Below, one piece after another: positions 1 through 64,000 of a stretch of 64,000 nt of DNA. Every line of letters starts with the position of its first letter. Positions within the stretch are counted from its first letter, which is position 1. This stretch comes from Microgenomates group bacterium (lineage in GTDB: Bacteria > Patescibacteriota > Microgenomatia > Daviesbacterales > UBA10151), in NCBI GenBank assembly GCA_041659805.1, contig JBAZXP010000001.1:128589-192588 (forward strand). Direction: 5' to 3'. The notes beneath the pieces are model-generated. The model saw only the letters and a program-made list of their open reading frames with translations, ran no database searches and was not told the DNA's origin. A program made the translations under genes and the position numbers.

Positions 1-22
1 ATCTCATAATACTTTATACACT

Positions 23-1477
23 ATGCTTTCCGGCGTTTTCGGCGCCTTCCTGGTCACTATGGGTGGTAATTTACATACCATTTATATATTTTTCCAAAGT
101 TATCAATCAGATAATCCGGCTCCTTTCTGGAATTTACCTGCGATGCTAAATTTAAACGGTTACTGGTATCCTAACGCCACCCGATTTATTCCTTTTACAA
201 TCCATGAATTTCCTATTTATTCATTTGTCGTGTCAGACTTACACGGACACGTTTTAGATATACCCTTCGTTCTTCTTTTAATAGCTTTATTAATAGTTGT
301 ATTTTTCCAACAAAAGCTTAATTCGTTATTCTTGCTTCTTATCTCATTATTAATAGCTATTTTCCTGATGACAAATTTTCTTGATGCACCAATTTATTTA
401 TTGATCATTTTCTGTATTCTATTGACCAAAGAACTGAAAATTGAAAGTTTTGTGAAAGTGGCTAAAATATTAGCAATCATCACAGTTGGTGCAATTATTG
501 TATCCCTTCCTTTCTGGTTATCTTTTAAACCGTTCGGTTCAGGAATTGGAGTTGCTTGTCCACCGCAATTTCTGGCTAATATCGGTCAGATCGGTCCGTT
601 AATATTTGACGGCAATCATTGTGCCCATTCCCCTCTTTGGATGCTACTCATTCTTTGGGGCTTTCCGTTATTTATTTTATCGATTTTTCTTGCAACTCAT
701 TTGGATTTTAATTATCTAAAAATAAATAAAAATTTTAAATTTAAAGACTTTAATCCTGTAGATATCCTGGTTTTGACTTTTTCATTAGCAGCTTTTGTTT
801 TAATACTCATTCCTGAATTTTTCTATGTCAAAGATATTTATCCGGCTCATTGGAGGGCTAATACTGTTTTTAAATTCGGCTATCAGGCTTTTATTATTTT
901 GGGGTTAATGTCAGGATATATGATTATCAGGTTGCTACCCATATTTAAAAAATATTTTCCAATCACGATAGTAACAGCGTTTCTGTTTAGTTTAGTTGCA
1001 CTTTATCCTATGTTTGCAATTTATTCATATTTTAGTAATTTAGAAACTTACTCAGGATTAAACGGAACAGATTGGTTAAAATCCAGCTATTCTTCTGATT
1101 ACTCAGCGATAGCATGGATTAATAAAAATATTGAAGGTACTCCCGTAATTTTAGAAGCTCAGGGAGAATCATATTCTGATTTTGCCAGAGTTTCTTCTAA
1201 TACAGGATTACCCACAGTCATTGGTTGGACAGTCCATGAATGGCTTTGGAGAGGATCATATGATGAAGCAGGTAAAAGATCTACTGATGTAACAAATCTT
1301 TATGAAAGCACAGATTTAAACCTTACTAAACAATTAATTCAAAAATATAAAATAGAATATATCTTTTTAGGAACTTTAGAAAGACAAAAATATACAAAAC
1401 TAGACGAACAAAAACTTCAGAAATTAGGGAAAGTAGTCTTCCAGTATGAAACCACTAAAATTTACAAAATTAATTAA
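23..1477 (+). CDS. Polytopic integral membrane protein with C-terminal soluble domain, DUF2298 / Chlor_Arch_YYY-like; N-terminus may lie upstream of the window
   Basis: More than 10 predicted TM helices followed by a conserved C-terminal region (…GTPVILEAQGESYSDFARVSSNTGLPTVIGWTVHEWLWRG…) resembling the DUF2298 family. Confidence 0.45.
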   Translation: MLSGVFGAFLVTMGGNLHTIYIFFQSYQSDNPAPFWNLPAMLNLNGYWYPNATRFIPFTIHEFPIYSFVVSDLHGHVLDIPFVLLLIALLIVVFFQQKLNSLFLLLISLLIAIFLMTNFLDAPIYLLIIFCILLTKELKIESFVKVAKILAIITVGAIIVSLPFWLSFKPFGSGIGVACPPQFLANIGQIGPLIFDGNHCAHSPLWMLLILWGFPLFILSIFLATHLDFNYLKINKNFKFKDFNPVDILVLTFSLAAFVLILIPEFFYVKDIYPAHWRANTVFKFGYQAFIILGLMSGYMIIRLLPIFKKYFPITIVTAFLFSLVALYPMFAIYSYFSNLETYSGLNGTDWLKSSYSSDYSAIAWINKNIEGTPVILEAQGESYSDFARVSSNTGLPTVIGWTVHEWLWRGSYDEAGKRSTDVTNLYESTDLNLTKQLIQKYKIEYIFLGTLERQKYTKLDEQKLQKLGKVVFQYETTKIYKIN

Positions 1478-2007
1478 AGTTTTTTGACTTCATCTATTTC
1501 ATAAATCCAAATTTGTATAGTCCTTTGCCTGACAGGGTTTTTACCAGTTCCATCCCTGCCGTCAAATTCCAGCGCTGCTACCTCCTGATATTTTCCCAAG
1601 ACAGGTTTACCATCCTCAATTGGCACAAATACAGACGGATGCCCGTATAACATTGATCTGATATGACTGGGGGCATTGTAATCTTCGTCAACTTCATTAC
1701 AAAAAGGGTTATCCTGACAGCGATGGGTATATTCTGCAGTTGGTAAATCGAAACCTTCTTTTTTAGCCTGCCAAGCTCTGCTATCTGTAGGAACACAATG
1801 CAAAGCAAAATGTAACATATCTTTTAATAAATTGGGCTCAGAAATTTCCTGAATCACAATGGTGAGTGTGGTGTGTTTGGAATTAACCACCACAAAACCC
1901 TGTTTGACTTTGGATTTTTTAACAGCTTTCTTAACTTCATCCGTTAAATTCCGGAAGGCGGCATAATCAGTCGACGGAAATTCCAGTTCTTTTAAATATG
2001 CTTTCAT
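1474..2007 (-). CDS. YjbQ/UPF0047 family protein (secondary thiamine-phosphate synthase-like)
   Basis: N-terminal …GFVVVNSKHTTLTIVIQE… and C-terminal …NAPSHIRSMLYGHPSVFVPIEDGKPVLGKYQEVAALEFDG… match the YjbQ fold signature. Confidence 0.55.
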   Translation of the reverse strand: MKAYLKELEFPSTDYAAFRNLTDEVKKAVKKSKVKQGFVVVNSKHTTLTIVIQEISEPNLLKDMLHFALHCVPTDSRAWQAKKEGFDLPTAEYTHRCQDNPFCNEVDEDYNAPSHIRSMLYGHPSVFVPIEDGKPVLGKYQEVAALEFDGRDGTGKNPVRQRTIQIWIYEIDEVKKL

Positions 2008-2029
2008 TGGTGCTAATATATATTAGTCT

Positions 2030-2575
2030 ATGGATGTGCCCAATACCCCACGCTCCTTCGAAACAGCTTACCGTAAATGCGCTCTACCTTTAATGAAATT
2101 TTTAATAAAAAAAATGGGTGGTAATCAAATAGCAGCAGAAGAAGTTTTTTCCAATACGGTTTTTGCAGCCTGGAAAGGATTTCATACCTTTGAACATAAA
2201 TCAAAATTTTTTACCTGGATGTGCAGAATTGCCTTAAATAAAGCTGCCGATTATTACAAAGGTCAAATTCACAATGAATCACACTTGATCGCCCCTACCC
2301 TGATTGATTTGGCTAACATTAAGGATAAAAACTTAACACCGGAGGAAAAAGCTTCTTTAGATGAAATCAGAAATTGTGTTCATAATTGTCTAAACCTTTT
2401 ACCCGATGATAAAAGGAATCTTCTTTATCTGAGGTATTGGAAAGATATGACAATTAAAGGAATTGCGGAAACTTTTGATATTTCAGAAAGAGCTGCAGAG
2501 GGAAAAGTTTACCGAGCCAAACTTGCTTTCCGGGAAGTTGTCAGTAAAAAATATCCTGACCTGAGAGATTACTAA
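2030..2575 (+). CDS. RNA polymerase sigma factor, sigma-70/ECF-like (regions 2 and 4)
   Basis: Region 2-like FTWMCRIALNKAADYYK and region 4 HTH LYLRYWKDMTIKGIAETFDISERAAEGKVYRAK. Confidence 0.6.
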   Translation: MDVPNTPRSFETAYRKCALPLMKFLIKKMGGNQIAAEEVFSNTVFAAWKGFHTFEHKSKFFTWMCRIALNKAADYYKGQIHNESHLIAPTLIDLANIKDKNLTPEEKASLDEIRNCVHNCLNLLPDDKRNLLYLRYWKDMTIKGIAETFDISERAAEGKVYRAKLAFREVVSKKYPDLRDY

Positions 2576-3693
2576 TTAATTCTTTTAACTAAAAAGTCAG
2601 CCATTTCTTCTAAGAGCTTAGCTTTTTCAGAATCTTTGGTAATTTGTGGAATAATCTTTTTAGCAATATCAACCAATTCTTCAGCCTTTTTTTGAGAATA
2701 GTCCGGAGCACCAGTATCTTTAAATACTTTTCTAATAGCATCCAATTCTTTATCTCCAATATTTTCCTTACCATAATATTTATCCAGTATTTTATTTTGT
2801 TCTTCTGAAGCTTTTTCCCTGGCATGGATTATCATCAAGGTTAATTTTCCTTCTTCTATATCAGAGGTTACCGGTTTGCCTATTGTTTCTTCTTTCCCAA
2901 AAACTCCTAAAATATCATCCTGAATTTGAAAAGCTATTCCTAAGTTAGTTCCAAACTCCTCAATATCTTTTAGTAACATTTGCTCCGCCCCACCCAAAAT
3001 TGCCCCCATCTGCATCGGTCCTGTAATTGTATATTCAGCTGTTTTAAGTTTAAAAATAGTTAAAACATCTGAAGCGGTTTTTTCTCCTTTAAGATAAGGC
3101 AACTCCACATCCAATACTTCTCCCCAACCGGTGTTGATAGTGGTTCTGGCAAAACAATTTAAAGCAGAATTTTTGATCTTTTCAGGAAAATTATTGTCAG
3201 TTAGAAGTTTCATAGTCAGAAAGAAACCAATATCTCCCAAACAAATAGTTTGAGAAATACCATGATGATCTCCACCCAAAACTTTATACAAAGTGGGCTT
3301 GCCCCGTCTAAGCAAACTTTTATCAATAATGTCATCATGGGCCAAAATTGCAGTTTGAAAAATTTCAACAGCTACAGCAGGTTTTAAAATATCTTTAGTT
3401 TCCTTACCTGATGCTATCTCATAACCTAATTTAACCAAGGCTCCCCTAAGTCTTTTTCCACCAGAACAAGCCTCAATAAATGCTTGATTTAAAGGAATTA
3501 ATTTATTATTTATTACCCCAACTTCACTGCTCCACTCAGTAAAAATGCTATCCATTTCCTGATTTATTTCTTCTGCAGCAATTTGCAAATAATTTTTAAA
3601 ATCCATCTGTGCTAAATTTAACATATAATTTTGATATAATCCATCAATGCAGAAACCATTATTTATTATTAAATTAGGAGGAAGTGTTATCAC
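2572..3693 (-). CDS. Polyprenyl (geranylgeranyl/farnesyl) diphosphate synthase
   Basis: Two Asp-rich motifs LAHDDIIDKS and FQIQDDILGVFG, typical of trans-isoprenyl diphosphate synthases. Confidence 0.8.
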   Translation of the reverse strand: MITLPPNLIINNGFCIDGLYQNYMLNLAQMDFKNYLQIAAEEINQEMDSIFTEWSSEVGVINNKLIPLNQAFIEACSGGKRLRGALVKLGYEIASGKETKDILKPAVAVEIFQTAILAHDDIIDKSLLRRGKPTLYKVLGGDHHGISQTICLGDIGFFLTMKLLTDNNFPEKIKNSALNCFARTTINTGWGEVLDVELPYLKGEKTASDVLTIFKLKTAEYTITGPMQMGAILGGAEQMLLKDIEEFGTNLGIAFQIQDDILGVFGKEETIGKPVTSDIEEGKLTLMIIHAREKASEEQNKILDKYYGKENIGDKELDAIRKVFKDTGAPDYSQKKAEELVDIAKKIIPQITKDSEKAKLLEEMADFLVKRIN

Positions 3694-4450
3694 TTATAAA
3701 GACAGCTCTATTCCCAAAATAAGAACTTCTGTTATCAACCGCTTAGCCAAAGAAATCAAACACATCAAAGATGAAATTAATTGTCGTGTAATTATTGTCC
3801 ATGGAGTCGGCTCTTTCGGCCACCCGGCAGCTAAAAAATATAATTTGAGCAAAGGCATGACAACCAAAGAAGAAAAATACGGTTACTGCTTAATGGAGGC
3901 TCAGGACCTGGAGTTGAATTCAAAAATACTTTCAGCTTTTATAAAATTTAAAATCCCTGCAATCGGTTTTTCTCCTCATTCCTTTATCACAACTTCAAAT
4001 AAAAATTTTTCCGGTTTTGATACCTCAATCATTGAAGGATATTTGCATCAAGACATTGTTCCTGTTTTACACGGAGACGCAGTTTTAGATAAAAAATTAG
4101 GTTGTTCAATTCTTTCAGGGGATATATCTGTTTCTTTTTTGGCAAAAAAATTGAAAGCTGACAAAATTATTTTTGTTTCAGATGTGGATGGAATATTCGA
4201 CATAGACCCCAAAAAAAATCCAAATGCCAAATTAATTCCATTAATTAATAATAAAAACCTAAATGAAGTTTTATTAGGTTTAACTCCGAATAATAAAGAT
4301 GACGTCACAGGAGAAATGAAAGGAAAGGTTTTGGAAATTCAGAAATATCTTTCAAATATTCCAGTTTTAGTAGTTAACGGATATAAACCAAAAACATTAA
4401 TTAAGGCTGTCTCTGGTGAAGCCATCGGAACACAGCTTCTTTTCCGTTAA
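3647..4450 (+). CDS. Isopentenyl phosphate kinase (amino-acid-kinase fold)
   Basis: FIIKLGGSVIT … IIVHGVGSFGHP motifs and ~265 aa length characteristic of IPK. Confidence 0.6.
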   Translation: MQKPLFIIKLGGSVITYKDSSIPKIRTSVINRLAKEIKHIKDEINCRVIIVHGVGSFGHPAAKKYNLSKGMTTKEEKYGYCLMEAQDLELNSKILSAFIKFKIPAIGFSPHSFITTSNKNFSGFDTSIIEGYLHQDIVPVLHGDAVLDKKLGCSILSGDISVSFLAKKLKADKIIFVSDVDGIFDIDPKKNPNAKLIPLINNKNLNEVLLGLTPNNKDDVTGEMKGKVLEIQKYLSNIPVLVVNGYKPKTLIKAVSGEAIGTQLLFR

Positions 4451-4985
4451 CTCCTGAATCAACTAAACCATAAACTTCAGAAGGAATTTGATCAACTAAA
4501 TCTGTATGTCCGTATTCTCCCGGCTTAAAATTGCTGGGGTTAGATTGTAGACGCATGTAATCGCTCACTGTCTCAAAAACCCCCGGTCTAAAACGTAAGC
4601 TTCCTTTTGACGATATTACTTCTTGCAAAGGAAGCCATTCAACCGGAGAAACTTCATCAATAAATTCTCCTCTCCCAACTAAATCTTTTGCAGAAATATT
4701 AACAAAATAATTCCGTAATTCTACACTAGGTCTGGTTTCTACTGAATTCAACAACACAAAATTTTCTGGATTAATTATTAATTTAACTTCTTCTTTGCAA
4801 GCCCTGCAAAGTGTTGCAGAGTCGTCTTTGTCAAAATCTTCAATAGTTTCCATTGGATGGGTTTGTTGACCTGCAATTTTGACTGATTTACGGCTGGTAT
4901 TTTCTTCAGTCACTGCCGCAAACTCACCTCCACAAACTATCAATGCTCCAACTGCAAAAAGGGTTGGTTGAATTTCTGATTTCAT
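4401..4985 (-). CDS. Hypothetical protein (Cys-containing); convergently overlaps the IPK 3' end by 50 nt
   Basis: ORF only; no recognisable motif. Confidence 0.3.
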   Translation of the reverse strand: MKSEIQPTLFAVGALIVCGGEFAAVTEENTSRKSVKIAGQQTHPMETIEDFDKDDSATLCRACKEEVKLIINPENFVLLNSVETRPSVELRNYFVNISAKDLVGRGEFIDEVSPVEWLPLQEVISSKGSLRFRPGVFETVSDYMRLQSNPSNFKPGEYGHTDLVDQIPSEVYGLVDSGVNGKEAVFRWLHQRQP

Positions 4986-5058
4986 GGCCGAAGTATATCA
5001 TAAGCAATCATGCAAGTTAAATTTTGAACCTAAGAAGTGATATAATTCATCCACTAAA

Positions 5059-5979
5059 ATGAAACATTTTCCTAATAAACTATTGCTCGCCTCTCCTCGT
5101 GGTTTTTGTGCTGGTGTAAAACGGGCAATCAATACCTTGGAAGGTCTGATAGAAAAAAATCCCAATAAAACCATTTATTGTTATCATCAAATAGTCCATA
5201 ACAAAACAGTTGTTAAAGATTTTACAAACAAGGGCGTTATTTTTGTTGATGATTTAAGTAAAGTTCCTGAAAAATCAATTTTGGTTTTTTCTTCCCATGG
5301 TGTCTCCCCTGCTTTAATTAAACAGGCAAAAAAAAATAAATTAAAAATCATTGATGCCACCTGTCCTTTTGTTATAAAAACCCATAAAGAAGTTAAGGAT
5401 TTTGCCAAAAAGAATTTTAAAATTATTTATATCGGACAAAAAGATCATGATGAAACAATCGGCACAACAGATGAAGCACTTAACCAGACTATTATTGTTT
5501 CTGATATAGAGGATATTAAAAGTTTAGATATTCCCAAAAATACTCAAGTTGCGATTGTTACTCAAACAACATTATCTTTTGATGAAACAAAAAAATTGGT
5601 TCAAGCTTTGGAGAAAAAATTCCCAGAATTAATAAAACCTAAACTGGCAGACATCTGCCAAGCTACACAAAACAGACAAAACGGAGTTAAAAAAATTGTT
5701 AAAATGGGTGCAGAGATAGTCATAGTTCTGGGTTCAAAAAACAGTTCTAATTCAAATAAATTAAAAACAGTTGCAGAAAATGCCGGCGCAAGAGCCTATC
5801 TTCTGGATGATATCACGGAAATAGATATTAAGGATTTAGAAAACATTAAATGTGTTGGTCTAACAGCTGGTGCTTCTTTACCGGAATATAAAATAGTAAA
5901 AGCAATCAAATGGTTTAAAAAACACGGAATAACGGAAATCGAAGAAGTCAGTGCTGCAGTAGAAAATAATTTACTTTGA
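5059..5979 (+). CDS. ispH: 4-hydroxy-3-methylbut-2-enyl diphosphate reductase (IspH/LytB)
   Basis: N-terminal LASPRGFCAGVKRAI and overall LytB architecture. Confidence 0.85.
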   Translation: MKHFPNKLLLASPRGFCAGVKRAINTLEGLIEKNPNKTIYCYHQIVHNKTVVKDFTNKGVIFVDDLSKVPEKSILVFSSHGVSPALIKQAKKNKLKIIDATCPFVIKTHKEVKDFAKKNFKIIYIGQKDHDETIGTTDEALNQTIIVSDIEDIKSLDIPKNTQVAIVTQTTLSFDETKKLVQALEKKFPELIKPKLADICQATQNRQNGVKKIVKMGAEIVIVLGSKNSSNSNKLKTVAENAGARAYLLDDITEIDIKDLENIKCVGLTAGASLPEYKIVKAIKWFKKHGITEIEEVSAAVENNLL

Positions 5980-6225
5980 AATCTTGATAGCAGAGGTCGG
6001 ACAACTGGCTGCTGCTTCTTCTATTGTTTTTTCACTATCATAAGGACCTTCCTCTTTTACTACACTAATTGATTCACCATCTAACTCAAATGTTTTAGGT
6101 GCCATAAAAACACAAGAAGAGCAGGAAATACACTCTGCCCTATTAATGACAATCTTTAATTTATCTACCTGGTAAGTTTTTGTTTTATCAGCCATGTTGA
6201 TTATTTTACACAATATTATTGACAA
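5971..6225 (-). CDS. Small 4Fe-4S ferredoxin
   Basis: CISCSSCV … CP cysteine spacing. Confidence 0.55.
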   Translation of the reverse strand: MSIILCKIINMADKTKTYQVDKLKIVINRAECISCSSCVFMAPKTFELDGESISVVKEEGPYDSEKTIEEAAASCPTSAIKISK

Positions 6226-6255
6226 ATATCAACATATTGATTACCATCTATATAT

Positions 6256-6519
6256 ATGAAATTAACTTCTGCTTGTTCAGGATGTTTTGCAGGTTTGTCT
6301 TGTAACACCAGAATGGATATGATCAGCCTTTTGCAAGAAAAAAAGAAACTAACCGTTTCTGAAATTGCCAAGCATTTTAAAGTCTCCCAACCGACAGTCT
6401 CACATCATCTGAAATTCCTGGAAGAAGTTGGAGTGCTTTCCTCTAAAAAAGAAGGTCGTAAAGTTTTTTATACTTTAGCTCCTGACTGTGATAATAAAGA
6501 TTGTCATATTTTTGATTAA
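6256..6519 (+). CDS. ArsR/SmtB family transcriptional regulator
   Basis: HTH …VSQPTVSHHLKFLEEVGVL…. Confidence 0.65.
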   Translation: MKLTSACSGCFAGLSCNTRMDMISLLQEKKKLTVSEIAKHFKVSQPTVSHHLKFLEEVGVLSSKKEGRKVFYTLAPDCDNKDCHIFD

Positions 6520-7743
6520 ATGAAATCTATATATTTAGATTATGCTGCCACTACTCCAGTAGACCTGAGTGTTATCAAAAAAATGCAGCCTTTTTTTGAT
6601 ACTATTTTTGGCAACCCGTCCGAGATTCATAAATGGGGCGCAAAAGCGTCAGAAGGCATAAAAAATGCCCGCTCACAGATCTCACAGGCTTTGAACTGTA
6701 ATCCTACTGAAATAACCTACACCAGCTGTGCTACAGAATCTATTAATTTATCCCACAAAGGTTTGATTGAAGCATTTTCTCACCCTAATCACCCCATTCC
6801 CCCAAATCTCCCCCACATCATAACTTCTAGTATTGAACATAAAGCAGTTTTGGAAACTTGTAAACATCTGGAAAAGTTAGGTTGGGCAAAAGTTACGTAT
6901 TTGCCCGTTGATGAGTATGGCTTGGTTTCTGTTGCAGAAGTTGAAAAAGCTATAACCCCCCAAACCACCCTAATCTCCCTAATGTATGTTAATAATGAAG
7001 TAGGAACTATTCAACCAATTGCTGAAATTGGAAAACTACTTAAAACAAAATACCCCAAAATATATTTTCATACTGATGCCACCCAGGCTCTCCCCTACCT
7101 TGATTGTGATGTTAAGAAATTAAATGTAGATTTATTATCTTTTACAGGACATAAAATTTATGCTCCCAAAGGAATCGGCGGATTATATATAAAAAGCGGT
7201 GTACCGGTAATCAGACAACAGGACGGCGGCTCACAGGAAAATAATTTAAGAGCAGGAACTGAGTCTGTTCCGTTAATTGTAGGGCTGGGACAAGCAGTAG
7301 AGCTGGTAATAAAAAACAGAGCAAAAGAATCCTCTCGCCTTAAAGCATTACAAAAAAATTTGATCTCTCAACTTGTAATAGTTCCAGGGATACAGTTAAC
7401 AGGTCCTAAAACAAATAGAGCCCCTCATATCGCGTCTTTTATAGTTAAGGATGTTGAAGGAGAGGCAATGATGCTGCTTTTATCAGATCTTGGGATTGCA
7501 GTTTCTACTGGTTCTGCCTGTAACAGCCAGATTTTAACATCATCTCATGTACTGGAAGCAATGGGAATTAAAGCAGAAGATTCCCATGGATCACTCCGCC
7601 TTTCTCTGGGAAAGGATACAACAAAACAAGATATTGAATATGCAATTTCCTGTGTTAAAAAAGTCGTTTTAAATTTAAGAAAAATGTCGCCCGTTTTTGA
7701 CGAAGAAGAAAACGCCCTGAGCGAAGTCGAAGGGTTACACTAA
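6520..7743 (+). CDS. iscS: Cysteine desulfurase (IscS/NifS)
   Basis: PLP-binding SFTGHKIYAPKGIGGLYIK and active-site STGSACNS. Confidence 0.85.
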   Translation: MKSIYLDYAATTPVDLSVIKKMQPFFDTIFGNPSEIHKWGAKASEGIKNARSQISQALNCNPTEITYTSCATESINLSHKGLIEAFSHPNHPIPPNLPHIITSSIEHKAVLETCKHLEKLGWAKVTYLPVDEYGLVSVAEVEKAITPQTTLISLMYVNNEVGTIQPIAEIGKLLKTKYPKIYFHTDATQALPYLDCDVKKLNVDLLSFTGHKIYAPKGIGGLYIKSGVPVIRQQDGGSQENNLRAGTESVPLIVGLGQAVELVIKNRAKESSRLKALQKNLISQLVIVPGIQLTGPKTNRAPHIASFIVKDVEGEAMMLLLSDLGIAVSTGSACNSQILTSSHVLEAMGIKAEDSHGSLRLSLGKDTTKQDIEYAISCVKKVVLNLRKMSPVFDEEENALSEVEGLH

Positions 7744-7744
7744 T

Positions 7745-8134
7745 ATGGATTTATCCTACACAAAAGAAGTCTTAAAACATTTAAAGTCTCCTAAAAATAT
7801 GGGAAAAATTAAAAACCCAAGTGGTGAGGGTATGGTAGGAAACAGAGTTTGTGGAGATATTATGAAAATGTATTTGAAAATTATCAAAAATGAAAAAGGT
7901 GAAGAAATTATCTCTGATATAAAATTTCAGACTTTGGGTTGTGGAGCTGCTATTGCTACCTCTTCTGTGTTAACAACTTTGGCAAAAGGAAAAACAGTGG
8001 AAGAAGCTTTAAAAATTTCCAAGGATGATATTATCAAGGCTTTAGGAGGTTTACCTGCCATTAAAGTCCATTGTTCAATCCTGGCAGACGAGGCTTTAAA
8101 AAAAGCTGTGGAAGATTTTAGGTCTAAAAAATAA
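7745..8134 (+). CDS. iscU: Fe-S cluster scaffold protein IscU/NifU
   Basis: Conserved GNRVCGDIMKMYLKI, LGCGAAIATSS and HCSILA motifs, immediately downstream of iscS. Confidence 0.8.
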   Translation: MDLSYTKEVLKHLKSPKNMGKIKNPSGEGMVGNRVCGDIMKMYLKIIKNEKGEEIISDIKFQTLGCGAAIATSSVLTTLAKGKTVEEALKISKDDIIKALGGLPAIKVHCSILADEALKKAVEDFRSKK

Positions 8135-8138
8135 CAAT

Positions 8139-8543
8139 ATGTTTAATCACGAGCCGTCCGGTTACCTTTGTCCTTTTTGTAAATTAGCTCAGGGAGAAGA
8201 AGACGAAATTAATAAAAAAGAATATATTGTTTATGAAGATAAAAATACTCTTGCCTATGTTTCCCCTAAATGGTGGATAAATAATCCGGGAAACGTATTA
8301 GTCATTTCTAAAAAACATGTTGAAAATATTTATGATACTCCTGATGACCTTTTATGTGATGTTTACCTTACAGTAAAAAAAATATCAATCGCTGTTAAGA
8401 AAACTTACAAATGTGATGGAACTTCAACAAGACAACATAATGAACCAGCAGGAGGTCAGGATGTCTGGCACTTTCATGTGCATGTATTTCCCAGATACGA
8501 AAATGACGATCTCTATAAAAACCATGATAAAAAAAATGGGTAG
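8139..8543 (+). CDS. HIT family (histidine triad) hydrolase
   Basis: HFHVHVFPR triad. Confidence 0.7.
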   Translation: MFNHEPSGYLCPFCKLAQGEEDEINKKEYIVYEDKNTLAYVSPKWWINNPGNVLVISKKHVENIYDTPDDLLCDVYLTVKKISIAVKKTYKCDGTSTRQHNEPAGGQDVWHFHVHVFPRYENDDLYKNHDKKNG

Positions 8544-8601
8544 ATCTTGAAAAAAGAATGGTTTATGTAAAAAGGCTGAAAGACTTCTTCTCTAAATAAA
8601 A

Positions 8602-9411
8602 TTACTTTAAAGCAGCGTTGACTGTTGGTTCCATTGTTGAATATGGAATAGCCCCTGGAAAATTGGTGGTATTCAAATAAAACCCTGGTGTTCCCTGAAC
8701 ATTTAATCCTTCTGCCAGTGCCGAATCTTCTTGTAAACGATTATCATATTTACCACTATCCAGACATGATTTCATAACGCTTGGGTCAAAAACTGAGGCA
8801 AGAAAGTCAGCCAATTCCCCTGATTTTGTCTTATCATTTTTGACTGTATTATTTAACAAATCATATCCTTTTTCGCTCATAACTAAGTTATGAACCTCCC
8901 AAAATTTATTATTCTCAAATGCACAATACATAGCTTTAGTTCCCATTTCACCAGCACCATGACCGTTATAATAAATCCAGGCAAAAGAAGCCTTACCAGA
9001 TTTTACTAACTTCTCTATCTCTGCAACTGGAGCAACATATGTCCCACCATCTTTAACAAGAGTGAATTTGGATCCCATTTGTTTATTTAAGGCTGAATTT
9101 TGACCAGCAGCTGCCTGGCAATAAGGACAACTCGGATCAGATATTTCTATGGCAATTAATTTGCTATTTGAGTCACCAAATTTAATAAACGCTTTATTAA
9201 AAGAATTTTTGATTTGAGTTAAACTGAGTGGGGCTTGAGTGGGCTGTGCTTGAGCAGAGGGTGTTGGAGTCACAGTTGCTACACCTTTTACTCCTTTTGT
9301 TTCAAGTCTAATAGGAATAACTCCACCAGAAATTAAAATGGCACCAGCAATAACGATTGAACCGATTAGTATAGCGACAGGAGATGTTAAAAAAGATTCT
9401 TTTTGATCCAT
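8602..9411 (-). CDS. DsbA-like thiol:disulfide oxidoreductase with N-terminal membrane anchor
   Basis: TM helix followed by a low-complexity linker and CPYC active site in a thioredoxin-fold domain. Confidence 0.6.
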   Translation of the reverse strand: MDQKESFLTSPVAILIGSIVIAGAILISGGVIPIRLETKGVKGVATVTPTPSAQAQPTQAPLSLTQIKNSFNKAFIKFGDSNSKLIAIEISDPSCPYCQAAAGQNSALNKQMGSKFTLVKDGGTYVAPVAEIEKLVKSGKASFAWIYYNGHGAGEMGTKAMYCAFENNKFWEVHNLVMSEKGYDLLNNTVKNDKTKSGELADFLASVFDPSVMKSCLDSGKYDNRLQEDSALAEGLNVQGTPGFYLNTTNFPGAIPYSTMEPTVNAALK

Positions 9412-9465
9412 AATTTAGAAGGTGGAGCTAGTGTAACGAAAGTTTAAATTAGTGTCAACCCCAGT

Positions 9466-10044
9466 CTAGTTATATTGATTCTGGGCAGCTTCTAATCCTT
9501 TTTCTATAACCATTTCTGTGGCTTTAACAGCTTCTTTAATCATTGTTTTAACCTTGCTTTTTTCAGAAGGGATAAAATCTTCCACCACAAATCTATTGGC
9601 ATCAAAATGTTTACCTGCCCTCTCTCCACCAATTGAATGAATATTTCCGATCCCAAGTCTTACCCTAATAAAATCAGGAGACCCCAAATCCTTAATCACA
9701 GATTCAACACCGTGATGTCCTGATCCCCCACCCCCAATTCTGATTTTTATTTTTCCTAAAGGTAAATCCAGCTCATCATGAATTAAAATAATATCTGATA
9801 AAGGAACTTTAAAATAATCTGCTACTAGTTTTACTCCCATACCAGAATTATTCATGAATGTCTGGGGTTTTACAAAAATAAATTGATCTGTTTTGGCAAT
9901 ATATGACTTGAGTTTTTTATTTTCTTCCCATGATACTTGATACTTAATACCTGATACATATTCATCCACCACCCTAAACCCCAGATTATGTCTGGTGTTT
10001 TCATATTTTTCTCCTGGATTTCCTAAACCGATAATTATTTTCAT
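9466..10044 (-). CDS. pth: Peptidyl-tRNA hydrolase
   Basis: MKIIIGLGNPGEKYENTRHNLGF N-terminus. Confidence 0.85.
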   Translation of the reverse strand: MKIIIGLGNPGEKYENTRHNLGFRVVDEYVSGIKYQVSWEENKKLKSYIAKTDQFIFVKPQTFMNNSGMGVKLVADYFKVPLSDIILIHDELDLPLGKIKIRIGGGGSGHHGVESVIKDLGSPDFIRVRLGIGNIHSIGGERAGKHFDANRFVVEDFIPSEKSKVKTMIKEAVKATEMVIEKGLEAAQNQYN

Positions 10045-10056
10045 ACAACTATAACA

Positions 10057-11331
10057 TCATGAGAACAGAGCCAGCTGATCTTCAGAATTTTCTTCCGTCT
10101 CTGTACCGTCCCAAATTTTTATCACTCCATAAGTATTATCATATCCAGGCTTGATTGACAATTTACCCTGTCTGACCCTGTTTACCCCATCAGCTATTTT
10201 TTCACCTGAATATTGTTTGATTAAATCAATGGGAGTTTTGGTTAAAATCTTTAATTCGCAGTCCAGATTCATCACCAATTTATCATATTCATTTCTAACC
10301 TTTTGAGTACCAACTGATTTTTCGAAAGCTTCGGCAATAATTTTTTCTAAACCCACCAACATTCTAAATCCAGGTCTTTTGGGAAAAGCTTTTGACTTAA
10401 TAACTCCATCAACCGTTTCTAAATCCAAGTCTTTAACAGATCTGGTAGCTAATTTTTCTACTCTTTCAGAAACACCGATAGTCATTTTTCTATTACATTT
10501 TGGACAAATTTCACCGTTTACTTTTACGTCCTCAGGTCCCATTATCACATCACAATTTCTGTGACCTGACCAGTGATACTTTCCTTCCTCGGGAAAAAAT
10601 TCAATAGTACCCATTATGTTTTGAGTAATCAAATCGTTCCGAAGTTCATCAAACGTCAGACGACCTTTAAAAATCGTTGCTTCCCTTCCAAGGTTTGGTA
10701 ATGAATGAGCATCAGAAAAAGATAAAATTGCTTTATTATCTAGATCTGCAATTCTCCAATTCATTGTAGGCTCACTAGAAAGACCTGTTTCAATTCCATA
10801 AATTGAATCCGAAAACTCACCAAAACATTCCTTAAAAAAATCATAACCAGACTCAGACCCAAAAAGAGAAAACCAAGGTGTCCAAATATGAGCAGGAATA
10901 ATAATGGCTGTTTTTTCTATGCTAAAAACTATTTCACAAATAGTTTTGGCAGAAAGGCCTGTAATCGGTCTGCCATCTGACGCCAAATTAACTTTCCTAT
11001 TAATAAGTTCTGCAGATAGCTTGGCAACAGATTCAAATGAAGGCATAAAAATTACCAGATGGATTCTTCTGCATTTTCCTTTATCTGTATAAATACAGGA
11101 AATCTCCGTTGTCAGCAAAAACTTAACTCCGTTACTTTCATATAACCCATTCCCTACTTCTTTTAAATTTTGTTTTAGTTCTGCAAACCAAATGGGGTGT
11201 AAAAAATCAGAAGTTCCCAAAAGATCTATCCCCTTAAATTTAGCCCACTTGGCCATGTTGGGAATATTTATCTGTGTTGAGCAGGCTCTGGAAAATCTGG
11301 AATGAAGATGTAAATCAGCTACATAAGCCAT
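10057..11331 (-). CDS. PHP-domain nuclease, endonuclease Q-like (TIGR00375-type) with C4 zinc ribbon
   Basis: N-terminal ADLHLHSRFSRACS PHP motif and CPKC…C zinc ribbon; ~424 aa. Confidence 0.5.
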   Translation of the reverse strand: MAYVADLHLHSRFSRACSTQINIPNMAKWAKFKGIDLLGTSDFLHPIWFAELKQNLKEVGNGLYESNGVKFLLTTEISCIYTDKGKCRRIHLVIFMPSFESVAKLSAELINRKVNLASDGRPITGLSAKTICEIVFSIEKTAIIIPAHIWTPWFSLFGSESGYDFFKECFGEFSDSIYGIETGLSSEPTMNWRIADLDNKAILSFSDAHSLPNLGREATIFKGRLTFDELRNDLITQNIMGTIEFFPEEGKYHWSGHRNCDVIMGPEDVKVNGEICPKCNRKMTIGVSERVEKLATRSVKDLDLETVDGVIKSKAFPKRPGFRMLVGLEKIIAEAFEKSVGTQKVRNEYDKLVMNLDCELKILTKTPIDLIKQYSGEKIADGVNRVRQGKLSIKPGYDNTYGVIKIWDGTETEENSEDQLALFS

Positions 11332-11396
11332 ATATTAATTTATAATTGATAATTTAAAATTGATAAAAAAATTCTAAATTATACATTCTACATTTT

Positions 11397-13142
11397 TCAT
11401 TTTTTGTATTGTTGTTTATACATTTCTGAAATTTCTTTGACAGTTGTTGCATCCTCAGGTCTTTTATCCTCTTCCCTAAATCTGACAAGTCTTGGGAATC
11501 TTAAAGCAAAACCCGGTTCAGAATCAGTTTTTCCTGCTGTGTGAGTTGGAGATTTGGTAATTTCATCTGCCAAAACTTCTATCACAATTTCTGGCTTAAT
11601 CCAAACTGTAGGTGTAATTAAAGAATCTACCCTGGCTGGTTTATGATCTAAACTAATTTTATCTGATCTTGCATGAATTTCTTTCCACTCAATATCTGTT
11701 AACCCTGTCCCAATTTTGGAAACCGTAACAAACATATCTTTTTGTGCGTCATAAACTCCTACTAAAAGTGATCCAGCCCCAAAACCAGACCTTTTTCCTT
11801 TTCCAAAAATATATCCTAAAATTACACAATCAATTGTGTCATGTAATTCCCCTGCCGAATGCCTTTTTAGTTTTACCCAGTTGAAATTTCTGGCTCCTGC
11901 CTCATAATTTGAATCAGGTTTTTTAACAATTAAACCTTCCAAACCACGGGTTATGGCATCGTCAAACATTTGTTGGATATGTTCTGCAGAATCTGTTACT
12001 TCTCCTGGTTCTGGGATGAGTGTTTTATCACCTTTTACTTCTGAAGTTAAAATTTTCATTCTTTCATTCAATGGTAAATCTACCAAGGATTTCCCATTAA
12101 GATACATAATGTCAAAAACAAAAGCCTTCAGTGGGAGCGATTTGCTCATCTCCTCGATATTGTATTTTCTGCGTCTTTTGGTAGTTTCCTGAAATGGTAA
12201 GAATTCTTCAGAATCAGGGTTATATGCCAGGGCTTCTGAATCTAAAATAATATTTTTTGCTTTAACTTGTTTTAAAACTCCTTCAATAATTTCTGGCATC
12301 ATTAAAGTTGTTTCTTCTAGGTTTCTGGAAAATAATCTGACTTTATCTCCATCTTTATGAATCTGAACCCTGAAACCGTCATATTTATATTGAATATGTG
12401 CTCTGCCCCCCATTTTTTCCAGAATTGTTTTGGCGTCAGGCAATCTTTCTGTGAGCTCCGAACGTAATGGTCTGCCAACTTCCACATCCAGTTTTTGAAT
12501 ACCTTCTAAACCCTTTTCCCATAAAGTTTGCCCAATAATTCCTAAATCAGATGTTTTATTGTAAGCAACTTCTAACTCTTTCCTTTGATTTCTGTGTCCT
12601 AATTTGCTTTCTGCAAAAGCATCCAAAATTGTTGGATCCCCTACCCCTAATCTTGAAGACCCCATGGGAATTCTGACTAAATGTTTGGCAGAAATAGGAT
12701 CCATATTTTGCAGCAAATCAGCTAAAAGATTAACTCTTTTTTCTACAGTCCCTGCGCCATTAGTCTTTGCAATTTCCAGTAATGTGTTAAAAACATCAGA
12801 AACTGAGGCGTGTGATCCTTCGGCTCGTTTCACTCGCTCAGGATGACTCGCTAAAACGCTCGTCACTTTCCCTAAATCCCCCATCTCACTATATTTTTTC
12901 AGTACTTCTTCCCGGCTGACCCCATATGCTTTAGCAATTGCTTCTGCTACCAATTTTTCACTCATCCCAATTTCTATTGCTTCATAAAAAGGAGCTACCC
13001 TACCCTGAATTAGATAAACTACCTGGGCTATATCAGAAGTTTCTACTTCTGAAAAAAGTTTGGATAAAGTATTTATTAAAATTAATCTGGAAGAAGTTTC
13101 TTCTAATTGTTCTAAATAGCTTGCGAACGTACTAAATACCAT
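11397..13142 (-). CDS. lig: ATP-dependent DNA ligase (Lig1/LigB type); start chosen at internal Met (MVFSTFASYLEQ) to avoid overlap
   Basis: Adenylation motif KYDGFRVQIH (KxDG) and OB-fold region; the ORF-track start at 13220 overlaps the next gene. Confidence 0.85.
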   Translation of the reverse strand: MVFSTFASYLEQLEETSSRLILINTLSKLFSEVETSDIAQVVYLIQGRVAPFYEAIEIGMSEKLVAEAIAKAYGVSREEVLKKYSEMGDLGKVTSVLASHPERVKRAEGSHASVSDVFNTLLEIAKTNGAGTVEKRVNLLADLLQNMDPISAKHLVRIPMGSSRLGVGDPTILDAFAESKLGHRNQRKELEVAYNKTSDLGIIGQTLWEKGLEGIQKLDVEVGRPLRSELTERLPDAKTILEKMGGRAHIQYKYDGFRVQIHKDGDKVRLFSRNLEETTLMMPEIIEGVLKQVKAKNIILDSEALAYNPDSEEFLPFQETTKRRRKYNIEEMSKSLPLKAFVFDIMYLNGKSLVDLPLNERMKILTSEVKGDKTLIPEPGEVTDSAEHIQQMFDDAITRGLEGLIVKKPDSNYEAGARNFNWVKLKRHSAGELHDTIDCVILGYIFGKGKRSGFGAGSLLVGVYDAQKDMFVTVSKIGTGLTDIEWKEIHARSDKISLDHKPARVDSLITPTVWIKPEIVIEVLADEITKSPTHTAGKTDSEPGFALRFPRLVRFREEDKRPEDATTVKEISEMYKQQYKK

Positions 13143-13178
13143 CACAAAGATTGTAATCAATCCTTTTCTTAATGTAAA

Positions 13179-13730
13179 ATGGGTAAAATGGATCAACAAG
13201 TAGAAATAGAAAAACCGCAATTACAAGTTGATTTAGAAACCTATTTATCAAAAATTCCTGAAGCAGATAAAAACCATCTAAGAAGTCTGGCAGATAATTT
13301 TCAAAAAGTAATGAAAAAACAAGGCAGATCTGGTTCTCTAGTAATAGTTGGCGGATCAATTACTAAACCATGGCCTAGAAAAGATATTGATATCCTTTTA
13401 CTTCGTAACCGATCTCCTCAAGATGTTCCCAGAGGAGATCGTACAATATACAAATATACATTAGCTGAATATGAAGAACTTAAAAATATTATTGAAAAGA
13501 TTGCCGCTAATACAGATTTAAAAATAGATAATGAGCATAGCGTAGAACCACTAATTGATGAGGAATTTGGCAGTGAAACTATTTTGCGTCACGATGGCAA
13601 TATTGTTATAAAAAGTGATGCCGACAAAGGGATTCCACTTGAATTCGTCAGCATGTCAAAACGTGGGAGCTATCGTGATGGTCTTATTCAAGGAGGCAAA
13701 CCTTTTGTAGTTTTAGCTGAAAATCTTTAA
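13179..13730 (+). CDS. Minimal nucleotidyltransferase (Pol-beta superfamily) domain protein
   Basis: GS…DID signature in LVIVGGSITKPWPRKDIDILLL. Confidence 0.45.
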   Translation: MGKMDQQVEIEKPQLQVDLETYLSKIPEADKNHLRSLADNFQKVMKKQGRSGSLVIVGGSITKPWPRKDIDILLLRNRSPQDVPRGDRTIYKYTLAEYEELKNIIEKIAANTDLKIDNEHSVEPLIDEEFGSETILRHDGNIVIKSDADKGIPLEFVSMSKRGSYRDGLIQGGKPFVVLAENL

Positions 13731-13829
13731 ACATTTTTCCCAACCCCGAAGGATACAATTGCAATAAATTAGTTCTTCAATAAAAGAATCTATTGAAAAA
13801 TATCTTCTATCGTAGTAATAATTAAAATA

Positions 13830-14222
13830 GTGAACGAAGCTGAACAGTCGCGCAACAAACTACATATTATTGATCTCACCAAAGTACCGGTGGAAGAAGT
13901 GTGTGATCTTCATGATCAAACTTTGGAACAAACACTCCAGCAAACAGGCACAACAATTAAAATCGGAGTTCAACAAGTAAAACGAAGATTTTTGAGCGGA
14001 GCTTCTGCTGATGAAATCACAGGATTACTTAACAGAGTACTTGAAACAGTTGAACATAATAACAGACTAATCCTGAACTTAAGAGATGTTATCATTCACC
14101 CTGAATCAGCCCCAATTAACCCACAATGGAGAAATGACCCCTCAGCTACTGAAGCACTTAATCACCGGGATGTTTATTGGTTGGGAGAAATCCCCAATGA
14201 AATTCAACCCGAAGATTGCTAA
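13830..14222 (+). CDS. Hypothetical protein with HEPN-like Rx4H motif
   Basis: LNLRDVIIHP contains R-x4-H; size and adjacency to the NTase resemble HepT/MntA-type pairs. Confidence 0.3.
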   Translation: MNEAEQSRNKLHIIDLTKVPVEEVCDLHDQTLEQTLQQTGTTIKIGVQQVKRRFLSGASADEITGLLNRVLETVEHNNRLILNLRDVIIHPESAPINPQWRNDPSATEALNHRDVYWLGEIPNEIQPEDC

Positions 14223-14223
14223 C

Positions 14224-15306
14224 CTATTTCAAGACATACATGGCATTTTTAGTGCCACCTGTTTTTTTGACTAAACCTTTTTGTTTTAAGAATTTAATTT
14301 CCCTTAAAACCGTGTCATCTGAATAATCAGGAAAAATCTTTCTGAAATCTTTGTTCTGCATCTCCTTATGTCTGTGCAAAAATTCCATAATAATCATTTG
14401 TCTTTCATTCAAAGTTACCTGCTCCCCTAGCTGATCCTTAATTCTGGCATCTGCTGAAATTCTTTTAACTCTTTCTTTAATCCTGTTTAATTCTATTGCT
14501 ACACCTTCCACAAAATAATCCAACCAAGGAGTCAAATCCCTTTCATGAGTGTCTAATACCAATTGATTAGAAACTGCCTGCAGGGTTAAATAATAATCCA
14601 TCGGGTTTTCATCAAAATATTCTTCAAAAGAAAAAAATTTCCTGATGTCATAGTTATCCAAAAACATAACCAATGTAGCAACTGCCCTGGCAGTCCGTCC
14701 GTTTCCGTCAGCAAAAGGATGGATTCTAGCTAACTCATAATGAATAATGCCTGCTTTTATCACAGGATGAATATCTTTTACTTCCTCTGAGTTGATCCAG
14801 TTTATTAAATCCTCCAAAAGATACGGTACTTCTGCAGCAGGAGGAGGGGTATAAGAAACCTGCCCTGTTTGAGTGTTTTTAATTACTACTTGTTTAGTTC
14901 TGAGTGCCCCGCTTTTTTCCTCAGGTAAAATTTTATCTGTTGTTAATTTATGAATTTGTAAAATAGTGTCCAAAGTAACGATATACCCCACCCCTTCAGG
15001 AGCAGCAATTTGAGTCGAAACTTCGTCAATAAATCTTAGAACATTTCTATAATTTAAAATTTCCTGAATATCCCTATCGCGTCCTACTACATCTTCTCCA
15101 GCTAAAACCTCTTTTGCTTCTTCCAGAGTTAATTGATTTCCCTCCAAATGAGTTCCATGATGAACAGTTCTCTCGATTGCTTCTTTCCTGAATTTTGCTT
15201 CCCAGGCTGGGATTAAAGGAGAACTTAAAATTACTTCACGCGAAGCATCAACTATACCGATATTTCTTAGAATTTTATTAGAGATTGTGTATTTGGGGAC
15301 AAACAT
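14224..15306 (-). CDS. Fic/Doc family protein (AMPylator-type) with C-terminal wHTH
   Basis: Fic motif HPFADGNGRTAR; start chosen at internal Met MFVPKYTISN. Confidence 0.8.
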   Translation of the reverse strand: MFVPKYTISNKILRNIGIVDASREVILSSPLIPAWEAKFRKEAIERTVHHGTHLEGNQLTLEEAKEVLAGEDVVGRDRDIQEILNYRNVLRFIDEVSTQIAAPEGVGYIVTLDTILQIHKLTTDKILPEEKSGALRTKQVVIKNTQTGQVSYTPPPAAEVPYLLEDLINWINSEEVKDIHPVIKAGIIHYELARIHPFADGNGRTARAVATLVMFLDNYDIRKFFSFEEYFDENPMDYYLTLQAVSNQLVLDTHERDLTPWLDYFVEGVAIELNRIKERVKRISADARIKDQLGEQVTLNERQMIIMEFLHRHKEMQNKDFRKIFPDYSDDTVLREIKFLKQKGLVKKTGGTKNAMYVLK

Positions 15307-15346
15307 GAAATCAATTATTGCACATTTCCCGCAAAAAAAGAAGAAG

Positions 15347-16279
15347 TTAGGCAAGCAGCATTTCTAAAAGTGCCATCCTAACAAATAAACCATTCTGAGC
15401 TTGTTTAAAGGGAATCACCCTTTTATCTACATCCACCTCCGGAGGCAACTCATCATTTCTGGGTAACGGATGCATCACGATACTGCTTTGAGGAAGATTT
15501 TCTAACATTGCCAAATCCATACGGTAATCTTTTTTATATGGGGTGTAGTCTTCACTCCCAGCCAATCTTTCATCCTGAACTCTGGTCATATAAACCACAT
15601 CAGCGATCTTAGTTGCATCTTTTAAGGTTTTATTTTCAAAAAAAGGAACTGAGTGTTTAAAAAGATAATCTTTAATCCCTTGTTGTACTCCAAAACCGGG
15701 AGGAGACACAAAGTCTATACTGACACCTTCAAACTTTGCTAACAAATACGATAATGAGTTTATTGTCCGTCCATGAGCTAAGTCACCAACCATGGCAACC
15801 CGCAGTCCATTAAGTTCACCTTTAAAATGTTCATGAATTGTATAGACATCCAAAAGAGCCTGAGTGGGGTGTTGCCCTTTTCCATCTCCTGCGTTCAATA
15901 CAGGAATATTTACGACACTCGCAGCACGGGACGCTGCCCCATCTTCTTTATGACGCAAAACAATTGCATCATGGTAGTATCCTTCAATAATCCTGGCAGT
16001 ATCCTCCAGTGTTTCTCCCTTTATAGCAGAAGAAAATTCCGCTGCATTTTCTGTACTTAAGGCAGTTCCACCAAGCAACGTTGTTGCTGTTTCAAAAGAA
16101 ATCCTGGTTCTGGTAGAGGGTTCATAAAAAAGATGACAGACAATTTTGTTTTTTAAAGAATGTCTGTCTTTTCTAACTGCTGCGTCCTTCATATCGTTGG
16201 ATAAGGGGAAAAGATCCAACTCCAGGAAGCTGCGGTCAAATTGTTGTGCTTCAAGAATGTCTCTTAATTTTTCTACCAT
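15347..16279 (-). CDS. pyrB: Aspartate carbamoyltransferase catalytic subunit
   Basis: STRTRISFE, HPTQALLD and HPLPR motifs; ~310 aa. Confidence 0.8.
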   Translation of the reverse strand: MVEKLRDILEAQQFDRSFLELDLFPLSNDMKDAAVRKDRHSLKNKIVCHLFYEPSTRTRISFETATTLLGGTALSTENAAEFSSAIKGETLEDTARIIEGYYHDAIVLRHKEDGAASRAASVVNIPVLNAGDGKGQHPTQALLDVYTIHEHFKGELNGLRVAMVGDLAHGRTINSLSYLLAKFEGVSIDFVSPPGFGVQQGIKDYLFKHSVPFFENKTLKDATKIADVVYMTRVQDERLAGSEDYTPYKKDYRMDLAMLENLPQSSIVMHPLPRNDELPPEVDVDKRVIPFKQAQNGLFVRMALLEMLLA

Positions 16280-16342
16280 AAAAAAGTCTTCTTCTATTTA
16301 TAAAGCACCCCACAAAGATGTCAATATGCTAAAATTATAAAT

Positions 16343-16657
16343 ATGGTTAAGCAAACTAAGGCAGTAACTAAAGCAAAAGCTAAAGTAAAAAGAAAAGAAA
16401 AGAAAATAGAAGAAAAAAGATTCCACGAAGAGCTGATAGCTCAGCTATTGACTCTGGCAACGAGTGGTTTTGGGTTAGTGGCAGCACTGGCCTGGAATCA
16501 AGCTATTCAGGCTTTTGTGACCCAATATATTACCCCCCGTATTCCTGGCTCAGGACTTATTTCTCAATTAATTTATGCAATTTTGATAACCAGCTTGGCA
16601 GTTTTTATTACCTATCAACTTTCTAAAATTTCTAATCACCTGGAATCTAAAAAGTAA
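16343..16657 (+). CDS. Small membrane protein with Lys-rich N-terminus
   Basis: Two TM helices after a KAKAKVKRKEKK stretch. Confidence 0.35.
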   Translation: MVKQTKAVTKAKAKVKRKEKKIEEKRFHEELIAQLLTLATSGFGLVAALAWNQAIQAFVTQYITPRIPGSGLISQLIYAILITSLAVFITYQLSKISNHLESKK

Positions 16658-17789
16658 TCGAACCTTTTTCAACATTAATTTTTTGTACTTTTTTCATAAA
16701 ACCGGCTGGGATTTGTTCGTTTTCCACTGCTGAAATAATAGTTTGCTGACCAGAAACTGCAGAAATTATATATTCACGATGATTAGTATCAAGTTCTGAA
16801 AAAACATCATCCAGCAAAAGTATCGGACAAGTATTTTTAAATTGTTTGATAAACTGCAGCTCTGCCAACTTTAAATCCAAGACAGCAGTTCTTTGCTCTC
16901 CCCTAGAACCGAAATGAGCCATATTTTTGCCCTTATTGTGAAAAACAAAGTCGTCTCTGTGCGGACCAATTAAAGTATTTGCTGCCGCAATTTCCCTGCC
17001 CAAATATTCCTGAAGCCTTTCTGCAGTTAAAACACTTTCTAAATAATCAAATCTAAATTGAGATTCATTTTTTAAATCATTTAAACTTTGAAAAAAGAGT
17101 CTCCTTTTTTCAGAAACCACAATTCCGAAATCAACTACCTGTTTACTCCAAAAAGTTAGTTCATCAGTCCTGGCAAGTCCTTCTTTTATTCTTTTCAAAA
17201 TTCTATTCCGGGAAACAACAGCCTCGTGATAATGCGTCAAAGAATTTTTATAAAGTTTATCAATTTGAGCTAAGCAAAGGTCAATATGCCAACGGCGAAG
17301 GGCTGGTGGACCTGTCACTAAATTTATATCTTCCGGTGAAAAATGAACCACTACTAAATTACCAATATAATCAACAGAACGTCTGGGCACCCCATTTACC
17401 CTTACCCTTTTTTCCAACCCATTCCCTTCTTCTCTCAGTTGCATCCCAATTTCTAACTTTGTAGAATCTTCAACGGGTGGCACGAGTCGGGTCGCCCCAT
17501 GATGGGGCCCCGCACTTGCTAGCGTAGTGGGTAAATCATGGGGCTGACGAGTGACAGGACCCGTTTCTAAAACTTCTCCTTCCACAAAACACCCTACCTC
17601 CCCATCTTTAATTAGCTGAATATCTTTTTCTGCTCTGGGAGATTTAGTGGTGGCTAAAAAATAAATTGCTTCTAAGAAATTTGATTTTCCCTGGGCATTT
17701 TCTCCAATAAGAAGAGTCGTTTGATTAAAAACAATTTCCAGTTTGGAATAATTTCGAAAAGATGTAAGTTTGAGGTTCTTTAAAAACAT
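16647..17789 (-). CDS. recF: DNA replication/repair protein RecF carrying a GC-rich in-frame insertion
   Basis: Walker A LIGENAQGKSNFLEA and ABC-signature region; ~30-aa GC-rich insert (…GPVTRQPHDLPTTLASAGPHHGATRLVPP…). Confidence 0.8.
   Translation of the reverse strand: MFLKNLKLTSFRNYSKLEIVFNQTTLLIGENAQGKSNFLEAIYFLATTKSPRAEKDIQLIKDGEVGCFVEGEVLETGPVTRQPHDLPTTLASAGPHHGATRLVPPVEDSTKLEIGMQLREEGNGLEKRVRVNGVPRRSVDYIGNLVVVHFSPEDINLVTGPPALRRWHIDLCLAQIDKLYKNSLTHYHEAVVSRNRILKRIKEGLARTDELTFWSKQVVDFGIVVSEKRRLFFQSLNDLKNESQFRFDYLESVLTAERLQEYLGREIAAANTLIGPHRDDFVFHNKGKNMAHFGSRGEQRTAVLDLKLAELQFIKQFKNTCPILLLDDVFSELDTNHREYIISAVSGQQTIISAVENEQIPAGFMKKVQKINVEKGSITF
17474..17563. repeat. GC-rich (~60% GC) in-frame insertion within recF containing the hairpin GCCCCATGATGGGGC and the motif CTGACGAGTGACAGG
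   Basis: Sharp local GC jump inside an AT-rich gene; 6-bp stem hairpin; motif shared with the polA insert. Confidence 0.55.
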
Positions 17790-17830
17790 GTTCTCAGAGG
17801 ATAATGCAGTATCTAAAAAGAATCAAGTTA

Positions 17831-19210
17831 TTAACTTCTCTTTTCCCAATGACCAAGTCCTAAAAATTCCCGGCAATGATCTGGTAAATGCCATTCTTCA
17901 AAAAACCAACTTGGACGCATTGCTACCAAACCAATCACTAATGTTATTATTCCAACCACTACCATAATTGGTGAAGCGCCAAAAAGATCTGCAAAACCCC
18001 CAGCCAAAACAACTGGAACAGCAGAAAAAGCTGTCATTAAAACTGCCAGCATAGCGAAAACCTTTCCTCTATTTTTTTCTGTTGTTTTTTCCTGCAGGGA
18101 TGTTTGAGTCGGAATAATAATAGAAACAGCACTAAGTCCTGCCAAAAAGGCCAAGATAGAAAAGTAAAAAGAAAGAGACGGTGCCCTTAAAAAATATCTT
18201 GGGCGGGTAATATAAGAAGGCAGATCTGTTGACTGCAACATATCTGCAATGGCTGGAATTACTCCCATCAGAAAAAAGATAATACCGCTGGCAACTATGG
18301 CTGGAATTACCAAAGTTCTTCTTGGTTTACCTGCAAAAAGTCTGCCTACCACAATTGCTCCAATTACCATTCCTAAACCAAGTGGCAACATCACAAAATA
18401 AGAAGCATCTGTTGCATGAATTTTTAATACTCTTTCCAAATATGAAGGCATCAGCACAGCCAACACTCCAATAATTCCCTGAACTCCTGCAAGTAATGCT
18501 ATGGAAACTGTAATATCAAATCTGCTTCTTATAAATCTATAAGTGGTTGAAACTTCTTCCCCTGTTAAATCCAGTAATTTATTTAAATATTCTAAAGAAA
18601 AAGATTTTTTAATTTTTCTTCTGTTTTCAGTTCTAATCACTGGTAAATTACGGGATAAAATAAAAGCCAAGCCCAATGATCCTGCACCAAATAAAAATGC
18701 TGCATTAATTCCCAAGTGAGTTAAAATTGGTCCAGCTAAAGATGATCCTGCCATAAATGAAGCATAAAGTGTTAAGGAAAATAAGGAATTTGCTATAAAT
18801 AATTGTTTTTTAGAAACTAGAATTGGAATAGAAGAACTTTCTGAGGGCATAAAAAATTGAGCTAATGAATTTATAAAAAAAGTATTTAATAAAATCAAAG
18901 GAAAATAACCCCTGATTGGAATAAATAACAAAAATGATAAAGCTAATAATAAATCAACAGTTAAAATAATTTTTCTTTTATCAGCCAGATCCACAAATAC
19001 TCCAGCAAAAATACCAAAAATAACCACTGGTAAATAAACACAAAGTAAAAGCATGGAAACTGCTAAGTTTGAATCTGTAAGTTTGTAGACCCAAATAAGT
19101 AAGGCAAAGTTTAAAGTATTGTAGGCAAGCTGGATTAATATCTGATTAATCCATAAATATCTAAAACCCCGGTTACTTATAACCGAGGCAAATGTTGGTT
19201 TACTAGACAT
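17831..19210 (-). CDS. MFS transporter
   Basis: 12 TM helices and MFS-like loop motifs. Confidence 0.7.
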   Translation of the reverse strand: MSSKPTFASVISNRGFRYLWINQILIQLAYNTLNFALLIWVYKLTDSNLAVSMLLLCVYLPVVIFGIFAGVFVDLADKRKIILTVDLLLALSFLLFIPIRGYFPLILLNTFFINSLAQFFMPSESSSIPILVSKKQLFIANSLFSLTLYASFMAGSSLAGPILTHLGINAAFLFGAGSLGLAFILSRNLPVIRTENRRKIKKSFSLEYLNKLLDLTGEEVSTTYRFIRSRFDITVSIALLAGVQGIIGVLAVLMPSYLERVLKIHATDASYFVMLPLGLGMVIGAIVVGRLFAGKPRRTLVIPAIVASGIIFFLMGVIPAIADMLQSTDLPSYITRPRYFLRAPSLSFYFSILAFLAGLSAVSIIIPTQTSLQEKTTEKNRGKVFAMLAVLMTAFSAVPVVLAGGFADLFGASPIMVVVGIITLVIGLVAMRPSWFFEEWHLPDHCREFLGLGHWEKRS

Positions 19211-19233
19211 AAGTTTTCACAGACCAGGAAATA

Positions 19234-19875
19234 TTATACCAAATGCTCCCAAAGTAAATGGGGTGAATGTAACAACCAATGATGATCCATACCTTTTAAC
19301 ACTTCTAGTTTGGAATAAGGAATAAGTTTATGCATTCTTTTTCCCTGCCATACCGGTACTAACAAATCCTTTTCTCCCCAAATAAGCACAGTAGGAACCT
19401 TTATTAGCCGACACTTATCTTCTAAATCTATATACTGAGAAATTTTGGTTAATTGCAGATGAATCAGTGGCGATTGCATTAATTTGAGTAAATCCACGCT
19501 TCTTTCCCAAAAAGCCCGTTTTTCATTCAGAAAAATATCTTTTACTAGGTGCCCAATTGCTTTTACAGGTGACTCTCTACCATTAATGCCCTCTGAATCA
19601 ACTAAAAATAAATGCTCTATTTTTTCTGGATACTGAACAGTAAAGTGGATTGCTAATGCTCCTCCTAAAGAATGTCCAAGAAGATATACTTTTGATAAAT
19701 TATTCGCTTTTAAGAAATTTAAAATGCGTTCACTTGCTTTATTCAGATCTATTTCAGGCATCAGTTGTGCTGGTGTTAACAACCAAATTTTCCAACCTTC
19801 AGGCACATTTTTATGCAATTTCCAGTATGAATTTTTATTTGAACCAAGACCACCAATCACAACTAGATTATTCAT
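19234..19875 (-). CDS. Alpha/beta hydrolase
   Basis: Nucleophile elbow LLGHSLGGA. Confidence 0.6.
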   Translation of the reverse strand: MNNLVVIGGLGSNKNSYWKLHKNVPEGWKIWLLTPAQLMPEIDLNKASERILNFLKANNLSKVYLLGHSLGGALAIHFTVQYPEKIEHLFLVDSEGINGRESPVKAIGHLVKDIFLNEKRAFWERSVDLLKLMQSPLIHLQLTKISQYIDLEDKCRLIKVPTVLIWGEKDLLVPVWQGKRMHKLIPYSKLEVLKGMDHHWLLHSPHLLWEHLV

Positions 19876-19881
19876 AATGAA

Positions 19882-20742
19882 TTATTTTTGGCAGGAAGGG
19901 CAGAAGTATGTTCCACGACCAATCTGTTGGATTTTTTGAACAGTCCCAGGACAACTATTACATTTTTTTCCTTCTTTTCCATAAACATTGGCATAATCTA
20001 GAAAATATCCTTTTTTACCATCAACATCTACAAAATGAGCTCTGGTTGAGCCTCCTTTTTCTATAGAAACTTTTAAGGATTTTTGGATTCCTTTAACCAG
20101 ATTTTTAAAATCATTATCAGATAATGTTGAAACTTTTCTTCTGGGATCAATTCGGGCACCAAATAAGCTTTCTGAGGAATAAATATTTCCTATTCCTGAA
20201 ACAACTGATTGATCCATTAAAGCAACCTTAATAGGTTGAGATTTATGATGTAAGAGATTAGATTTAAGAATTTGCCAGGTAAATTCTTTCTCCAAAGGTT
20301 CAGGGCCTAGTTTTCCCAACACATTTTCAATTTTTAATTTTGAATTATCAATTAGCTTCACCCACCCAAATTTTCTTTGATCATTAAAAAATAATTTAGA
20401 ACCACTCGAAAATTCAAAAATAACTCTGGTGGATTTATTGGGTAAATCACCTTTCATATCAGGAGTAGGATGACCACCAATTATTCTGTCTTTCTCAGTC
20501 TTATCCACATAAATTAATTGTCCTGTCATTTTCAGATGAAATAAAAGCGTTCCATTTGATTCCAGATCTACACCAAGCATTTTTGCTCTTCTCCAAATTT
20601 CCTCCACTTTCGCTCCTTCAGCTTTTTTTTCTTCCCCAATAAATGTTTTAGAATTTAAGACTTGGATCCTTGTAACTTTTAAGCCGACTATTTTTCTTTG
20701 AAGACCTAATTTAATTGTTTCTACTTCTGGAAGCTCTGGCAT
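19882..20742 (-). CDS. mutM: Formamidopyrimidine-DNA glycosylase (Fpg/MutM family)
   Basis: N-terminal MPELPEVE and C-terminal zinc finger CNSC…CPSC. Confidence 0.8.
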   Translation of the reverse strand: MPELPEVETIKLGLQRKIVGLKVTRIQVLNSKTFIGEEKKAEGAKVEEIWRRAKMLGVDLESNGTLLFHLKMTGQLIYVDKTEKDRIIGGHPTPDMKGDLPNKSTRVIFEFSSGSKLFFNDQRKFGWVKLIDNSKLKIENVLGKLGPEPLEKEFTWQILKSNLLHHKSQPIKVALMDQSVVSGIGNIYSSESLFGARIDPRRKVSTLSDNDFKNLVKGIQKSLKVSIEKGGSTRAHFVDVDGKKGYFLDYANVYGKEGKKCNSCPGTVQKIQQIGRGTYFCPSCQK

Positions 20743-20777
20743 AGAAGTATTTTACTATAAATTAATAATTGTTTTAT

Positions 20778-21002
20778 TTACTGTGGTATTAATTTTCTAA
20801 CAACACGTTGAACGTGCCGAACAAAAGGAGCCACAACTCTTTCTAATCTAATTGGTGCTGGAAAAATATCTTCTACAAGTCGGGTAAATTCAGATTCTGT
20901 AAGTGATCCTACATCTACAGATTTATGATTATTATAAGCAGCTCGAGCCTTCTGTACTTCTTCTAGTCTAACATCAGCTCTTTGAGCTATCTCCATACCC
21001 AT
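20778..21002 (-). CDS. Small hypothetical protein
   Basis: ORF only. Confidence 0.2.
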   Translation of the reverse strand: MGMEIAQRADVRLEEVQKARAAYNNHKSVDVGSLTESEFTRLVEDIFPAPIRLERVVAPFVRHVQRVVRKLIPQ

Positions 21003-21006
21003 TACT

Positions 21007-22179
21007 TTAAATATGGCAAAATATTTTTACCCAGTCAACCCTGTAGTTTTTTTCTATCAGTTGCGAAATTTTTTTCTTAAATTCTTCTTTAGAAAACTTT
21101 TCTGCCTGTGTAACACAATTCTCACTCTCATATTTTTCAGGTTTAAATTCCTTTAATACCTCCATTAAAGATTCTGTCGTAGCTTTTTCAAAGAATTCTC
21201 CTGTCGCTCGTCCTGAGCTTGTCGAAGGATTACCCTCCACTACAGTTTCTAAAAATCCTCCAGCTCTTAAAGCTATAACTGGTGTTCCAGCTGCCATACT
21301 CTCTACTGGCACAATGCCAAAATCTTCATCTTCTGACGCCACAATTGTAGCTTTTGCCCCTGCTAAAATTTCTGGGATATCTTCATCTTTAATAAGCCCT
21401 AAAAATTCCACATTTTTTCCAGCCAGTTTTTTAAGTCTTTCTAACTCTGGCCCAGATCCTACAACTTTTAAAGGTAAATCTAACTTAGTGCAAGCCTCCA
21501 CAATTATCTCTGTCCCCTTTCCTCTTACTAATCTACCCAGTGATAAATAATATTCTCTCTCTTTCTTAAATCTTAAATCTATATTCTTAAATCTCTTTAC
21601 ATCTATCGGTGGATAAATTACTTCTGAGTCTCTTCTATAAAACTTTTTGATTCTGGCTGCTATATTTTTGGAATTAGCAATTAGCACATCTGGCCTTTGG
21701 GCAATTTCAAAATCCATCAGTCTTAAGAAATGATTGGCTATTTCACCTGCAATTCTGGTCCACCAATGCTTTTTATAATTATAAGAAGTGGCATAACCAT
21801 AAAGGTATCTGGGAGGTGTATGAATATAATTAATATGTAGTGCTTCAGGTGAAGTGATCACAGTATTGGCAAAATAAGATGAAGAAGAAGAAATTACCAA
21901 ATCATATTCTGTTAAATCAAAACTCTCAAAAGCAGCAGGAGCCAAAACCCTTAAAGGAGAAATTAATTTGTTAGCAAAAGGCAAGTTTTGCATCCAAGAA
22001 GTTTTAATATTCCAATTCTTAATCCTTTGGGCATGGGGTCCTAACCCATTTAAATTTAAATAGCTAGTATAAATGGGAGCTTCAGGAAACATTTCATGCA
22101 ATGCTTCCAAAACTCTTTCTGCCCCACCATATTCCCTTAAATAATCATGCACAAGTGCAACTTTTAAATTTTTATCCAT
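21007..22179 (-). CDS. Glycosyltransferase family 4 (GT-B)
   Basis: EDFGIVPVESMAAGTPVIA motif. Confidence 0.75.
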   Translation of the reverse strand: MDKNLKVALVHDYLREYGGAERVLEALHEMFPEAPIYTSYLNLNGLGPHAQRIKNWNIKTSWMQNLPFANKLISPLRVLAPAAFESFDLTEYDLVISSSSSYFANTVITSPEALHINYIHTPPRYLYGYATSYNYKKHWWTRIAGEIANHFLRLMDFEIAQRPDVLIANSKNIAARIKKFYRRDSEVIYPPIDVKRFKNIDLRFKKEREYYLSLGRLVRGKGTEIIVEACTKLDLPLKVVGSGPELERLKKLAGKNVEFLGLIKDEDIPEILAGAKATIVASEDEDFGIVPVESMAAGTPVIALRAGGFLETVVEGNPSTSSGRATGEFFEKATTESLMEVLKEFKPEKYESENCVTQAEKFSKEEFKKKISQLIEKNYRVDWVKIFCHI

Positions 22180-22320
22180 AAAAATTTATCCTGAGCAAAG
22201 TCGAAGAACATTCGTTAATTTTACCAGAATTTGATTATAAAAGGTGTTATACCCTTTTAGGGTTCAAGCTACTTAACGAGAATTGTATTTTCGAGTTAAG
22301 TTAGCTTACAATAATTTTTA

Positions 22321-23262
22321 ATGGTTTATCTTAAAAAACTGATTTTTGCAATTCCATTTCTTTTAAGTATTGTTGTTTTTTATATCCAGGCAGAACCGAT
22401 CGTCAAAGATCCTACACTTTTATTTTCTTTTGATTTTAATCTTCTTCTTCAATTAATATATTTTGCTGTTTCTATTACTGCCACTTCATATTTTTTTATT
22501 ACTTTTGCCTCTCTTACCTCAGACTGGAAAATAGTTGCTCCTATTTCCTTTATAGGATCCTCTCTAGTTTTACTTTTTATTCAACCTCCAGAAGCTTATT
22601 ATTTGGGAATTGGACTATTTTTAACATTTTGTGCTATCTTTGCTCAACTTTTGAATAAATTAACTAAGGATCCCACCAGCTTTCATACTTCTGATCACAT
22701 CAACAAACCTGCAAAACAACTTGTTACTATCATTGTACTTATCACCTCTGTAATTGTTTATCTATCTGTTACTACCTCAAGTCAGCAAATGGTTTCAAAA
22801 ATGATTGATTCAGTGGTAAATCTTTCAACAGATTTTGTTAAAAATCAACAGCTAACTCCCCAATCTGAAGACAATACTCAAACCTCTCTTCCATCCCTTT
22901 CATCAGATCAAATTGCTTTATTAAAACAAAATCCTGATCTTCTTAAACAATACGGTTTGGATCCTTCCATTTTAAATCAACTTGATACGACAAATAAAAA
23001 AACTCCTGTAACTGCTCAAAGCATAGCTGCTGAAGCAGCAAAACCAATGATTACTCAACAGATAACAGATATGATCCAGCCTTGCTTACCTTTTATGCCC
23101 TTTATAATTGCTTTTATTTTCTATTTAAACTTTCAATTCTTTACCTCAATTACAACCCTTGTTCTCTCACCCCTAATTTACCTGCTTTTTTATATCCTAG
23201 AAAAAATAGGATTCATTAAATTTGAAATAACTACCAGACAAGTTAAAAAATTGGTAGTTTAA
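22321..23262 (+). CDS. Membrane protein with Gln/Thr-rich loop
   Basis: Multiple TM helices; no motif. Confidence 0.35.
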   Translation: MVYLKKLIFAIPFLLSIVVFYIQAEPIVKDPTLLFSFDFNLLLQLIYFAVSITATSYFFITFASLTSDWKIVAPISFIGSSLVLLFIQPPEAYYLGIGLFLTFCAIFAQLLNKLTKDPTSFHTSDHINKPAKQLVTIIVLITSVIVYLSVTTSSQQMVSKMIDSVVNLSTDFVKNQQLTPQSEDNTQTSLPSLSSDQIALLKQNPDLLKQYGLDPSILNQLDTTNKKTPVTAQSIAAEAAKPMITQQITDMIQPCLPFMPFIIAFIFYLNFQFFTSITTLVLSPLIYLLFYILEKIGFIKFEITTRQVKKLVV

Positions 23263-23271
23263 AGCAGTGTT

Positions 23272-23853
23272 TTACCCCATTGTCGCTATTTTTATTCTTT
23301 CAATAAATGAAGATGCTTTAGAAAATCTTTCATTATGAGCTTTCCACGCAGCTTTTTGTGAGTTTGGGTCTCCATTTTCCATGGCACATCGCAATACTGC
23401 CTCACAACCTTCTAACTGTTCTGGGATAAACTTATGTTTGAACCGATCTCTGACTTTTCCAATATGATCCAAATTTAACAGGGTAAAACATTGTTTAGAT
23501 TTTCCTCGCTTCATTTCTACTGTTACCCGGTATGAGGAATCAGGCCACACAGAATCAGCCCGACTTACAGGTATAAAACCCGCCATTAAGGTTGCTTTAA
23601 CACCTTCACCCACTATGGGAATGGGTAGAGTAAGAATTAATGCTTCGGTTAAAGGATGTTTCTTCGGCGCCAAACGATCCATGTTTAGAAGACGGCTATC
23701 AATACCAAATTTGTGAATTATGTCTGACACCAGATTATCAATTCGTCTTTCTTCTGGGGAGGGAAATTCAATAGGAACAGTTGATTGATTAATTGGCTGA
23801 ATGCTCGCTTGTTCATTTAAAAAGGCACATGCTTTATTTATATCCTCTGTCAT
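23272..23853 (-). CDS. Hypothetical protein
   Basis: ORF only. Confidence 0.3.
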   Translation of the reverse strand: MTEDINKACAFLNEQASIQPINQSTVPIEFPSPEERRIDNLVSDIIHKFGIDSRLLNMDRLAPKKHPLTEALILTLPIPIVGEGVKATLMAGFIPVSRADSVWPDSSYRVTVEMKRGKSKQCFTLLNLDHIGKVRDRFKHKFIPEQLEGCEAVLRCAMENGDPNSQKAAWKAHNERFSKASSFIERIKIATMG

Positions 23854-23876
23854 AGCGATAATTTAAACTATAGTTT

Positions 23877-26138
23877 TTATGCTGTCAATACTAGAGGCTG
23901 CATTTCACCCCAATTTGAACCTGTTTTTAAATCAACCACCACAGGCACAGATAATTTCAGTGCATTTTCCATTTTTTCTTTAACCATTAAAGCTATTTTT
24001 TTCACGCTAACATTATCACATTCGAACAAAAGCTCATCATGAATCTGTAAAATAAGTCGACAGCTTTCAGTATCGGCCTTCGGCCTGTCAGCTTTCAGAC
24101 TGTCTGACGACTGACGACTGACGACTGACAGCTCTTTATCTATCTCCACCATTGCCTTTTTGATCATATCTGCAGCTGTCCCCTGTACAGGGTGATTGAT
24201 GGCGGCTCTTTCGCCAAAAGATCTCATCATGTGGTTTTGGGCTTGAAGCTCTGGAAAGTACCTTTTTCTGCCACTTACGGTCTCCACATAGCCTTTATCT
24301 CTGGCTTCTTCCAGAGTTTTATTCATCCAAACCTTAATTTTAGGAAACTGTTCAAAATACTCATCAATATATGATTTGGCTGTTACATAATCAATTTTTA
24401 ATTGTTGAGCCAAGGCATGAGCACCCTGACCATAAAGTGTGGCAAAATTCATGGTTTTACCCACAGCTCTTTGTTCTTTTGTCACATTATCAATAGGAGC
24501 CTTAAATATTTTGGCAGCAGTAGCAGCATGGATATCTTCTCCGCTTTTAAAGGCAGCTATTAAGGCTGGATCTTCAGATAAATGAGCCATAATCCTAAGT
24601 TCAATCTGTGAGTAATCTGCAGCTAATAAAATTTTACCTTTGGGAGCAATAAAAGCTTTCCTGATTTCACCACCCTGCTGCCCTCTGACCGGAATGTTTT
24701 GTAAATTAGGATCAGATGAAGAAAGCCTACCAGTAGCAGCACCTTCAACATGAAAGGTCGAATGAATTCTGCAGTTCTCATCAGCATATTTTGGTAATGC
24801 ATCTACATAAGTTGAGACCAATTTATATAGAGTTCTATATTCTAATAGCAATGGAATTATAGGATTAACCTCATAAAGTTCTCTGAGAGTTCCTTCATCA
24901 GTTGAATACCCTGTTTTAGTCTTTTTACCAGCAGGTAGTTTTAATTCTTCAAAAAGCACTACTTGTAACTGCTTTGGACTGTTAATATTAATCTGATGTC
25001 CTACTTTTGAGTATATATCTTGTTCAAGATCAGTTAATTTGCTTTTTAAAAGCCTGCCAAACTTACTTAAAAAATCAAGATCTACCAAAACTCCAGCTGC
25101 TGACATTTTCTTTAAAACTTTATCTACTTGCGTGTCCAAATCTGTGGTTGCCTTATTCTGATTTTTTACACTATCGGTCTTGTCATTGTCATCCTGAGCG
25201 ATTAGCGAAGGATCTAATTTAGTTATACCCTTCACTTTGTTCAGGGTGACAGGTGGAACGTTCAGAATGACAGTTTCTATTCCTGGTATTCTCTTAATCA
25301 AACTTTTAAATCCCAACTCCTCAAAAACTCCTTTGGCAACTTCTTTATCAAACTGATGTATTTTACTCTGCTCTAAATCTAATTTTATAGGAACTTCAGT
25401 TTCTATGGTTGCCAGTTTCTTGCTCATAAAACCAGAATCTTTACCTGCTTCCAGTAATTTTTTGGTTCTTTCAGGTAATTTATCCAGGTTTTTGAAAATT
25501 TCTTCCAAAGTTGCATATTCCTGAATTAATTTTGTGGCTGTGACTTCCCCTATTCCTGGGACCCCTGGGATATTATCTGAACTGTCACCAGCCAAACTTT
25601 TGTAATCAATCATATTTATAGGTTTAAAGCCATATTTTATGGCAAACTCTTCTTCACCATATAACCCAACATCACTTAAAGTCTTTTTTGGCATTAAAAC
25701 TTTTACCTTGCTTGAAATTAGCTGCATTAAATCCCTGTCTCCGGTTAAAATTATTGTTTCTATATCCTTGCTTGATGCCTGTTTGGCTAAAGCCCCAATT
25801 AGATCGTCAGCTTCAAAGCCAGGTAAACCAAACTGAGGAATATCCATGGATTTTAAAACTCTATCCACAATATTGTATTGAGCAAGTAAAGCATCATCTG
25901 TTTTTACCCGGGTGGCTTTATATCCTTCAAATTGAACGTGTCTGAATGTGGGAGCTTTCTTATCCCAGGTTACAGCAACAAAGTCTGGTTTAAGATCACT
26001 AAGGGCCTTCAAAAGCATGGATGTTAAACCATATACAGCATTAACTAGTTCTCCTTGAGGAGAGGTTAAAGGAGGTGTGGCATGATAGGCACGATGCAAT
26101 AAAGCATTACCATCAACAAGTACAAACCTTTTTGTCAT
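23877..26138 (-). CDS. polA: DNA polymerase I (5'-3' exonuclease + polymerase domains; short or absent 3'-5' exo region), with a GC-rich in-frame insertion near the C-terminus
   Basis: N-terminal FEN motif LVDGNALLHRAYHA, polymerase motifs RAAINHPVQGTAAD and QIHDELLFE; 753 aa. Confidence 0.85.
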   Translation of the reverse strand: MTKRFVLVDGNALLHRAYHATPPLTSPQGELVNAVYGLTSMLLKALSDLKPDFVAVTWDKKAPTFRHVQFEGYKATRVKTDDALLAQYNIVDRVLKSMDIPQFGLPGFEADDLIGALAKQASSKDIETIILTGDRDLMQLISSKVKVLMPKKTLSDVGLYGEEEFAIKYGFKPINMIDYKSLAGDSSDNIPGVPGIGEVTATKLIQEYATLEEIFKNLDKLPERTKKLLEAGKDSGFMSKKLATIETEVPIKLDLEQSKIHQFDKEVAKGVFEELGFKSLIKRIPGIETVILNVPPVTLNKVKGITKLDPSLIAQDDNDKTDSVKNQNKATTDLDTQVDKVLKKMSAAGVLVDLDFLSKFGRLLKSKLTDLEQDIYSKVGHQININSPKQLQVVLFEELKLPAGKKTKTGYSTDEGTLRELYEVNPIIPLLLEYRTLYKLVSTYVDALPKYADENCRIHSTFHVEGAATGRLSSSDPNLQNIPVRGQQGGEIRKAFIAPKGKILLAADYSQIELRIMAHLSEDPALIAAFKSGEDIHAATAAKIFKAPIDNVTKEQRAVGKTMNFATLYGQGAHALAQQLKIDYVTAKSYIDEYFEQFPKIKVWMNKTLEEARDKGYVETVSGRKRYFPELQAQNHMMRSFGERAAINHPVQGTAADMIKKAMVEIDKELSVVSRQSSDSLKADRPKADTESCRLILQIHDELLFECDNVSVKKIALMVKEKMENALKLSVPVVVDLKTGSNWGEMQPLVLTA
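24057..24133. repeat. GC-rich in-frame insertion within polA: hairpin GGCCTTCGGCC plus tandem (CTGACGA)x3-CTGACAG
   Basis: Local GC jump; heptamer repeated three times then CTGACAG; inserted between the conserved QGTAAD and QIHDEL motifs. Confidence 0.55.
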
Positions 26139-26167
26139 GAGTGCATTTTAACAGAAAACATGGTCCC

Positions 26168-26473
26168 TTACATGTCTGAAGAAATTTTGAAGCCTATACT
26201 AATAAGTCCTAGCGTTGTAAGTGAGGTACCAACTATAAGACCCGGCCAGCCTAATTCATGATTAGATACAATACCCAGCCCTATAAAACTCACGGCAAGA
26301 CTGCCTAAGTAAAAATTAGAGGCAATTTCCCCTATTTTACGCACTAATCTAATGGGTCTTTTAGGAGATTGTAAATTAATCTCTGATTTTTTTCTTTCTT
26401 CTTTTAAAAAACTGTTAATTTCACCAAGCAATTCTTTTTGTGAAATTACTTTTTCAGTATCTCTGTCTTTCAT
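26168..26473 (-). CDS. Small membrane protein
   Basis: Two C-terminal TM helices. Confidence 0.3.
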   Translation of the reverse strand: MKDRDTEKVISQKELLGEINSFLKEERKKSEINLQSPKRPIRLVRKIGEIASNFYLGSLAVSFIGLGIVSNHELGWPGLIVGTSLTTLGLISIGFKISSDM

Positions 26474-26516
26474 AATGCATAATATACTATACTATGAGAC
26501 ATTTCTCAAGAGCAAA

Positions 26517-28307
26517 TTAACCCTTTAACTCACTTTGATGAACAATAGTGGCATAGTAACCATTTTTAGCCAAAAGTTGTTTATGGGTACCGCGTTCGAT
26601 TAATTTCCCTTTATCCATCACCAATATTTGATCAGCATGTTGAACTGTTGAAAGTCTATGAGCAATGACAATTTTAGTTAAAGCACGTTCTTTGGAAATA
26701 TCCCTTAAGGCTTCCTGAATTTGTGCCTCAGATACTGTATCTAAATGTGAAGTTGGCTCATCCATGACTAATATTTTAGGCTCAGCAAACAAGGCCCTGG
26801 CAATTGCCAGACGTTGTCTTTGTCCACCGGAAAGCTTAACTCCTCTTTCCCCTATTTCTGTTTGATATTTATCATCCAACTCATCAATAAATTCATCACA
26901 GTGGGATAATTTTGCTGCTCTTATTACTCTGTTCTTAACTGCAGCCCAGGTTTGTTTACCGGCAGAGTATGAAATAACTTCCCAAATTTTACGACTGGGA
27001 ACAGGTGAATCCTGAAACACCACTGCTGTTTCTCTTCTAAATATATCAAGATCAATTTCTTTTAGATCATACTTGCCATCAATAACAATCGAACCTTTGG
27101 TTGGATCATAATAACGGCTGATTAATTTGGCAATCGTGGATTTTCCAGAGCCTGATTTACCCACAAAAGCAGTAAATGAACCAGCTGGGATCGTAAAACT
27201 GACATTTTTCAAAACCCTTCTTTTGTTATATGCAAAAGTAAGGTGCTTAAAAGAAATCTGCCCCCTAATTTCTTTTGGCTTTATTGCATTTGGCTGATTT
27301 TTAACTGTTGCTTCCTTTTGCATTAAAATAGTCAACCTGTCCACAGGCTCAGAGGCGTCCACTATCCTTTCGTAAATTCTACCTAAACGATAAACATTGG
27401 AATAAGCCCTTTCAATCAGGTTGATCAAAAAGACTAAGCTTCCGACAGTTAATAATCCATTTTGAATCTGGAAAATACCCATAATAAGTAAGCCAAGATA
27501 AAATATTTCTATTAATACACTTCTTCCAAAACCCAGTACCATATGCGTTCTAAACTCCCGCGAAGACAAACTTCTGATTAAATCCCAGATTCCTTTAAAT
27601 GATTTTTCTTCCCTTTGCTCCTGAGCAAAAGCTTTGACCACGGTAATGTTTGACAAAATATCCCCTACCTCACCAGAGGAAGTCTCATATGCATCATGTC
27701 TTTTGCTTCGCAGTTTTTGAGTTGACTGATATGTTTTAAAAGTAATAAATACAAAAGGAACAATTGACACCACAAAAACCAGACCAGCTGTTATACTAAT
27801 AAAGAAAATAGTAATTGAAGTAAAAATTATTTGTAAAACAACAGGCATAAACTCCCAAGAAAATGATTCCAGAAGCTGGACTAGTTTTTCTTTGCCTTTA
27901 TTAACCAGATTAATTTTTGCACCTGTATTTTCCTTCTCATGGTAATCAATAGAAAGTTCCAGCATTTTAGAAAATGATGCAGTAGAAATAAACTTTTCAG
28001 TATTCCAAAGCATCACCACAATCAAAATATCAATAAAATAATCTAAAAACAGACCGATTATTCTGATCCCAACTAAACCACCAATCACATAAAATGCTGC
28101 TTCCCACGTTAATTTTCCCTCTGATTTGATCAGAAGGTCTAAAATTTTACCAAAAATATAAGGCACAGCGATTTTGATTAACTCAAAAACTGCAGTGAGT
28201 ACTCCTATTTGGTATATCGCCTTATGAAATGGAGCTAAAAGCTTCCATACTTTGGTTATGAAATTCATATTTTTTCTATTCTTTTTCATATTATCCTTTT
28301 TACCCAT
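26517..28307 (-). CDS. ABC transporter, fused permease/ATPase (MsbA-like exporter)
   Basis: Six TM helices + Walker A GKSGSGKST, signature LSGGQRQRLAIARAL, Walker B ILVMDE. Confidence 0.8.
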   Translation of the reverse strand: MGKKDNMKKNRKNMNFITKVWKLLAPFHKAIYQIGVLTAVFELIKIAVPYIFGKILDLLIKSEGKLTWEAAFYVIGGLVGIRIIGLFLDYFIDILIVVMLWNTEKFISTASFSKMLELSIDYHEKENTGAKINLVNKGKEKLVQLLESFSWEFMPVVLQIIFTSITIFFISITAGLVFVVSIVPFVFITFKTYQSTQKLRSKRHDAYETSSGEVGDILSNITVVKAFAQEQREEKSFKGIWDLIRSLSSREFRTHMVLGFGRSVLIEIFYLGLLIMGIFQIQNGLLTVGSLVFLINLIERAYSNVYRLGRIYERIVDASEPVDRLTILMQKEATVKNQPNAIKPKEIRGQISFKHLTFAYNKRRVLKNVSFTIPAGSFTAFVGKSGSGKSTIAKLISRYYDPTKGSIVIDGKYDLKEIDLDIFRRETAVVFQDSPVPSRKIWEVISYSAGKQTWAAVKNRVIRAAKLSHCDEFIDELDDKYQTEIGERGVKLSGGQRQRLAIARALFAEPKILVMDEPTSHLDTVSEAQIQEALRDISKERALTKIVIAHRLSTVQHADQILVMDKGKLIERGTHKQLLAKNGYYATIVHQSELKG

Positions 28308-28318
28308 TAAAAAACCAG

Positions 28319-28346
28319 CTTTTCAGCTGGTTTTTGTGTCTTTTTA
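28319..28346 (-). terminator. Rho-independent terminator downstream of ftsH
   Basis: CCAGCT-TTTC-AGCTGG hairpin followed by a T-run on the minus strand. Confidence 0.55.
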
Positions 28347-28533
28347 ATATTTGAGATTTGTTTTATATCTTAAATTTACCAAACACAAAAACCTCCCAAT
28401 TTCTTGGATTGCTTTGAACTGAAATTTTTAAATTGGGTACATGCTTTGTCATAGCTTTTATCCGCCACCCGACAGATTTATTCATTTTATGGCTAAAAGG
28501 AATTTTTGTCAACTAATAACTATAGGACTGAAA

Positions 28534-30333
28534 CTACGCAGAGATTTTTTTGCCTACAATTTTCTCAAATTCATCAGTATCAAGTGTTTCTTTTTCGAGT
28601 AATGCTGCTGCAACTTTATCTAACTTTGATTTTTCTTTTTTCAAAATGGCTTGGGCCACCTTATATGCGTCATCGATAAATTTCTTTATTTCAGAATCAA
28701 CCTTGGTCTGCATGGTTTCTGAAATCCCACTACCCTCTTCCGGCACTCCCTGCCACAAACCAAATACAGATCGGGGCTTAATATTAATCGGTCCTAAATC
28801 TGACATCCCATATTCTGTGACCATATCGCGGGCAATTCCTGTCGACATTTCCAAGTCTGATGAAGCACCGGTGGAAATATCCTTAAAAATTATTTCCTCA
28901 GCAGCCCTACCTCCTAAGGCTGTAGCAATTTGCTCCAAAAGCCTTGATTTCCTTTCATTAGACCGGTCTTCTGTCGGCGGGAACATGGTAAATCCCCCAG
29001 CCATACCCCGGGCAATGATAGAAATTCTGTGAACAGGATCAACCTGAGACAAATTGTGGCCAACTATGGCATGACCTGCTTCATGGTAGGCAGCCAATTT
29101 CCGATCATCTTCTGACTGCATTCTTTTCCTTTGTGGTCCCATTTTTACCTTGGTAGCTGCTTCTTCTAAATCTATAGTGTCGATTGATTTTTTAGCGTCA
29201 CGGGCAGCTAAAATTGCCGCTTCATTCAACATATTGGCTAAATCCGCGCCGCTAAATCCCACTGTTCTTCTGGCCAAACGCTCTATATCAACATCCGAGG
29301 TAAATGGTTTACCTTTCATATGGATTTCAATAATAGCTTTTCTACCTACTAAATCAGGCATATTTAAAACTACCCGGCGGTCAAATCTGCCGGGACGTAC
29401 AAGCGCCGGATCCAGCAAATCTGGTCTGTTTGTTGAGCCGATCACAATTACATGATCATTGGGGGTAAAACCATCCATTTCCACCAAGATTTGATTTAAA
29501 GTTTGTTCTCTTTCATCATGTCCGCCGGAAATTCCATATCCTCTGGCTCTTCCTATTGATTCAATTTCATCGATAAAAATAATGGCAGGAGACGCTTGTT
29601 TGGCTTGTGCAAACATATCACGAACTCTGGCTGCCCCAACTCCTACTAACATTTCCATAAATTCTGATCCCGCAATGGAGAAAAAAGGAACTCCTGCTTC
29701 TCCTGCCAGAGCTTTAGCCATTAAAGTTTTACCTGTTCCCGGAGGACCTACCAGCAAGACTCCTTTGGGAATTCTGGCTCCAATGTCCTTATATTTTTGC
29801 GGGCTTTTTAGAAAATCCACCACTTCTTCTAATTCTTTTTTGGCTTCATCTACTCCGGCTACATCAGTAAATTTCACCCGGGGGGCATCTTTGGAAAAAA
29901 CTTTAGCTCTACTCTGTCCAAAAGAAAAAATACCCTGACCGGAATCTTTTGCCTGACGGAAGATAAAGAAAAAGATAGCAATCATCACAATAATCGGTAA
30001 AAGTGATCCGATAATGCTCAGCCAGACCCCCTGCATAGAAGTATCCTTGATCTCGATAATGACTGATTTAGGATCAATGTCAGAGTTCTTTAAAACCTGA
30101 TAGATAGACTCACCTGGTTCTTTTCTGGAAATCACAACAGGATCAGAATTTTTAAATTTAACATCAATTTGATCATTTTCCAAAGTTAATTTTTCAACCT
30201 TTTGATCTTTAATATCAGAAATTATCTGGGACAAAGGCACTTCATTTGCTTTCTTGCCCCCTTCAACAAAAAAAGAGACCACAAGTAATGCAGAAAAACC
30301 GATCAGAGCATAAATAAGAATAATTCGGGTCAT
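28534..30333 (-). CDS. ftsH: ATP-dependent zinc metalloprotease FtsH (ORF continues to 30465; true start probably the internal Met MTRIILIY)
   Basis: AAA motif [11 protein letters not shown] region, zinc motif HEAGHA. Confidence 0.9.
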
Positions 30334-30517
30334 GGACCACAATTTATTATTTTTGAGATTTTTATTATTTTTCAAGAGCGGATGCTCTAGAATTTTCTTT
30401 TTGCTGTTAGCCACGGAGAGATTATACCATGGCAAGTATGATAAAGACAGTGAGCCTAGCATCAAATGATTGATTTTGACATCTTATAGTATATGCACTA
30501 CAATTAGATTTAGCTCT

Positions 30518-31381
30518 ATGGAAAGATTATCTAAACGCGTTCGAAAAACCTATAATGCACAACGTCGTGCTCGCTACGAGGAAGATCTTACTGATATTCC
30601 TCTTGATTCTAATAACCCTTTAGACCGCAGGCTTCAGATAAGTAAAGAAAGCCAGCTTATTACTAACCTGCTAGTCAATCACTTAAGATCATCCGGGCTA
30701 ACTGATGATTTCAAATTACGAAGAGCATCTATCTATGGCAGAGCAATTGATCAACTTTCTCTATTAATTTTTCGAACACCTATGTTTCCCTGGCTTAAGG
30801 ATCAAGCAGATGAAGAATTATTAACTATTGCAACTACTTTAAGGAAGCTTTTTATGAGAGAGATTCCCCTAAAAATTCAACCAAATGCTACACACAATGA
30901 CGAACAGAAAATAACTTATAATGGCTACTACGCATTAACTCCTGAAACACAAAGAAGGGTTATTGTTAGCCACCAGCTTCAGGATAGTCATTCCAGAATC
31001 AATAGGGTGAGTCGAGCCAACAGTCAAATAGAAATCAAAGATATTCTTGGCAGATCTTCAAGAGGAAAAGCAATCGCAGGACAGGATACAAACTTAAGAA
31101 TTGGCCTACGCTATTCGGGCAAATTAGACAATCCCGCAATAACAGTAAGTATTGATTCTGGAGCAACCAATTTGACCACTGGTGATTTACTAAGCATACG
31201 TCCACTTTCTCAAGCAATTGAAGAAATTAATAAATCCTATTCCCCTGACACTAGCAGACCTTATACATTTCATTTTAATGATAAATTACCTGTTCATTTT
31301 TCTCCTCAACAAATAATTTCTGAGTTTTCAGATCTTAATCAGAATTTAAGCAAAGTGTTTGAAACTTTTGCTAAAAAATAA
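30518..31381 (+). CDS. Hypothetical protein
   Basis: ORF only. Confidence 0.3.
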   Translation: MERLSKRVRKTYNAQRRARYEEDLTDIPLDSNNPLDRRLQISKESQLITNLLVNHLRSSGLTDDFKLRRASIYGRAIDQLSLLIFRTPMFPWLKDQADEELLTIATTLRKLFMREIPLKIQPNATHNDEQKITYNGYYALTPETQRRVIVSHQLQDSHSRINRVSRANSQIEIKDILGRSSRGKAIAGQDTNLRIGLRYSGKLDNPAITVSIDSGATNLTTGDLLSIRPLSQAIEEINKSYSPDTSRPYTFHFNDKLPVHFSPQQIISEFSDLNQNLSKVFETFAKK

Positions 31382-31702
31382 TTATTTTACCTTTGCGCCA
31401 GGGGAAACTTTTTTAATAGGTTTAAGTAAAACAGGTTTATCATCTCCAACAGCCAAAATCATGCCGTTTGATTCCAGCCCCATCATCATTCTGGGCTCCA
31501 AATTTGTCACAAATGTTACCTGCTTACCTATTAAACTTTTTGGGGTATACCATTTTTTTATGCCTGAAAGAATTTGTCTTGGTTGCTCTTCACCAAAATC
31601 CACCTGCAATTTTAAAAGTTTATCTGAACCCTCAATCTCTTCTGCTTCCAGAATAGTTCCCACTTTCAACTCAACTTTAGAAAAATCATCAAAGGTAATC
31701 AT
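31382..31702 (-). CDS. tRNA-binding domain protein (CsaA/Myf/EMAP-like OB fold)
   Basis: [31 protein letters not shown] pattern. Confidence 0.65.
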
Positions 31703-32703
31703 TCAAAATAATCTATTTTCATTGCTTTTTTAACTTCATCTAAAGTTTTTTGGGCTTCTTTTTTAGCTTTTTCAGTTCCCTCTTTTAATATCCTTTCGAC
31801 AAGCTCAGGATCTCGCTCATATCGAGCTCGATTTTCTCTTATTGGTGCAAGGAAATTATTAAGAATTTGGACCAGATATTTTTTTACCTCAACATCCCCT
31901 ACCTGACCTGCTTTGTAATCCTCTTTGTATGTTTTTATTTGCTCCTGATCATCTTTTGTCCCAAAAGCATCAAGATAAATAAATACAGGGTTACCTTCTA
32001 CATGCCCAGGGTCTGTGGCTTTAAGCCTGGTTGGGTCTGTGTACATGCTCATAACTTTTTTCTCCACTTCATCTTCAGAATCAGAAAGAAAAATAGCATT
32101 ATTTAAGGACTTGCTCATCTTGGCGTCCCCATCTGTTCCAACAAGCCTGGGGAATGATCCAACTAAACCTTTGGGTTCATGTAAAACATTGCCATAAAGA
32201 GTATTAAATTTTCTGGCAATTTCTCTGGTTTGCTCAATCATTGGTAACTGATCTTCTCCAACAGGCACTAAATCAGCATTAACACATGTAATATCAGCAG
32301 CTTGGGAAACAGGATAGGCCAAAAATCCTAAAGTTAAATTTTCTCCATATCCTTTTTGCTTTATTTCATCTTTTACTGTTGGATTCCTCTGTAACCTGGC
32401 CATAGTCACTAAATTCATATAAAAAATAGTTAATTCTGCAATTTGAGGAATCATACTTTGAATAAAAATAGTGGTTTTTTTAGGATCAATTCCCACTGAT
32501 AAATAATCTAAGGTTACTTCTTTGATATTATCCCGAACTTTCTGCGGATTTTCGAAATTATCAGTCAGAGCCTGAACATCAGCAATCATCACAAATTGTT
32601 CAAATTCATCCTGTAATTTCACACGGTTAGCCAAGGACCCGACATAATGGCCCAAATGTAACTTCCCTGTAGGTCTATCCCCTGTTAATATCCTTTTTTT
32701 CAT
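31699..32703 (-). CDS. trpS: Tryptophan--tRNA ligase
   Basis: HIGH motif HLGHY and KMSKS; ~334 aa class-I Trp/Tyr-type. Confidence 0.85.
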
Positions 32704-32713
32704 AGTTTCTCCC

Positions 32714-33482
32714 TTAATTTAACAATTTCCTTCCAAAATAGCTAGTCTTTCCTCCTCTTTTTTTCTCATAATTAAATTTTAGTAAAGCGTTGGCTAAAAT
32801 ATTTAAAGAATCAAAAACCGGAATATTAAATCTTTTTGGAAAAATCAGAGGCAGTTCTGTACAGCCCAAGATAATTCCTTCTGCTCCCCTGTTTTGTAAA
32901 GACTCAGTAATTTTAATTAATTTTCTTTTATCCTCACGGATACTTTTTCCGGCAATAATGTTTCTGATAATATCTTCCAAAATTTTCATTTCTTTATTTG
33001 ACGGTTTAATAATTATAAACTCTCCTTTCCGGCCAAACTAACCTTTCCCGGGCTAGTGCCTGTTGAAATAAACCTGATTTAAATGTTGTAGGTGAGGCTA
33101 AAAGCCCTACTTTTCTAATCCCACTGCCTTTAATCTCTCTAGCTATTTCATCAATCATAGAAATAAACAGTACTTTTGAAACATCTTGAAGCTGGCTAAG
33201 TAAAAGGTGGGCGGTGTTGCAAGATATAGATAATATATTAACTCCCATTTTATTCATTTTTCTAACCCGATCTTTTAATATTTTTAAAGCGATTTTTTTA
33301 TTTTTTTCATTCGCAATAAAATCCGGAATTGGGACAGAATCAAGCACTATTTCAGGAAAATCATCGCAATTTACAGCCCCAAATTCTTTGGCTGATAAAT
33401 CCACCAAAAGCTTGACCAAATGCACAGATGCTTGTGGTCCCATTCCTCCTAATATTCCTATAATTTTCTTTTGTTTTTTCAT
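32714..33482 (-). pseudogene. Aspartate/glutamate racemase-family gene split into two ORFs (frameshift near 32990-33010)
   Basis: N-terminal ORF has GILGGMGP and CNTAH; C-terminal ORF has ILGCTELPL; the two are separated by 16 nt in different frames. Confidence 0.5.
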
Positions 33483-33497
33483 AATTTTAGTTTCTAA

Positions 33498-33568
33498 AAT
33501 TTCAAGCTTTGCTTATAATTATTTTCCCTTTTTTCATAATTTCTTAATTTCAAGCTTTGCTTATAATT
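33498..33568. repeat. Perfect 23-bp direct repeat AATTTCAAGCTTTGCTTATAATT, two copies (48-bp period)
   Basis: Read directly from the sequence; contains TATAAT. Confidence 0.6.
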
Positions 33569-33575
33569 TTTGTAC

Positions 33576-33600
33576 AAAAAAATCGCCCTGCCGGCGACTT
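33576..33600 (-). terminator. Rho-independent terminator downstream of 33686..33934
   Basis: TCGCC…GGCGA hairpin followed by T7 on the minus strand. Confidence 0.5.
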
Positions 33601-33685
33601 GGAAAAAGCACAAAAACGCCAACAGGTTTAGTTGTTAATGTTTTGCCAATATTGAATTTCAGAATTTAATAATTCCATATATGTA

Positions 33686-33934
33686 TTATATCACTTTTTC
33701 CTCTAAAACAGGATTAAATTCCATAATTCCAATTTTCCCTGTAACAAAAGCTCTTTTAGAAACTGTTAATATTCTGGAGGGAGCCTCAATCTCCATTAAT
33801 ACTACATCTCTAGATCTTATTTCCTTAAGAAGCACAGGATAAGTTTCCAACACTTTTCCGCCCGCCAAAATAGAGGCTTCAAATTTTTGCCCTTCTTCAA
33901 TACTAAATTTTGGCGTTTCAATTCTTCTGTCCAT
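33686..33934 (-). CDS. Small hypothetical protein
   Basis: ORF only. Confidence 0.3.
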   Translation of the reverse strand: MDRRIETPKFSIEEGQKFEASILAGGKVLETYPVLLKEIRSRDVVLMEIEAPSRILTVSKRAFVTGKIGIMEFNPVLEEKVI

Positions 33935-34020
33935 AAAAAATCCCCAAAAAAAAGACCTTTCGGCTCTTTGGGATAAAAGTATTATAGTAAATTAGCTTTT
34001 TATAGTCAAATTAATAATAT

Positions 34021-34154
34021 AGTAGCAGGAGTGGGGATAAGAAAATCTTGCGACCTACGGTCTTCGAACCTGCTTCTCCACTGTGTGGAGCGCATATTTC
34101 TCCCCAATTACCCCTCAAAACAAAAAATCCCGCATGAAGCGGGACCTTTTGTTT
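34021..34154 (-). repeat. tRNA-Met trailer element A: terminator hairpin + conserved 29-nt motif + 17-nt exact copy of the tRNA-Met 3' end
   Basis: GTAGCAGGAGTGGGGAT at 34022-34038 is identical to 34157-34173; motif GCGCTCCACACAGTGGAGAAGCAGGTTCG (rc of 34064-34092) is 26/29 identical to element B. Confidence 0.6.
34114..34146 (-). terminator. Bidirectional intrinsic terminator after tRNA-Met
   Basis: CCCGC-ATGAA-GCGGG hairpin flanked by A/T runs. Confidence 0.55.
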
Positions 34155-34231
34155 TGGTAGCAGGAGTGGGGATCGAACCCACGACCTCGGCGTTATGAGT
34201 GCCGTGCTCTAACCAGCTGAGCTACCCTGCC
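34155..34231 (-). tRNA. tRNA-Met (anticodon CAT; elongator Met or Ile2-type)
   Basis: Manual cloverleaf: GGCAGGG-TA-GCTC-AGCTGGTTA-GAGC…CTCATAA…GTGGG-TTCGATC-CCCAC-TCCTGCT-A-CCA. Confidence 0.75.
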
Positions 34232-34358
34232 TTGTGCCACCGCTGAAGCTTTAGCAACACGCGGTCGCAAGAAGTTTGCTTCGGCAGGCAAGCCTGCTTG
34301 ACGGAACTTCTTATGGCTAATTCTAACAAATTATAGGGAAATTAGAAAGTTTTCAAAC

Positions 34359-34631
34359 TTAAACTTTAAATTGAACCTGAAGAGAGAGATTCAAGGCTAC
34401 AGCTAAGCGTTTTAAAAAAGAAAGCGAAGGTGTGGTTTTTGCATTTTCAACACGGGAAATAACAGATTGTTTAGTATGTAGTTTCTTTGCTAAATCTTGT
34501 TGACTTAAACCCTGGTTTATTCTGGCATCAATAATAGCTTTGGCAATTTGAAACTCAAGCTCATTTTTCTTGAGAGCTTTTTGTACTTCAGGGTCTTTTA
34601 ATAATTGTGCTTTATGTGTTTTCCAGTCCAT
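34359..34631 (-). CDS. HTH-XRE antitoxin (HigA-like)
   Basis: LSQQDLAKKLHTKQSVISRVENAK helix-turn-helix; immediately downstream of the toxin gene. Confidence 0.6.
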   Translation of the reverse strand: MDWKTHKAQLLKDPEVQKALKKNELEFQIAKAIIDARINQGLSQQDLAKKLHTKQSVISRVENAKTTPSLSFLKRLAVALNLSLQVQFKV

Positions 34632-34680
34632 ATATTAGTATAATATCACATTTTTGCTATAATTACAAACTTTATTTCAA

Positions 34681-35031
34681 TTACCTGGATTTATATTCTT
34701 TTAGTCTTACTAATGCTATGTCGACTTCCCTTTTATCTGTTTTCTGCTTTTTCTTATTAAATCCATGCAGTAATAAAAAGTTTTTCCCGGAAATAGCGAT
34801 ATACAAAATCCTTATATTATCTTGTCCAAGTATTCGAAGTTCCCATAAATCTGTACCAGTTAATTTTTTAGCATGAGGTGGACCAAGCCTAATTCCATAA
34901 CTTTCTAATAAATTAATGGTATTAATTACTTTGTATTTAGCATTTGCATCTAAATTGTTAATGAAATCATATACAGGAGGTGTGCTTTGTTGGGGTGCCT
35001 GATAATATCGGATATTCCACCCCTCATCCAT
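34681..35031 (-). CDS. RelE/ParE-superfamily toxin (HigB / phage Gp49-like)
   Basis: YDFINNLD…KYKVINTINLLESYG…LGPPHAKKLTGTDLWELRI…RILY pattern; toxin-first operon with the HTH antitoxin. Confidence 0.55.
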   Translation of the reverse strand: MDEGWNIRYYQAPQQSTPPVYDFINNLDANAKYKVINTINLLESYGIRLGPPHAKKLTGTDLWELRILGQDNIRILYIAISGKNFLLLHGFNKKKQKTDKREVDIALVRLKEYKSR

Positions 35032-35064
35032 ATCTAAATTATATCATTAGAAAGTTTTATAAAA

Positions 35065-35676
35065 TTACAGAATATTCCTTGGATCTAAAGCTCTTTTCAT
35101 CCGAAGACGTCCTTTTCTGTCTTCTTTCCCTATCCTTTCAAGCTCTAATTCTTCCTTTATTTCTGAATCAGACATTTTAAAAGATTCCATAACCACTGAC
35201 ATAAATTCATCAGATGGGTTTTCTTTACTAGCAATATGTAAAAAATCGGTTCTTTTTCTTGTTCCACGTCCATCCAAACGGATTTCTTCCATCATATCCT
35301 CCCATGATAATCTGACTAAATTTTTATCCGGAGTCTCAGGAGCAAGTTTGGTAATTTTTACAAAAAACACCCCACTACCATTGCAATCAGAACCAAGAGA
35401 AATAAAGTATCTGGGATTATAACCTTCCCCTATATCTAAGGGGTTGGAGAGTAAAAAAGCTCCACCTTCTTTTAATTGATCCACTCTTTGCAATGAAACT
35501 TTACGCAAATGAGCATACTCAGGATCCCCCCACTTTTCTTCTCTGGTTTTCTCAAGAAACCATCCTTGATCAATCGTCCAACCTCTTTTCTCAACCAAAC
35601 CATTTAATATACCAGTGATTTCACCAATTTCTAATTTCTTTGCTAAACAATCATTAACTCTTGTTTCACTTGCCAT
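35065..35676 (-). CDS. Hypothetical protein
   Basis: ORF only. Confidence 0.3.
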   Translation of the reverse strand: MASETRVNDCLAKKLEIGEITGILNGLVEKRGWTIDQGWFLEKTREEKWGDPEYAHLRKVSLQRVDQLKEGGAFLLSNPLDIGEGYNPRYFISLGSDCNGSGVFFVKITKLAPETPDKNLVRLSWEDMMEEIRLDGRGTRKRTDFLHIASKENPSDEFMSVVMESFKMSDSEIKEELELERIGKEDRKGRLRMKRALDPRNIL

Positions 35677-35765
35677 CTTGAGGATATTATTACTTTCTAT
35701 AGTAAAAATTGCAAGTTTTAGAACTCCAAGCTTCCAATTTGAGGCACAAAAGTGTATAATAGCTT

Positions 35766-35837
35766 CGCGGGGTAGAGCAGTGGTAGCTCGTGAGGCTCAT
35801 AATCTCAAGGTCCCAGGTTCGAATCCTGGCCCCGCAA
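35766..35837 (+). tRNA. tRNA-Met (anticodon CAT), initiator-like (C1:A72 mismatch), CCA not encoded
   Basis: CGCGGGG-T-AGAGC…CTCATAA…CCAGG-TTCGAAT-CCTGG-CCCCGCA-A. Confidence 0.75.
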
Positions 35838-35980
35838 CTTAGAACAGAAACCGTCCCTTGTGGGCGGTTTTTTGTTCAAAATGCGGACCGTAGGACAGAG
35901 AATCCGCGCTCCACGCAGTGGTGAAGCGGGTTCGGCAATCCACCACTGGTGGATTGGGCGTGTTATCCTGGCCCCGCAAC
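35838..35980 (+). repeat. tRNA trailer element B: terminator + conserved 29-nt motif + 16-nt exact copy of the tRNA 3' end
   Basis: ATCCTGGCCCCGCAAC at 35965-35980 is identical to 35823-35838; motif GCGCTCCACGCAGTGGTGAAGCGGGTTCG at 35905-35933. Confidence 0.6.
35850..35876 (+). terminator. Intrinsic terminator after the second tRNA(CAT)
   Basis: CCGTCCC-TTG-TGGGCGG hairpin + TTTTTTGTT. Confidence 0.5.
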
Positions 35981-36040
35981 ACAATTCCTATCCCATAACA
36001 GTTGACTTTTAATTTAACAATTCCTATAATCCCCTCAACT

Positions 36041-36631
36041 ATGGCAAAAGAACAAAAATTAGAAACTCAACAGGATTATTGGAAAGCAATTGAAGGACTT
36101 GGTGGCTTTGTTTGGCAACTTAATCATGATCTGGCTGATGGCCGAATCGAAGACCCTCAAGGCACAACTTCAAAAGGTATTTTTGATATGCAGCAAAGAT
36201 TAGAAGGTATTGTTGCAGAACTATGTGATAAATATAATATTATTTCACCCAAAGAATCTACCAGAGTTGATTTTTATACACCTCTTCCTCCTGCGCCAGT
36301 TGGTAAAACTTATTACTGGGAGTGGTATAAAGAACAAAAAACCAGTTACTACACCCAAAGGTACAACGAATTAATTTGTTCCTCTTGCCCAATCGCCAGA
36401 GATATAGAAAGTTACCTCTCGGGCGGATATTCTGATCCCTGTACAAAATATATAGGCAATATATACAACGGCCGCACACCAAAATATGAATGTGCCATGA
36501 CTATTTTAGGAGACTGGAGCAGAGACTGGTTGGAAAGAAATATATCGGCAGAGGGTGGCCCTGAAGCTTTAGAAAAATTTGTAGCCAAAGAGACAGAACT
36601 TAAATCACAATATCCCCAGGAAGCACAATAA
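36041..36631 (+). CDS. Hypothetical Cys-containing protein
   Basis: ORF only; CxxC…C…C pattern. Confidence 0.3.
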   Translation: MAKEQKLETQQDYWKAIEGLGGFVWQLNHDLADGRIEDPQGTTSKGIFDMQQRLEGIVAELCDKYNIISPKESTRVDFYTPLPPAPVGKTYYWEWYKEQKTSYYTQRYNELICSSCPIARDIESYLSGGYSDPCTKYIGNIYNGRTPKYECAMTILGDWSRDWLERNISAEGGPEALEKFVAKETELKSQYPQEAQ

Positions 36632-36632
36632 A

Positions 36633-37436
36633 TTAAGTTAAAAGTTCAATTGAAACAGGAAATTCTGTAAAAACTGAAGTCCATTCACCTTTTAAACGAC
36701 CAAGTGAATCTTTCCACCGAGGAATATCTATTTTAGAAGGTACCAGAATCTCTTTTTGGATGTGTCCTGTTTGTGTCTTTTGTGAGAATAAAACATTTTC
36801 CCCGTTATCTATAATTGAATATAAAAGTTCACCTGCTATCATCTCCTGACCGTCTAACAAGTTCTGTTCTTCCGGTAATTTTTCTTTTCCTTTTGCAAAA
36901 TAATCATATGTATACTCAAAAATATCCCTGACCTTATAGATAAACCATCTTTCTTGATCAATCCTTTTAAAGCAAACCAAAGGGTTATTGGGTTCTTCTT
37001 CCGGTGTAATTAGCCCTGCACCTCTAACTGCCTGTAATGTTCCATCCTGACCATACCAAAAACAACCATATTGTACGTTAAAAGATAATCTACCATCTAG
37101 TCGTTCAAAGACAGAAGAAAGATTAATAACAGCGGGATATTCTTTTTCCTTTTCCGCTTTTGTGCGTTCCAATGGCAAACCCAATCCAAATGGTTTCACC
37201 CAGTAATTATGATCATAATGCAAACAAATCCCCGGATCTAAACAGACAACAATATTATTGGCATAATGTAAGGCACCTGTTTCTTTTTTTCTGGATATTC
37301 GAGCATCAGCCCAATTATATTCTTCAAAAACAACTCTTTCCCCGCTATTATCGGTGTCTCCCATCTCAAAAGGCAACCCATCAATAATCTCCTTCGGAAT
37401 AAGTGATTGCGTTGAAAAGCTAACTCTTTCTGCCAT
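36633..37436 (-). CDS. Hypothetical protein
   Basis: ORF only. Confidence 0.3.
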   Translation of the reverse strand: MAERVSFSTQSLIPKEIIDGLPFEMGDTDNSGERVVFEEYNWADARISRKKETGALHYANNIVVCLDPGICLHYDHNYWVKPFGLGLPLERTKAEKEKEYPAVINLSSVFERLDGRLSFNVQYGCFWYGQDGTLQAVRGAGLITPEEEPNNPLVCFKRIDQERWFIYKVRDIFEYTYDYFAKGKEKLPEEQNLLDGQEMIAGELLYSIIDNGENVLFSQKTQTGHIQKEILVPSKIDIPRWKDSLGRLKGEWTSVFTEFPVSIELLT

Positions 37437-37452
37437 AATGGCAGATTATACA

Positions 37453-37806
37453 CTATTTCCAAAACAGATTTAACCAGCCTTGATAGTTTGGAATAATTTC
37501 TTCTTTTTTCTCCAGCATTGTGCCTAAGACTTTATTTATCTCATCCTGGGAAATAATTACCACAGTTTCTTTTCCCCTGCTAAAATTAAGCCTGTCTCTG
37601 GCCTGAGATTCTATAAATTCATTACTATTTACCTGCTGTAGCTTTGTTTTTAGCTCAGCATTTTGCTTTTGTAGGCTCAGAAGCTTTTCTGTTTCTGTTT
37701 CTAATCTACCTCCTGCCTGCAGTGAATCTATCACCTGACTAATAAGGCTATAACAAATAACTATAACAAATATAAACCCGGCTATATAAGCTAATTTCCT
37801 ATACAT
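37453..37806 (-). CDS. Septum formation initiator FtsB/DivIC-like
   Basis: N-terminal TM, coiled coil, and ESQARDRLNFSRGKETVV C-terminal motif. Confidence 0.55.
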   Translation of the reverse strand: MYRKLAYIAGFIFVIVICYSLISQVIDSLQAGGRLETETEKLLSLQKQNAELKTKLQQVNSNEFIESQARDRLNFSRGKETVVIISQDEINKVLGTMLEKKEEIIPNYQGWLNLFWK

Positions 37807-37853
37807 AGTTTTTATGCTGCATATTTACATTTATCCTATAATGTGGTAAGATC

Positions 37854-38744
37854 TTGAGATCAAACTCAAATATGGATACTACTTTAACTGATGCACGAGA
37901 ACAATTTATCGCTTTTCTAAAAGAAAAAAGCCGCTCTTCCAGTACTATTTTAGCTTATGGGAAAGACATTGAGCAACTTGTCGACTATCTTAAGGCACAA
38001 GATGTTGTTACTCCAAACCAAATTAAAGCTGAATCTTTACAATCTTTCATGCAAAAACTAGCTAATGAAAGCTACACACCTAAATCAATCTCCAGAAAAA
38101 CTAATTCTACTAAAACATTTTTTAAATTCTTAAAAAATAACAGCTTAATTGATTTAGACCCTGCATCTAGCCTGGAACACCCATCTTTTGAAACAAAACC
38201 ACCAAGAATCCTTTCTAAAATGGAATACCGGGCCCTCAGAGATGCTGCCAGAGGAGACATTAGAATGTCTGCTATCATCGAGTTATTGCTCCAAAGTGGA
38301 ATCAGAATTGGAGAACTGGCTAAAGTTACCATTGAAGATGTCAGACTTGAAGCAGAAAATCCAAATATTTATGTAAGAATCGAAGAAGGATCAACAGAAA
38401 GAACCATTCCTTTAACAAAATCTTCTATTGAGGCTATCAAAAAATACCTGGAAATCAGACCAAAATCACAAAGCAAAGCCTTATTTATCACTAAAACAGG
38501 CAGACCATTACTTGTTAGAAACATCAGAACAGCCATTGATAGATATTTTAGATTAGCTGGTATTAAAGGAGCTAAGGTTAATGATTTAAGACACACCTGG
38601 GTCACCCATCAATTAGCTTCAGGATTATCTTTAACTGTTATTTCTAAATTAGCAGGACATAAAAGAGTTTCTACCACAGAAAAATATCTCCAGTATGTTC
38701 CAGCCAGAACCTCAGAAGATAAGATAAAACTCGAAGAGCTTTAA
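37854..38744 (+). CDS. Tyrosine site-specific recombinase (XerC/XerD/phage-integrase family)
   Basis: Catalytic region LRHTWVTH…GHKRVSTTEKYLQY. Confidence 0.8.
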   Translation: MRSNSNMDTTLTDAREQFIAFLKEKSRSSSTILAYGKDIEQLVDYLKAQDVVTPNQIKAESLQSFMQKLANESYTPKSISRKTNSTKTFFKFLKNNSLIDLDPASSLEHPSFETKPPRILSKMEYRALRDAARGDIRMSAIIELLLQSGIRIGELAKVTIEDVRLEAENPNIYVRIEEGSTERTIPLTKSSIEAIKKYLEIRPKSQSKALFITKTGRPLLVRNIRTAIDRYFRLAGIKGAKVNDLRHTWVTHQLASGLSLTVISKLAGHKRVSTTEKYLQYVPARTSEDKIKLEEL

Positions 38745-38905
38745 ACCTTAATTAAACTCCATGCGTCAAACAGCCCGCTTAGGTGAGAATGCAAGCGATA
38801 TAGCATGGCTGGTTGCATTAGGAAGAATCGGTATTAGCGAAAAGACAATTTTAACTGTTTGGGATACCAAGGAAGAAGAAAGCAGAAAATCGAAAAATTC
38901 CGACA

Positions 38906-39023
38906 TCTCTTAAATGGTGAAGCCGGGAGGACAACACACTTCCGCCTTCGGCGGATCCGAACCTCCAACCAGATGTTACATCTCAATCAAAAATTTGAGT
39001 GGAACTGTAGGACTTGAACAGTG
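38906..39023 (-). other. Structured GC-rich trailer downstream of tRNA-Ile (possible third, diverged copy of the tRNA-trailer element); not a tRNA
   Basis: Contains GGAGG-TTCGGATCCGCCGAAGGCGG…-CCTCCCGGCTTCACCA; the 3' part resembles the tRNA-Ile 3' end (TCCTTCCGGGCC). Confidence 0.3.
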
Positions 39024-39095
39024 TAGGCCCGGAAGGAGTTGAACCCTCGTCACGACTGTATAAGAATCGGGTATTAACCGTTATACGACGGGCCT
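39024..39095 (-). tRNA. tRNA-Ile (anticodon TAT / UAU)
   Basis: AGGCCCG-TC-GTAT-AACGGTTA-ATAC-C-CGATT-CTTATAC-AGTCG…GAGGG-TTCAACT-CCTTC-CGGGCCT-A. Confidence 0.65.
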
Positions 39096-39119
39096 AGGTG
39101 CTAATTATATCAAAAAAGA

Positions 39120-39323
39120 CTATTTTAGGAGTGAGGAGATTAAAATTGTGATAGTAATTGAGATTACGATAGTTGATAAAACTGGGATGTAAAATTTCAT
39201 TCCAATTTTATCTATATAAATATCCCCCCACATATGAAACGGAGCCTTGGTAATAAAATTAAAAAGGAGTGTTTCTAAAGTCCAAACAAGCGCTGTAATT
39301 GTCATAATCCTGTTAAAATCCAT
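39120..39323 (-). CDS. Small membrane protein (last gene of the ATPase operon)
   Basis: Two TM helices; start overlaps the stop of the upstream ATPase. Confidence 0.3.
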   Translation of the reverse strand: MDFNRIMTITALVWTLETLLFNFITKAPFHMWGDIYIDKIGMKFYIPVLSTIVISITITILISSLLK

Positions 39324-41674
39324 TAAAGAGATGTCCTCCTGTTTATATCTGCTTCAACCGTTGCTACATCCCTGCCATAAGTTAGTCTGGATAGTTCCTT
39401 AATTGCTGCAGCTATTTCCGGTCTTTTCATCCCGTTCCAGGCGTTAAAATCAATGGAAACTTTCATGGAAAAAGGTGGCACTGGTTCACCGTGAACCTGA
39501 GTTTTCATATATACATGCCATGCTTCCACATTTACCAAATCCTGCTCAGAGAATACCGGTGCAAATTCGTGCTGCAGGAAATTGGCGTCAGTCACACCAA
39601 CTCTGTAAGAAATAACAGTACCCACATTTCCAAAGATGGCATTTTTAATATCTTCCGGCATCTGACCAATAAACTGATTAGCCACAATCAGGTCTAATTT
39701 ATATTTTCTGGCCTCAGATAAAATGGTGGCAAAAGTGTCGGTGGCAAAATTCTGGAATTCATCTACATAAAGGTAAAACGGCTTTCTTTGCTCCTCCGGA
39801 ATATTGGCCCGGGACATTGCTGCTGCCAAAATCTTTGGTACTAAAATTAGCCCTAAGAAGTTAGAATTTTCCTCCCCCATCATACCTTTGGATAAATTCA
39901 CAATTAAAATTTTTCCTTCATCCATAATCTGACGAAAATTAAATGAAGATTTAGATTGCCCGATGATATTTCGAAGCATTCTGTTGGTGACAAATCTACC
40001 AAATTTGGAAACTGTATAATCCAACACTTCCGATTTATGAAAATCAGCAGTGTGGGCAATCTGGTCTGTCCAATAACGCCTGACTACCGGATCAGTTACA
40101 TGAGGCAATAATTCTTTCACATACTCCGGATCCTGCATAATCCTCATCACTTCTACAAAGGTGTTTCCCTGAACCGACATGACAGTTAACATGGCGTTTC
40201 TAATACCGTGTTCAAACCTAGGCCCAATAATACCGGTTTTATTGGGGTCATAAAGCTTATACATCAAACCAATAATTTCCGTAGTGATAAAATGTTTTTC
40301 ATCCTCAGAGATTGCTTCCATCATGTTCATGCCAAACGGCCTATCGACATCTCCCGGATTAAAATAAATCACATCTTTTGCCCTATGAGGAGGTATCAAA
40401 GACAACATCTCTTCAGCTGCATCTCCGTGGGGATCAATGAAAGCCAAACCTCTACCTGCCATAATATCCTGCAACATTAAGGTTTTTAAGAGCGTTGTTT
40501 TTCCTGTACCGGTACGCCCAATCATATACATGTGTCTCTGGCGATCGTCTTCGGAGATAAAAACAGGCCTTTCTGTTCCCCGGAAGATTGATTTGCCAAG
40601 ATATAATCCTTCTGTGGGGATTTTTTCTGAAGCAGGAGCAGACCTAGCTGCCAACCAATTAATATGTGGCGTGGTAATTTGTTTATTGGGAAAATGATAA
40701 ATTGAGGCAATCTCATCTGAAGTTAAAACAGGAGTTTTGGTAAACATCGGCATATAACGGTAAACAAAATCAGTCATAAATCCTTTTTCTGATTTTACTT
40801 TGGCGCCTGTAAAATTATTATAGGGACCGGAAAATTGCTCAAAAGCAGCTTTAATATTAGAAAGATGAGCTTTGGCGCTTTCTTTACTGGTGGAAGATGT
40901 CACGATTCTGATAGCCACATTAAAACCGGGTTTGGAAATTTTAGTTTCAACGGCTTCCAATTGTTTGGCATCCGGCGGTGGCTTAGGAGCATCGGGCTTG
41001 CCTGGTTCTTTTTCTTTTTTAACAAATTTTTTGCCTGCATCTTTCCATTTATTATCAGCCGGAGCAACAACCATCTGAATGACAGCTCCCTCCCCTGTTT
41101 GCATTTTTGCCAAAGCAGCAGTCAACGATGACAAAGGATCAGTCGGCAAATCTTTATAAGTTTTAATGGGAAAATAGTCAGAACTTTTAAGAGTATACAT
41201 CGCATAGGCAGTCTGTCCTTGTTCTGTAAAAATATTATATTCAGGCATTACTTTGATTTCAGCATCAGGATAAGCTCCATGAACTTGTTTTTCAATTAAA
41301 TCCTGTAAAGATTTAGGTACAGAAATATAAAAGGTAATTGCCTCATGTTGAGCCACAATTTCAAAGGAAAAATGTTGTTGAGGTGTAAGATTCATAAATC
41401 CACCTGATTTACGGACAGAATATAAAGCTGCAATCAGCTGTTCTGTGGCATCAATCTTAATATCGTTATCACGGGTCACAGCCACTTTTATTAATACTGA
41501 ATTCAGTGAATCTTTTTCTCTGTTTCGATCTTTGTACCAAGCCAAAAAATACCTGCCAAAATAAAGAATTAATAAAACTACAGCAGCTAAAGCCAGTCCC
41601 AAAACAATAAACAGCATAAAAGCATTAAATATTTCAGGGATAGGTGTAGTTGTTGTGCTTTCGGTTACTTCCAT
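39323..41674 (-). CDS. Membrane-anchored P-loop ATPase of the FtsK/HerA/TraD-VirD4 superfamily (type IV coupling-protein-like)
   Basis: N-terminal TM helix, Walker A MIGRTGTGKTT, Walker B-like LYVDEFQNF. Confidence 0.5.
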   Translation of the reverse strand: MEVTESTTTTPIPEIFNAFMLFIVLGLALAAVVLLILYFGRYFLAWYKDRNREKDSLNSVLIKVAVTRDNDIKIDATEQLIAALYSVRKSGGFMNLTPQQHFSFEIVAQHEAITFYISVPKSLQDLIEKQVHGAYPDAEIKVMPEYNIFTEQGQTAYAMYTLKSSDYFPIKTYKDLPTDPLSSLTAALAKMQTGEGAVIQMVVAPADNKWKDAGKKFVKKEKEPGKPDAPKPPPDAKQLEAVETKISKPGFNVAIRIVTSSTSKESAKAHLSNIKAAFEQFSGPYNNFTGAKVKSEKGFMTDFVYRYMPMFTKTPVLTSDEIASIYHFPNKQITTPHINWLAARSAPASEKIPTEGLYLGKSIFRGTERPVFISEDDRQRHMYMIGRTGTGKTTLLKTLMLQDIMAGRGLAFIDPHGDAAEEMLSLIPPHRAKDVIYFNPGDVDRPFGMNMMEAISEDEKHFITTEIIGLMYKLYDPNKTGIIGPRFEHGIRNAMLTVMSVQGNTFVEVMRIMQDPEYVKELLPHVTDPVVRRYWTDQIAHTADFHKSEVLDYTVSKFGRFVTNRMLRNIIGQSKSSFNFRQIMDEGKILIVNLSKGMMGEENSNFLGLILVPKILAAAMSRANIPEEQRKPFYLYVDEFQNFATDTFATILSEARKYKLDLIVANQFIGQMPEDIKNAIFGNVGTVISYRVGVTDANFLQHEFAPVFSEQDLVNVEAWHVYMKTQVHGEPVPPFSMKVSIDFNAWNGMKRPEIAAAIKELSRLTYGRDVATVEADINRRTSL

Positions 41675-41677
41675 AAA

Positions 41678-42061
41678 TTATACTGCCTTCTGTTCATCAA
41701 TTTTTTGTTGACGGTAAGATTCCATATTAATGATTTTTTTAGATTCAGTAGATCTATCTGTATCCCCTATTCCTTCTGGCAGCATAGCATTAAATTCTTC
41801 TTTAATATTATCCGTCGTTGATGTTATCTCTGCCTCGCCTTGATTTTCTTCAGTTTGGATCTGTACCACACCCTTTAAAAAATCTTCAATATTGGAAGTA
41901 GCTGCATTTTCTGCTACTTCACCTTGAGGGGTAACATCAGCAACTTTTACCCCAACAGCCTCAGCTATTTCTTGTCTTGTTGTTTCAATGTATTGGCTAT
42001 GACCTACTCCCGGCACAACATTAGTCGACTTTAGAATTTCTGGGTCTGAATTAATTGGCAT
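41678..42061 (-). CDS. Acidic hypothetical protein (first gene of the ATPase operon)
   Basis: ORF only. Confidence 0.3.
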   Translation of the reverse strand: MPINSDPEILKSTNVVPGVGHSQYIETTRQEIAEAVGVKVADVTPQGEVAENAATSNIEDFLKGVVQIQTEENQGEAEITSTTDNIKEEFNAMLPEGIGDTDRSTESKKIINMESYRQQKIDEQKAV

Positions 42062-42093
42062 ACACCTATTATATATACAATTTGAAAAAGAAG

Positions 42094-43017
42094 TTAGTCC
42101 AGAGTATCCAGGTATTGTTCCACATCCAGGGCTGCTTTAGCACCTGCCCCCACAGCTGTTACCACTTGTCTGTACTTTGGATCTGCCACATCTCCTGCTA
42201 CAAACACACCCTTAACAGATGTTTGTGTTTCCCCTGTTTTAACAACAAAACCTTTTTCGTCTAAATCCACCTGTCCTTTCAAAAAGTCAGTGGCTGGTTT
42301 GTGACCAATCGCTATAAAAACACCTTCAACTTCTAGAGCAGATTCCTCGCCTGTTTGATTATTTTTAATTTTAACTCCGGTTACTTTTTGATCTCCTAAA
42401 ACATCAGTCACCTCTGAGTTAAAAATAAATTTAACATTTTCTTTGGATTTAACCTGTTCCTGCAAAGCTTCCTGAGCTCGTAATGCTTCCCGACGATGAA
42501 CAACTGTTACTTCCGAGGCTATTTTGGATAGATAAACTGCTTCTTTTAAAGCACTGTCTCCTCCACCAACTATTGCTACTTTTTTGCCTTTAAAAAACGG
42601 CCCGTCACAAACTGCACAGGCAGAAACTCCTCTGCCGATTAATTTCATCTCAGACGGCAATCCCATCCAGACAGGAGATGAACCGGTGGCGATAATAACT
42701 GCCTTAGCTTTGAGAGTTTTTGTATCAGTTGTTATTTCGAATGGTTTTTTGGAAAAATCCACTGATTTCACTTCTTCACGCACAAATCTGGTTTCAAATC
42801 TCTCAGCCTGTTTCCAAAAAAGTTGAGCCAGCTCAGGAGCTTTAACTCCTTCCGGAAAACCGGGATAGTCATCAATTTCTGTGGCCAACGATGGTTGCCC
42901 CCCAGGAACACTACCCGCAATCACTAAAGGTTTGAGCTCGCCACGGGCAGCATAAATTGCAGCACAAAGCCCGGCCGGTCCTGACCCGATAATAATTAAT
43001 TTTTCTATTTCTTCCAT
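42094..43017 (-). CDS. trxB: Thioredoxin-disulfide reductase
   Basis: FAD motif IIGSGPAGLCAAIYAA, redox CAVCDG, NADPH motif VVGGGDSA. Confidence 0.85.
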   Translation of the reverse strand: MEEIEKLIIIGSGPAGLCAAIYAARGELKPLVIAGSVPGGQPSLATEIDDYPGFPEGVKAPELAQLFWKQAERFETRFVREEVKSVDFSKKPFEITTDTKTLKAKAVIIATGSSPVWMGLPSEMKLIGRGVSACAVCDGPFFKGKKVAIVGGGDSALKEAVYLSKIASEVTVVHRREALRAQEALQEQVKSKENVKFIFNSEVTDVLGDQKVTGVKIKNNQTGEESALEVEGVFIAIGHKPATDFLKGQVDLDEKGFVVKTGETQTSVKGVFVAGDVADPKYRQVVTAVGAGAKAALDVEQYLDTLD

Positions 43018-43020
43018 TTA

Positions 43021-43284
43021 TTATTTTACCTTTGTACCAGCTGCAGTTGAGGTCTTAGTCTTGGTGGGGGTCGGACTAACTTTACCGCTCTGTGTTGCTT
43101 GAGCTGATGCGCTTCCTATTACCTGACTGGTTGTTGGTGTTGCTTCAATTTTTATAACTGTGGGGGTAGGTGTTACAACAGCCTGATTAGTTAAGGTTTG
43201 AAATTTACCCCTCGTCCACAGCAAAAATACTACCATCAGAAGAATGATCAAAACAATAATTAATATTGTCACATTTCGATTCAT
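43021..43284 (-). CDS. Small Thr/Pro-rich secreted or anchored protein
   Basis: TM followed by low-complexity sequence. Confidence 0.25.
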   Translation of the reverse strand: MNRNVTILIIVLIILLMVVFLLWTRGKFQTLTNQAVVTPTPTVIKIEATPTTSQVIGSASAQATQSGKVSPTPTKTKTSTAAGTKVK

Positions 43285-43389
43285 CTGTCCTCACCTCCCT
43301 CTTGGCAGTAGATGCCTTTATTCTAGCCGCTCAACTGATTTTGAGCAAGACCTTGTCCCAACGCAAACTTGGTGGTAACATAGGAAAAC

Positions 43390-43794
43390 ATGAAAAGCTG
43401 GCATATAGTTATTGCAGTAATTATCGTTTTGTCAGGGCTGATATTCTTCTTATCAAAATCAACCAACTCATCAAATAAAGCTACTCTAAACCCCAACGCT
43501 TTAACCTATTTTTGGTCAATAACCTGTCCTCACTGTAAAAATGTAGCTGATTTTTTAAATACCTGGCCAAATACTGATAAACTAAACTTAGATAAAAAAG
43601 AAATCTCTGAAGACCGGACAAATCAAGTATTGTTTACTGAAGCAGGGAAAAAATGTAATATCCCCTCAGATCAAATGGGAGTACCTTTGCTAATAACACC
43701 GGATAATAAATGCATTTCCGGCGATCAACCAGTGATCGAATATTTTAAGAGCCTTTTCCCTGATGCTTCCATTTCAGCCACACCTACGCAATGA
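43390..43794 (+). CDS. Membrane-anchored thioredoxin-fold protein (CPHC)
   Basis: WSITCPHCKN motif after an N-terminal TM helix. Confidence 0.45.
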   Translation: MKSWHIVIAVIIVLSGLIFFLSKSTNSSNKATLNPNALTYFWSITCPHCKNVADFLNTWPNTDKLNLDKKEISEDRTNQVLFTEAGKKCNIPSDQMGVPLLITPDNKCISGDQPVIEYFKSLFPDASISATPTQ

Positions 43795-44315
43795 AAAAAA
43801 TAATCACCTTATTTTCTACCTCAACATTTTTGCTCCTAACTTATCTTGCAACAGCCTTACCCGCTAAAGCAGTCTGTCCTGTTTGTACTGTGGCAGTCGG
43901 TGCGGGACTAGGATTATCCAGATATTTTGGTATAGATGATTCCCTCTCAGGAATCTGGGTGGGAGGACTAATTTTATCCACCGCCTTATGGACAGCTGAT
44001 TGGATTCATAAAAGGGGTCTAAAAATAAAAATCAGGGTGATTAATATTGTTTCAATAATTGCGTTTTACGCCTTAACCATTATTCCGCTTTATTATTCAG
44101 GCATAATTGGCCACCCATACAACACAATTTATGGCATGGATAAATTGTTATTTGGCACAATTATCGGTTCCCTTGTTTTTACTTTAGGAATCAGTTTGGA
44201 TAAACTGGCGAGGAAGAAATACGGCAGACAATTTTTTGTCTATCAAAAAGTGGTCTTTCCTGTTGTTTCATTAATGATCATAACTTTAATTTTGTATCTG
44301 GCAATTCATAAATAA
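43791..44315 (+). CDS. Polytopic membrane protein with CPVC at the end of TM1 (DsbB/VKOR-like position)
   Basis: 4-5 TM helices; CxxC motif; translationally coupled to the upstream thioredoxin-like gene. Confidence 0.3.
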   Translation: MKKIITLFSTSTFLLLTYLATALPAKAVCPVCTVAVGAGLGLSRYFGIDDSLSGIWVGGLILSTALWTADWIHKRGLKIKIRVINIVSIIAFYALTIIPLYYSGIIGHPYNTIYGMDKLLFGTIIGSLVFTLGISLDKLARKKYGRQFFVYQKVVFPVVSLMIITLILYLAIHK

Positions 44316-44317
44316 AT

Positions 44318-44860
44318 ATGAGCAAATCCGACGACGTTAAAAATTTACTAAAAAAGGTTGAAGGTGTAACTAAAGAAAAAAAGTTAGACCTTTCCTCTGA
44401 TGAAGATTTATCAATTGCCATCATGAATTTGATTTCAATTGAGGAGCATTTATTTTTTACCTCTCAAAAAACAGGCAAATCTTCTTACCTTGATCTTCTA
44501 AAAGAAGTAAGAGAAATGAGAAAAGATTTGCTCAAAGAAATCATTACAGATTATGAAGGTGAAGTTTGGTGTATTTCCAAACATTTATTGGCTTCATCCA
44601 TGAGGCTGATGGAAGTAGGAACAAAAGAATTAGGAAAAGGCAATAAATCCAAAGCAGAAGGTTTATTTACCAAGGCATATAACCTCTACTCTCTTTTCTG
44701 GGGCATTAATTTAAATATTGTTCACACAGATAATGTTAAAAGAAATGATACTGAGATCAATTTTATGGATGAAAAAACACCGCAAAAAAAATCTTCAGGA
44801 TCTATTTTTGATAAATTAGGTGAGGTTGTTAAAAAAGCAGTTGATTGCTGCAAAGAATAG
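44318..44860 (+). CDS. Hypothetical protein
   Basis: ORF only. Confidence 0.3.
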   Translation: MSKSDDVKNLLKKVEGVTKEKKLDLSSDEDLSIAIMNLISIEEHLFFTSQKTGKSSYLDLLKEVREMRKDLLKEIITDYEGEVWCISKHLLASSMRLMEVGTKELGKGNKSKAEGLFTKAYNLYSLFWGINLNIVHTDNVKRNDTEINFMDEKTPQKKSSGSIFDKLGEVVKKAVDCCKE

Positions 44861-44902
44861 CCTCTTTACTATCCTATAATTCAGGTTTATAATCAATTAC
44901 TA

Positions 44903-45547
44903 ATGAACGATTATCTGAGACCAGGTATTCCGTTAGATGCAAGCACCATACAATTAGTTGGCGCCAGAAACACCCCGCTAAATTTCCAAGCAGATCATTT
45001 ACGTAAAAAGATCCAATTACAAGAATATTTAACTTCTATTGGTATTGATATTCCCTTAAATCCAGATCCAGATCAGGATACTCCAAGAACTTGGTTAGTA
45101 AGAGGAACCCCAAAAACGAATACCTTGTCTGAAAAACATTTATTACCCCAAACTGGTCAATTAGGAACTAAAGGTGTTTTTTTTGGAGAATGCCTTAGCC
45201 CTGTTGTGGTTCCTGATTGGGGTGTCGTCTTTGTTTATCCCAATACGATCACATCCAGGTGGTTAAATATAAAATCCAGAATATTCCAAAAACTAGTCGG
45301 ATATGTTGCTGCAAAAAATCATTGGAACACAGCTAAAATTGGAGAAGGAGCAACCGCCTATGAAACAGTCTATTCTAAATATCCTATTTTTTCACCAACA
45401 GATGGAATATGCACTATCCCAAATGCATTGCCTGTCGATCAAGCGCAACACATAGTTATGGTCGGGCAAGGCAAATATAAAGATAGCGTTTCTGTCAAAT
45501 CATTCCCAGAAGAAATACAAAATAAAATCTCCTTTTTTGCACATTAA
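44903..45547 (+). CDS. Hypothetical protein
   Basis: ORF only. Confidence 0.3.
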   Translation: MNDYLRPGIPLDASTIQLVGARNTPLNFQADHLRKKIQLQEYLTSIGIDIPLNPDPDQDTPRTWLVRGTPKTNTLSEKHLLPQTGQLGTKGVFFGECLSPVVVPDWGVVFVYPNTITSRWLNIKSRIFQKLVGYVAAKNHWNTAKIGEGATAYETVYSKYPIFSPTDGICTIPNALPVDQAQHIVMVGQGKYKDSVSVKSFPEEIQNKISFFAH

Positions 45548-45564
45548 TTTCCTGAAATAATAAA

Positions 45565-45894
45565 TTACTTACGCATTGTTAGAAGCATTTTGAACTTTTT
45601 TTTAGCTTTTAAGGCATGTGGGATATTGGCAGGCATATGAATTATTTCCCCTATTAAAACATTGTGTTTTTCTCCTGAAATTGTAATTTCAGCCTCACCA
45701 TCAATTATTTGAACCAAAGCTTCAAAGGGAGTGGTATGTTCACTGAGTCCCTGCCCCTCATCAAAAGCAAATAAAGTTATAGTGCCAGATGGTGTTTTTA
45801 AAATTTCCTTACTCACCACAGCATCTTTTTGATATTCAATAGCATTTACTAGATTTAGTGGTTTCATATATGAAACTCCTGGCTTATTTTCCAA
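45565..45894 (-). CDS. Cupin domain protein
   Basis: G(X)5HxH…E…H-like motif HTTPFEALVQIIDGEAEI…HMPANIPHAL. Confidence 0.5.
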   Translation of the reverse strand: MENKPGVSYMKPLNLVNAIEYQKDAVVSKEILKTPSGTITLFAFDEGQGLSEHTTPFEALVQIIDGEAEITISGEKHNVLIGEIIHMPANIPHALKAKKKFKMLLTMRK

Positions 45895-46748
45895 ACACCT
45901 TTTTCTCTGAATGCCGGTATTGTTTGACGACGGGCAGCATTAAGAAGCTTAGAAGTAGATGTTTTATGTTTCCTGGCATAATCTACCAATGGCATTATTA
46001 CCTCCCCTTTTAAATAGGTGTTCCTTTTATGAAAAGATTCTATAAGGGCTAAGCCTAAAATCTTTTCCATAATTTTTGTTTTTTTGTTATCACGGTATTC
46101 TACAAATGCCTGATAATAATCGCGCTTTTCTTTATCACGGATAATTAATATCGGAAATCCAAGTCTTAAGAGCTGGTAATTAATAATTACCCGCCCAATC
46201 CGGCCATTACCATCATTAAATGGATGAATAATTTCAAAATCAAGATGAAACTTAGCAATTTTGTCTAAAAAATAGGAGGAAAAATTACTGGTGTATTCTA
46301 TTAAAGCAGCCTCAATCATCTGATCTATATGTTCTGGAGCAGGAGCAATATGCGTTCCCACCCTAACATATTCACCTTTTTTTCTAAATCGACCGGCAAT
46401 ATCATCATTAATGGCTCCAATCAGCATCTGATGTAATAAAAGAATTACATCCTTACTCATCTCCGCATCTTTTGATTTAGTACGGATGTATTCTATTACT
46501 CTAGCCAGGTTTTTTGTCTCATACACCTCTCTTAAAGAGACATCCCTGGATACTTCCATTTCAAGAAGAATTTTTTCTGTTTCTTTTAGGGTTAACGTTG
46601 AATTTTCAATAGCGTTTGAGTTATATACGCTCTCAGGAATTTCTGACTCATCCAGAAGTTGTAATAAGGACTCTTTTCTTTGACGTAAAGTATCATATTC
46701 TTCTTTGAGTGCTTGAATCAAGGCTTGAGTAGGATTATTGGTAGACAT
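45864..46748 (-). CDS. Fic family protein
   Basis: Fic motif HPFNDGNGRIGR. Confidence 0.8.
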   Translation of the reverse strand: MSTNNPTQALIQALKEEYDTLRQRKESLLQLLDESEIPESVYNSNAIENSTLTLKETEKILLEMEVSRDVSLREVYETKNLARVIEYIRTKSKDAEMSKDVILLLHQMLIGAINDDIAGRFRKKGEYVRVGTHIAPAPEHIDQMIEAALIEYTSNFSSYFLDKIAKFHLDFEIIHPFNDGNGRIGRVIINYQLLRLGFPILIIRDKEKRDYYQAFVEYRDNKKTKIMEKILGLALIESFHKRNTYLKGEVIMPLVDYARKHKTSTSKLLNAARRQTIPAFREKGVWKISQEFHI

Positions 46749-46764
46749 AAAAGAATTATATCAT

Positions 46765-46829
46765 ATTCACGCTTTTTTGTCAAAAATACGTGAATTTAAT
46801 CTAAAAATGCCTTCCATTCACGCTTTTTT
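46765..46829. promoter_or_regulatory. Candidate operator upstream of fic: ATTCACGCTTTTTT direct repeat (x2) with inverted partner CGTGAAT
   Basis: ATTCACG…(18 nt)…CGTGAAT palindrome and a second ATTCACGCTTTTTT 50 bp downstream, within the divergent intergenic region. Confidence 0.35.
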
Positions 46830-46857
46830 ATAGTATCTATAACATGATATAATTAAT

Positions 46858-47319
46858 TTGATGGACAAAGCAGATCTAACAAAATTTCTAATTGAGGCTA
46901 GAAAAAATACTTATGCTTCTTCTGGTGGTAAAGTTGAACCAGTTTTTCCAGGGTCAGAACAACTGGAATATAAAAAAGATAACTGGCTTTACAGAGATAT
47001 TTTTAACATTGGTAATGGTATTTTCATGGGCCTTGAAACTGTTTATTTTGAGGATAAACCAGTTTTATCTGTCAGTTATTATGGAAACTTTAAAAGTATT
47101 ACTGAGGAAGAAACAGATAATATTTTAAGAAAAGCTTTAATGGAAAATTCAGATACTGTTAGGTTGTGGAATGATGTGGAATGGACATCTGGAAATTATA
47201 AATATACCTGTACCATAGATGCACCAGGCAGTATTGATGAATTTACTGGTTCAGAAAGTATTACAAAAGACGGAAAACAAGTTTACTTCTTCTTTTACGC
47301 TGGTGGCTTTATTGGCTAA
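46858..47319 (+). CDS. Hypothetical protein
   Basis: ORF only. Confidence 0.3.
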   Translation: MMDKADLTKFLIEARKNTYASSGGKVEPVFPGSEQLEYKKDNWLYRDIFNIGNGIFMGLETVYFEDKPVLSVSYYGNFKSITEEETDNILRKALMENSDTVRLWNDVEWTSGNYKYTCTIDAPGSIDEFTGSESITKDGKQVYFFFYAGGFIG

Positions 47320-47654
47320 ACTTTCTTATGTTGTTCTGGGAACCAAGCTGGGGTACATGGAACAAACATAGTTAAATTGCCTTCCCAAAAATATTTTTCA
47401 TTTGGTTCTATTAAAACCAAATCTCCTTCTTTCAGGTTAATTTCATTATCCTCTACTATCACTTTCCCATTTCCTTTTATAATATAAGCCATTTCTTTAC
47501 ATTCTAAATTTACTACTCTGCCTGAATCAGGATATCTGCCGGAAACTTCTACCACTGCACCATTAATATCCTTGTCCCCTATTGGGTACTCGTAAGCTGT
47601 GCAAAGAGCACTATTTTCATGTCTTTTTACATCTTCCTTTTTAACAATTTTCAT
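47316..47654 (-). CDS. Cupin-like small protein
   Basis: Beta-rich; weak cupin_2 resemblance. Confidence 0.35.
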   Translation of the reverse strand: MKIVKKEDVKRHENSALCTAYEYPIGDKDINGAVVEVSGRYPDSGRVVNLECKEMAYIIKGNGKVIVEDNEINLKEGDLVLIEPNEKYFWEGNLTMFVPCTPAWFPEQHKKV

Positions 47655-47974
47655 TCTGTAACTTTATTTACTCTTTTAATATTTCTCAGTCCCATAAAAA
47701 GCATAAAAATAAGCACAATTTTGGCTATATAATTACCATTTGGATCTAACAGCGTTTTCATAAAAGGTGAATGGACCTGAAAAATTAGATGGAAGATTAC
47801 TCCAATAGGTAGGGTTAGCCACAACCAGCTGGATCTGGAAATTGAAATATTAAATCTGGCAAATAATTTGGAAAACAAAGGAGCAACCAGAAAAATACCT
47901 ATATATGCTATTAAAGTATCAAAAAGAGTAAAAGGACCTACCCTATATTGTCTTAAAACTTCTATAAACCCCAT
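47651..47974 (-). CDS. Small membrane protein
   Basis: Three TM helices. Confidence 0.3.
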   Translation of the reverse strand: MGFIEVLRQYRVGPFTLFDTLIAYIGIFLVAPLFSKLFARFNISISRSSWLWLTLPIGVIFHLIFQVHSPFMKTLLDPNGNYIAKIVLIFMLFMGLRNIKRVNKVTE

Positions 47975-48169
47975 AAAGTTATATTAACAGTTATCTTATT
48001 ATACCAAGACCAAGAACTCCAATAATAATTAAATAAATAGCAATTAGATAATTAAGAAACTTTGGAAAAATAAGAATCAAAATACCAAAGGCGAGGGACG
48101 CCAAAGGACTTAAATTTGTAGTAGAAAAATCCATTTTTTCTCACCCCCTTATTTTTTAGTTGTAATATA

Positions 48170-48643
48170 TCAGGTAGCAATTTGTAAATTTTGCTGTCTT
48201 GATACTTCATCAATTAAAAAAACCTGATTACTTCGTAAGAGTGGAAGATTATCTTTAGTAAAAAAACCATATTCAGATATTTCATGAGTTGGCTTAAATT
48301 CTCCACCAATCAAAATACCGCTATAGCACATATCTAATCTAGCACTGTCACGATCAGTGCGGGTTTTTAATGATTCATCAACGCTTACTACTAGGCCTGA
48401 CTCCTCTTTTATTTCTCTCTCAAGTGCTTCACGAGGATGCTCCCCTGCTTTTAAATACCCTCCAGGTAAACTCCAAGCATGTGATCTGTAAACATGCTTA
48501 AAAAGAAGGATTTCCTTTTTATCATTAAAAATTATCCCAGTAACTCCAACTAAAAATTGATCCTGAAAAAAACGCATAATAAATAATTGTAGATTTTTAG
48601 ATAAATGCAGAGCTTTCCAGAGTTTGGCAAGTAACGTTTTCAT
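48170..48643 (-). CDS. NUDIX hydrolase
   Basis: Nudix box GGYLKAGEHPREALEREIKEESGL. Confidence 0.7.
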   Translation of the reverse strand: MKTLLAKLWKALHLSKNLQLFIMRFFQDQFLVGVTGIIFNDKKEILLFKHVYRSHAWSLPGGYLKAGEHPREALEREIKEESGLVVSVDESLKTRTDRDSARLDMCYSGILIGGEFKPTHEISEYGFFTKDNLPLLRSNQVFLIDEVSRQQNLQIAT

Positions 48644-48984
48644 AAAGCATTTTTGTCTTCTACTACCGCACCTGAATCATGTCCTAATTTTTCATTTTCC
48701 AATTCTAATTGGTGAACCCGCTTGGTTAACTCCAATACCTCATCCTTATTTTCTTTGATTTCATTATCTTTGCCCCGAAGTGTAAAAGAGGTAGAAATTT
48801 CACGCACAAGATAAATCACATAAGATAATACCAACCCCACTACCAGTGAGCTGACAATGACATAAAATAATGGAATGTTTAAAAAAGTATACAACCCTAA
48901 ATTAACTGATACAGGTATAAAATTATATTGCGATATATAAACCAAGATTGATCCAACAACCAAAAGTAAAATTAAAATTAACAT
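48640..48984 (-). CDS. Small membrane protein with coiled-coil tail
   Basis: Two TM helices + LELENEKL. Confidence 0.3.
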   Translation of the reverse strand: MLILILLLVVGSILVYISQYNFIPVSVNLGLYTFLNIPLFYVIVSSLVVGLVLSYVIYLVREISTSFTLRGKDNEIKENKDEVLELTKRVHQLELENEKLGHDSGAVVEDKNAL

Positions 48985-49030
48985 AATTGATTATACTCTT
49001 TATACAGTTGGGTATGTGTAGTACGATTTT

Positions 49031-49490
49031 CTACCTGTCCGAATATTTACCTATAAATGGTACAGGGAAATTTTCTTTTAAATATTTAATATACAATTCC
49101 AAATCATCTGCATGATCAAAAGCTATTTGATCAAAATCTGGAAGATTCTCTAAATCAAACCACTCTAATTCTTTAACTTCTTCATCACTTTCCCCTACTT
49201 TACTTTTTGCCTCAGCAATAAAAACAAACTCTATATTCTGACGCTCTCTTTCTGCTGGGCGGTCAGGATTATCTTTGATATGAAGTAATTTTAAATCACC
49301 AACTTCCCAACCACTCTCCTCTTTGACTTCTCTCCTTAAAGCTTGCTCAACAGTCTCATCTCTATTTAGAAAACCTCCAAGAAGTGCCCCTTTTAGCCAA
49401 CAACACCTTATTGTCTTTGACCACAATGGCATTAGTAGTAACATGCCTTAATTTTCCGGTTCCATTATCTTCAAAAGTACAGGTAATCAT
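49031..49490 (-). pseudogene. NUDIX hydrolase with a frameshift near 49392-49400 (homopolymer AAAAGGGG)
   Basis: N-terminal Nudix beta-strands (MITCTFEDNGTGKLRHVTTNAIVVKDNKVLLAKRG) lie in one frame, the Nudix box (LLGGFLNRDETVEQALRREVKEESG) in another. Confidence 0.5.
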
Positions 49491-49493
49491 GCT

Positions 49494-49727
49494 TTAAAAA
49501 CAAAAAATACTTCCGCAGGGTAAATCTCCATCTAAATACCATTTATTCTGGTATTTCACCATTTTAATTGTTTGACCGGTATTTACCTTACAAATTCCAA
49601 AATCTGCTTCTTTTTGTAATAGCTGAGTACACCCTCTAAAGGTATAGTAATCATCGAAAGTTTCATGGGCTTTTTGTACCTCAGTCACCCTATTTACTAA
49701 AGCCATAATCAAAAGTATTCCTATCAA
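49494..49727 (-). CDS. Small hypothetical protein with TM helix and Cys residues
   Basis: ORF only. Confidence 0.25.
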   Translation of the reverse strand: MIGILLIMALVNRVTEVQKAHETFDDYYTFRGCTQLLQKEADFGICKVNTGQTIKMVKYQNKWYLDGDLPCGSIFCF

Positions 49728-49838
49728 AATAATAATTAATATTTTTTTCTGGTAAAAAATTTCATTTGTTAAATAATACTACAATATTTCCATTTGCCTA
49801 AATCAGAGTGATTAGTTTAGAATTGGGAAAAGAAACTT

Positions 49839-50360
49839 ATGGATATAAAAACTTTCATTAGAGAAGTTCCTAATTGGCCTATTAAGGGTGTTAATTTTAA
49901 AGATATTACTACCCTATTACAAAATCCTATTGTGTTTAAACATGTTATCAATAAACTGGCTAAACCTTATCTAAAAACAAAGGTGGATAAGGTAGTTGGC
50001 ATTGATGCCAGAGGCTTTTTATTTGCCGCACCTGTGGCCTTCAAAATAGGCTCAGGGCTTTGTTTGGTAAGGAAAAAAGGTAAATTACCATATAACACAA
50101 TCGAACAAAATTTTAGTAAAGAATATGGTTTGGATGTTTTAGCTATTCACAAAGACACCATCAAAAAGAATGATAAAGTAATCATTGTTGATGATCTACT
50201 TGCAACAGGAGGCACGCTTTTGGCTGCCTGCAAGTTGGTAGAAAAATTAGGTGGGAAAATAGTAGGCATTAATGTTGTGATTGATTTGCCTTTCTTGGGT
50301 GGCAGTCAAAAATTAAAAAAATATAAAGTTAACAGTCTGATCCAATATGAAACAGAGTGA
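49839..50360 (+). CDS. apt: Adenine phosphoribosyltransferase
   Basis: PRPP-binding VIIVDDLLATGGTLLAA. Confidence 0.85.
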   Translation: MDIKTFIREVPNWPIKGVNFKDITTLLQNPIVFKHVINKLAKPYLKTKVDKVVGIDARGFLFAAPVAFKIGSGLCLVRKKGKLPYNTIEQNFSKEYGLDVLAIHKDTIKKNDKVIIVDDLLATGGTLLAACKLVEKLGGKIVGINVVIDLPFLGGSQKLKKYKVNSLIQYETE

Positions 50361-51093
50361 AATTATTGTAGGTATTATCGGAGGATCAGGCATGGATGAT
50401 CCTCAAATTTTGGATAAACCCCAAACCCAGGTTATCTCTACTCCTTTTGGAAAGCCTTCAGACAAATTATTAACCGGAAAAATCAATGGCAAAAAAGTAA
50501 TTATTTTACCCAGACACAATAAAAAACATTCTCTTAATCCCACCAATGTTCCCTACCGGGCTAATATCTGGGCTTTGAAAGAGGTGGGCTGTACTCATAT
50601 CCTGGCTACCACTGCTTGCGGATCTTTAAAAGAAAAATTTGTCCCAGGAGATTTAGCCTTCCCTAATCAATTTATTGATTTTACCAAACTAAGAAACTTA
50701 ACTTTTTTTAACGATAAGGTTGTTCATACTGCTATGGCTGATCCGTTTGACAAAGATTTAAGACTGAAGCTAGCAGAAACCGCCAAAAAATTGAAATTAA
50801 AGCACCATAAGTCAGGCACTATTATAACTATTGAAGGACCCCGTTTTTCCACAAGAGCTGAATCAAAAATGTTTCAACTACTGGGCGCAGATTTAATCAA
50901 TATGTCCACAGTTCCTGAGGTTATTTTAGCTGCTGAACTTAATATCCCATACCAATCAATTGCCATGGTAACTGATTATGACTGCTGGAGGGAAGGTGAA
51001 GAATCTGTTTCTTTTGAGATGATTTTGGAAAGAATGAAAGAAAACACAGAAAAAGTTAAAATACTCTTAATCGAAGTTATTAAGGCTATTTAG
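50347..51093 (+). CDS. S-methyl-5'-thioadenosine / purine nucleoside phosphorylase (PNP family 2)
   Basis: IVGIIGGSGMDD N-terminus and PNP/MTAP-family length. Confidence 0.75.
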   Translation: MKQSEIIVGIIGGSGMDDPQILDKPQTQVISTPFGKPSDKLLTGKINGKKVIILPRHNKKHSLNPTNVPYRANIWALKEVGCTHILATTACGSLKEKFVPGDLAFPNQFIDFTKLRNLTFFNDKVVHTAMADPFDKDLRLKLAETAKKLKLKHHKSGTIITIEGPRFSTRAESKMFQLLGADLINMSTVPEVILAAELNIPYQSIAMVTDYDCWREGEESVSFEMILERMKENTEKVKILLIEVIKAI

Positions 51094-51185
51094 TTTTCTT
51101 CCATCCCACAATTAAGGGTAAAATAAAAATTAAACAATAATATATAAACATCTATGAATTAAGTTACAATTTACTTTAAAATAGA

Positions 51186-52805
51186 GTGATGACTTACAGA
51201 AAAATTTTCCTTGGCGGTTTACTTATCCTTATTTTGTTGCTGATCAGAAATCCTTTTTCAGAAAACAATATTATTTCAAATTTAGAACCTTTTCCTGATA
51301 CGATCCATTATCTAAACGCCTCTTATAACTTAATCCATGGAAATGGATTTAAAATTATCCGTGAAGGAAGGACTTTAAATCCTGACGTACCACCCCTCTA
51401 CTCCCTAATACTCGCTCCAGCATTTTTGTTCCAAAATGATCCCAGGTTATTTTATTTGATAAATTCTTTTTTAGCTCTCGTTTCAGCAACTTTATTTTTT
51501 AAGATATTAAAAAATCTATTTTCAGATAAATATATCATCGGATTAATATTTTTTTTATTTGTGACAGATTATATCATTTATGCCTACCCCATGTTTCCCA
51601 TGGCAGAGAATCTGATCCTGCCACTTTTATTATTTTCAATATTATTGTTAATCAAGAAAATGAATGTCTTTAGTTTGTTTTTTGCCGGAATCGTCATTAC
51701 AAGTTTTTATGCAACGAAATACGTTTGCTTTCCCTTAAGCCTCATTTTTTTATTTCTATTTACATTAAAAATTCTCTTTATAAAAGAAAACGTACAAAGA
51801 AAAGCGCTCTATTCGCTATTGCTTACAACTTCAGCTCTAGTTCCTTTTATTATCCTCACGATTTTTGAGTCTTTGAACAAGGGAGTAAACACTTTATCTT
51901 ACCTAAATCATTTTACTGCCTTTATATCCACTTCAAAAACAACCATAGAAACCACTGCTACATCAAAATATTTTTCTTACCACAATTTTGATAATAATTT
52001 CATCCAATATCTGGCGGGGTTGGCGGGCGGCCCCATCCAATTACTGAATTTTAATATTACGATGGTGCCTTTCTTTGTCGGAATACTTGGTTTACCGGCT
52101 TTAATAATCGGATTAATCCGCAAACAAACAAGATTTATCAGCTTTAGTTTTTTACTTTTGATAATCCTTTTTTTATTGGCAATTTCCGACTTCTATTCCT
52201 TTGATGCCAGATATATTTTTTATATGGCTCCTATTTTACTTTTAGCCTTTGGCATTTTGCTGACTGAAGCTAAAAAATTTCTGGATAAAAATGATCCTAA
52301 ACCGCTTTTTTATATAGGTATAGCAATATTATTGCTTGTTTATTTATTTGCTTTTGGTAAGCAATTAATTAAGGATTCCACAAATGGTGATAAAGCATGG
52401 AATTATATTTATGTTTCAACTATGAATGGATATTTCACAAATGAAAAAATTACTAATTTTAAAAAACCAATATTAATAAGCGTCTTACCCCCTTATTATA
52501 TTGATTATTTTTCAAATAATAATTATTCGATATTACCTTTATTCCAAAATCTTGCTTTTTCAGGATCAAAAGAAGCATTGGATATAGTTTATGGTCAAAA
52601 TGATTATTCAGATTTACCGAAACTATTTCGTAATTACCTAAACCAGGGATATTCTGTTTACGTATCTAATTATGGAATGAACTCTTTCGCCATTTATGAC
52701 GCGCGCAGATTAGGTATTGAGAAATTAAAAGAAAAGTTCAATTTAACAGAGGTTGAAAATGGTTGTTATGGTTACTGTAATATTTACCAATTAGAACATT
52801 ATTAA
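51186..52805 (+). CDS. Large polytopic membrane protein, GT-C (PMT/ArnT-like) glycosyltransferase-like
   Basis: More than 10 TM helices with an N-terminal loop typical of GT-C enzymes; no firm motif. Confidence 0.4.
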   Translation: MMTYRKIFLGGLLILILLLIRNPFSENNIISNLEPFPDTIHYLNASYNLIHGNGFKIIREGRTLNPDVPPLYSLILAPAFLFQNDPRLFYLINSFLALVSATLFFKILKNLFSDKYIIGLIFFLFVTDYIIYAYPMFPMAENLILPLLLFSILLLIKKMNVFSLFFAGIVITSFYATKYVCFPLSLIFLFLFTLKILFIKENVQRKALYSLLLTTSALVPFIILTIFESLNKGVNTLSYLNHFTAFISTSKTTIETTATSKYFSYHNFDNNFIQYLAGLAGGPIQLLNFNITMVPFFVGILGLPALIIGLIRKQTRFISFSFLLLIILFLLAISDFYSFDARYIFYMAPILLLAFGILLTEAKKFLDKNDPKPLFYIGIAILLLVYLFAFGKQLIKDSTNGDKAWNYIYVSTMNGYFTNEKITNFKKPILISVLPPYYIDYFSNNNYSILPLFQNLAFSGSKEALDIVYGQNDYSDLPKLFRNYLNQGYSVYVSNYGMNSFAIYDARRLGIEKLKEKFNLTEVENGCYGYCNIYQLEHY

Positions 52806-52832
52806 AACGATGCTATACTCTAATAAGTATTC

Positions 52833-53549
52833 ATGGCTACCCTTAGCACAAAAATAATTGCCACAATAGGTCCTGCTTCTATCAAATTTCCTGTTTTCCA
52901 GGAATTGGTTGATGCCGGAATTGATTATATTAGAATTAACTCCAAATACGGGGACGATAGCCAGTATAATCTGATTTTGGAAAACCTGAAAAACGCTCAG
53001 CCTCAAAATAGAATTGAGGTTATTTTTGATATTAAAGAAATTTCCAAGCTGGATTATGCCTTAAAACATAATATTAAACATATTGCCCTATCCTTTACTG
53101 AACAAGCCAAACAGATTGAGGAAGTCAGAAAAATAATTCCCAATGCTTTTGTTATTGCAAAAATTGAATCAGAAAAAGGTGTGCAAAATTTTGATGAAAT
53201 ATTAAAATCATCAGACGGTATTATGGTTGCCCGGGGAGATCTATCAATCTCAGTGTCTTTTGAACAAGTTCCTCCTTTGCAAAAAGAATTTACCTATAAA
53301 ACTTTAAGGGAAGAAAAGTTTTTAATTACAGCCACAGAGATGCTGCTTTCCATGACAAATAACCCTGAACCAACCAGAGCAGAGGTGTCTGATGTGGCTA
53401 ACGCTGTTTTTGACCATTCCTCTGCAGTCATGCTATCTGAAGAAACAGCTATTGGAAAATATCCTGTGGAAACTGTCAAAATGATGAAAAAGATAATAGA
53501 AGAGGCAGCAGAATCAATTAATTATCTGGAAAAATTAAAGCAGTTTTAA
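52833..53549 (+). CDS. Truncated pyruvate kinase (TIM-barrel A domain only; lacks B-lid and C-terminal domains)
   Basis: KIIATIGPAS, IAKIESEKGVQNFDEIL…DGIMVARGDL, MLLSMTNNPEPTRAEVSDVANAV, SEETAIGKYPVE; only 238 aa versus ~470 for a full PK. Confidence 0.55.
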   Translation: MATLSTKIIATIGPASIKFPVFQELVDAGIDYIRINSKYGDDSQYNLILENLKNAQPQNRIEVIFDIKEISKLDYALKHNIKHIALSFTEQAKQIEEVRKIIPNAFVIAKIESEKGVQNFDEILKSSDGIMVARGDLSISVSFEQVPPLQKEFTYKTLREEKFLITATEMLLSMTNNPEPTRAEVSDVANAVFDHSSAVMLSEETAIGKYPVETVKMMKKIIEEAAESINYLEKLKQF

Positions 53550-53567
53550 AAAATAACTAAGATATTG

Positions 53568-53714
53568 CTAAGCCCTTCCCCTAATAAATCTAAGCAAAAA
53601 TACAATAATTGCTATAACTAATAAAACATGGATAAATGATCCTGCAATACCTAAAGAAAATCCACCAAGCCACATAATAAGTAAAACAATCGCGATGATC
53701 TCAATAGTTCCCAT
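53568..53714 (-). CDS. 48-aa membrane peptide (MGTIEIIAIVLLIMWLGGF…, lmo0937/DUF-type)
   Basis: Short ORF below the track cutoff, found by manual translation. Confidence 0.3.
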   Translation of the reverse strand: MGTIEIIAIVLLIMWLGGFSLGIAGSFIHVLLVIAIIVFLLRFIRGRA

Positions 53715-53736
53715 ATACTCACCTCCTTATTAATTA

Positions 53737-53952
53737 TTACTGTGTTTTAACATTTACGTTAATATCGCTGGGTACATTAATTTGCGGTGTTACCCCACCT
53801 GTTTGCACTTGACGTATGGCCGGAAGACCGTAAACATATCCAAGATATGCTAAAACAGCTATAACGACAAGAATAATAATCATTCCGATTGGTCCACCCG
53901 AATCATTTTGTGCTGGGGGATTGTTAATAATAGTTGCCATATTTAAATTCAC
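53737..53952 (-). CDS. Small membrane protein
   Basis: One TM helix. Confidence 0.25.
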   Translation of the reverse strand: MNLNMATIINNPPAQNDSGGPIGMIIILVVIAVLAYLGYVYGLPAIRQVQTGGVTPQINVPSDINVNVKTQ

Positions 53953-53966
53953 CCCCTCGAGTTTTT

Positions 53967-54425
53967 TTACTGAGTATCTACTTTTTCTTCGACTTCTTGA
54001 GGGGTGGTAGGCTTAATAAGCTGCATTAACTGCACTAAAGCATAGCCGATTAACGCATAAACTATCATGGCCACAAAGGTTGACCATTCCAAAATTGCTC
54101 CCTGGTCTGCACTTATCGCAAAAATCCCTCTAAAAGGCAGCGCTAGCGGGTCAGTGATCGTATAAAGCAAGCTTACAAATGTACTACTTATATCCGCCCC
54201 AAGCATTTTTAAGACTACTCTAAAGGTCAATAAAACCTCTATCACTCCTAAAATATACCAAATGACTTGATAAGTTCTAAAAATAGTTTTCTTTTGTGCA
54301 TAGGCTTTTTGTGGAGATTCTGGGTTAACGGCTGGTGGTGTAACAGTTTTAGTGGTTTCTGTAACTTCAACGGGAGCTGACTCTGAAACGGTAGTTACTT
54401 CTTTTGTAGTTTCTGTGTCGGGCAT
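53967..54425 (-). CDS. YggT family membrane protein
   Basis: Two TM helices with an LPFRGIF-type motif and an acidic, Thr-rich N-terminus. Confidence 0.5.
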   Translation of the reverse strand: MPDTETTKEVTTVSESAPVEVTETTKTVTPPAVNPESPQKAYAQKKTIFRTYQVIWYILGVIEVLLTFRVVLKMLGADISSTFVSLLYTITDPLALPFRGIFAISADQGAILEWSTFVAMIVYALIGYALVQLMQLIKPTTPQEVEEKVDTQ

Positions 54426-54503
54426 ATATTTAGTATATCACACATTTTCAAAGTCAACATATTAAACTTTTAAACTTTATTTAAACACTCTAATTTATAT
54501 TTC

Positions 54504-55652
54504 TTATCCTTTCTCCAAAATAAAATTATCAGTATCCTGGCTAAAACTGGCTGCTGCAATGATACTGGTGATTGGTACCGCCAAAATAAGCCCGATACTT
54601 CCAACCAGCGTCCTGATTATTTCACTTGCGATCATTTCATAATTGATGACTTCAGAAAAAGGATGCGGATTATTGATAAACAACAACAAAAGAGGCAAAG
54701 AGGCTCCTGCATAAACCAAAATTAAGGTATTCACCATTGAAGCAATATGGTCTTTGCCAATATCCATCGCCCTGCGGTACAATTCCTCCGGTTTCAACTT
54801 GCTGTTAGCTTCTTTTAACTGCTGAACAATCGCTGCCTGAGACACTGTCACATCATCCAACACTCCTAATGTACCAATAATAATGCCTGCCAAAAAGAGC
54901 CCCCGGATATTAATAGTTCCTTGTTTGATCGTTTGTAAAAAATTGGCTTCTTCAGAAATAAAACCTGTTAACTTGGCGGCTTCCACAAAAATATTGGCCA
55001 AAACCCCTGTTATAATCAAGGCAATAATTGTCCCAAAAATTGCGATAGTTGTTTTCCTGTTCCAGCCATGAGAAAGGTAAAAAGTAATTGGAATAATCAG
55101 CAATGACCCTAAAATAGAAATCAAAATAGGGTCTGCTCCTTCAGAAATTTTAGGCAGAATAAACATAAAAATAACCAGAAAAGATAACCCCATCCCAGCC
55201 AGCGAAGCAATGCCTTTCAATCTGCCAACAGCAAATGTTAAAGCAACAAAAATAAGCGCAAGCCAAAGTAAAGCTCCTCTCCGGATTTTATCTGTAATGT
55301 AAAATAAATCCTTATTATCCGGATCTTTAGTTTTTGTCACTACAACTTCATCCCCCGCCCCATACCTTTGAACATTAGCCATTGGCAAATTACCATTCTC
55401 TATCACAATATTCTGATCTTTTAAAGAACCCTGAGTAACAACTAATTCTAATTTTTGATAGAGCTGCTTTTGGCTGGAATCAGAAAGGCCGGGAACATCA
55501 ATCTCTTTTTCCTCCAAAACCTTAACCACTTGAGCCTCTAATCTTTCATCAGGAATAATAAATTCCTGAGCTAAAACAGGGCTTTGAGAGAACCAAATTA
55601 AAATAACAGCAATAACTGAAAATAGAAATTTTTTAATCACCGGATAGGACAT
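54504..55652 (-). CDS. YibE/F-like membrane protein
   Basis: N-terminal soluble domain then ~7 TM helices. Confidence 0.45.
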   Translation of the reverse strand: MSYPVIKKFLFSVIAVILIWFSQSPVLAQEFIIPDERLEAQVVKVLEEKEIDVPGLSDSSQKQLYQKLELVVTQGSLKDQNIVIENGNLPMANVQRYGAGDEVVVTKTKDPDNKDLFYITDKIRRGALLWLALIFVALTFAVGRLKGIASLAGMGLSFLVIFMFILPKISEGADPILISILGSLLIIPITFYLSHGWNRKTTIAIFGTIIALIITGVLANIFVEAAKLTGFISEEANFLQTIKQGTINIRGLFLAGIIIGTLGVLDDVTVSQAAIVQQLKEANSKLKPEELYRRAMDIGKDHIASMVNTLILVYAGASLPLLLLFINNPHPFSEVINYEMIASEIIRTLVGSIGLILAVPITSIIAAASFSQDTDNFILEKG

Positions 55653-55738
55653 CTAAAAATTATATCAATTATTAAATTTTTTAGTGCTGCCTAATAAAAA
55701 GTTGACTATTTTTAGGATGCAAGTTCAAGGCGAATTCT

Positions 55739-56656
55739 TTAGTAATTCCTTTTGCTTACAAAGGACCATAACTCCCTAATGTTAGGCAACATTGCCGCAA
55801 TTATTATAAATAAACAGCCCAAAAAGATACTTATGGAAAGGGTTTCGGAAAAGAAGATTACCCCAAAGACTACAGCAAAAATAATCTCCAGCAATCCAAC
55901 AACGCTAGCAATGCTAGGTTCTGAATACTTGAATCCCAAGACAACCAAAAAGAATGCAAATAAAGATGAAACTGCATATCCAAGTACTGCAAGCCAGGAA
56001 AGATTTAGTGATATCGGTATCCATTGCTCACCCAATATTTTTGACAAAATAATATGTGATGCAAATATGACTGCCCAAGTAAAGATGCTCAATTCCAATG
56101 GAGAATAAGTATCCGATACCTTTTTGGTAAAGATCACTTCTATACCAGCAGCGCTTCCTGCAATTATCGCGGCGGCAGCGGCAATTAGTGTACCTCCGGA
56201 AACAGAAAGATTAAATATTAATAACAATCCAACCATTGCTAAAATTAGAGCGGCTATTTTAATGGGGGTCATTTTTTCTCCGAAAGAAATTACCCCAAAT
56301 AAATACGAGACAATCGTTAGTGAAGCATAAAACATGAGGGTAGAGGGACCTATACCAATAATGTTAAAGGCATAAAAAATTGGCGCAACTGTAAAAGCAC
56401 CAGCTCCAGCATAAAGTGCAATCCACTTAATGTCCCCTTTCTTAACGGACTTAATTTGTTTGGTGATAAAAGCAATTGGGATAATTACAATTAAAATTAA
56501 TAAGCTCCTTGTCCATACCTGATAAAAGTTATCAAGCGATGTGCCTATTAATTTTGCCCAAATGCCATATGAACCAAAAAAGAAAGACGACAATAGAATA
56601 TAAAAACTTCCTTTGATCTGATTGTTGACGTTTAATCTATTTTTCATTACTGACAT
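55739..56656 (-). CDS. DMT superfamily (EamA-like) transporter
   Basis: 10 TM helices in two EamA-like halves. Confidence 0.55.
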   Translation of the reverse strand: MSVMKNRLNVNNQIKGSFYILLSSFFFGSYGIWAKLIGTSLDNFYQVWTRSLLILIVIIPIAFITKQIKSVKKGDIKWIALYAGAGAFTVAPIFYAFNIIGIGPSTLMFYASLTIVSYLFGVISFGEKMTPIKIAALILAMVGLLLIFNLSVSGGTLIAAAAAIIAGSAAGIEVIFTKKVSDTYSPLELSIFTWAVIFASHIILSKILGEQWIPISLNLSWLAVLGYAVSSLFAFFLVVLGFKYSEPSIASVVGLLEIIFAVVFGVIFFSETLSISIFLGCLFIIIAAMLPNIRELWSFVSKRNY

Positions 56657-56671
56657 TCTATCAATAATAGC

Positions 56672-57532
56672 TCAATTTAAGATTGTTAGGTAAATCCCTA
56701 ATATAACCATTAAGGCTGCTATTACTTTCTTTAATCCGTCTTTACGCTCACCTAAAAATAAATAAGCCACAATAACATTCAATAAAACGTTCGTGGCTTG
56801 TAAGGGAACTACTGTCGTAACACTACCTAATTGAAATGATCGGAGCGAAAAGAAGATTGTCAAAGCCCAAAATACCCCAGTTAATATATAATACTTACGA
56901 TCCTGACCATTAAATTCTGTCGCAACATCACTAATTTTTATTCTTTCACCAAAAACTATGAATAAAGCAGGGATAAAAAACGTGAGCATAATATAGATAG
57001 GTAAGTTAAACAGACCTGAAATTCCTATATCAACTGAAATTGCAGTAGCGAGAGCCACAGCAGCCAAAACTGCCATGCCAACATATTTGTTAATTTCAAT
57101 CTTCCCATTTGAGTATCTTAAAAGTACATTCGCCCCAATAATAACCGCTGCACCAAGCAATTTTGTAAATGAGAATGGATCCTTAAAGATTGCTATACCA
57201 TAAATAATCAAAAAAACAGTGTTTAACTGGTTTATTACTGTGAATACTGACACCTGTAAATGCTTTCGGGCTGTTGCTTGAAGTCGATCATTTAGTGCGT
57301 AAAATACACAAGCACCCGCCAAAAGCAAATACCACTTTATTTCGGTGGGAAACTTTATTGCAAAAAACGGGGCAAGAAATAAAACAGAAGTACCTGCTAA
57401 TAATTGTAGTGTTACGGCTGCTGCCCCATCTCTTTTAGCGTTTTTTACTGCGAGCTTGTAAAACTGAAAAAACAAAACAATAGATATTAAATATAAAATT
57501 AGATTTAATTGCCAGGTATTAAAAATATTCAT
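56672..57532 (-). CDS. DMT-like membrane transporter
   Basis: 10 TM helices. Confidence 0.4.
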   Translation of the reverse strand: MNIFNTWQLNLILYLISIVLFFQFYKLAVKNAKRDGAAAVTLQLLAGTSVLFLAPFFAIKFPTEIKWYLLLAGACVFYALNDRLQATARKHLQVSVFTVINQLNTVFLIIYGIAIFKDPFSFTKLLGAAVIIGANVLLRYSNGKIEINKYVGMAVLAAVALATAISVDIGISGLFNLPIYIMLTFFIPALFIVFGERIKISDVATEFNGQDRKYYILTGVFWALTIFFSLRSFQLGSVTTVVPLQATNVLLNVIVAYLFLGERKDGLKKVIAALMVILGIYLTILN

Positions 57533-57594
57533 TTGTGTTTCAGTGATAATTTAGAAGATTTAAGAGTTTTGTTTGGTCACTGTCCATAATTTGA

Positions 57595-57981
57595 TTACTT
57601 ATCATTAAAATAAACTTGCATATATGGCTCTATTTCTAATTTTAAGATTTCTTCTTTGGTTTCCCATCTAAAAGCTGTGTGTTCCTTACTTAAGATTATC
57701 TCTCCTCCCTCATCTTTTGATTCATAAAGCACAAATTGATGAGTGGGATTTCCTGTATTCAAAACATCAATATTAGTTTTTGCTATGACTTTTACAGCCT
57801 TGGCTTTTAAGCCTGTTTCTTCTAAAACCTCTCTTTCAACACCTAAAAAAGGTTCTTCCCCTTTTTCTAGTTTTCCTCCTGGAAAATCCCAAAACCCAGG
57901 AAAATTAACAGCATCTGGAGATCTTTTTAGAATTAAATATTTATCCCCTCTTTTAATCACAGCCTTTTGAACAATAACCAT
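57595..57981 (-). CDS. NUDIX hydrolase (MutT-like)
   Basis: Nudix box GGKLEKGEEPFLGVEREVLEETGL. Confidence 0.7.
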   Translation of the reverse strand: MVIVQKAVIKRGDKYLILKRSPDAVNFPGFWDFPGGKLEKGEEPFLGVEREVLEETGLKAKAVKVIAKTNIDVLNTGNPTHQFVLYESKDEGGEIILSKEHTAFRWETKEEILKLEIEPYMQVYFNDK

Positions 57982-58062
57982 ATCTAGGATTATACCAAAA
58001 TTTAATCAAGGCTTTTCAAAACTTTAGGTTCATGGCTCAAATCTGAGAAGAAATAGAAAAAG

Positions 58063-58569
58063 TTAAACTAAACCTTCTTCCTGTTGCTTCATAACTTCTT
58101 CCCTTAACTTCATCCATATTTTGCCTAGTTCGTTCCTTCCGTTTCTATCTTTCCCCCATCCCCAAAAAGCGTCTTTTGGGGAATCTTCAACGATCTCTCT
58201 ATCACCTGTTTGTAACAATTTATGCATGATATACGGATTTTGTTCTAATTTATGTCTCACTATGTCTTCCATCACTGCAACTTTCTTCTCATCCCAATCT
58301 TCAGGTGCTCTGCCTGTATTTGCTTTAGCAATCTTAAAAGCTTCATGTGCTGATTTTGCAACAAATATTTCCTCTACTAATTCAGGAGTAGTTTCAAAAA
58401 AGTGGGATGCCTGGTATGCATGTTCTGACGTCTGCCAAACTCGACCTTTCCACTCAACCTGGAAACTTGAAAAATTAGAGAAAACGTAAAACTCACGTTC
58501 ATAAAAGCCGACCACTTCTCCTGAGGTTTCAAGTTGTTGGTCTCTATTTTGATAAATGTTTTCTTTCAT
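58063..58569 (-). CDS. NADAR / YbiA (DUF1768) family protein
   Basis: FYEREFYVFSNFS…WQTSEHAYQASHF pattern. Confidence 0.65.
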   Translation of the reverse strand: MKENIYQNRDQQLETSGEVVGFYEREFYVFSNFSSFQVEWKGRVWQTSEHAYQASHFFETTPELVEEIFVAKSAHEAFKIAKANTGRAPEDWDEKKVAVMEDIVRHKLEQNPYIMHKLLQTGDREIVEDSPKDAFWGWGKDRNGRNELGKIWMKLREEVMKQQEEGLV

Positions 58570-58639
58570 ATATTTTTGGGTATATTAAGTGCCAACTGGC
58601 TCTAAATGTGAACGACATTAGAACCTATTCATAAGGTTT

Positions 58640-59029
58640 TTATATTTGAGGTAATCCTGTTCCTGCTGCAGTGTGAGTTCCACCTGTTTGACAATAATCA
58701 TTTATAACTAAAATTGGTTGAATAAGAGTTAGTGGATTATATGAATCACCTAGTCTGTCTTGAAGCTCTCCCATTAATTCCCGAGTATTAATTTGACCAT
58801 CTCTCAATAGCCTTTCAAGTATGATGATTTTAGAAGTTGTATCGTCTTCTAGGATTAGTCGTAAATCAGGATGTTGATAGCGACGGTCATCTTTTTCAAT
58901 TCTTCCTCTATATTCTGTGAGTTTTGCTGTAAGCTGTTCTCTTCGCTCTTCTGGAAGAACAATTGTTGGCCAGGGTCTAGGGGGACTATCTTCTCCTGCA
59001 TTCTTCCAAAGTTCTTGATCTTCAATCAT
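58640..59029 (-). CDS. Hypothetical protein
   Basis: ORF only. Confidence 0.3.
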   Translation of the reverse strand: MIEDQELWKNAGEDSPPRPWPTIVLPEERREQLTAKLTEYRGRIEKDDRRYQHPDLRLILEDDTTSKIIILERLLRDGQINTRELMGELQDRLGDSYNPLTLIQPILVINDYCQTGGTHTAAGTGLPQI

Positions 59030-59186
59030 ATTATATTGAGCAGAATTAAATGAATTATATAACTTATAAATTTAATGTCAACAAAAAATGATTGAGGTTA
59101 TTTTGCTCAAGAATTGTAACTCTACTATACCCACGCAATTGTCCTTTATTATCAAGGCTTTCTCTGATTTTAGCCACCTAAAGTCC

Positions 59187-59771
59187 TTATTTCTTATCAG
59201 GACACCGTAAACTATCTTCAACTAAAGAAATTAATAAAGGAAATTCTTTATATGGTTGTTTAAATAAGTCGGAACCCATATGCCCTTCTTCATTGATTAT
59301 TAAAGTACCTCCGAGCTTATCGGACATCATTTTCCCCTGTTTGTCATTACAACCCCAAGGGTCATTTGCCGCATTGATGAATACAAACTCTTGGCAGTGT
59401 GCTTTTATCTTCTTCCAATCATACGATTCTTGTAAAAAATCTTTTTGCCATTTAGTAATTTTAGGATCATTTGTTGATGGCTCATACAGTCCAGCTACCA
59501 TTATTGCCAGCTTGATTTTTACATCGATGTTTTCAAGAACACTAAATATAAAAGGAACTCCAGCAGAATGTCCAATCATTACTGTTTCTTGGTTAAATTC
59601 ACCATTTTTCAAGATAAAAGGCAAAACCTCTTTAAGTTTGGGATTATCAATCCCTGGAAGCTGAGGTAGCCAAACTTTATAACCTCTTTTTTCTAATTCT
59701 TTCTTAGTGTACGGAAGCCAAAAAGATTCCTGAGTTTCTCCTGCCCCTTGTAAAATAATTGCGTTCTTCAT
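59187..59771 (-). CDS. Alpha/beta serine hydrolase (YdeN/RBBP9-like)
   Basis: IGHSAGV nucleophile elbow; ~190 aa. Confidence 0.5.
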   Translation of the reverse strand: MKNAIILQGAGETQESFWLPYTKKELEKRGYKVWLPQLPGIDNPKLKEVLPFILKNGEFNQETVMIGHSAGVPFIFSVLENIDVKIKLAIMVAGLYEPSTNDPKITKWQKDFLQESYDWKKIKAHCQEFVFINAANDPWGCNDKQGKMMSDKLGGTLIINEEGHMGSDLFKQPYKEFPLLISLVEDSLRCPDKK

Positions 59772-60097
59772 AATTCCTCCTCAGATATTAAAGGATAAAT
59801 ATCAAAAGCCACCTCTTCGTATGGGTGAACCTTTTTGATTGCTTCGATTACCTGATGAGCCTTATCTTTTGGACAAACAAACTCAACTCTTTCTTCTTCC
59901 ACCTCTTCGTACTTACCTACTTCTCCAATAGCTGGTTTTGCACCTTCTAAAGGCTTATATCTACCTGTACCAACCGAAGAAAAAGTGCAATGGCTATAAT
60001 TACCAATTATTCCAGCACCAGCATCACCAATAGCTTCCCTCACAATATCTGTATGAGTTAATGGCACAAAAACAACAATTTTTACATTACTATTCAT
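59768..60097 (-). CDS. Small hypothetical protein (possible NIF3-insert/PII-like fold)
   Basis: Weak resemblance only. Confidence 0.25.
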   Translation of the reverse strand: MNSNVKIVVFVPLTHTDIVREAIGDAGAGIIGNYSHCTFSSVGTGRYKPLEGAKPAIGEVGKYEEVEEERVEFVCPKDKAHQVIEAIKKVHPYEEVAFDIYPLISEEEL

Positions 60098-60105
60098 ATC
60101 TTGGA

Positions 60106-60885
60106 TTATACCAATAATAATCCATTCCCATATCTAAGATACTGCCCAGAAGTCATCAGCTCATGAATATAGGCATACCTCTCAAAACTGTTTCTCTGAG
60201 GTTTATCTGATTTTAAATCACAATATTTGATGATAGATGCCAAAAATATTGATAAAGATTTCCATTTAAGTTCATCGTTATCTCCTGTAACAAAATAGTG
60301 ACCCCATTTTTCACCGTTTATGTCTTTTTTTGTAATCATACCTTCTCTTAAACAAAGTATTGTTTCTGGATATTCTGCAAACTGACAAGGTTGTTTTGAC
60401 TTATACCATTTATTTAGTTTAGAGGGCGATAATTTTTCTCCACGAAAAGCAAATATTAACCCTCCTATTACTCCATGCCTTTCTGTATTGGCAATACTAA
60501 TCTTTTTTACTTTCTGAATCAGGCTAGTTGAGTCAATAAAATCTTGTTTAGAAAAGGATGTTTTTATTTTTATAACACAACATACCGCTTCGGGATAAAT
60601 AATTACAAAATCGTCATATCTAGCAAGAATACAACCGCTTTCATTTTCATCTATCACCATTAAATCTATCTGAGGGCTTATATTGTCTTTATCAAAATAA
60701 ATAAAACCAGTTTTAAGTGAAAACCTATTAGGAAGAAAGTTTTTTATTAGATCCCTTAAAACATACTCATGATAACTTCCTTTTTCTGATGGATGATTGT
60801 CTATTAGAGAATTAATTCTATCAAGCTTACTGTCTAATTCTTTTGCAAGACTTTTAAAGTAATGTTCATCCTTAATAAGTGGCAT
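60106..60885 (-). CDS. Hypothetical protein (possible PD-(D/E)xK-like nuclease fold; unverified)
   Basis: ORF only; D…E…K spacing suggestive but not convincing. Confidence 0.3.
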   Translation of the reverse strand: MPLIKDEHYFKSLAKELDSKLDRINSLIDNHPSEKGSYHEYVLRDLIKNFLPNRFSLKTGFIYFDKDNISPQIDLMVIDENESGCILARYDDFVIIYPEAVCCVIKIKTSFSKQDFIDSTSLIQKVKKISIANTERHGVIGGLIFAFRGEKLSPSKLNKWYKSKQPCQFAEYPETILCLREGMITKKDINGEKWGHYFVTGDNDELKWKSLSIFLASIIKYCDLKSDKPQRNSFERYAYIHELMTSGQYLRYGNGLLLV

Positions 60886-60922
60886 TTTGTTTAATTTGGC
60901 AGATTAAAATAATAGATTTTTG

Positions 60923-61257
60923 CTCCTCGACCAGGACTCGAACCTGGAACCTTCTCGTTACAAGTGCCCTTCTGTTACCAAAAGGCTTGGACTATCTCAT
61001 AACCGTGATCCACCAAAGTAGATTTTAGGTCCTAGGTATATAGTCTCTACACGTTTATCCTTCGACTCCGCTCAGGACTATAGTCCTAAACTTCGTTTGG
61101 GAATTTAGCTCGGGATTATCCTTCGACTTCGCTCAGGATCGTTGATCCTTTGATTAATCTTAAGGACTTCCCCGAATTAGCCCAGTTTCCATTCTGATAT
61201 TTCTATCAGAAGCTGCGATTCCCACAGCGAGCCGCTCTACCATTGAGCTATCGAGGA
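60923..61257 (-). tRNA. tRNA-Asn (anticodon GTT) interrupted by a ~263-nt intron in the anticodon loop
   Basis: Exon 1 (61224-61257) TCCTCGATAGCTCAATGGTAGAGCGGCTCGCTGT + exon 2 (60923-60960) TAACGAGAAGGTTCCAGGTTCGAGTCCTGGTCGAGGAG splice to a canonical 72-nt tRNA with loop CTGTTAA, closely resembling E. coli tRNA-Asn. Confidence 0.6.
60961..61223 (-). other. Putative group I intron in tRNA-Asn
   Basis: 5' exon ends in U pairing with internal guide GCAG (P1 CUGU/GCAG with U·G), intron ends in G, R-like GUAGAGACUAUAUACC and S-like GAGAUAGUCC able to form P7 (GACUA/UAGUC); carries an internal 25-nt direct repeat. Confidence 0.5.
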
Positions 61258-61318
61258 TTATATTTCAATTAAAAATTTATAATTTAGAATTGATAATTTA
61301 TTTAAAGTGCTAAAACCA

Positions 61319-61687
61319 TTACTCTTTTAGTTTCGACCTTTTTACAATCGTCACTAAGATTTTAATGATTTCTCTTGTCTCTTCTATGAGACTTGCTAAT
61401 TTTACCTCAGATACGAGTCCACTTTCAACAATTATTCTTAACCAGTACTCTGTCTCCTTTGCTTCCTTTAAAGATATTGTTAAGGAACGGATAAATTCTT
61501 TCTTTGAACTACAATTTTGAGCCTCCTCAATATTGGCACCAACGCTGGTTCCGGATCTAACAACCTGACTGGAAATTGCAAAACCTACTGCATTTTTAGG
61601 AAGAGAGGATGCCAATTTAACAATTCTAACTGCAAACTTAAAAGTTCTTTCTCTAATGTCAAAAATTTTTCCTGAATCATTTGGCAT
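61319..61687 (-). CDS. Four-helix-bundle protein (TIGR02436; '23S rRNA intervening-sequence protein' family)
   Basis: Family-typical length and …SLKEAKETEYWLRI… helix; directly upstream of and co-oriented with the intron-containing tRNA. Confidence 0.6.
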   Translation of the reverse strand: MPNDSGKIFDIRERTFKFAVRIVKLASSLPKNAVGFAISSQVVRSGTSVGANIEEAQNCSSKKEFIRSLTISLKEAKETEYWLRIIVESGLVSEVKLASLIEETREIIKILVTIVKRSKLKE

Positions 61688-61769
61688 TTTGTTTTAATTA
61701 TACATTCTACATTATCAATTCTATATTGAATAAAGCTTGCTAAATAGCCTCAAAAAAGGTAAAATAGAT

Positions 61770-62001
61770 TTGTTAGTTGATGCTAGAACTAGCACGTTCA
61801 TAAGACTGAACTGTGCAAAGCGCTCAACCTTCTTGAGCAAAAGACACAGATCTTCCGAAGTATCGGAGGCATCGTAGCTGTAACCAAACAGCGTTGATGA
61901 GTGCCACAAAGCATCCGGTCGGATTTTCGATTGAAATGAAGGGAATTCTTCTATACCCTGCCCAAAGGCAGGCAGGTTTTCCCTTTTAAATAAAAAATAT
62001 T
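61770..62001 (+). promoter_or_regulatory. GC-elevated structured leader ending in a terminator-like hairpin upstream of the RlpA-like gene (candidate cis-regulatory RNA, class unknown)
   Basis: Several hairpins (GCTCAA…TTGAGC, CCGAagtaTCGG) and CCTGCC-CAAA-GGCAGG + TTTTCCCTTTT about 40 nt before the start codon. Confidence 0.35.
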
Positions 62002-62043
62002 TTGTGTTTTTGCGTAGCCATTTTTAAGGCAAGGAAGTTTATT

Positions 62044-62556
62044 ATGGGAAAAGAAAAAGATTTAAAATACACAATTAGCTCTTGGGCTACTGCCGCTGTT
62101 ATTGCCGGTATTTCTTACTTACCTTTTGCCAAAAACGCAGAAGCCTTACCGTTTATTGAAATGGCAGTACAACCACAAAAACAGCTAATCCCCCCTGGAT
62201 ATCATCCTACCCAATACACCTGGACAGGAGATACCAGTTATTACACAGAGGATGGCTGTTATGGTTGCAGGGCCGACAGATTAATGGCCAACGGCAAACG
62301 TTTTGATGAAAATGCTTACACTATTGCTTTTATGAGAGCTCCGTTAGGCTCTAAAGTACTAATAACTAATGTAGCAACTGGAGAGTCTTGTGTGGCTGAA
62401 GTAACTGATCACGGAAATTTTGAAGAGAACAATCTAATTGCTGATTTATCAAAAGCAGTAAAAGAGACTCTTGGTGGAAGCAAATTAAGAATAGCTAAGA
62501 TTACCCTGCTGGAGCCAAACCCTCAAAACAGATATCGACTTCTTTGGGCTGATTAA
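62044..62556 (+). CDS. RlpA-like double-psi beta-barrel (DPBB) domain protein with N-terminal TM/signal (ORF begins 62002; likely start MGKEKD)
   Basis: SYYTEDGCYG…MANGKRFDENAYTIAFMRAPLGSKVLITNVATGESCVAEVTDHGNF matches the RlpA DPBB pattern. Confidence 0.6.
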   Translation: MGKEKDLKYTISSWATAAVIAGISYLPFAKNAEALPFIEMAVQPQKQLIPPGYHPTQYTWTGDTSYYTEDGCYGCRADRLMANGKRFDENAYTIAFMRAPLGSKVLITNVATGESCVAEVTDHGNFEENNLIADLSKAVKETLGGSKLRIAKITLLEPNPQNRYRLLWAD

Positions 62557-62568
62557 AAAATGTGAATT

Positions 62569-63663
62569 TTATTCAAGATAATCTCTGAGTTTTTTGGCTC
62601 TGGTTGGATGTCTGAGTTTTCTAATTGCTTTAGCTTCAATTTGTCTGATTCTCTCACGGGTTACTCCAAATTCTTTACCCACTTCTTCCAAAGTTCTTTG
62701 TTTTCCATCTTCTATTCCAAATCTAAGTTGCAAGACTCTTTTTTCTCTTGGGGAAAGAGAGTCCAAAACCTCATCAAGATGAGCTCTAAGTAACGCACGG
62801 GTAGCCTGTTCATCTGGTTTTAAACCTGGTGCTTCAATAAAATCACCTAACTCTGAATCTTCCTCATCCCCTACTTTGGTAGCAAGTGAAGTTGGTTCCT
62901 GAGAAACTTTAATAATTTCTCTAGCCTTTGCTGGATCAATGCCTAATTCTTTAGCAACTTCTTCTGGGGTTGGTTCGCGACCTAAATCCTGCATTAATTT
63001 TCTTTGGGCTCTGTTAAATCGATTTATAGTTTCCACCATATGAACTGGAATACGGATGGTTCTGGCCTGATCTGCTAAAGCTCTGGTGATAGCTTGTCTA
63101 ATCCACCAGGTAGCATAAGTTGAAAATTTAAATCCTCTTTTCCAATCATATTTTTCTACTGCCCGCATTAACCCCATATTTCCTTCTTCAATTAAATCGA
63201 GTAAAGACATTCCCCTACCTACATATTTTTTAGCAATAGAAACAACTAATCTTAAGTTAGCACTGATTAATTTATCTTTAGCTCTTCTTTCCCCTTTTTC
63301 AGAAGCTTTTGCTAACTCTATTTCCTGTGCTGCTGTGAGAAGTGAGACGCGACCTATTTCTCTAAGGTATTGCCTGACAGGATCAGTGACAGATCCTTCA
63401 TCCATGGAGGCTAACATTTCCAATTCTTTTTCTAAATCAGTTGTTCCCCGCTCTGCTTCTGCCACCTCTTCTGTAGTACTTTCAAAAACATCAATTGAGG
63501 ATTCAATTAATTTACCGTAAAATGCGTCTAACTCTTCTACTTTTTCCTCAGGTTTAGGGAAAACCTGTAAAATTTCTTCCTGGGTGACAAAACCACGTTC
63601 GTGGCCCAGCTTCAGGAGCTTTTTTTCATCTAAATCAGCGACTTTTGTTTTTGCTTTTGCCAT
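62569..63663 (-). CDS. rpoD: RNA polymerase primary sigma factor
   Basis: Region 2 [50 protein letters not shown], region 3 and region 4 [29 protein letters not shown]. Confidence 0.85.
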
Positions 63664-63677
63664 ATTTATTATTTATA

Positions 63678-64000
63678 TTACAGATTTTTCAGTTTTAATG
63701 AAAGATCACGAAACCTTTTCGTTAAAACTTGTAACTGTTCCATTTTACCAAAACTCTGGGCATTTTTGATATCATCTGATAGTTTTTCTAAAGAGGCTTT
63801 AACTAAAGCCTTCTTTAACCCTGTCACTACCACATTGATTTCATCCAACCATGCCTTTGAGTTAGTTAATTTATCATCAATCTCTGTTAAATACAAGCCA
63901 TCTACTATAGGTATTAGTTCCTCAGGCAGGGTTTTAACAAAATCCGTGATTGAAAATGCTGCTGCTTTGAAGGAAATTGCATCTAAATATAATACCAGCA
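63678..64000 (-). CDS. C-terminal part of an upstream gene running off the window (possibly dnaG, by synteny with rpoD)
   Basis: Open frame continues to the window edge; position upstream of rpoD. Confidence 0.25.
   Translation of the reverse strand, partial: LVLYLDAISFKAAAFSITDFVKTLPEELIPIVDGLYLTEIDDKLTNSKAWLDEINVVVTGLKKALVKASLEKLSDDIKNAQSFGKMEQLQVLTKRFRDLSLKLKNL

Follow-up and report, generated by a model that had tools for sequence, protein, structure and literature searches.

GC-rich in-frame inserts in recF and polA of a Microgenomates bacterium as probable members of two unrelated hairpin-forming repeat families

The genomes of CPR/Patescibacteria are very small and streamlined, and mobile elements are generally regarded as scarce in them. 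In the 64,000-nucleotide stretch of a Microgenomates genome analyzed here (referred to as the window), two essential genes, recF and polA, each carry a short GC-rich segment that keeps the reading frame, which raises the question of what these segments are, how they came to lie there and whether they are related to each other. A first-pass annotation of the same DNA had regarded them as related in-frame insertions resembling the Rickettsia palindromic elements (RPEs) and other miniature elements. The analysis described below upheld the insertions and not the relationship. With a probability of about three in four, the inserts belong to two unrelated, non-coding and hairpin-forming families of dispersed repeats, that is, selfish palindromes of a MITE/REPIN-like kind. 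The family with its member in polA is named family A and the family with its member in recF is named family B. The features are given below with their coordinates in the window.

16647-17789, minus strand: recF, an ORF of 380 aa with Pfam SMC_N/AAA_15; host of the family B element.
17472-17565, minus strand: family B element, ~94 nt; sense AACGGGTCCTGTCACTCGTCAGCCCCATGAT...ATCATGGGGCGACCCGACTCGTGCCACCCGTT; predicted peptide TGPVTRQPHDLPTTLASAGPHHGATRLVPP.
17535-17544, minus strand: 5' arm of the family B central stem; sense GCCCCATGAT; pairs with 17494-17503.
17494-17503, minus strand: 3' arm of the family B central stem; sense ATCATGGGGC; overlaps the GCCCCA-TGA-TGGGGC palindrome.
17510-17529, minus strand: optional apical hairpin of family B; sense CACTACGC-TAGCAA-GTGCGG.
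23877-26138, minus strand: polA, an ORF of 753 aa; host of the family A element.
24056-24132, minus strand: family A element; sense GCTGTCAGTCGTCAGTCGTCAGTCGTCAGACAGTCTGAAAGCTGACAGGCCGAAGGCCGATACTGAAAGCTGTCGAC; predicted peptide LSVVSRQSSDSLKADRPKADTESCR.
24104-24129, minus strand: left arm of family A, a heptamer array (CTGACGA x3.7 on the plus strand; sense GTCGTCA/GTCAGTC).
24075-24085, minus strand: nested mini-hairpin GGCC-TTC-GGCC in the right arm of family A.

The product of the window recF was 100% identical to an NCBI protein named RecF from 'Microgenomates group bacterium'. The PolA product contained a 5'-3' exonuclease domain and a family A polymerase domain, and no 3'-5' exonuclease domain was found in it by the domain search. 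GC content measured in 60-nt windows showed a baseline of 35.5% (sd 7.4) across the 64 kb, with islands at positions 17452-17567 of recF (57% GC, peak 68%) and 24073-24134 of polA (58% GC). The delimited elements were 64% (recF) and 56% (polA) GC as compared with 33-37% for the rest of each gene, in agreement with the compositional contrast noted in the first-pass annotation. The claim that both inserts keep the frame also held, as both lie within intact minus-strand ORFs, and in each window copy only one of the six reading frames is open, which is the frame used by the host gene. On the mRNA strand, the recF and polA inserts were predicted to fold into closed hairpin structures of -40.2 kcal/mol (z -2.6) and -34.0 kcal/mol (z -3.4), respectively, and the two palindromes expected in these stable hairpins, GCCCCA-TGA-TGGGGC in recF and GGCC-TTC-GGCC in polA, were present. 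GC islands in the ORFs of ftsH, trxB, eamA, dsbA-like and virD4-like genes were also considered as candidate elements and were rejected as conserved motifs or Pro/Ala linkers.

In ortholog alignments, both inserts were recognized as lineage-specific insertions: each lies at a hypervariable site and is carried by some orthologs and not by others. At the RecF insertion site, most of 120 homologs have a short turn; the RecF with the insert is 31 residues longer than the insert-free ortholog P0003, and close orthologs do not have the element. For PolA, homologs were aligned on their C-terminal segments with mafft, and the length of the loop ranged from ~5 to ~45 residues across 120 homologs, with the element absent from the nearest relatives (77-78% identity). 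The polA segment had been placed between QGTAAD and QIHDEL, and this position was confirmed; it is the loop between helix Q and motif C, equivalent to Klenow 'AVDAWLQAEQPRVRM'. The RecF insert had been assigned to the coiled-coil region, and this assignment was not correct. RecF query residues 74-122 match 16 residues in the RecF structure 5z67, and the only segment with pLDDT <50 in the AlphaFold RecF model is 78-105, which lies between strands 66-74 and 109-118. By this alignment and model, the RecF insert sits at the end of a beta-hairpin in the N-terminal ATPase lobe, or ATPase head, as a disordered loop. Both inserts fall in loops of solved homologs.

The two inserts had been linked to each other by a shared CTGACGA...TGACAG motif. 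This motif is present in both inserts and is not enriched: CTGACGA occurs seven times in the window, compared with ~4 times expected from base composition, and three of the seven occurrences fall in the polA array. Given these counts and the different architectures, a heptamer-array hairpin in family A and a palindrome with a CGGGTCCTG...CACCCG core in family B, the motif was rejected as a family link. A second copy of either family was not found in the 64-kb window by motif, blastn-short and nhmmer searches.

Family A elements are ~75-100 nt in length. The left arm consists of ~4 tandem heptamers (AGTCGTC/AGCTATC/AGTCATC), and that of the window copy was identified by TRF as an array of period 7 with 3.7 copies and 100% match. 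The loop is short and A/T-rich or missing, and the right arm is composed of complementary heptamers (GTCTGAAAGCTGATAGCTGAAGACTGACGACTA), among which a GC mini-hairpin is often nested; at the position of the mini-hairpin of the window copy, other copies have GCGAAGC or a longer GC hairpin. About 45 nt of the window polA insert were nearly identical to inserts in recF of the relative L001 and fpg of L004. When GTDB representative genomes were scanned with a strict family A pattern (CAGTCRTCAGN{1,20}GTCTGAMAGCTGA), 110 stretches were found versus ~1 expected by chance, and nearly all were from Daviesbacteria among the matches listed with contig titles (80 of the 110). A single genome of ~1 Mb can carry many copies, with at least 13 in the 0.9 Mb assembly JAQUSJ01 and at least 12 in CAYQAW01.

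Family A is multicopy in Daviesbacteria and their close relatives. Its copies are spread over numerous genes of unrelated function, where the frame is constant, and over intergenic DNA. Among 116 copies, 35 (~30%) lie in long ORFs, all in one orientation and frame, and for the remaining 81 every spanning open frame was <150 codons; copies with no spanning frame of at least 150 codons were treated as intergenic. The hosts include GyrA, GyrB, TopA, DnaX, LeuRS, RF1/2, ATP synthase, P-type ATPase, Fpg, RecF and PolA, and the peptide S(V/I)VS(R/H)QSSD..SLKAD.. was found in 13 kinds of host gene. Most intergenic copies have the canonical right arm with TGA stops in the in-gene frame, and in the variants that lie inside genes the right arm is free of TGA in this frame; without translation of the element, no such filter would be expected. 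Predicted hairpin stability averaged about -33 kcal/mol for family A copies and was -32.1 kcal/mol for in-gene copies and -33.1 kcal/mol for intergenic copies, and hairpins in genes as stable as those between genes would not be predicted from pure decay of junk DNA. Some intergenic copies hold their position across genomes, directly upstream of fmt, the 16S rRNA gene or a tRNA gene. At the DNA level, the element was 74-85% identical between genomes and the flanking polA DNA only 65-75%, and these sequence identities argue against strictly vertical descent of the polA segment from one ancient event. Family A, in which CUGANGA, GAAA and GUC are present, was also considered as a hammerhead and rejected, with no Rfam hammerhead match and with motifs that are trivial in CTGA-type heptamers.

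Family B elements are GC-rich, ~85-105 nt in length, and contain the blocks CGGGTCCTG, CAGCCCCA, CCCAC, GGGG(A)CCCC, TGGGGCTCCCCG and CACCCG between covarying stems; the conserved 5' blocks were set by the search pattern, and their invariance is partly ascertainment. The window copy matched the family alignment with nhmmer E=8.5e-18. Relatives were found in L006, L118, L004 and 20 metagenome contigs, and a pattern scan of metagenomes identified 112 stretches, including ~24 compact low-GC copies. A search with the RecF insert peptide resulted in one true match, P0242, from an intergenic family B copy upstream of leuS; the match P0241 was discarded as an irrelevant low-complexity repeat protein. 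A further copy was detected by nhmmer within polA of L004, and the 26 kb contig L180 contained two. In-frame hosts of the family are LeuRS (twice), LepA, P-type ATPase, GT4 (twice) and another RecF with the insert in the same hairpin, and antisense copies were found inside CarB, TsaD and DUF2298. In total, one peptide motif is common to the 13 sense in-gene copies and a second one to the 4 antisense in-gene copies, and the peptide GPxxRQP(H/Q)...GAPRLxSP was found in at least 7 kinds of host gene. Family B occurs in several low-GC, CPR-like lineages, and longer relatives (~200 nt) with ~25-nt terminal inverted repeats and differing genomic flanks were found in GC-rich Betaproteobacteria-like contigs. 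The GC-rich relatives of the family number ~75.

The stems of the family B hairpin covary. The central stem arms differ among copies yet stay complementary (CCCCAGAAT/ATTCTGGGG in L118 and CCCCACGCG/CGCGTAGGG in L006), and the apical loop TA(A/G)CAA is conserved with a stem that covaries (TGCGC/GCGCG in L118, TAGGC/GCCTG in L006, TCGTC/GACGG in L227 and ACGCC/GGCGG in L121). In the alignment, 91% of cells were paired, and two-sided changes were found in 67 cells versus 22 in shuffles (0/500); the covariation score was 0.285 versus at most 0.078 in slid controls. Only ~8 among ~480 paired cells were G-U pairs, and this scarcity, together with copies in both orientations, points to a palindrome at the DNA level. 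An HDV-like or pseudoknotted structure of family B (GGGUCC with GGACCC) was rejected, as the 5' strand was set by the search pattern and the window copy is mismatched (GGCCCC).

Tandem heptamers were also abundant in the window as a whole. Period-7 arrays of at least 3.5 copies were detected seven times by TRF as compared with 0.1 in shuffles (~70-fold), and every other repeat period was represented by at most one array. The units include AGTCGTC, AGCTATC, CGACTAC, GAAGACG and AT-rich variants. Orthologous arrays of equal length with a different unit were found at an fpg site, in a glycosyltransferase gene and in the gene at 9931; at the one fpg site, the sequence is AATTGAT... in the window and AGTTGTC AGCTATC AGTCGTC in L004. 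At fpg site 1, an insert is present in L004 and L001, and the window and L003 have none. The polA motif C loop, the RecF hairpin and two fpg loops have been repeatedly occupied by different repeat families. This repeated use of loops and the differing period-7 units at orthologous positions indicate that random insertion followed by selection is not the full explanation, and targeting, or conversion between copies, may be involved in the re-use of loops.

The view of the inserts as in-frame palindromic elements of the RPE/miniature kind is supported by the further copies detected between genes, inside other genes and in other genomes, with close orthologs that do not have the inserts, and the in-frame copies in recF and polA support the earlier suggestion that such elements are tolerated inside replication and repair genes. 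In the mechanism that we propose, copies would land at many places in the genome, and those in genes would be tolerated only in permissive surface loops, in the single stop-free orientation and frame and with a frame-preserving length. Tolerated copies would then be translated as an extra, probably disordered, loop peptide; the predicted insert peptides include ...GPVTRQPHDLPTTLASAGPHHGATR... and ...QSSDSLKADRPK.... The movement is most likely by a trans-acting transposase recognizing DNA hairpins, and the inserts are probably translated rather than removed and would be neutral, or almost neutral, for RecF and PolA. A target-site duplication could not be delimited: family A copies start with TAG and end with CTA, which are inseparable from the palindrome itself, and the boundaries of in-gene copies are blurred by loop divergence. 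When empty and filled sites were compared, the loops themselves had diverged and the exact boundaries were not fixed. Neither family's pattern was found in 2.9 million viral contigs searched for a phage vector.

It is unlikely that the palindromes originated locally, by heptamer slippage, intrastrand template switching and gene conversion that build or overwrite palindromes at fragile or permissive sites, with the families as products of concerted evolution and not of a transposase. Such an origin would agree with the strong enrichment of period-7 arrays (7 versus 0.1 in shuffles), the same-length arrays of different unit sequence at orthologous positions, the hotspots reused by different families and the lack of a detected target-site duplication, and conversion from a genomic pool would also give an element more conserved than its flanks. 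However, local processes cannot account for an independent origin of one 45-nt sequence in three genes (recF, fpg and polA) from different genomes, or of the complex family B core common to CPR-like and Betaproteobacteria-like genomes. The intergenic copies with different flanks and clear boundaries resemble insertions, and conversion still requires an initial dispersal.

Selection of the hairpins in place, as functional cis-acting mRNA or DNA structures such as pause sites, stability or processing elements, or replication and recombination signals, is considered improbable. Close orthologs do well without the elements, families replace each other at one site, family B is found in genes in both orientations, G-U pairs are almost absent, the unrelated hosts have no common regulatory theme, and no Rfam family matches; these observations are set against the covarying stems and conserved loops, the equal stability of in-gene and intergenic hairpins, the conservation of the element above that of the flanking coding DNA and the fixed positions of the intergenic copies upstream of fmt and the two RNA genes, all of which a cis-acting function would account for. 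Hardly credible is that the inserts are intervening sequences removed from the product, whether as a mini-intron, as an intein-like peptide or by a bypass like that of T4 gene 60 or the mitochondrial 'byp'. The high GC content and strong structure of the inserts, which lie in essential genes while the genome is AT-rich, would invite this explanation, a genuine group I intron is present in the same 64-kb window, and introns in RNA genes are known for CPR genomes (PMC7143001). It is contradicted by the one frame and orientation of 35 of the 35 in-gene family A copies, by the peptide motifs common to the 13 sense and to the 4 antisense family B copies, and by the window copies that are open only in the host frame. 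In addition, 77-94 nt is far too small for group I or group II introns or inteins, and a search of Rfam 15 with the two elements and their relatives gave no match over them, either at the gathering score or with E up to 10.

The selfish repeat families favored here share features with several known systems. REP/REPIN elements are short hairpin repeats mobilized by RAYT (IS200/IS605-like Y1), with inverted doublets forming a hairpin of 70-110 nt, and they show many copies per genome, compensatory stem changes and no classical target-site duplication. The families described here are likewise short many-copy hairpins, and their near absence of G-U pairs agrees with a palindrome at the DNA level. 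In contrast to REP/REPIN elements, which are extragenic by definition, ~30% of family A and many family B copies are inside ORFs, and the conserved 5' GTAG head is not evident in these families. The cyanobacterial STRR are dispersed tandem heptanucleotide arrays, and Nostoc has very small palindromic repeats nested in other repeats. Dispersed period-7 arrays and mini-hairpins nested in family A are similar to these, whereas the Microgenomates/Daviesbacteria-like host and the unit sequences are different, and the arrays pair into long hairpins and are in frame inside genes. In yeast mitochondria, the GC clusters and 'byp' elements are mobile, GC-rich and hairpin-forming, and they enter the coding sequences of a genome that is AT-rich. 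A byp element breaks the reading frame and is skipped by the ribosome, whereas the elements described here never close the frame of the host gene.

MITEs are non-autonomous elements of <300 nt with inverted ends and occasional in-frame fusions to host ORFs (PMC10969869), and intragenic in-frame copies are found among ERIC, BOX, Anabaena MITEs and Correia. Families A and B are similar to MITEs in being 77-105 nt and wholly palindromic and in the ~25-nt terminal inverted repeats of the GC-rich family B relatives; they differ from typical MITEs in a far higher in-gene frequency and a concentration in essential genes, and no target-site duplication was identified. RPEs add a family-specific peptide at positions judged fold-compatible (PMC10969869). 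Like RPEs, both families are short, dispersed, multicopy and lineage-specific palindromes that lie between genes and have also entered many unrelated housekeeping genes in frame; within each family the frame and the peptide motif are constant, and the copies in essential genes fall in loops. The differences are the CPR/Daviesbacteria host instead of Rickettsia, the length of 75-105 nt versus ~100-150, the GC-rich composition in an AT-rich genome, the tandem heptamers of family A, the family B core with relatives in another phylum and tolerated in both orientations, and the re-use of the same loops by several families. Homology to the Rickettsia RPE families is unlikely because of the different phylum and the GC-rich composition.

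We also consider, as a more tentative and rather doubtful proposal, that family B is an undescribed cross-phylum structured mobile element whose conserved blocks form a recognition or catalytic core, and that families A, B and others have remodelled surface loops in a large share of the essential CPR proteins. The conserved unpaired blocks of family B, which lie between covarying stems, are a CCUGYC/GYC internal loop, a CCCC bulge, a CCCAC...GGGGACCCC apex and a UAACAA loop. If this is true, there would be a hitherto unknown hairpin-specific mobilization machinery with preferred re-use of the same loops, and palindromic repeats would be a major unrecognized source of lineage-specific insertions in CPR proteins.

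To our knowledge, in-frame palindromic repeats on such a scale have been documented until now mainly for Rickettsia. The literature search found no paper linking CPR/Patescibacteria with RPE-like elements, in-gene MITEs or heptanucleotide repeats, or printing the sequences, and PMC7143001 describes a different Microgenomates genome. The finding would place selfish palindromes in frame in essential replication, repair, translation and energy genes of Daviesbacteria-like bacteria, with PolA, RecF, Fpg, GyrA/B, TopA, DnaX, LeuRS, LepA, RF and ATP synthase affected. It would explain odd low-complexity, GC-rich inserts in CPR proteins as well as some spurious small ORFs; such inserts confuse annotation, alignment and structure prediction, and the elements would serve as natural markers of permissive loops in essential enzymes. 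The family B core in GC-rich Betaproteobacteria-like genomes raises the question of how it crossed phyla and what moved it, and the excess of heptamers and the re-use of loops by different families point to a poorly understood mechanism of insertion or conversion.

Across the AT-rich window (35.5% GC in 60-nt windows), whose closest named relatives by RecF and PolA are Candidatus Daviesbacteria, the only GC islands inside ORFs without a conserved-motif or Pro/Ala-linker explanation are segments of recF and polA. Each insert is a copy of a small dispersed palindromic repeat, and the two repeats belong to unrelated families, named family A (polA) and family B (recF).

Host genes of the two elements
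16647-17789, minus strand, recF, host of the family B element
23877-26138, minus strand, polA, host of the family A element

The recF element (17472-17565) has 64% GC and the polA element (24056-24132) 56%, compared with 33-37% in the remainder of either gene, in agreement with the GC-rich segments described in the first-pass annotation. Of the six reading frames, exactly one is open through each element, namely that of its host gene, and the proposal of frame-preserving inserts was upheld. On the mRNA strand both fold into closed structures with paired ends (-40.2 kcal/mol, z -2.6 for recF; -34.0 kcal/mol, z -3.4 for polA), as expected from the stable hairpins that had been claimed. The polA segment indeed lies between QGTAAD and QIHDEL, in a loop matching Klenow AVDAWLQAEQPRVRM. 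The RecF insert had been placed in the coiled coil and belongs instead to the N-terminal ATPase lobe: in the alignment to structure 5z67, residues 74-122 stand in for 16 residues of this lobe. In the AlphaFold model (mean pLDDT 85.5), the long helices comprise residues 162-239, and the sole segment below 50, residues 78-105, is flanked by strands 66-74 and 109-118. The similarity of the two inserts around CTGACGA...TGACAG is present, but CTGACGA has 7 occurrences in the window, including 3 in the polA array, versus ~4 expected from composition, and the motif is therefore not enriched.

Alignment of 120 RecF and 120 PolA homologs confirmed that both segments are lineage-specific insertions at hypervariable sites. 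The RecF site is a turn of 3-8 residues in most homologs (...VEGEV-x-TKLEIGMQ); in a minority it holds inserts whose sequences are quite different. The PolA loop before C-x-(L/M)-ILQ(V/I)HDEL ranges from ~5 to ~45 residues, and the insert is absent from the three closest homologs (77-78% identity). The peptide encoded by the window polA insert (LSVVSRQSSDSLKAD...) was seen again in the RecF inserts of relatives (P0002, LSVVSHQSSDSLKAEDSVLMT; also P0009, P0033, P0038 and P0025), and this recurrence first hinted at a repeat family moving between genes.

In DNA of relatives retrieved via exact protein look-up, ~45 nt (TGTCAGTCGTCAGTC[G/A]TCAGTCGTCAGACAGTCTGAAAGCTGA) were near-identical among the window polA, recF of locus L001 and fpg of locus L004, the last with a longer loop. 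Scanning one genome per GTDB species with the pattern CAGTCRTCAGN{1,20}GTCTGAMAGCTGA returned 110 stretches, with ~1 expected by chance. Hosts among the 80 listed stretches were almost all Daviesbacteria, a count that takes in MAGs labelled 'uncultured Gammaproteobacteria', one being the L004 assembly; the others were a few Gottesmanbacteria, 3 Omnitrophota, 1 Blastocatellia and 1 Mucilaginibacter. Many MAGs named 'uncultured Gammaproteobacteria bacterium' (binchicken/SRP co-assemblies; L004, L012, L016, L020 and others) carry family A, and this label looks wrong; at least the L004 assembly encodes Daviesbacteria-like RecF and PolA. At least 13 copies lie in one assembly of 0.9 Mb and 12 in a second; copy numbers were obtained with patterns that demand strict exact matches and are lower bounds.

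The canonical family A copy, found outside long ORFs, is a heptamer-built hairpin of ~30 bp, with the left arm TAGTCGTC-AGCTATC-AGTCATC-AGTCGTC-AGAC, a loop of ~10-14 nt and the right arm GTCT-GAAAGCT-GATAGCT-GAAGACT-GACGACTA; in a variant, the right arm contains a nested GCGAAGC or a longer GC hairpin. ORFs of at least 150 codons contain 35 of 116 copies, all in constant orientation and frame. Translated in that frame, the canonical right arm gives ...ADS*RLIA, with TGA stops, and the in-gene copies are variants without them, a filter expected under translation and not under splicing out. Frame conservation likewise suggests that the inserts are translated. Hairpins in genes and outside long ORFs are equally stable (-32.1 vs -33.1 kcal/mol). 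Host genes identified by Pfam encode GyrB, GyrA, ATP synthase alpha/beta, LeuRS, TopA, a P-type ATPase, RF1/2, an FNR-like protein, a PEGA protein and DnaX, to which PolA, RecF and Fpg are added. The window polA element shares 74-85% identity with that of distant Daviesbacteria, compared with only 65-75% for the flanking catalytically conserved polA DNA, and the element is absent from polA of the nearest relatives (flank identity 75-81%). A vertically inherited neutral loop does not fit this pattern; insertion on repeated occasions does, as does conversion from a genomic pool.

Several intergenic family A copies occupy the same position across genomes. Those of loci L013, L065, L026 and L028 stop 3-8 nt short of the start codon of a putative fmt, as judged by the encoded N-terminus, and the others lie just upstream of a 16S rRNA gene (L014, L088) or a tRNA gene (L035, L073, L085).

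The closest counterpart of the window recF element is the RecF insert of protein P0011 (locus L006). Between the two, one stem differs as ACGGGT/ACCCGT against GCGGGT/ACCCGC and a second as CCCCATGAT/ATCATGGGG against CCCCACGCG/CGCGTAGGG, complementarity being kept in both. A full-library HMMER search with the 33-residue RecF insert peptide matched a spurious ORF of 71 aa, whose contig carries an intergenic family B copy upstream of leuS with a third stem version, CCCCAGAAT/ATTCTGGGG. Scanning metagenomes with CGGGTCCTGN{6,10}CAGCCCCAN{5,9}CCCAC yielded 112 stretches in two groups, ~24 compact copies (85-105 nt) on low-GC contigs, one contig holding two, and ~75 longer relatives on contigs of 62-72% GC. 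The search pattern itself fixed the conserved 5' blocks; it did not demand TGGGGCTCCCCG and CACCCG on the 3' side, and the 24 low-GC copies nevertheless conserve both. In these copies the stems covary strongly: 91.3% of cells are paired, both-sided changes affect 67 cells versus 22 in shuffles (0/500), and the covariation score is 0.285 versus 0.10 shuffled and at most 0.078 with slid partners. An optional apical hairpin with the loop TA(A/G)CAA covaries too.

On metagenome contigs, in-frame hosts of family B are LeuRS (twice), LepA, a P-type ATPase, two GT4 glycosyltransferases and another RecF, the last with its insert at the same hairpin as in the window, and antisense copies occur in CarB, TsaD and a DUF2298 protein. 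Both orientations, together with the few G-U pairs (~8 of ~480 paired cells), indicate that the palindrome is kept on both strands, which means an element at the level of DNA and not a structure specific to the mRNA. With the family B alignment, nhmmer found a further copy in the interdomain linker of L004 polA, encoding ALGPAARQPHP...GAPRLASP in the same frame as TGPVTRQPHD...GATRLVPP of the window. This linker is variable (~90 residues) in the window PolA (23877-26138), between the 5'-3' exonuclease and polymerase domains, and Pfam found no 3'-5' exonuclease domain in the protein.

Longer relatives of family B
L119-L230, e.g. L184 2315-2510, ~75 metagenome contigs, GC-rich elements of ~200 nt

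These share the base of family B (CGGGT/ACCCG closing stem, CCTGYC/GYC internal loop and 7-bp helix), keep AGCCCC.../...GGGGC with a CCCC bulge, and add a larger apex and ~25-nt outer inverted repeats that differ by subfamily and, as in MITEs, are followed by unrelated flanks. Some have duplicated CCCCAC-hairpin-GGGGACCCC modules. L184 encodes an ArgG with 87-88% identity to proteins that bear the name 'MAG: Betaproteobacteria bacterium'. No Rfam family matched any family B version, GC-rich relatives included, and both the family A and family B patterns were absent from viral contigs.

Other features of the window were recorded. A group I intron (Rfam RF00028, 61.5 bits, 60968-61296) splits an apparent tRNA gene for which ARAGORN gave no call, and the anticodon loop may read UGU (Thr).

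Intron-split gene
60925-61254, minus strand, apparent tRNA gene with group I intron, 5' exon TCCTCGATAGCTCAATGGTAGAGCGGCTCGCT, 3' exon TGTAACGAGAAGGTTCCAGGTTCGAGTCCTGGTCGAGGAGCA

A third small palindromic module (TCCTGAGCGAAGTCGAAGGAT), of the type seen as the 'VILSETKDL' insert in L001 fpg, occurs twice in the intron. The tRNA-Met 3' end (TCCTGGCCCCGCAAC, 35824-35838) is repeated exactly 142 nt downstream (35966-35980), and the two copies enclose a hairpin resembling a terminator and a structured, GC-rich stretch (35874-35988); the region may represent the attachment-site scar that an element left on integration or excision, or else encode a small RNA. Another GC-rich structured segment (38900-38982) adjoins a tRNA-Ile with anticodon TAT (UAU; 39023-39095, minus strand, ARAGORN), an anticodon unusual in bacteria. 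A 783-aa protein (39323-41674) with weak matches to VirD4/TrwB/TraG coupling-protein families may be part of type IV secretion or conjugation-like machinery, as described for Patescibacteria. Genes lie mostly on the minus strand, and cumulative GC skew over 1-64000 falls near-monotonically (-7.75 over the 64 kb); whole-chromosome strand disparity of a similar kind is reported for other Microgenomates (PMC7143001).

The most economical account of both inserts is the mechanism proposed for Rickettsia palindromic elements (RPEs) and intragenic MITEs, spread of non-autonomous elements followed by in-gene survival (PMC10969869). Such elements would disperse across the genome, only copies in permissive loops and in the single stop-free frame would survive in genes, and these would be translated into additional loop peptides. 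About 70% of family A copies lie outside long ORFs. In compact genomes of this type most DNA is typically coding; if that holds here too, this share shows that most genic insertions are removed or avoided. Mobilisation may resemble that of REPIN/RAYT or IS200/IS605-derived elements, given the DNA-level hairpins and no evident target-site duplication.

Insertion and selection do not explain three observations. Lineages differ in the repeat family that the same loop holds: further peptides in the PolA loop are characteristic of other palindromic repeats (VIPAKAGI..., VIASEAKQS, SLRGAxRRGNLP, IASSQTPRNDV), the RecF hairpin is occupied by A-type, B-type or plain heptamer arrays, and the window has no insert at one fpg site that is filled by family A in L004 and by a VILSETKDL-type module in L001. 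Period-7 tandem arrays, reminiscent of cyanobacterial STRR repeats, number 7 in the window versus 0.1 in shuffles (~70-fold), with at most 1 for each other period; they lie inside fpg, a glycosyltransferase gene and another ORF, and in intergenic DNA.

Period-7 arrays in the window (~3.5-4.4 copies)
9931-9957
11336-11394
20323-20353
21564-21594
24104-24129
61274-61301
61697-61715

Relatives have arrays at equivalent positions with different unit sequence; in orthologous arrays the unit can vary, but length and phase do not. These observations keep alive, at least for family A, an alternative with contributions from slippage, from template switching and from conversion between arrays.

The suggestion of RPE-like in-frame palindromic elements was correct as to kind, with copies in other genes and lineage-specific occurrence. 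Such elements are already known from RPEs, and families A and B are new members in another phylum; as far as literature searches reach, none has been reported in the host phylum, and a 2024 MITE review (PMC10969869) does no more than speculate on RPE-like protein remodelling in other prokaryotes. The conserved positions of family A next to fmt, 16S rRNA and tRNA genes may reflect a role in transcription or processing. Three features extend beyond what is known of such elements: the heptamer-built hairpin, the family B core conserved across phyla and the repeated use of hotspots.

Follow-up and report, generated by a model that had tools for sequence, protein, structure and literature searches.

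Candidate att-like structured modules ending in exact tRNA 3'-end copies behind tRNA genes of Ca. Daviesbacteria

In the genome of a Microgenomates group bacterium, two tRNA(CAU) genes face away from each other, and each is followed by a short trailer that closes with a second copy of that tRNA's own 3' end. What these trailers are, and why a displaced piece of tRNA stands at the far end of each, is the question raised by this locus. The DNA analyzed here is a single 64,000-nt stretch (GCA_041659805.1, JBAZXP010000001.1:128589-192588), referred to as the window. Both tRNA genes, placed here by a preliminary description, are recovered by ARAGORN and Rfam, and the label "initiator-like" appears fair for the second, which has a C1.A72 mismatch (Rfam alignment) and A11:U24 (read from the sequence). 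Over 34186-44593 and 35762-38468 the window is matched at 100% identity by two Logan contigs that come from other sequencing runs, and the agreement of these independent assemblies excludes the assembly artifact once raised as an objection. Sequenced samples in which this strain is present include SRR18595301 and SRR6484324. The features of the two trailers, termed modules A and B, are as follows.

34155-34231, minus strand: elongator-type tRNA(CAU) "A" (tRNA-Met); ARAGORN, Rfam tRNA score 62.2 bits
34022-34154, 133 nt, minus strand: module A, whole, delimited by the repeat
34116-34154, minus strand: left end of module A, with an A-tract, GC hairpin and U-run in the shape of a bidirectional intrinsic terminator (fold)
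34101-34115, minus strand: 5' segment of module A, AGGGGTAATTGGGGA, the 5' strand of closing helix P1, which pairs with the tRNA-end copy (fold)
34066-34100, minus strand: conserved arm of module A, P2 (GAAAU.UGC / GCAGGUUC) capped by hp1 (CUCCAC-ACA-GUGGAG, 34076-34090)
34052-34062, minus strand: hairpin hp2 of module A (GACC-GUA-GGUC; fold)
34022-34038, minus strand: displaced exact 17-nt copy of tRNA A positions 58-74, equal to 34157-34173
35766-35838, plus strand: initiator-like tRNA(CAU) "B" (tRNA-fMet); ARAGORN, Rfam tRNA score 64.7 bits
35839-35980, 142 nt, plus strand: module B, whole, delimited by the repeat
35842-35877, plus strand: terminator-shaped hairpin and U-run of module B (fold)
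35882-35897, plus strand: 5' segment of module B, TGCGGACCGTAGGACA (fold)
35900-35933, plus strand: conserved arm of module B, P2 (GAAUCCGC / GCGGGUUC) capped by hp1 (35909-35923)
35937-35955, plus strand: hairpin hp2 of module B (AAUCCACC-ACU-GGUGGAUU; fold)
35965-35980, plus strand: displaced exact 16-nt copy of tRNA B positions 59-74, equal to 35823-35838

The repeats are exact, as first reported: direct copies of 17 and 16 nt that run up to C74 of their own tRNA. Copy A supplies the 3' strand of P1 and also marks where module A ends on the right, and copy B bounds module B on the right, where the next 8 nt are ACAATTCC. P1 of module B joins UGCGG with CCGCA and UAGGA with UCCUG of the copy. 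Folding bears out the intrinsic terminators proposed after the tRNAs, with strong GC hairpins and then U runs directly 3' of both genes; a simple terminator scanner flagged only the A hairpin, in its plus-strand version, and the stem of B is bulged. The shared 29-nt motif is likewise real, with exactly two occurrences in the window (34065-34093, minus; 35906-35934, plus), the first of which sits inside the conserved arm of module A. In 100 shuffles the chance expectation is zero, and a search with an unfiltered covariance model found no third copy in the window. ACCGTAGG, also said to recur in both trailers, is present, but its two positions do not correspond (in A it falls in hp2, in B in the 5' segment) and 5/100 shuffles reach at least two matches, so it is given no weight. 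The two modules are mutually inverted and have 34 nt in common at 85% identity. No ORF was found between the repeats in either window module, and a promoter scan found no promoter of the module's own between terminator and P1. Comparison of the module ends by eye for terminal inverted repeats gave a weak A-rich similarity, which lends no support to a casposon- or transposon-like reading. Beyond the copies lie two promoters found by motif scan.

33981-34009, minus strand: promoter TTGACT-17-TATAAT (11/12 consensus positions) of the next gene
36002-36030, plus strand: promoter TTGACT-17-TATAAT (11/12 consensus positions) of a 196-aa gene

The first begins 13 nt past copy A and is native flank, outside module A. 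The second lies 22 nt beyond copy B and is either native flank or separate cargo.

The modules belong to a family. Besides decayed ones, some of them in further genomes, six intact members were found in four Ca. Daviesbacteria genomes, behind tRNA-Met, tRNA-fMet and tRNA-Lys: two in the window, one behind tRNA-Lys in JAQTZF (L001; 18-nt copy), those behind tRNA-Met and tRNA-fMet in L017 (16 and 17 nt), and one behind tRNA-fMet in L028 (16 nt). Their common plan is a tRNA, a terminator, a G-rich segment, a core (8-bp P2, hp1 with an ACA loop, hp2) and an exact copy of tRNA positions 58/59-74. The limits of the copy are constant, starting at position 58 or 59 and ending at C74 in 6/6 modules. 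Members measure ~125-160 bp, contain no ORF, also occur singly (tRNA-Lys), and always lie 3' of a tRNA and co-oriented with it. Scores under a covariance model are 47-62 bits for the six, and in the ~650 kb searched no other sequence exceeds 18 bits.

With a strict pattern, a motif scan of a genome collection yielded one true match, the tRNA-Lys module of L001, and a scan of JGI metagenomes yielded just two chance matches inside a coding sequence. Four viral scans gave chance matches with no tRNA nearby, the best covariance-model matches falling in a capsid-like ORF, and no module on a viral contig. Rfam 15 at E<=1 recognized tRNA genes alone (window 33000-40000, L001, L032); weaker matches are far below gathering scores, and none overlaps a trailer. 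No prior description of this structured module was found, nor is it in Rfam 15. The truncated hemoglobin that neighbors the Lys module, used as a query, found no orthologous locus in the window genome; its nearest relatives are at most 82% identical, the named ones are not Daviesbacteria, and none comes from the window genome. Look-ups with the 82-aa flank protein and a TTG-start version of the 196-aa protein returned no matches.

Core A (Met, window) and core C (Lys, JAQTZF) are identical at 58/63 positions, or 92% as counted by hand, against a mean identity of 80% over aligned, mostly coding DNA of the two genomes. Between the window and L017, the match spanning tRNA-Met plus trailer is 79.8% identical, a figure that includes the conserved tRNA, against a genome mean of 70.4%. 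These alignments indicate that the module core is conserved above the coding average.

A 91%-related genome, L012, presents the locus without modules. Its tRNA-fMet and tRNA-Met match those of the window at 98.9% and 98.7% over BLAST matches that include flanking bases, the gene sequences being identical, and neither gene is followed by a module. The L012 tRNA-fMet passes at once into ACAATTCC (...GCAAC|ACAATTCC), which in the window follows the copy (copy|ACAATTCC). Because the L012 gene meets ACAATTCC directly, the module is a unit of insertion or deletion with the repeat as its boundary. The flank common to both genomes at this site is only 8 nt, owing to an inversion. In L017, a second, native-looking terminator is retained beyond the copy. 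Order and orientation of the tRNAs vary among relatives, the orientation of tRNA-fMet included: the two genes are adjacent, co-oriented and lack a toxin-antitoxin islet in L012 and L029, and they form the same divergent pair with quite different genes between (SET, GIY-YIG) in L017 and L028. The 1.6 kb between the tRNAs of the window contains the following.

34341-35058, minus strand: HigBA cassette, flanked on both sides by ATTAGAAAGTTTT
34341-34353 and 35046-35058: ATTAGAAAGTTTT direct repeats, 13 nt
34359-34631, minus strand: HigA antitoxin, HTH_3 (PF01381), E=9.5e-16
34681-35031, minus strand: HigB-type toxin, PF05973, E=3.5e-22

Pfam confirms the predicted toxin and HTH-XRE antitoxin as a HigB/Gp49-type toxin of the RelE superfamily followed by an HTH antitoxin, the toxin gene lying upstream on the minus strand. 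The preliminary description was right in kind about att-type duplications at tRNA genes, as the exact repeats and the empty site in L012 attest. It erred in having them delimit the islet, which lies 5' of both tRNAs, outside their repeats, and has its own ATTAGAAAGTTTT. The HigBA and 203-aa genes, both located between the tRNAs, are cargo independent of the modules and arrived separately. No PADLOC or Pfam match was obtained for the 203-, 196-, 267- and 82-aa proteins.

These arrangements bear on a reading of 34021-35980 as a single mobile element that carries HigBA between inverted ends derived from tRNAs, a reading that is extremely improbable. The modules are indeed inverted and share their 34 nt, recombination of one with the other could flip the stretch that separates them, and tRNA-fMet does differ in orientation among relatives. 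A cassette with tRNA-derived inverted terminal repeats nevertheless conflicts with modules that are found singly elsewhere and always on the outer, 3' side of tRNAs of variable order and orientation. L017 and L028, moreover, keep the divergent pair around other genes, HigBA has a repeat of its own, and L012 carries an uninterrupted target.

The best explanation, with a probability of roughly 45%, treats the trailers as structured, att-like and non-autonomous cassettes at a hotspot for insertion into tRNA 3' ends. In this view a tRNA gene would have received, at its 3' end, a lineage-specific, ORF-less module. The intact tRNA, ended by the module's own terminator, would represent attL, and the exact 58/59-74 copy would be the displaced original tRNA end, or attR. 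A recombinase acting on tRNA-gene ends might then move or remove the cassette in trans, and a folded single strand, either ssDNA or read-through RNA, might present the tRNA-gene end as a duplex. A regenerated tRNA with a displaced fragment is the known signature of tRNA-gene integration (PMC4383910, PMC9897764).

Several observations count against this explanation. No integrase, transposase or reverse transcriptase gene was found in or beside any module, and the nearest recombinase is a conserved single-copy Xer (37872-38744), which lies outside the repeats and whose synteny is unchanged in all relatives with or without modules. An insert of 126-145 bp is, to our knowledge, far smaller than any described tRNA-integrating island. 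A classical integrase does not easily explain one core at three tRNAs with perfect repeats. Modules stand at the same sites even where a genome's Xer protein is no more than 78-80% identical to that of the window. With shared sites and with each copy following its own tRNA's substitutions, the modules look partly vertical, a pattern expected equally under selection on a functional RNA and under mobility.

The histories of individual sites raise the alternative of inert scars, in which larger islands were deleted down to two att arms with no present function and similarity reflects common descent. Fragments of tRNA left by integration are common (PMC9897764), and decay is visible in two genomes: the L021 module has lost hp1 and its copy has decayed as well, and in L030 an old module was displaced outward by a 271-aa cassette, with a CCCCGCAAC junction left behind. 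Cargo at that L030 tRNA accumulates serially, the newest adjoining the tRNA, and ORF-bearing cassettes with 9-10-nt tRNA-end copies occupy the same sites in L001, L014 and L030; these cassettes, like the decay, count for the att-like explanation too. Scarring is improbable all the same; it requires six independent copies to have been trimmed to one 95-125-nt plan, and it sits poorly with cores conserved above their genomes and with the substitutions in the stems.

All six modules fold unaided to P1, P2/hp1 and hp2, with P1 closing a junction that bears the P2/hp1 arm and one or two more hairpins. In P2/hp1, 89% of cells are paired and five pairs are changed on both sides; 0/500 shuffles reach the observed level, and slid controls give 32-43%. 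The hp1 stem occurs as UCCAC/GUGGA, GCCUC/GAGGC and AGAAC/GUUCU, and stems in general vary by compensatory double substitutions with loops and linkers fixed. P2 has seven G.U against one A.C, a count that favors the tRNA-sense strand as the one that folds; whole-module folding energy divides 3 vs 3 between sense and antisense and is not decisive. P1 tracks the tRNA, UUGG/CCAA in L017 and L028 becoming UAGG/CCUG in the window, and 4/6 5' segments pair with their own copy better than, or as well as, with the ends of unrelated tRNAs. It consists of two boxes with a 2-4-nt bulge in the 5' strand in 6/6 modules. Its statistical support is moderate, with shuffle p values of 0.02-0.5 and a Lys copy no better than shuffles.

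The acceptor-like helix first envisaged for a structured trailer thus survives in part: the tRNA-end copy does pair, but its partner is the G-rich segment after the terminator and not GCAGG. Complementarity of GCAGG or GCGGG to the 3' acceptor strand is true of the two window copies; the meaning attached to it, that the A/G difference tracks the tRNA, fails on comparison. In the Lys trailer GCAGG stands beside a CCGGCUC acceptor strand and in the L017 fMet trailer beside CCCCGCA, and the A/G base covaries with U/C inside P2 (UGC/GCA vs CGC/GCG).

A fold of this kind would also be expected of a tRNA-derived structured small RNA of 95-125 nt made by terminator read-through or processing, an alternative that is possible, if on the unlikely side. 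The repeat would then be functional mimicry and not a transposition footprint: the closing helix, built with the tRNA's 3' strand, would mimic the acceptor/T-arm, and selection would keep the match. Such an RNA could signal processing; where an enzyme or toxin reads the 3' ends of tRNAs, it could instead serve as decoy or competitor. The compensatory changes in P2/hp1, the predominance of G.U over A.C (7:1) on the tRNA-sense strand, the uniform co-orientation with the tRNA, a core more conserved than coding DNA and the joint loss of hp1 and copy in L021 all speak for it. Copies also follow lineage-specific changes, at tRNA-Met position 66 (U/C) and in tRNA-fMet, where CCUGG vs CCAAC is mirrored in the copy with the 5' segment compensating, and the 5' part resembles a tRNA 5' end and D loop on reading (GGGGUA, UGG.AGAGC). 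An RNA product is harder to reconcile with the strong hairpin and 5-7 U between tRNA and module, with the lack of both room and match for a promoter, and with the lack of CCA, an intact T loop and an Rfam family match. It would also be dispensable, given the precise absence in L012 and repeated loss.

Farther along the window lies another partial tRNA.

38915-39016, minus strand: pseudo-tRNA-Ile, directly after tRNA-Ile(UAU)

It has a single A in place of the anticodon loop and a 25-nt hairpin insert in place of A58, and it retains the sequence from position 59 to the end. The window and L017 agree to the base: a lone A stands for the 7-nt anticodon loop, no more and no less, and the insert for A58 alone. 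The window copy ends in ACCA, and the L012 gene of that type encodes no CCA. This pseudo-tRNA is possibly a second type related to the modules. The m1A58 modification blocks reverse transcriptase at the 18-nt mark, as in retroviral plus-strand strong-stop synthesis. The copies (74 back to 58/59) and the pseudo-tRNA-Ile might accordingly be cDNA of mature tRNA, with the core added by template switching and with breaks where modified bases stop or derail the enzyme (A58, anticodon-loop positions 34 and 37). The start at 58 or 59 in 6/6 copies, the exact replacements in both genomes and the ACCA end would fit such retro-copying. It is very improbable, however: the window has no reverse-transcriptase-like ORF (a YxDD scan gave FtsH and one unrelated ORF), the copies halt at C74 rather than A76, and the complementary 5' segment is left unexplained.

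Integration of islands and prophages in tRNA genes by tyrosine integrases is reportedly treated by Reiter in 1989 and Williams in 2002. The modules resemble such islands and prophages (Islander, PMC4383910; PMC9897764) in the intact tRNA with a displaced 3' fragment in direct orientation, in presence or absence with exact boundaries, and in serial cargo at one tRNA (L030). They differ in having only 126-145 bp, no integrase and no ORF, in one core placed at three tRNAs with each repeat perfectly matched, and in an interior whose fold covaries and pairs, at its 5' end, with the displaced fragment.

Integron attC sites and the forked hairpin of CTX-phi attP(+) are folded single-stranded recombination sites. 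Like the modules, they measure ~60-150 nt. The modules may further resemble them in conserving structure over sequence, in a bipartite imperfect stem whose extrahelical bases are confined to one strand, in a tip that varies or branches, and in a stem that re-creates the chromosomal target duplex in cis. Unlike attC, the module ends on reading lack a GTTRRRY core, and neither intI nor an array was found locally; unlike both systems, the conserved part of the module is its tip and not its stem ends, and use as ssDNA would be conjecture throughout.

Small, ORF-less, non-autonomous derivatives of IS200/IS605 (PATEs) and further miniature elements with hairpins share hairpins near both ends and strictly oriented insertion beside a defined target, and the stretch inside the module that complements the target is reminiscent of the DNA "guide" of IS608. 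The complementary stretch and terminal copy of the module span 10-17 nt vs 4-5 nt, however, the end geometry differs, and no Y1 transposase or TnpB matched among the local ORFs scanned (64-kb window and relatives' flanks).

A bolder variant is speculative and considered unlikely: Daviesbacteria (CPR) would carry a class of mobile cassettes, miniature, without ORFs and not described before, that find tRNA 3' ends by folding and can be retargeted (Met, fMet, Lys) through a few base changes, with the pseudo-tRNA-Ile a product of the same machinery. As ssDNA or RNA, the guide-like internal segment would pair with the tRNA-end sequence and re-create the target duplex, as in attC or CTX-phi.

Placement beside a tRNA gene in the same orientation, and a closing helix that uses a genuine tRNA 3' strand (the T-stem 3' strand, acceptor 3' strand and discriminator), are also shared with tRNA-like structures, including viral TLS, plant mitochondrial t-elements, mascRNA and the tRNA-like domain of tmRNA. 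The module departs from these in a core of 65-85 nt that replaces the T loop, no encoded CCA, a 3' overhang of 2-5 nt and no Rfam match.

Partial tRNA copies are usually read as passive scars; here the insert is a conserved, gene-less fold whose ends are matched to each tRNA. If mobile, the modules would offer a minimal system for studying recognition of tRNA-gene ends and would show how tiny, recombination-poor CPR genomes gain and lose HigBA, Nudix and hemoglobin cargo at tRNA hotspots. If RNA, they would constitute a new mimic of tRNA ends, and this in bacteria with a scarcely explored RNA biology. Their tRNA copies, together with the pseudo-tRNA-Ile, can mislead tRNA annotation and island-boundary calls in CPR genomes.

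In L012, AGGGGTAAT adjoins the shared promoter region and could be what remains of a Met module since deleted; at 9 nt the match is too weak to claim. In the window, an empty site A would read tRNA C74 joined straight to TATATTATT.

Two tRNA(CAU) genes in the window, an elongator-type tRNA-Met (34155-34231, minus strand) and an initiator-like tRNA-fMet (35766-35838, plus strand), are called by both ARAGORN and Rfam. Each is followed by a terminator with a strong GC hairpin and a U run, and then by a folded trailer, module A (34022-34154) or module B (35839-35980). The trailers end in exact copies of the tRNA 3' ends (34022-34038 repeats 34157-34173, 17 nt; 35965-35980 repeats 35823-35838, 16 nt). 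The preliminary description had reported these features together with a shared 29-nt motif, and all hold: the motif occurs twice in the window with no third occurrence, where zero are expected by chance. An assembly artefact, which it named as a possible refutation, is excluded, since the region is 100% identical in contigs from two other sequencing runs. The preferred reading, with a probability of about 0.45, is that the module is a non-autonomous att-like cassette. Such a cassette would supply the regenerated tRNA with its terminator, its folded single strand would present the end of the tRNA gene as a duplex, and it would be inserted and lost in trans through a recombinase encoded elsewhere. 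The repeats, the family, the empty site, the decay, the covariation, and the hotspot described below are observed, whereas the enzyme, movement in trans, and the nature of the folded molecule are inferred.

The modules belong to a small family. Scanning species-representative genomes with a strict motif added one copy, behind tRNA-Lys(UUU) in the Daviesbacteria MAG JAQTZF; it has a terminator and the shared core, and it repeats the tRNA-Lys end exactly over 18 nt. Orthologous loci from Daviesbacteria relatives (L numbers below) supplied three more, at tRNA-Met and tRNA-fMet of L017 and tRNA-fMet of L028. The six intact copies score 47-62 bits with a core covariance model, and nothing else in the window, the relatives' loci, or viral matches exceeds 18 bits; decayed copies occur in L030, a weak match to the model, and L021. 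Modules measure 125-160 bp and contain no gene, and the repeat in all intact copies starts at tRNA position 58 or 59 and stops at C74, one base beyond the discriminator (two in Lys). Islands are well known to carry partial tRNA copies. This family has no match in Rfam 15 and no description in the literature searched, and its range as known is narrow, a Daviesbacteria subclade.

All six modules, each folded separately, adopt one architecture. Helix P1 forms between the tRNA-end copy and the G-rich segment directly behind the terminator; it consists of two boxes, and its 5' strand has a 2-4-nt bulge. P1 closes a junction from which the long arm and one or two more hairpins extend. The long arm is helix P2 (A type, GAACU.UGC/GCAGGUUC; B type, GAAUCCGC/GCGGGUUC) with hp1 as its cap; hp1 has an ACA loop and a stem of 5-6 bp, in the versions UCCAC/GUGGA, GCCUC/GAGGC, and AGAAC/GUUCU. 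The long-arm alignment has 89% of its cells in pairs and five pairs with changes in both partners; these values were reached in 0 of 500 shuffles, and shifted partners gave 32-43%. These compensatory changes fit poorly with the modules being inert scars, which is very unlikely. In its corrected register P2 has 39 Watson-Crick pairs and seven G.U against one A.C, so the folding strand is the tRNA-sense strand. The single A/G difference in the motif, earlier thought to track the tRNA, is instead pair 6 of P2 (U-A versus C-G): GCAGG stands beside CCGGCUC in the Lys module and beside CCCCGCA in the L017 fMet module. The hp2 element is a hairpin in every copy, with unrelated sequences. P1 changes from UUGG/CCAA (L017, L028) to UAGG/CCUG (window), matching the differing tRNA-fMet T stems. 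Its support is weaker than that of the long arm, as swap and shuffle tests reached moderate significance only and the Lys copy did no better than chance.

The cores of the window tRNA-Met module and the JAQTZF tRNA-Lys module are identical at 58 of 63 positions (counted on the printed sequences), against a mean of 80% between the window and that genome over aligned, mostly coding DNA. The tRNA-Met-plus-trailer HSP with L017, which takes in the conserved tRNA gene, is 79.8% identical against a genome mean of 70.4%. Terminator stems differ freely among modules, and the core is therefore either strongly constrained or recently exchanged.

An empty site is present in L012, which belongs to the same genome as the tRNA-Lys copy (Xer 91%, DNA about 80% identical to the window). 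Its tRNA-Met and tRNA-fMet gene sequences equal the window's, yet neither carries a module. Immediately 3' of its tRNA-fMet lies ACAATTCC, eight bases found likewise after the module B copy in the window, a match at a fixed position with a chance of about 1.5e-5; homology ends beyond it because tRNA-fMet is inverted in L012. In L017 the tRNA-end copy has a second terminator behind it, an arrangement predicted if the two together represent the gene's original end. A functional RNA that mimics the tRNA end would explain equally well why copy, 5' segment, and tRNA evolve together, but its transcript must pass a strong terminator and the module is dispensable, making this explanation unlikely.

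Other inserts occupy the same position. In L030 (8402-9333), a 271-aa single-gene cassette separates tRNA-fMet from an old, decaying module, and the junction retains CCCCGCAAC, a 9-nt copy of the tRNA-fMet end. In L014 (8951-9610), about 650 bp with one ORF (107 aa) lie between tRNA-fMet and a degenerate 9-nt end copy (CCCCGCAAC). The structured modules have longer repeats than these two cassettes. At the JAQTZF tRNA-Lys locus, L001, a gene separates the module's tRNA-end copy from a second, degenerate tRNA-Lys end:

L001:1224-1697, Nudix gene
L001:1776-1830, degenerate tRNA-Lys T-arm and 3' end (CGGCTCACAA) with a hairpin
L001:1876-2322, group 1 truncated haemoglobin

The nearest relatives of the haemoglobin found by search are at most 82% identical, and the few named ones are not Daviesbacteria. 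Insertion hotspots in this clade are thus the 3' ends of tRNAs. The modules and these three cassettes are each bounded distally by a tRNA-end copy, a recognised mark of integration at such genes (PMC4383910, PMC9897764).

The main difficulties for the cassette are its tiny insert, one core serving three tRNAs, and the lack of any recombinase near the modules except the housekeeping Xer. Candidatus Daviesbacteria (Microgenomates, CPR) carries Xer as a single-copy gene, at 37872-38744 in the window, with orthologues of 70-91% identity and conserved synteny in relatives. The conserved order is FtsH, tRNA-binding protein, TrpRS, a variable stretch, DivIC, Xer, tRNA-Ile(UAU), DUF2905, and DUF8128. 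The variable stretch, from TrpRS to DivIC, holds both tRNA(CAU) genes, whose order, orientation, and intervening genes vary between genomes.

The tRNA-fMet gene itself also varies. Among close relatives (the window, L012, L014/L032, L017/L028/L021/L030, L029, and L024), its T stem has at least five compensated versions (CCAGG/CCUGG, ACAGG/CCUGU, GUUGG/CCAAC, CUAGG/CCUAG, and GUGGG/CCCAC). It also switches orientation between close relatives. Repeated replacement of its 3' part by incoming DNA would be expected to give such variation. In L032 (1-305; Xer 86% identical), its anticodon loop is interrupted by about 225 nt of inserted sequence, probably a group I intron; the insert has no Rfam match, the split gene is not called by ARAGORN, and no trailer follows tRNA-fMet at that locus.

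A second, possibly related type lies near Xer:

38915-39016, minus strand, pseudo-tRNA-Ile, directly after tRNA-Ile(UAU) (39023-39095, minus strand)

This pseudogene is of the type that is the functional tRNA-Ile gene in L012. A single A replaces its seven-base anticodon loop and a 25-nt hairpin insert replaces A58, with position 59 to the 3' ACCA intact. Both lesions recur in L017, where they affect a copy of its own tRNA-Ile. A decayed version is present in L029. The adjoining working tRNA-Ile(UAU) is a different gene with a 3' part like the L014 type, and the tRNA therefore seems to have been replaced. The window's insert (GATCCGCC..GGCGGA..GTGTT) resembles hp2 and the tail of module B (AATCCACC..GGTGGATT..GTGTT), which suggests that one process may break tRNA-like sequences at position 58 in both cases. 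The break fixed at A58 would suit an origin of the tRNA-end copies by retro-copying; no reverse transcriptase was seen in the window, and this origin is highly improbable.

Between the tRNAs, HigB (PF05973) and an HTH_3 antitoxin adjoin a 203-aa protein without a family, as first described. These genes lie on the 5' side of each tRNA, not within the segments that the repeats delimit, and the modules are not terminal repeats of a cassette. L012 and L029, in which the tRNAs adjoin each other, lack these genes, and other relatives have a SET or GIY-YIG gene in the HigBA position. A 13-nt direct repeat, ATTAGAAAGTTTT (34341-34353 and 35046-35058), bounds the HigBA pair and is single-copy in L012, between its two tRNAs. 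A partial third copy, GCAAGTTTTAG (35711-35721), lies beyond the 203-aa gene. The copies suggest serial cassette insertion at this spot. Three proteins without Pfam or PADLOC matches are probably further small cargo:

35065-35676, minus strand, 203 aa
36041-36631, plus strand, 196 aa
36633-37436, minus strand, 267 aa

Judged by gene length and Pfam only, genes of such sizes are absent from the locus in L012, L017, and L028. A GC-rich imperfect palindrome (34269-34312; 21-nt arms, 71% complementary, without a U run) separates the HigA stop from the 5' end of tRNA-Met; L012 has a different hairpin there. Both genes downstream of the modules have an identical promoter, matching 11 of 12 consensus positions:

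33981-34009, minus strand, TTGACT-17-TATAAT, starting 13 nt beyond the module A tRNA-end copy
36002-36030, plus strand, TTGACT-17-TATAAT, starting 22 nt beyond the module B tRNA-end copy

Follow-up and report, generated by a model that had tools for sequence, protein, structure and literature searches.

The window, that is, the whole 64-kb stretch of DNA analysed here, carries a tRNA-Asn(GUU) gene at 61257-60923 on the minus strand, and our analysis confirms that a group I intron, inserted between positions 35 and 36 of the anticodon, splits this gene. Shown below are the exons, the covarying core of a group I intron, the place of insertion and the homology to a published intron family. The intron belongs to the 35/36 tRNA-Asn class, which is itself already described and experimentally validated. 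What is new here is one intron in which the long P5 and P6 arms both bear the same motif, together with the wide distribution of this hairpin motif, for which no description was found. On the whole, we regard it as very probable that the locus is a working tRNA-Asn(GUU) gene, with a transcript that carries a self-splicing group I intron between U35 and U36; the splicing of the window's own copy is what we infer from its sequence and from analogy with the published members. The host is probably a member of Patescibacteria, judging from sequence similarity: the RpoD of the window and its counterpart in a Patescibacteria MAG, which has a split tRNA-Asn in the same 8-kb locus, share 69% identity. 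The G+C content of the window, about 35% (33-40%), and the occurrence of its proteins on a metagenomic contig of 837 kb point the same way.

The split gene and its surroundings

The 5' exon (61257-61224, minus strand, TCCTCGATAGCTCAATGGTAGAGCGGCTCGCTGT) has 34 nt, covers tRNA positions 1-35 and ends with U35 in CUGU, and the 3' exon (60960-60923, minus strand, TAACGAGAAGGTTCCAGGTTCGAGTCCTGGTCGAGGAG) has 38 nt and covers positions 36-72 together with the discriminator G73. The earlier note had joined these two flanks into a tRNA-Asn(GUU), and ARAGORN on the spliced sequence agrees, giving tRNA-Asn(gtt) with a regular cloverleaf of about 72-73 nt, in which the anticodon GUU and G73 are both present once the exons are joined and a G27·A43 mismatch is the sole defect. 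CCA is absent from the encoded 3' end. At the junction the 5' exon ends in CUGU, the intron ends in G and the 3' exon begins with UAA, so that the spliced junction reads CUGU-UAACGAG; the insertion between positions 35 and 36 in the earlier note is thus borne out, and the same junction recurs in at least about 50 homologous split tRNA-Asn genes, counted over GTDB genomes and IMG/VR.

Standard tools miss or mislabel this gene. By default ARAGORN passes over the split tRNA-Asn and reports only two tRNA-Met and one tRNA-Ile(UAU) in the 64-kb window, and in its intron mode (-i) it calls the locus tRNA-His(gtg) with a 250-nt intron. The genome would consequently appear to lack tRNA-Asn and would score as less complete, a point on annotation and completeness that is also made in published work (PMC13011429).

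The call of the intron mode corresponds to a reading in which the boundaries are shifted and the gene is for another tRNA, either tRNA-His(GUG) with a 250-nt intron at 36/37 or tRNA-Thr(UGU) with an intron at 33/34. Tools often move the boundary by two bases, and the Thr(UGU) miscall has been described for this class (PMC13011429). The tRNA-His model, however, has a mispaired anticodon stem, a variable region of implausible length and an intron whose last base is not G, and with insertion at 33/34 that last base would be U. No boundary other than 35/36 puts a U at position -1 in a U·G pair with pairs on both sides and also gives a terminal G, a well-formed cloverleaf and, with G73, an acceptor of the Asn type; we therefore take another tRNA to be very improbable here and retain tRNA-Asn with insertion at 35/36.

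The tRNA-Ile(UAU) of the default run lies at 39023-39095 on the minus strand; such a tRNA is uncommon in bacteria, where AUA is usually read by a modified CAU tRNA.

Two genes flank the split tRNA on the same strand. A DUF6602 gene (60106-60885, minus strand) is located 37 nt downstream, and a gene for a 23S-rRNA-intervening-sequence (four-helix-bundle) protein (61319-61687, minus strand) is located 61 nt upstream. Since a scan for promoters and terminators around the split tRNA gives nothing convincing between these neighbours, the tRNA may be co-transcribed with them.

Core fold and homologous introns

The intron occupies 61223-60961 on the minus strand (263 nt). The earlier note proposed a group I intron and suggested a check with Rfam, and RF00028 (Intron_gpI) indeed matches the intron over the whole length of the model with 61.5 bits (E = 3.6e-13 for the window), above the gathering score of 50 bits. 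In the Rfam alignment P3-P9 are confidently placed, and the P1 and P2 of the model lie upstream of the real helices. The intron overlaps with no ORF of at least 60 aa, and hence with no homing-endonuclease gene as in a mobile intron. In the following, positions in brackets are counted from the first base of the tRNA, the window coordinate being 61258 minus the position, and all elements lie on the minus strand.

P1 (61212-61228) is formed by the exon segment GCUGU at 61228-61224 and the guide GCAGC at 61216-61212 (30-34/42-46). The wobble pair at the splice site is U34·G42 in this count, and P1 can be extended on the intron side by G35-C41 and G36·U40. P2 (61192-61211; 47-66) is an 8-bp hairpin with a GAAA loop, and all 8 of its 8 pairs show compensatory changes among relatives. 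The 5' strand of P3, CUGGG (61181-61185; 73-77), pairs with 61036-61032, the 3' strand CCUAG (222-226), in a pseudoknot with P7. P4, UCGGGG/UCCCGA (61110-61175; 83-88/143-148), encloses the P5 arm. The 5' strand of P7, GACUAU (61040-61045; 213-218), aligns to the Rfam consensus AGACUA and follows the conserved J6/7 segment GUGUAGA, and the 3' strand is AUAGUC (60990-60995; 263-268), placed by the Rfam alignment and by the alignment A2 below. P3 and P7 cross each other, as expected of a group I core. The R-like element GUAGAGACUAUAUACC and the S-like element GAGAUAGUCC of the earlier note coincide with the J6/7-P7 and P7' segments, both aligned by Rfam with high posterior probability. J6/7-P7 reads GUGUAGAGACUA, which presumably matches the Azoarcus intron.

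The two strands of P7 are 46 nt apart, compared with a family median of 63.5 nt, and no P7.1/P7.2-like insert is present between them. P8 (61002-61030; 228-256) contains CCUAAA...CACGG, which we read as a putative variant of the 11-nt GAAA-tetraloop receptor, canonically CCUAAG/UAUGG; many relatives in the alignment A1 have the canonical CCUAAG...UAUGG both in P8 and in P5. P9 (60968-60985; 273-290) is a 7-bp hairpin, CCUUUUG-GUAA-CAGAAGG, supported by the Rfam alignment and A2, and corresponds to the P9-like hairpin that had been noticed before the terminal G. The terminal guanosine itself (omega-G, 60961; 297), with which the earlier note ended the intron, is invariant, as a G precedes UAA in 49/49 sequences of A1. 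P10 amounts to one or two pairs at best, and is weak or absent.

These elements are compared in two alignments, A1 with 49 aligned sequences and A2 with 18 compact introns, the latter with the window's intron as structure reference and with the pairs of the P3/P7 pseudoknot counted by separate brackets. Both share as common blocks the guide GCAGC, J3/4-P4, J6/7-P7, P7' and P9. In A2, 89.2% of the cells hold standard pairs, and 24 of the 37 pairs are compensatory, with both sides changed, which corroborates the group I core across homologous introns. None of 500 shuffles reaches any of the five measures used, and sliding the 3' partners by 1-3 columns lowers pairing to 36-49%. By helix, P3 is paired in 91% of cells with 5/5 pairs compensatory, P4 in 97% with 4/6 compensatory, and P7 in 93%. 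Every pair of P2 and P3 is variable, as are the inner five pairs of P9, which are compensatory, and there is hardly any variation in P1 and P7. In P1, 18/18 sequences of A2 have CUGU/GCAG, a conservation that is partly built in for the genome matches, since CTGT and GCAGC were set in the pattern used for the search; the guide GCAGC and the CUGU/GCAG pairing are found as well in 6/6 viral-contig homologues, retrieved by a pattern free of that requirement. The U·G in P1 with an internal guide, as the earlier note had it, is thus kept in both sets.

The viral-contig homologues come from IMG/VR, which was searched with the 3' exon only, preceded by G and with no guide required, giving 38 loci. Among them, complete tRNA-Asn genes split at 35/36 by introns of 197-211 nt are found in L010, L013/L026, L017 and L030, and in L034 a tRNA-Asn at 823-1461 (plus strand) is split at 35/36 by a 566-nt intron with a 161-aa ORF (907-1392), which matches HNH weakly, with 19.7 bits where the cut-off is 21.4. 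On the opposite strand of L034, a 532-aa ORF (1416-3014, minus strand), which we take by eye to be a serine recombinase, overlaps the 3' end of the tRNA. With a recombinase-like ORF in this place, this 'viral' contig may include a host tRNA used as integration site.

About 30 of the 38 matches (within L002-L039) consist of the 3' part of a tRNA-Asn alone, and no 5' half lies near them. By their sequences, these fragments look like attachment-site copies with the crossover in the anticodon loop. They begin exactly at anticodon position 36, with a G before it. Their number gives some weight to a reading of the window's locus as two halves that are not one gene, the 3' half being a duplicated tRNA fragment from the integration site of a mobile element. 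Such a reading is refuted by the anatomy of the locus and keeps hardly any probability, as the matching 5' half lies exactly 263 nt upstream and a complete ribozyme fills the interval, in which there is neither an integrase nor any other ORF. The window's locus is accordingly treated as one split gene.

In the species genomes of GTDB, a pattern for the 5' side, GGTAGAGC-N6-CTGT-N2-14-GCAGC, matches at least 120 loci, and among the matches listed about 48 are complete tRNA-Asn(GUU) genes with 35/36 introns of 184-431 nt. Many of the matches are in MAGs labelled Patescibacteria (Saccharibacteria, Paceibacterota and others), and other matched MAGs are labelled Acidobacteriota, Elusimicrobia, Omnitrophota, Planctomycetota, Methylomirabilia and Gammaproteobacteria. 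Some of the closest relatives of the window's intron, among the matches listed, sit in MAGs with labels other than Patescibacteria. Taking the MAG labels as given, the occurrence of the 35/36 tRNA-Asn class beyond Patescibacteria may be far wider than was indicated by the survey of complete genomes. Nine loci with 35/36 introns in tRNA-Asn are in MAGs labelled as non-Patescibacteria (L073, L076, L077, L080, L100, L101, L107, L115 and L117), with labels that include the PVC group and Betaproteobacteria as well. The 5'-exon/guide pattern is also matched by L061, labelled Pacearchaeota, and L064, labelled Thermofilales; from its sequence L061 may be a bacterial-type split tRNA on a contig that is possibly mis-binned, and Williams (10.1101/2020.01.27.920355) suspected mis-binning in a similar case.

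A second split tRNA is seen in five Patescibacteria MAGs (L043, L050, L071, L099 and L156), with the 5' half GGGCGTAGCTCAACGGTAGAGCACTCCCCTGT ending in CCCCUGU, the same type of intron and a GCAGC guide after CUGU. It is probably the tRNA-Asp(GUC) 35/36 case of PMC13011429.

With this structure, splicing would proceed as follows. The end of the anticodon loop in the 5' exon, GCUGU, and the guide GCAGC in the first part of the intron would pair as P1, and the 5' splice site would thereby have its U·G wobble. The core, P3-P9, would fold, probably braced by contacts of L2 (GAAA) with P8 and of L9 (GUAA) with P5, and such docking is likely because canonical receptors are present in the P8 and P5 of relatives. 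A free guanosine bound in P7 would then attack after U35, and the terminal G (60961) would take its place in the P7 site while the exons are ligated. The product would be a 72-nt tRNA that still needs the addition of CCA.

The long P5 and P6 arms and their motif

The distance from the 5' end to J6/7 is 175 nt in the window's intron and has a median of 123 nt in the family, and the excess is confined to P5 and P6. The earlier note reported a 25-nt internal direct repeat; the repeat is real, although its length is 23 nt rather than 25, and the two copies, 61055-61077 and 61116-61138, are 22/23 identical and 61 nt apart. In the minimum-free-energy (MFE) folds it is no loose oddity, as its copies are the 3' strands of the extended P5 and P6 arms. 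Copy 1 (61116-61138, minus strand; UCCUGAGCGAAGUCGAAGGAUAA in RNA sense) is predicted to form the 3' strand of the P5 arm and J5/4, and copy 2 (61055-61077, minus strand; UCCUGAGCGGAGUCGAAGGAUAA) the 3' strand of the P6 arm. Next to the copies are the palindromes GGAUCAACGAUCC and GGACUAUAGUCC, just as had been noticed before. The extended P5 arm (61118-61167, minus strand), GUCCUU...AAGGAU (91-96/135-140), has a 38-nt insert that holds the palindrome GGAUCAACGAUCC and repeat copy 1, at a place where the P5 of relatives is short. The extended P6 arm (61053-61109, minus strand; 149-205) has a long stem, GUUUAGGAC/GUCCUGAGC, with a UAUA loop. The 3' strand of each arm terminates in UCCUGAGCG(A/G)AGUCGAAGGAUAA, and both repeats contain the 18-nt motif CCUGAGCGAAGUCGAAGG.

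The motif can also form a hairpin of its own, and the long arms could for this reason slow or disturb folding, with the competing hairpin predicted to be less stable. In P5 the nested arm has -14.5 kcal/mol against -9.0 kcal/mol for the motif's own hairpin, and in P6 the values are -15.6 and -8.3 kcal/mol (MFE). The nested fold preserves the normal geometry of J4/5-J5/4 and J6/7.

This bears on whether the window's intron is a decaying or inactive copy, in which the P5/P6 insertions or other changes disable splicing and another gene supplies tRNA-Asn. Besides the competing hairpin, such decay would fit the fact that, among about 55 introns sampled from the matches listed, only the window's has the motif in both P5 and P6. 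However, the core helices and the conserved joining segments are all intact, and the insertions are confined to the peripheral arm tips, a place at which additions are tolerated by group I introns. The same P6 arm occurs in several relatives (L051, L293, L344, L276 and L309), and ARAGORN finds no second tRNA-Asn gene within the 64-kb window. Intron-bearing and intron-less copies of one tRNA, moreover, rarely coexist (PMC13011429). We thus consider an inactive copy unlikely and hold to a self-splicing intron in a working gene. Most relatives are without these peripheral additions, and therefore the P5 and P6 extensions are not needed for catalysis.

A P6 arm that is homologous, or that ends in the same motif, is present in the tRNA-Asn introns L051, L104, L293 and L344. 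The motif-bearing P6 arm is also present in L276 and L309, which are introns inserted after U33 in tRNAs with a CAU anticodon, and the arm is therefore common to introns of different tRNA genes. The intron of L276 spans about 1170-1530 (minus strand) and that of L309 about 3410-3770 (plus strand). In L284 the motif hairpin is P5 itself, and L093 has a variant of the same. The doubling of the motif, which is peculiar to the window's intron in this sample, suggests that the tip of the P6 arm was duplicated into P5, or that the motif was acquired a second time.

The motif is not restricted to introns and occurs in hundreds of viral and metagenomic contigs that are unrelated. Its core in the intron repeats is the 18-mer CCTGAGCGAAGTCGAAGG, which can also be written as CCUGAGCG(N)AGUCGAAGG or CCUGAGCGNAGUCGAAGG. 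The exact 18-mer is found in 101 IMG/VR loci (L160-L260), and the 21-mer CTGAGCGNAGTCGAAGGATAA in at least 120 metagenome contigs (L262-L381); among the matches listed, only a handful of the metagenome loci are introns. Over 102 distinct instances, the flanks of the motif pair in 97, compared with 64 when the flanks are randomly re-paired, and the flank positions -1/+1 and -2/+2 covary, which shows that the motif is the tip of a hairpin. An inverted relative lies within 150 nt in 30 of the 102 instances. Typical forms are GTCATC-CTGAGCGNAGTCGAAGGAT and CCGTTCGC-CCTGAGCGAAGTCGAAGG-GC.

The window itself has a third copy, CCTGAGCGAAGTCGAAGGGTTA, outside the intron, at 7716-7737 on the plus strand. 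A cysteine-desulfurase-like ORF has this copy at its 3' end, where it encodes the last residues, ..ALSEVEGLH, beyond the Pfam domain of the ORF.

The motif matches no Rfam family at E values up to 10, and our literature search for its sequence found no paper carrying it. By eye it does not fit the consensus requirements of a hammerhead, a k-turn or a T-loop. A link with the gene of the 23S-rRNA-IVS protein upstream of the split tRNA is likewise rejected, as IVP-like ORFs are in 3 of the 221 motif loci listed and none is adjacent. As a tentative idea, which we hold to be less likely than not, the motif might be an undescribed, very widely distributed element, either a hairpin repeat that is mobile or a module of RNA or DNA that is complete in itself and has a conserved partner; such an element would repeatedly have been built into the peripheral arms of tRNA group I introns.

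The published class and comparison with known systems

The interest of the window's intron rests mainly on the lesson for annotation, on the unusual doubled arm and on the unexplained, widespread hairpin motif. With its unusual peripheral arms it is one further case in a class for which self-splicing is already known, and our results suggest that a short hairpin motif, frequent in environmental DNA, appears repeatedly in P5 and P6 arms of tRNA introns.

Repeats in the peripheral arms of tRNA introns have a precedent in the tRNA-Leu(UAA) introns of Nostoc, which have a repeat-bearing P6b arm. As in that arm, a short repeat has accumulated in the periphery of the window's intron with the core untouched. 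The unit here differs in being a specific 18-23-nt motif that is widespread outside introns, and it occurs once each in P5 and P6, unlike a tandem array.

The class to which the intron belongs has been reported in two studies. Williams (bioRxiv 10.1101/2020.01.27.920355) expanded the types of tRNA group I introns to 21, with the 35/36 site numbered as position 4, and, as cited in PMC13011429, listed the class as 'Asn.4Ug'. Nakagawa et al. (bioRxiv 2025; mSystems 2026, PMC13011429) described the class in Patescibacteria, where 95 complete genomes have 15 tRNA-Asn and 3 tRNA-Asp genes with 35/36 introns, and they classed nearly all tRNA introns of Patescibacteria in subgroup IA. HNH genes are present in four of the tRNA-Asn introns. 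Precise self-splicing in vitro was obtained for one tRNA-Asn and one tRNA-Asp intron, the former being a homologue from GCA_016700035.1, and a change of the terminal G to C blocks exon ligation (PMC13011429). The statement of the earlier note that no group I intron is known in tRNA-Asn is hence out of date, because the class has been published by both studies, and with self-splicing in vitro. The exact sequence of the window's intron was not found in two supplementary files of PMC13011429.

Compared with the introns of PMC13011429, the window's intron has the same host tRNA, the same insertion point, the U at -1 and the terminal G; like most members it has no endonuclease gene, and like them it is missed or miscalled by tRNA finders and has a core that is alignable throughout. 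It differs in its long P5 and P6 arms with the duplicated 23-nt segment, and it is without the extra P7-P3' segment seen in over half of the relatives sampled.

The classical bacterial tRNA introns are inserted at 34/35 in cyanobacterial tRNA-Leu(UAA), and at 36/37 in tRNA-Ile(CAU) of Azoarcus and tRNA-Arg(CCU) of Agrobacterium (see also PMC13011429). The window's intron is, like these, small, without ORF and placed inside the loop of the anticodon, with P1 formed from the anticodon loop and stem, and it likewise has GNRA loops on P2 and P9 and receptor-like motifs in P8 and P5, while its host tRNA and its insertion position are both different.
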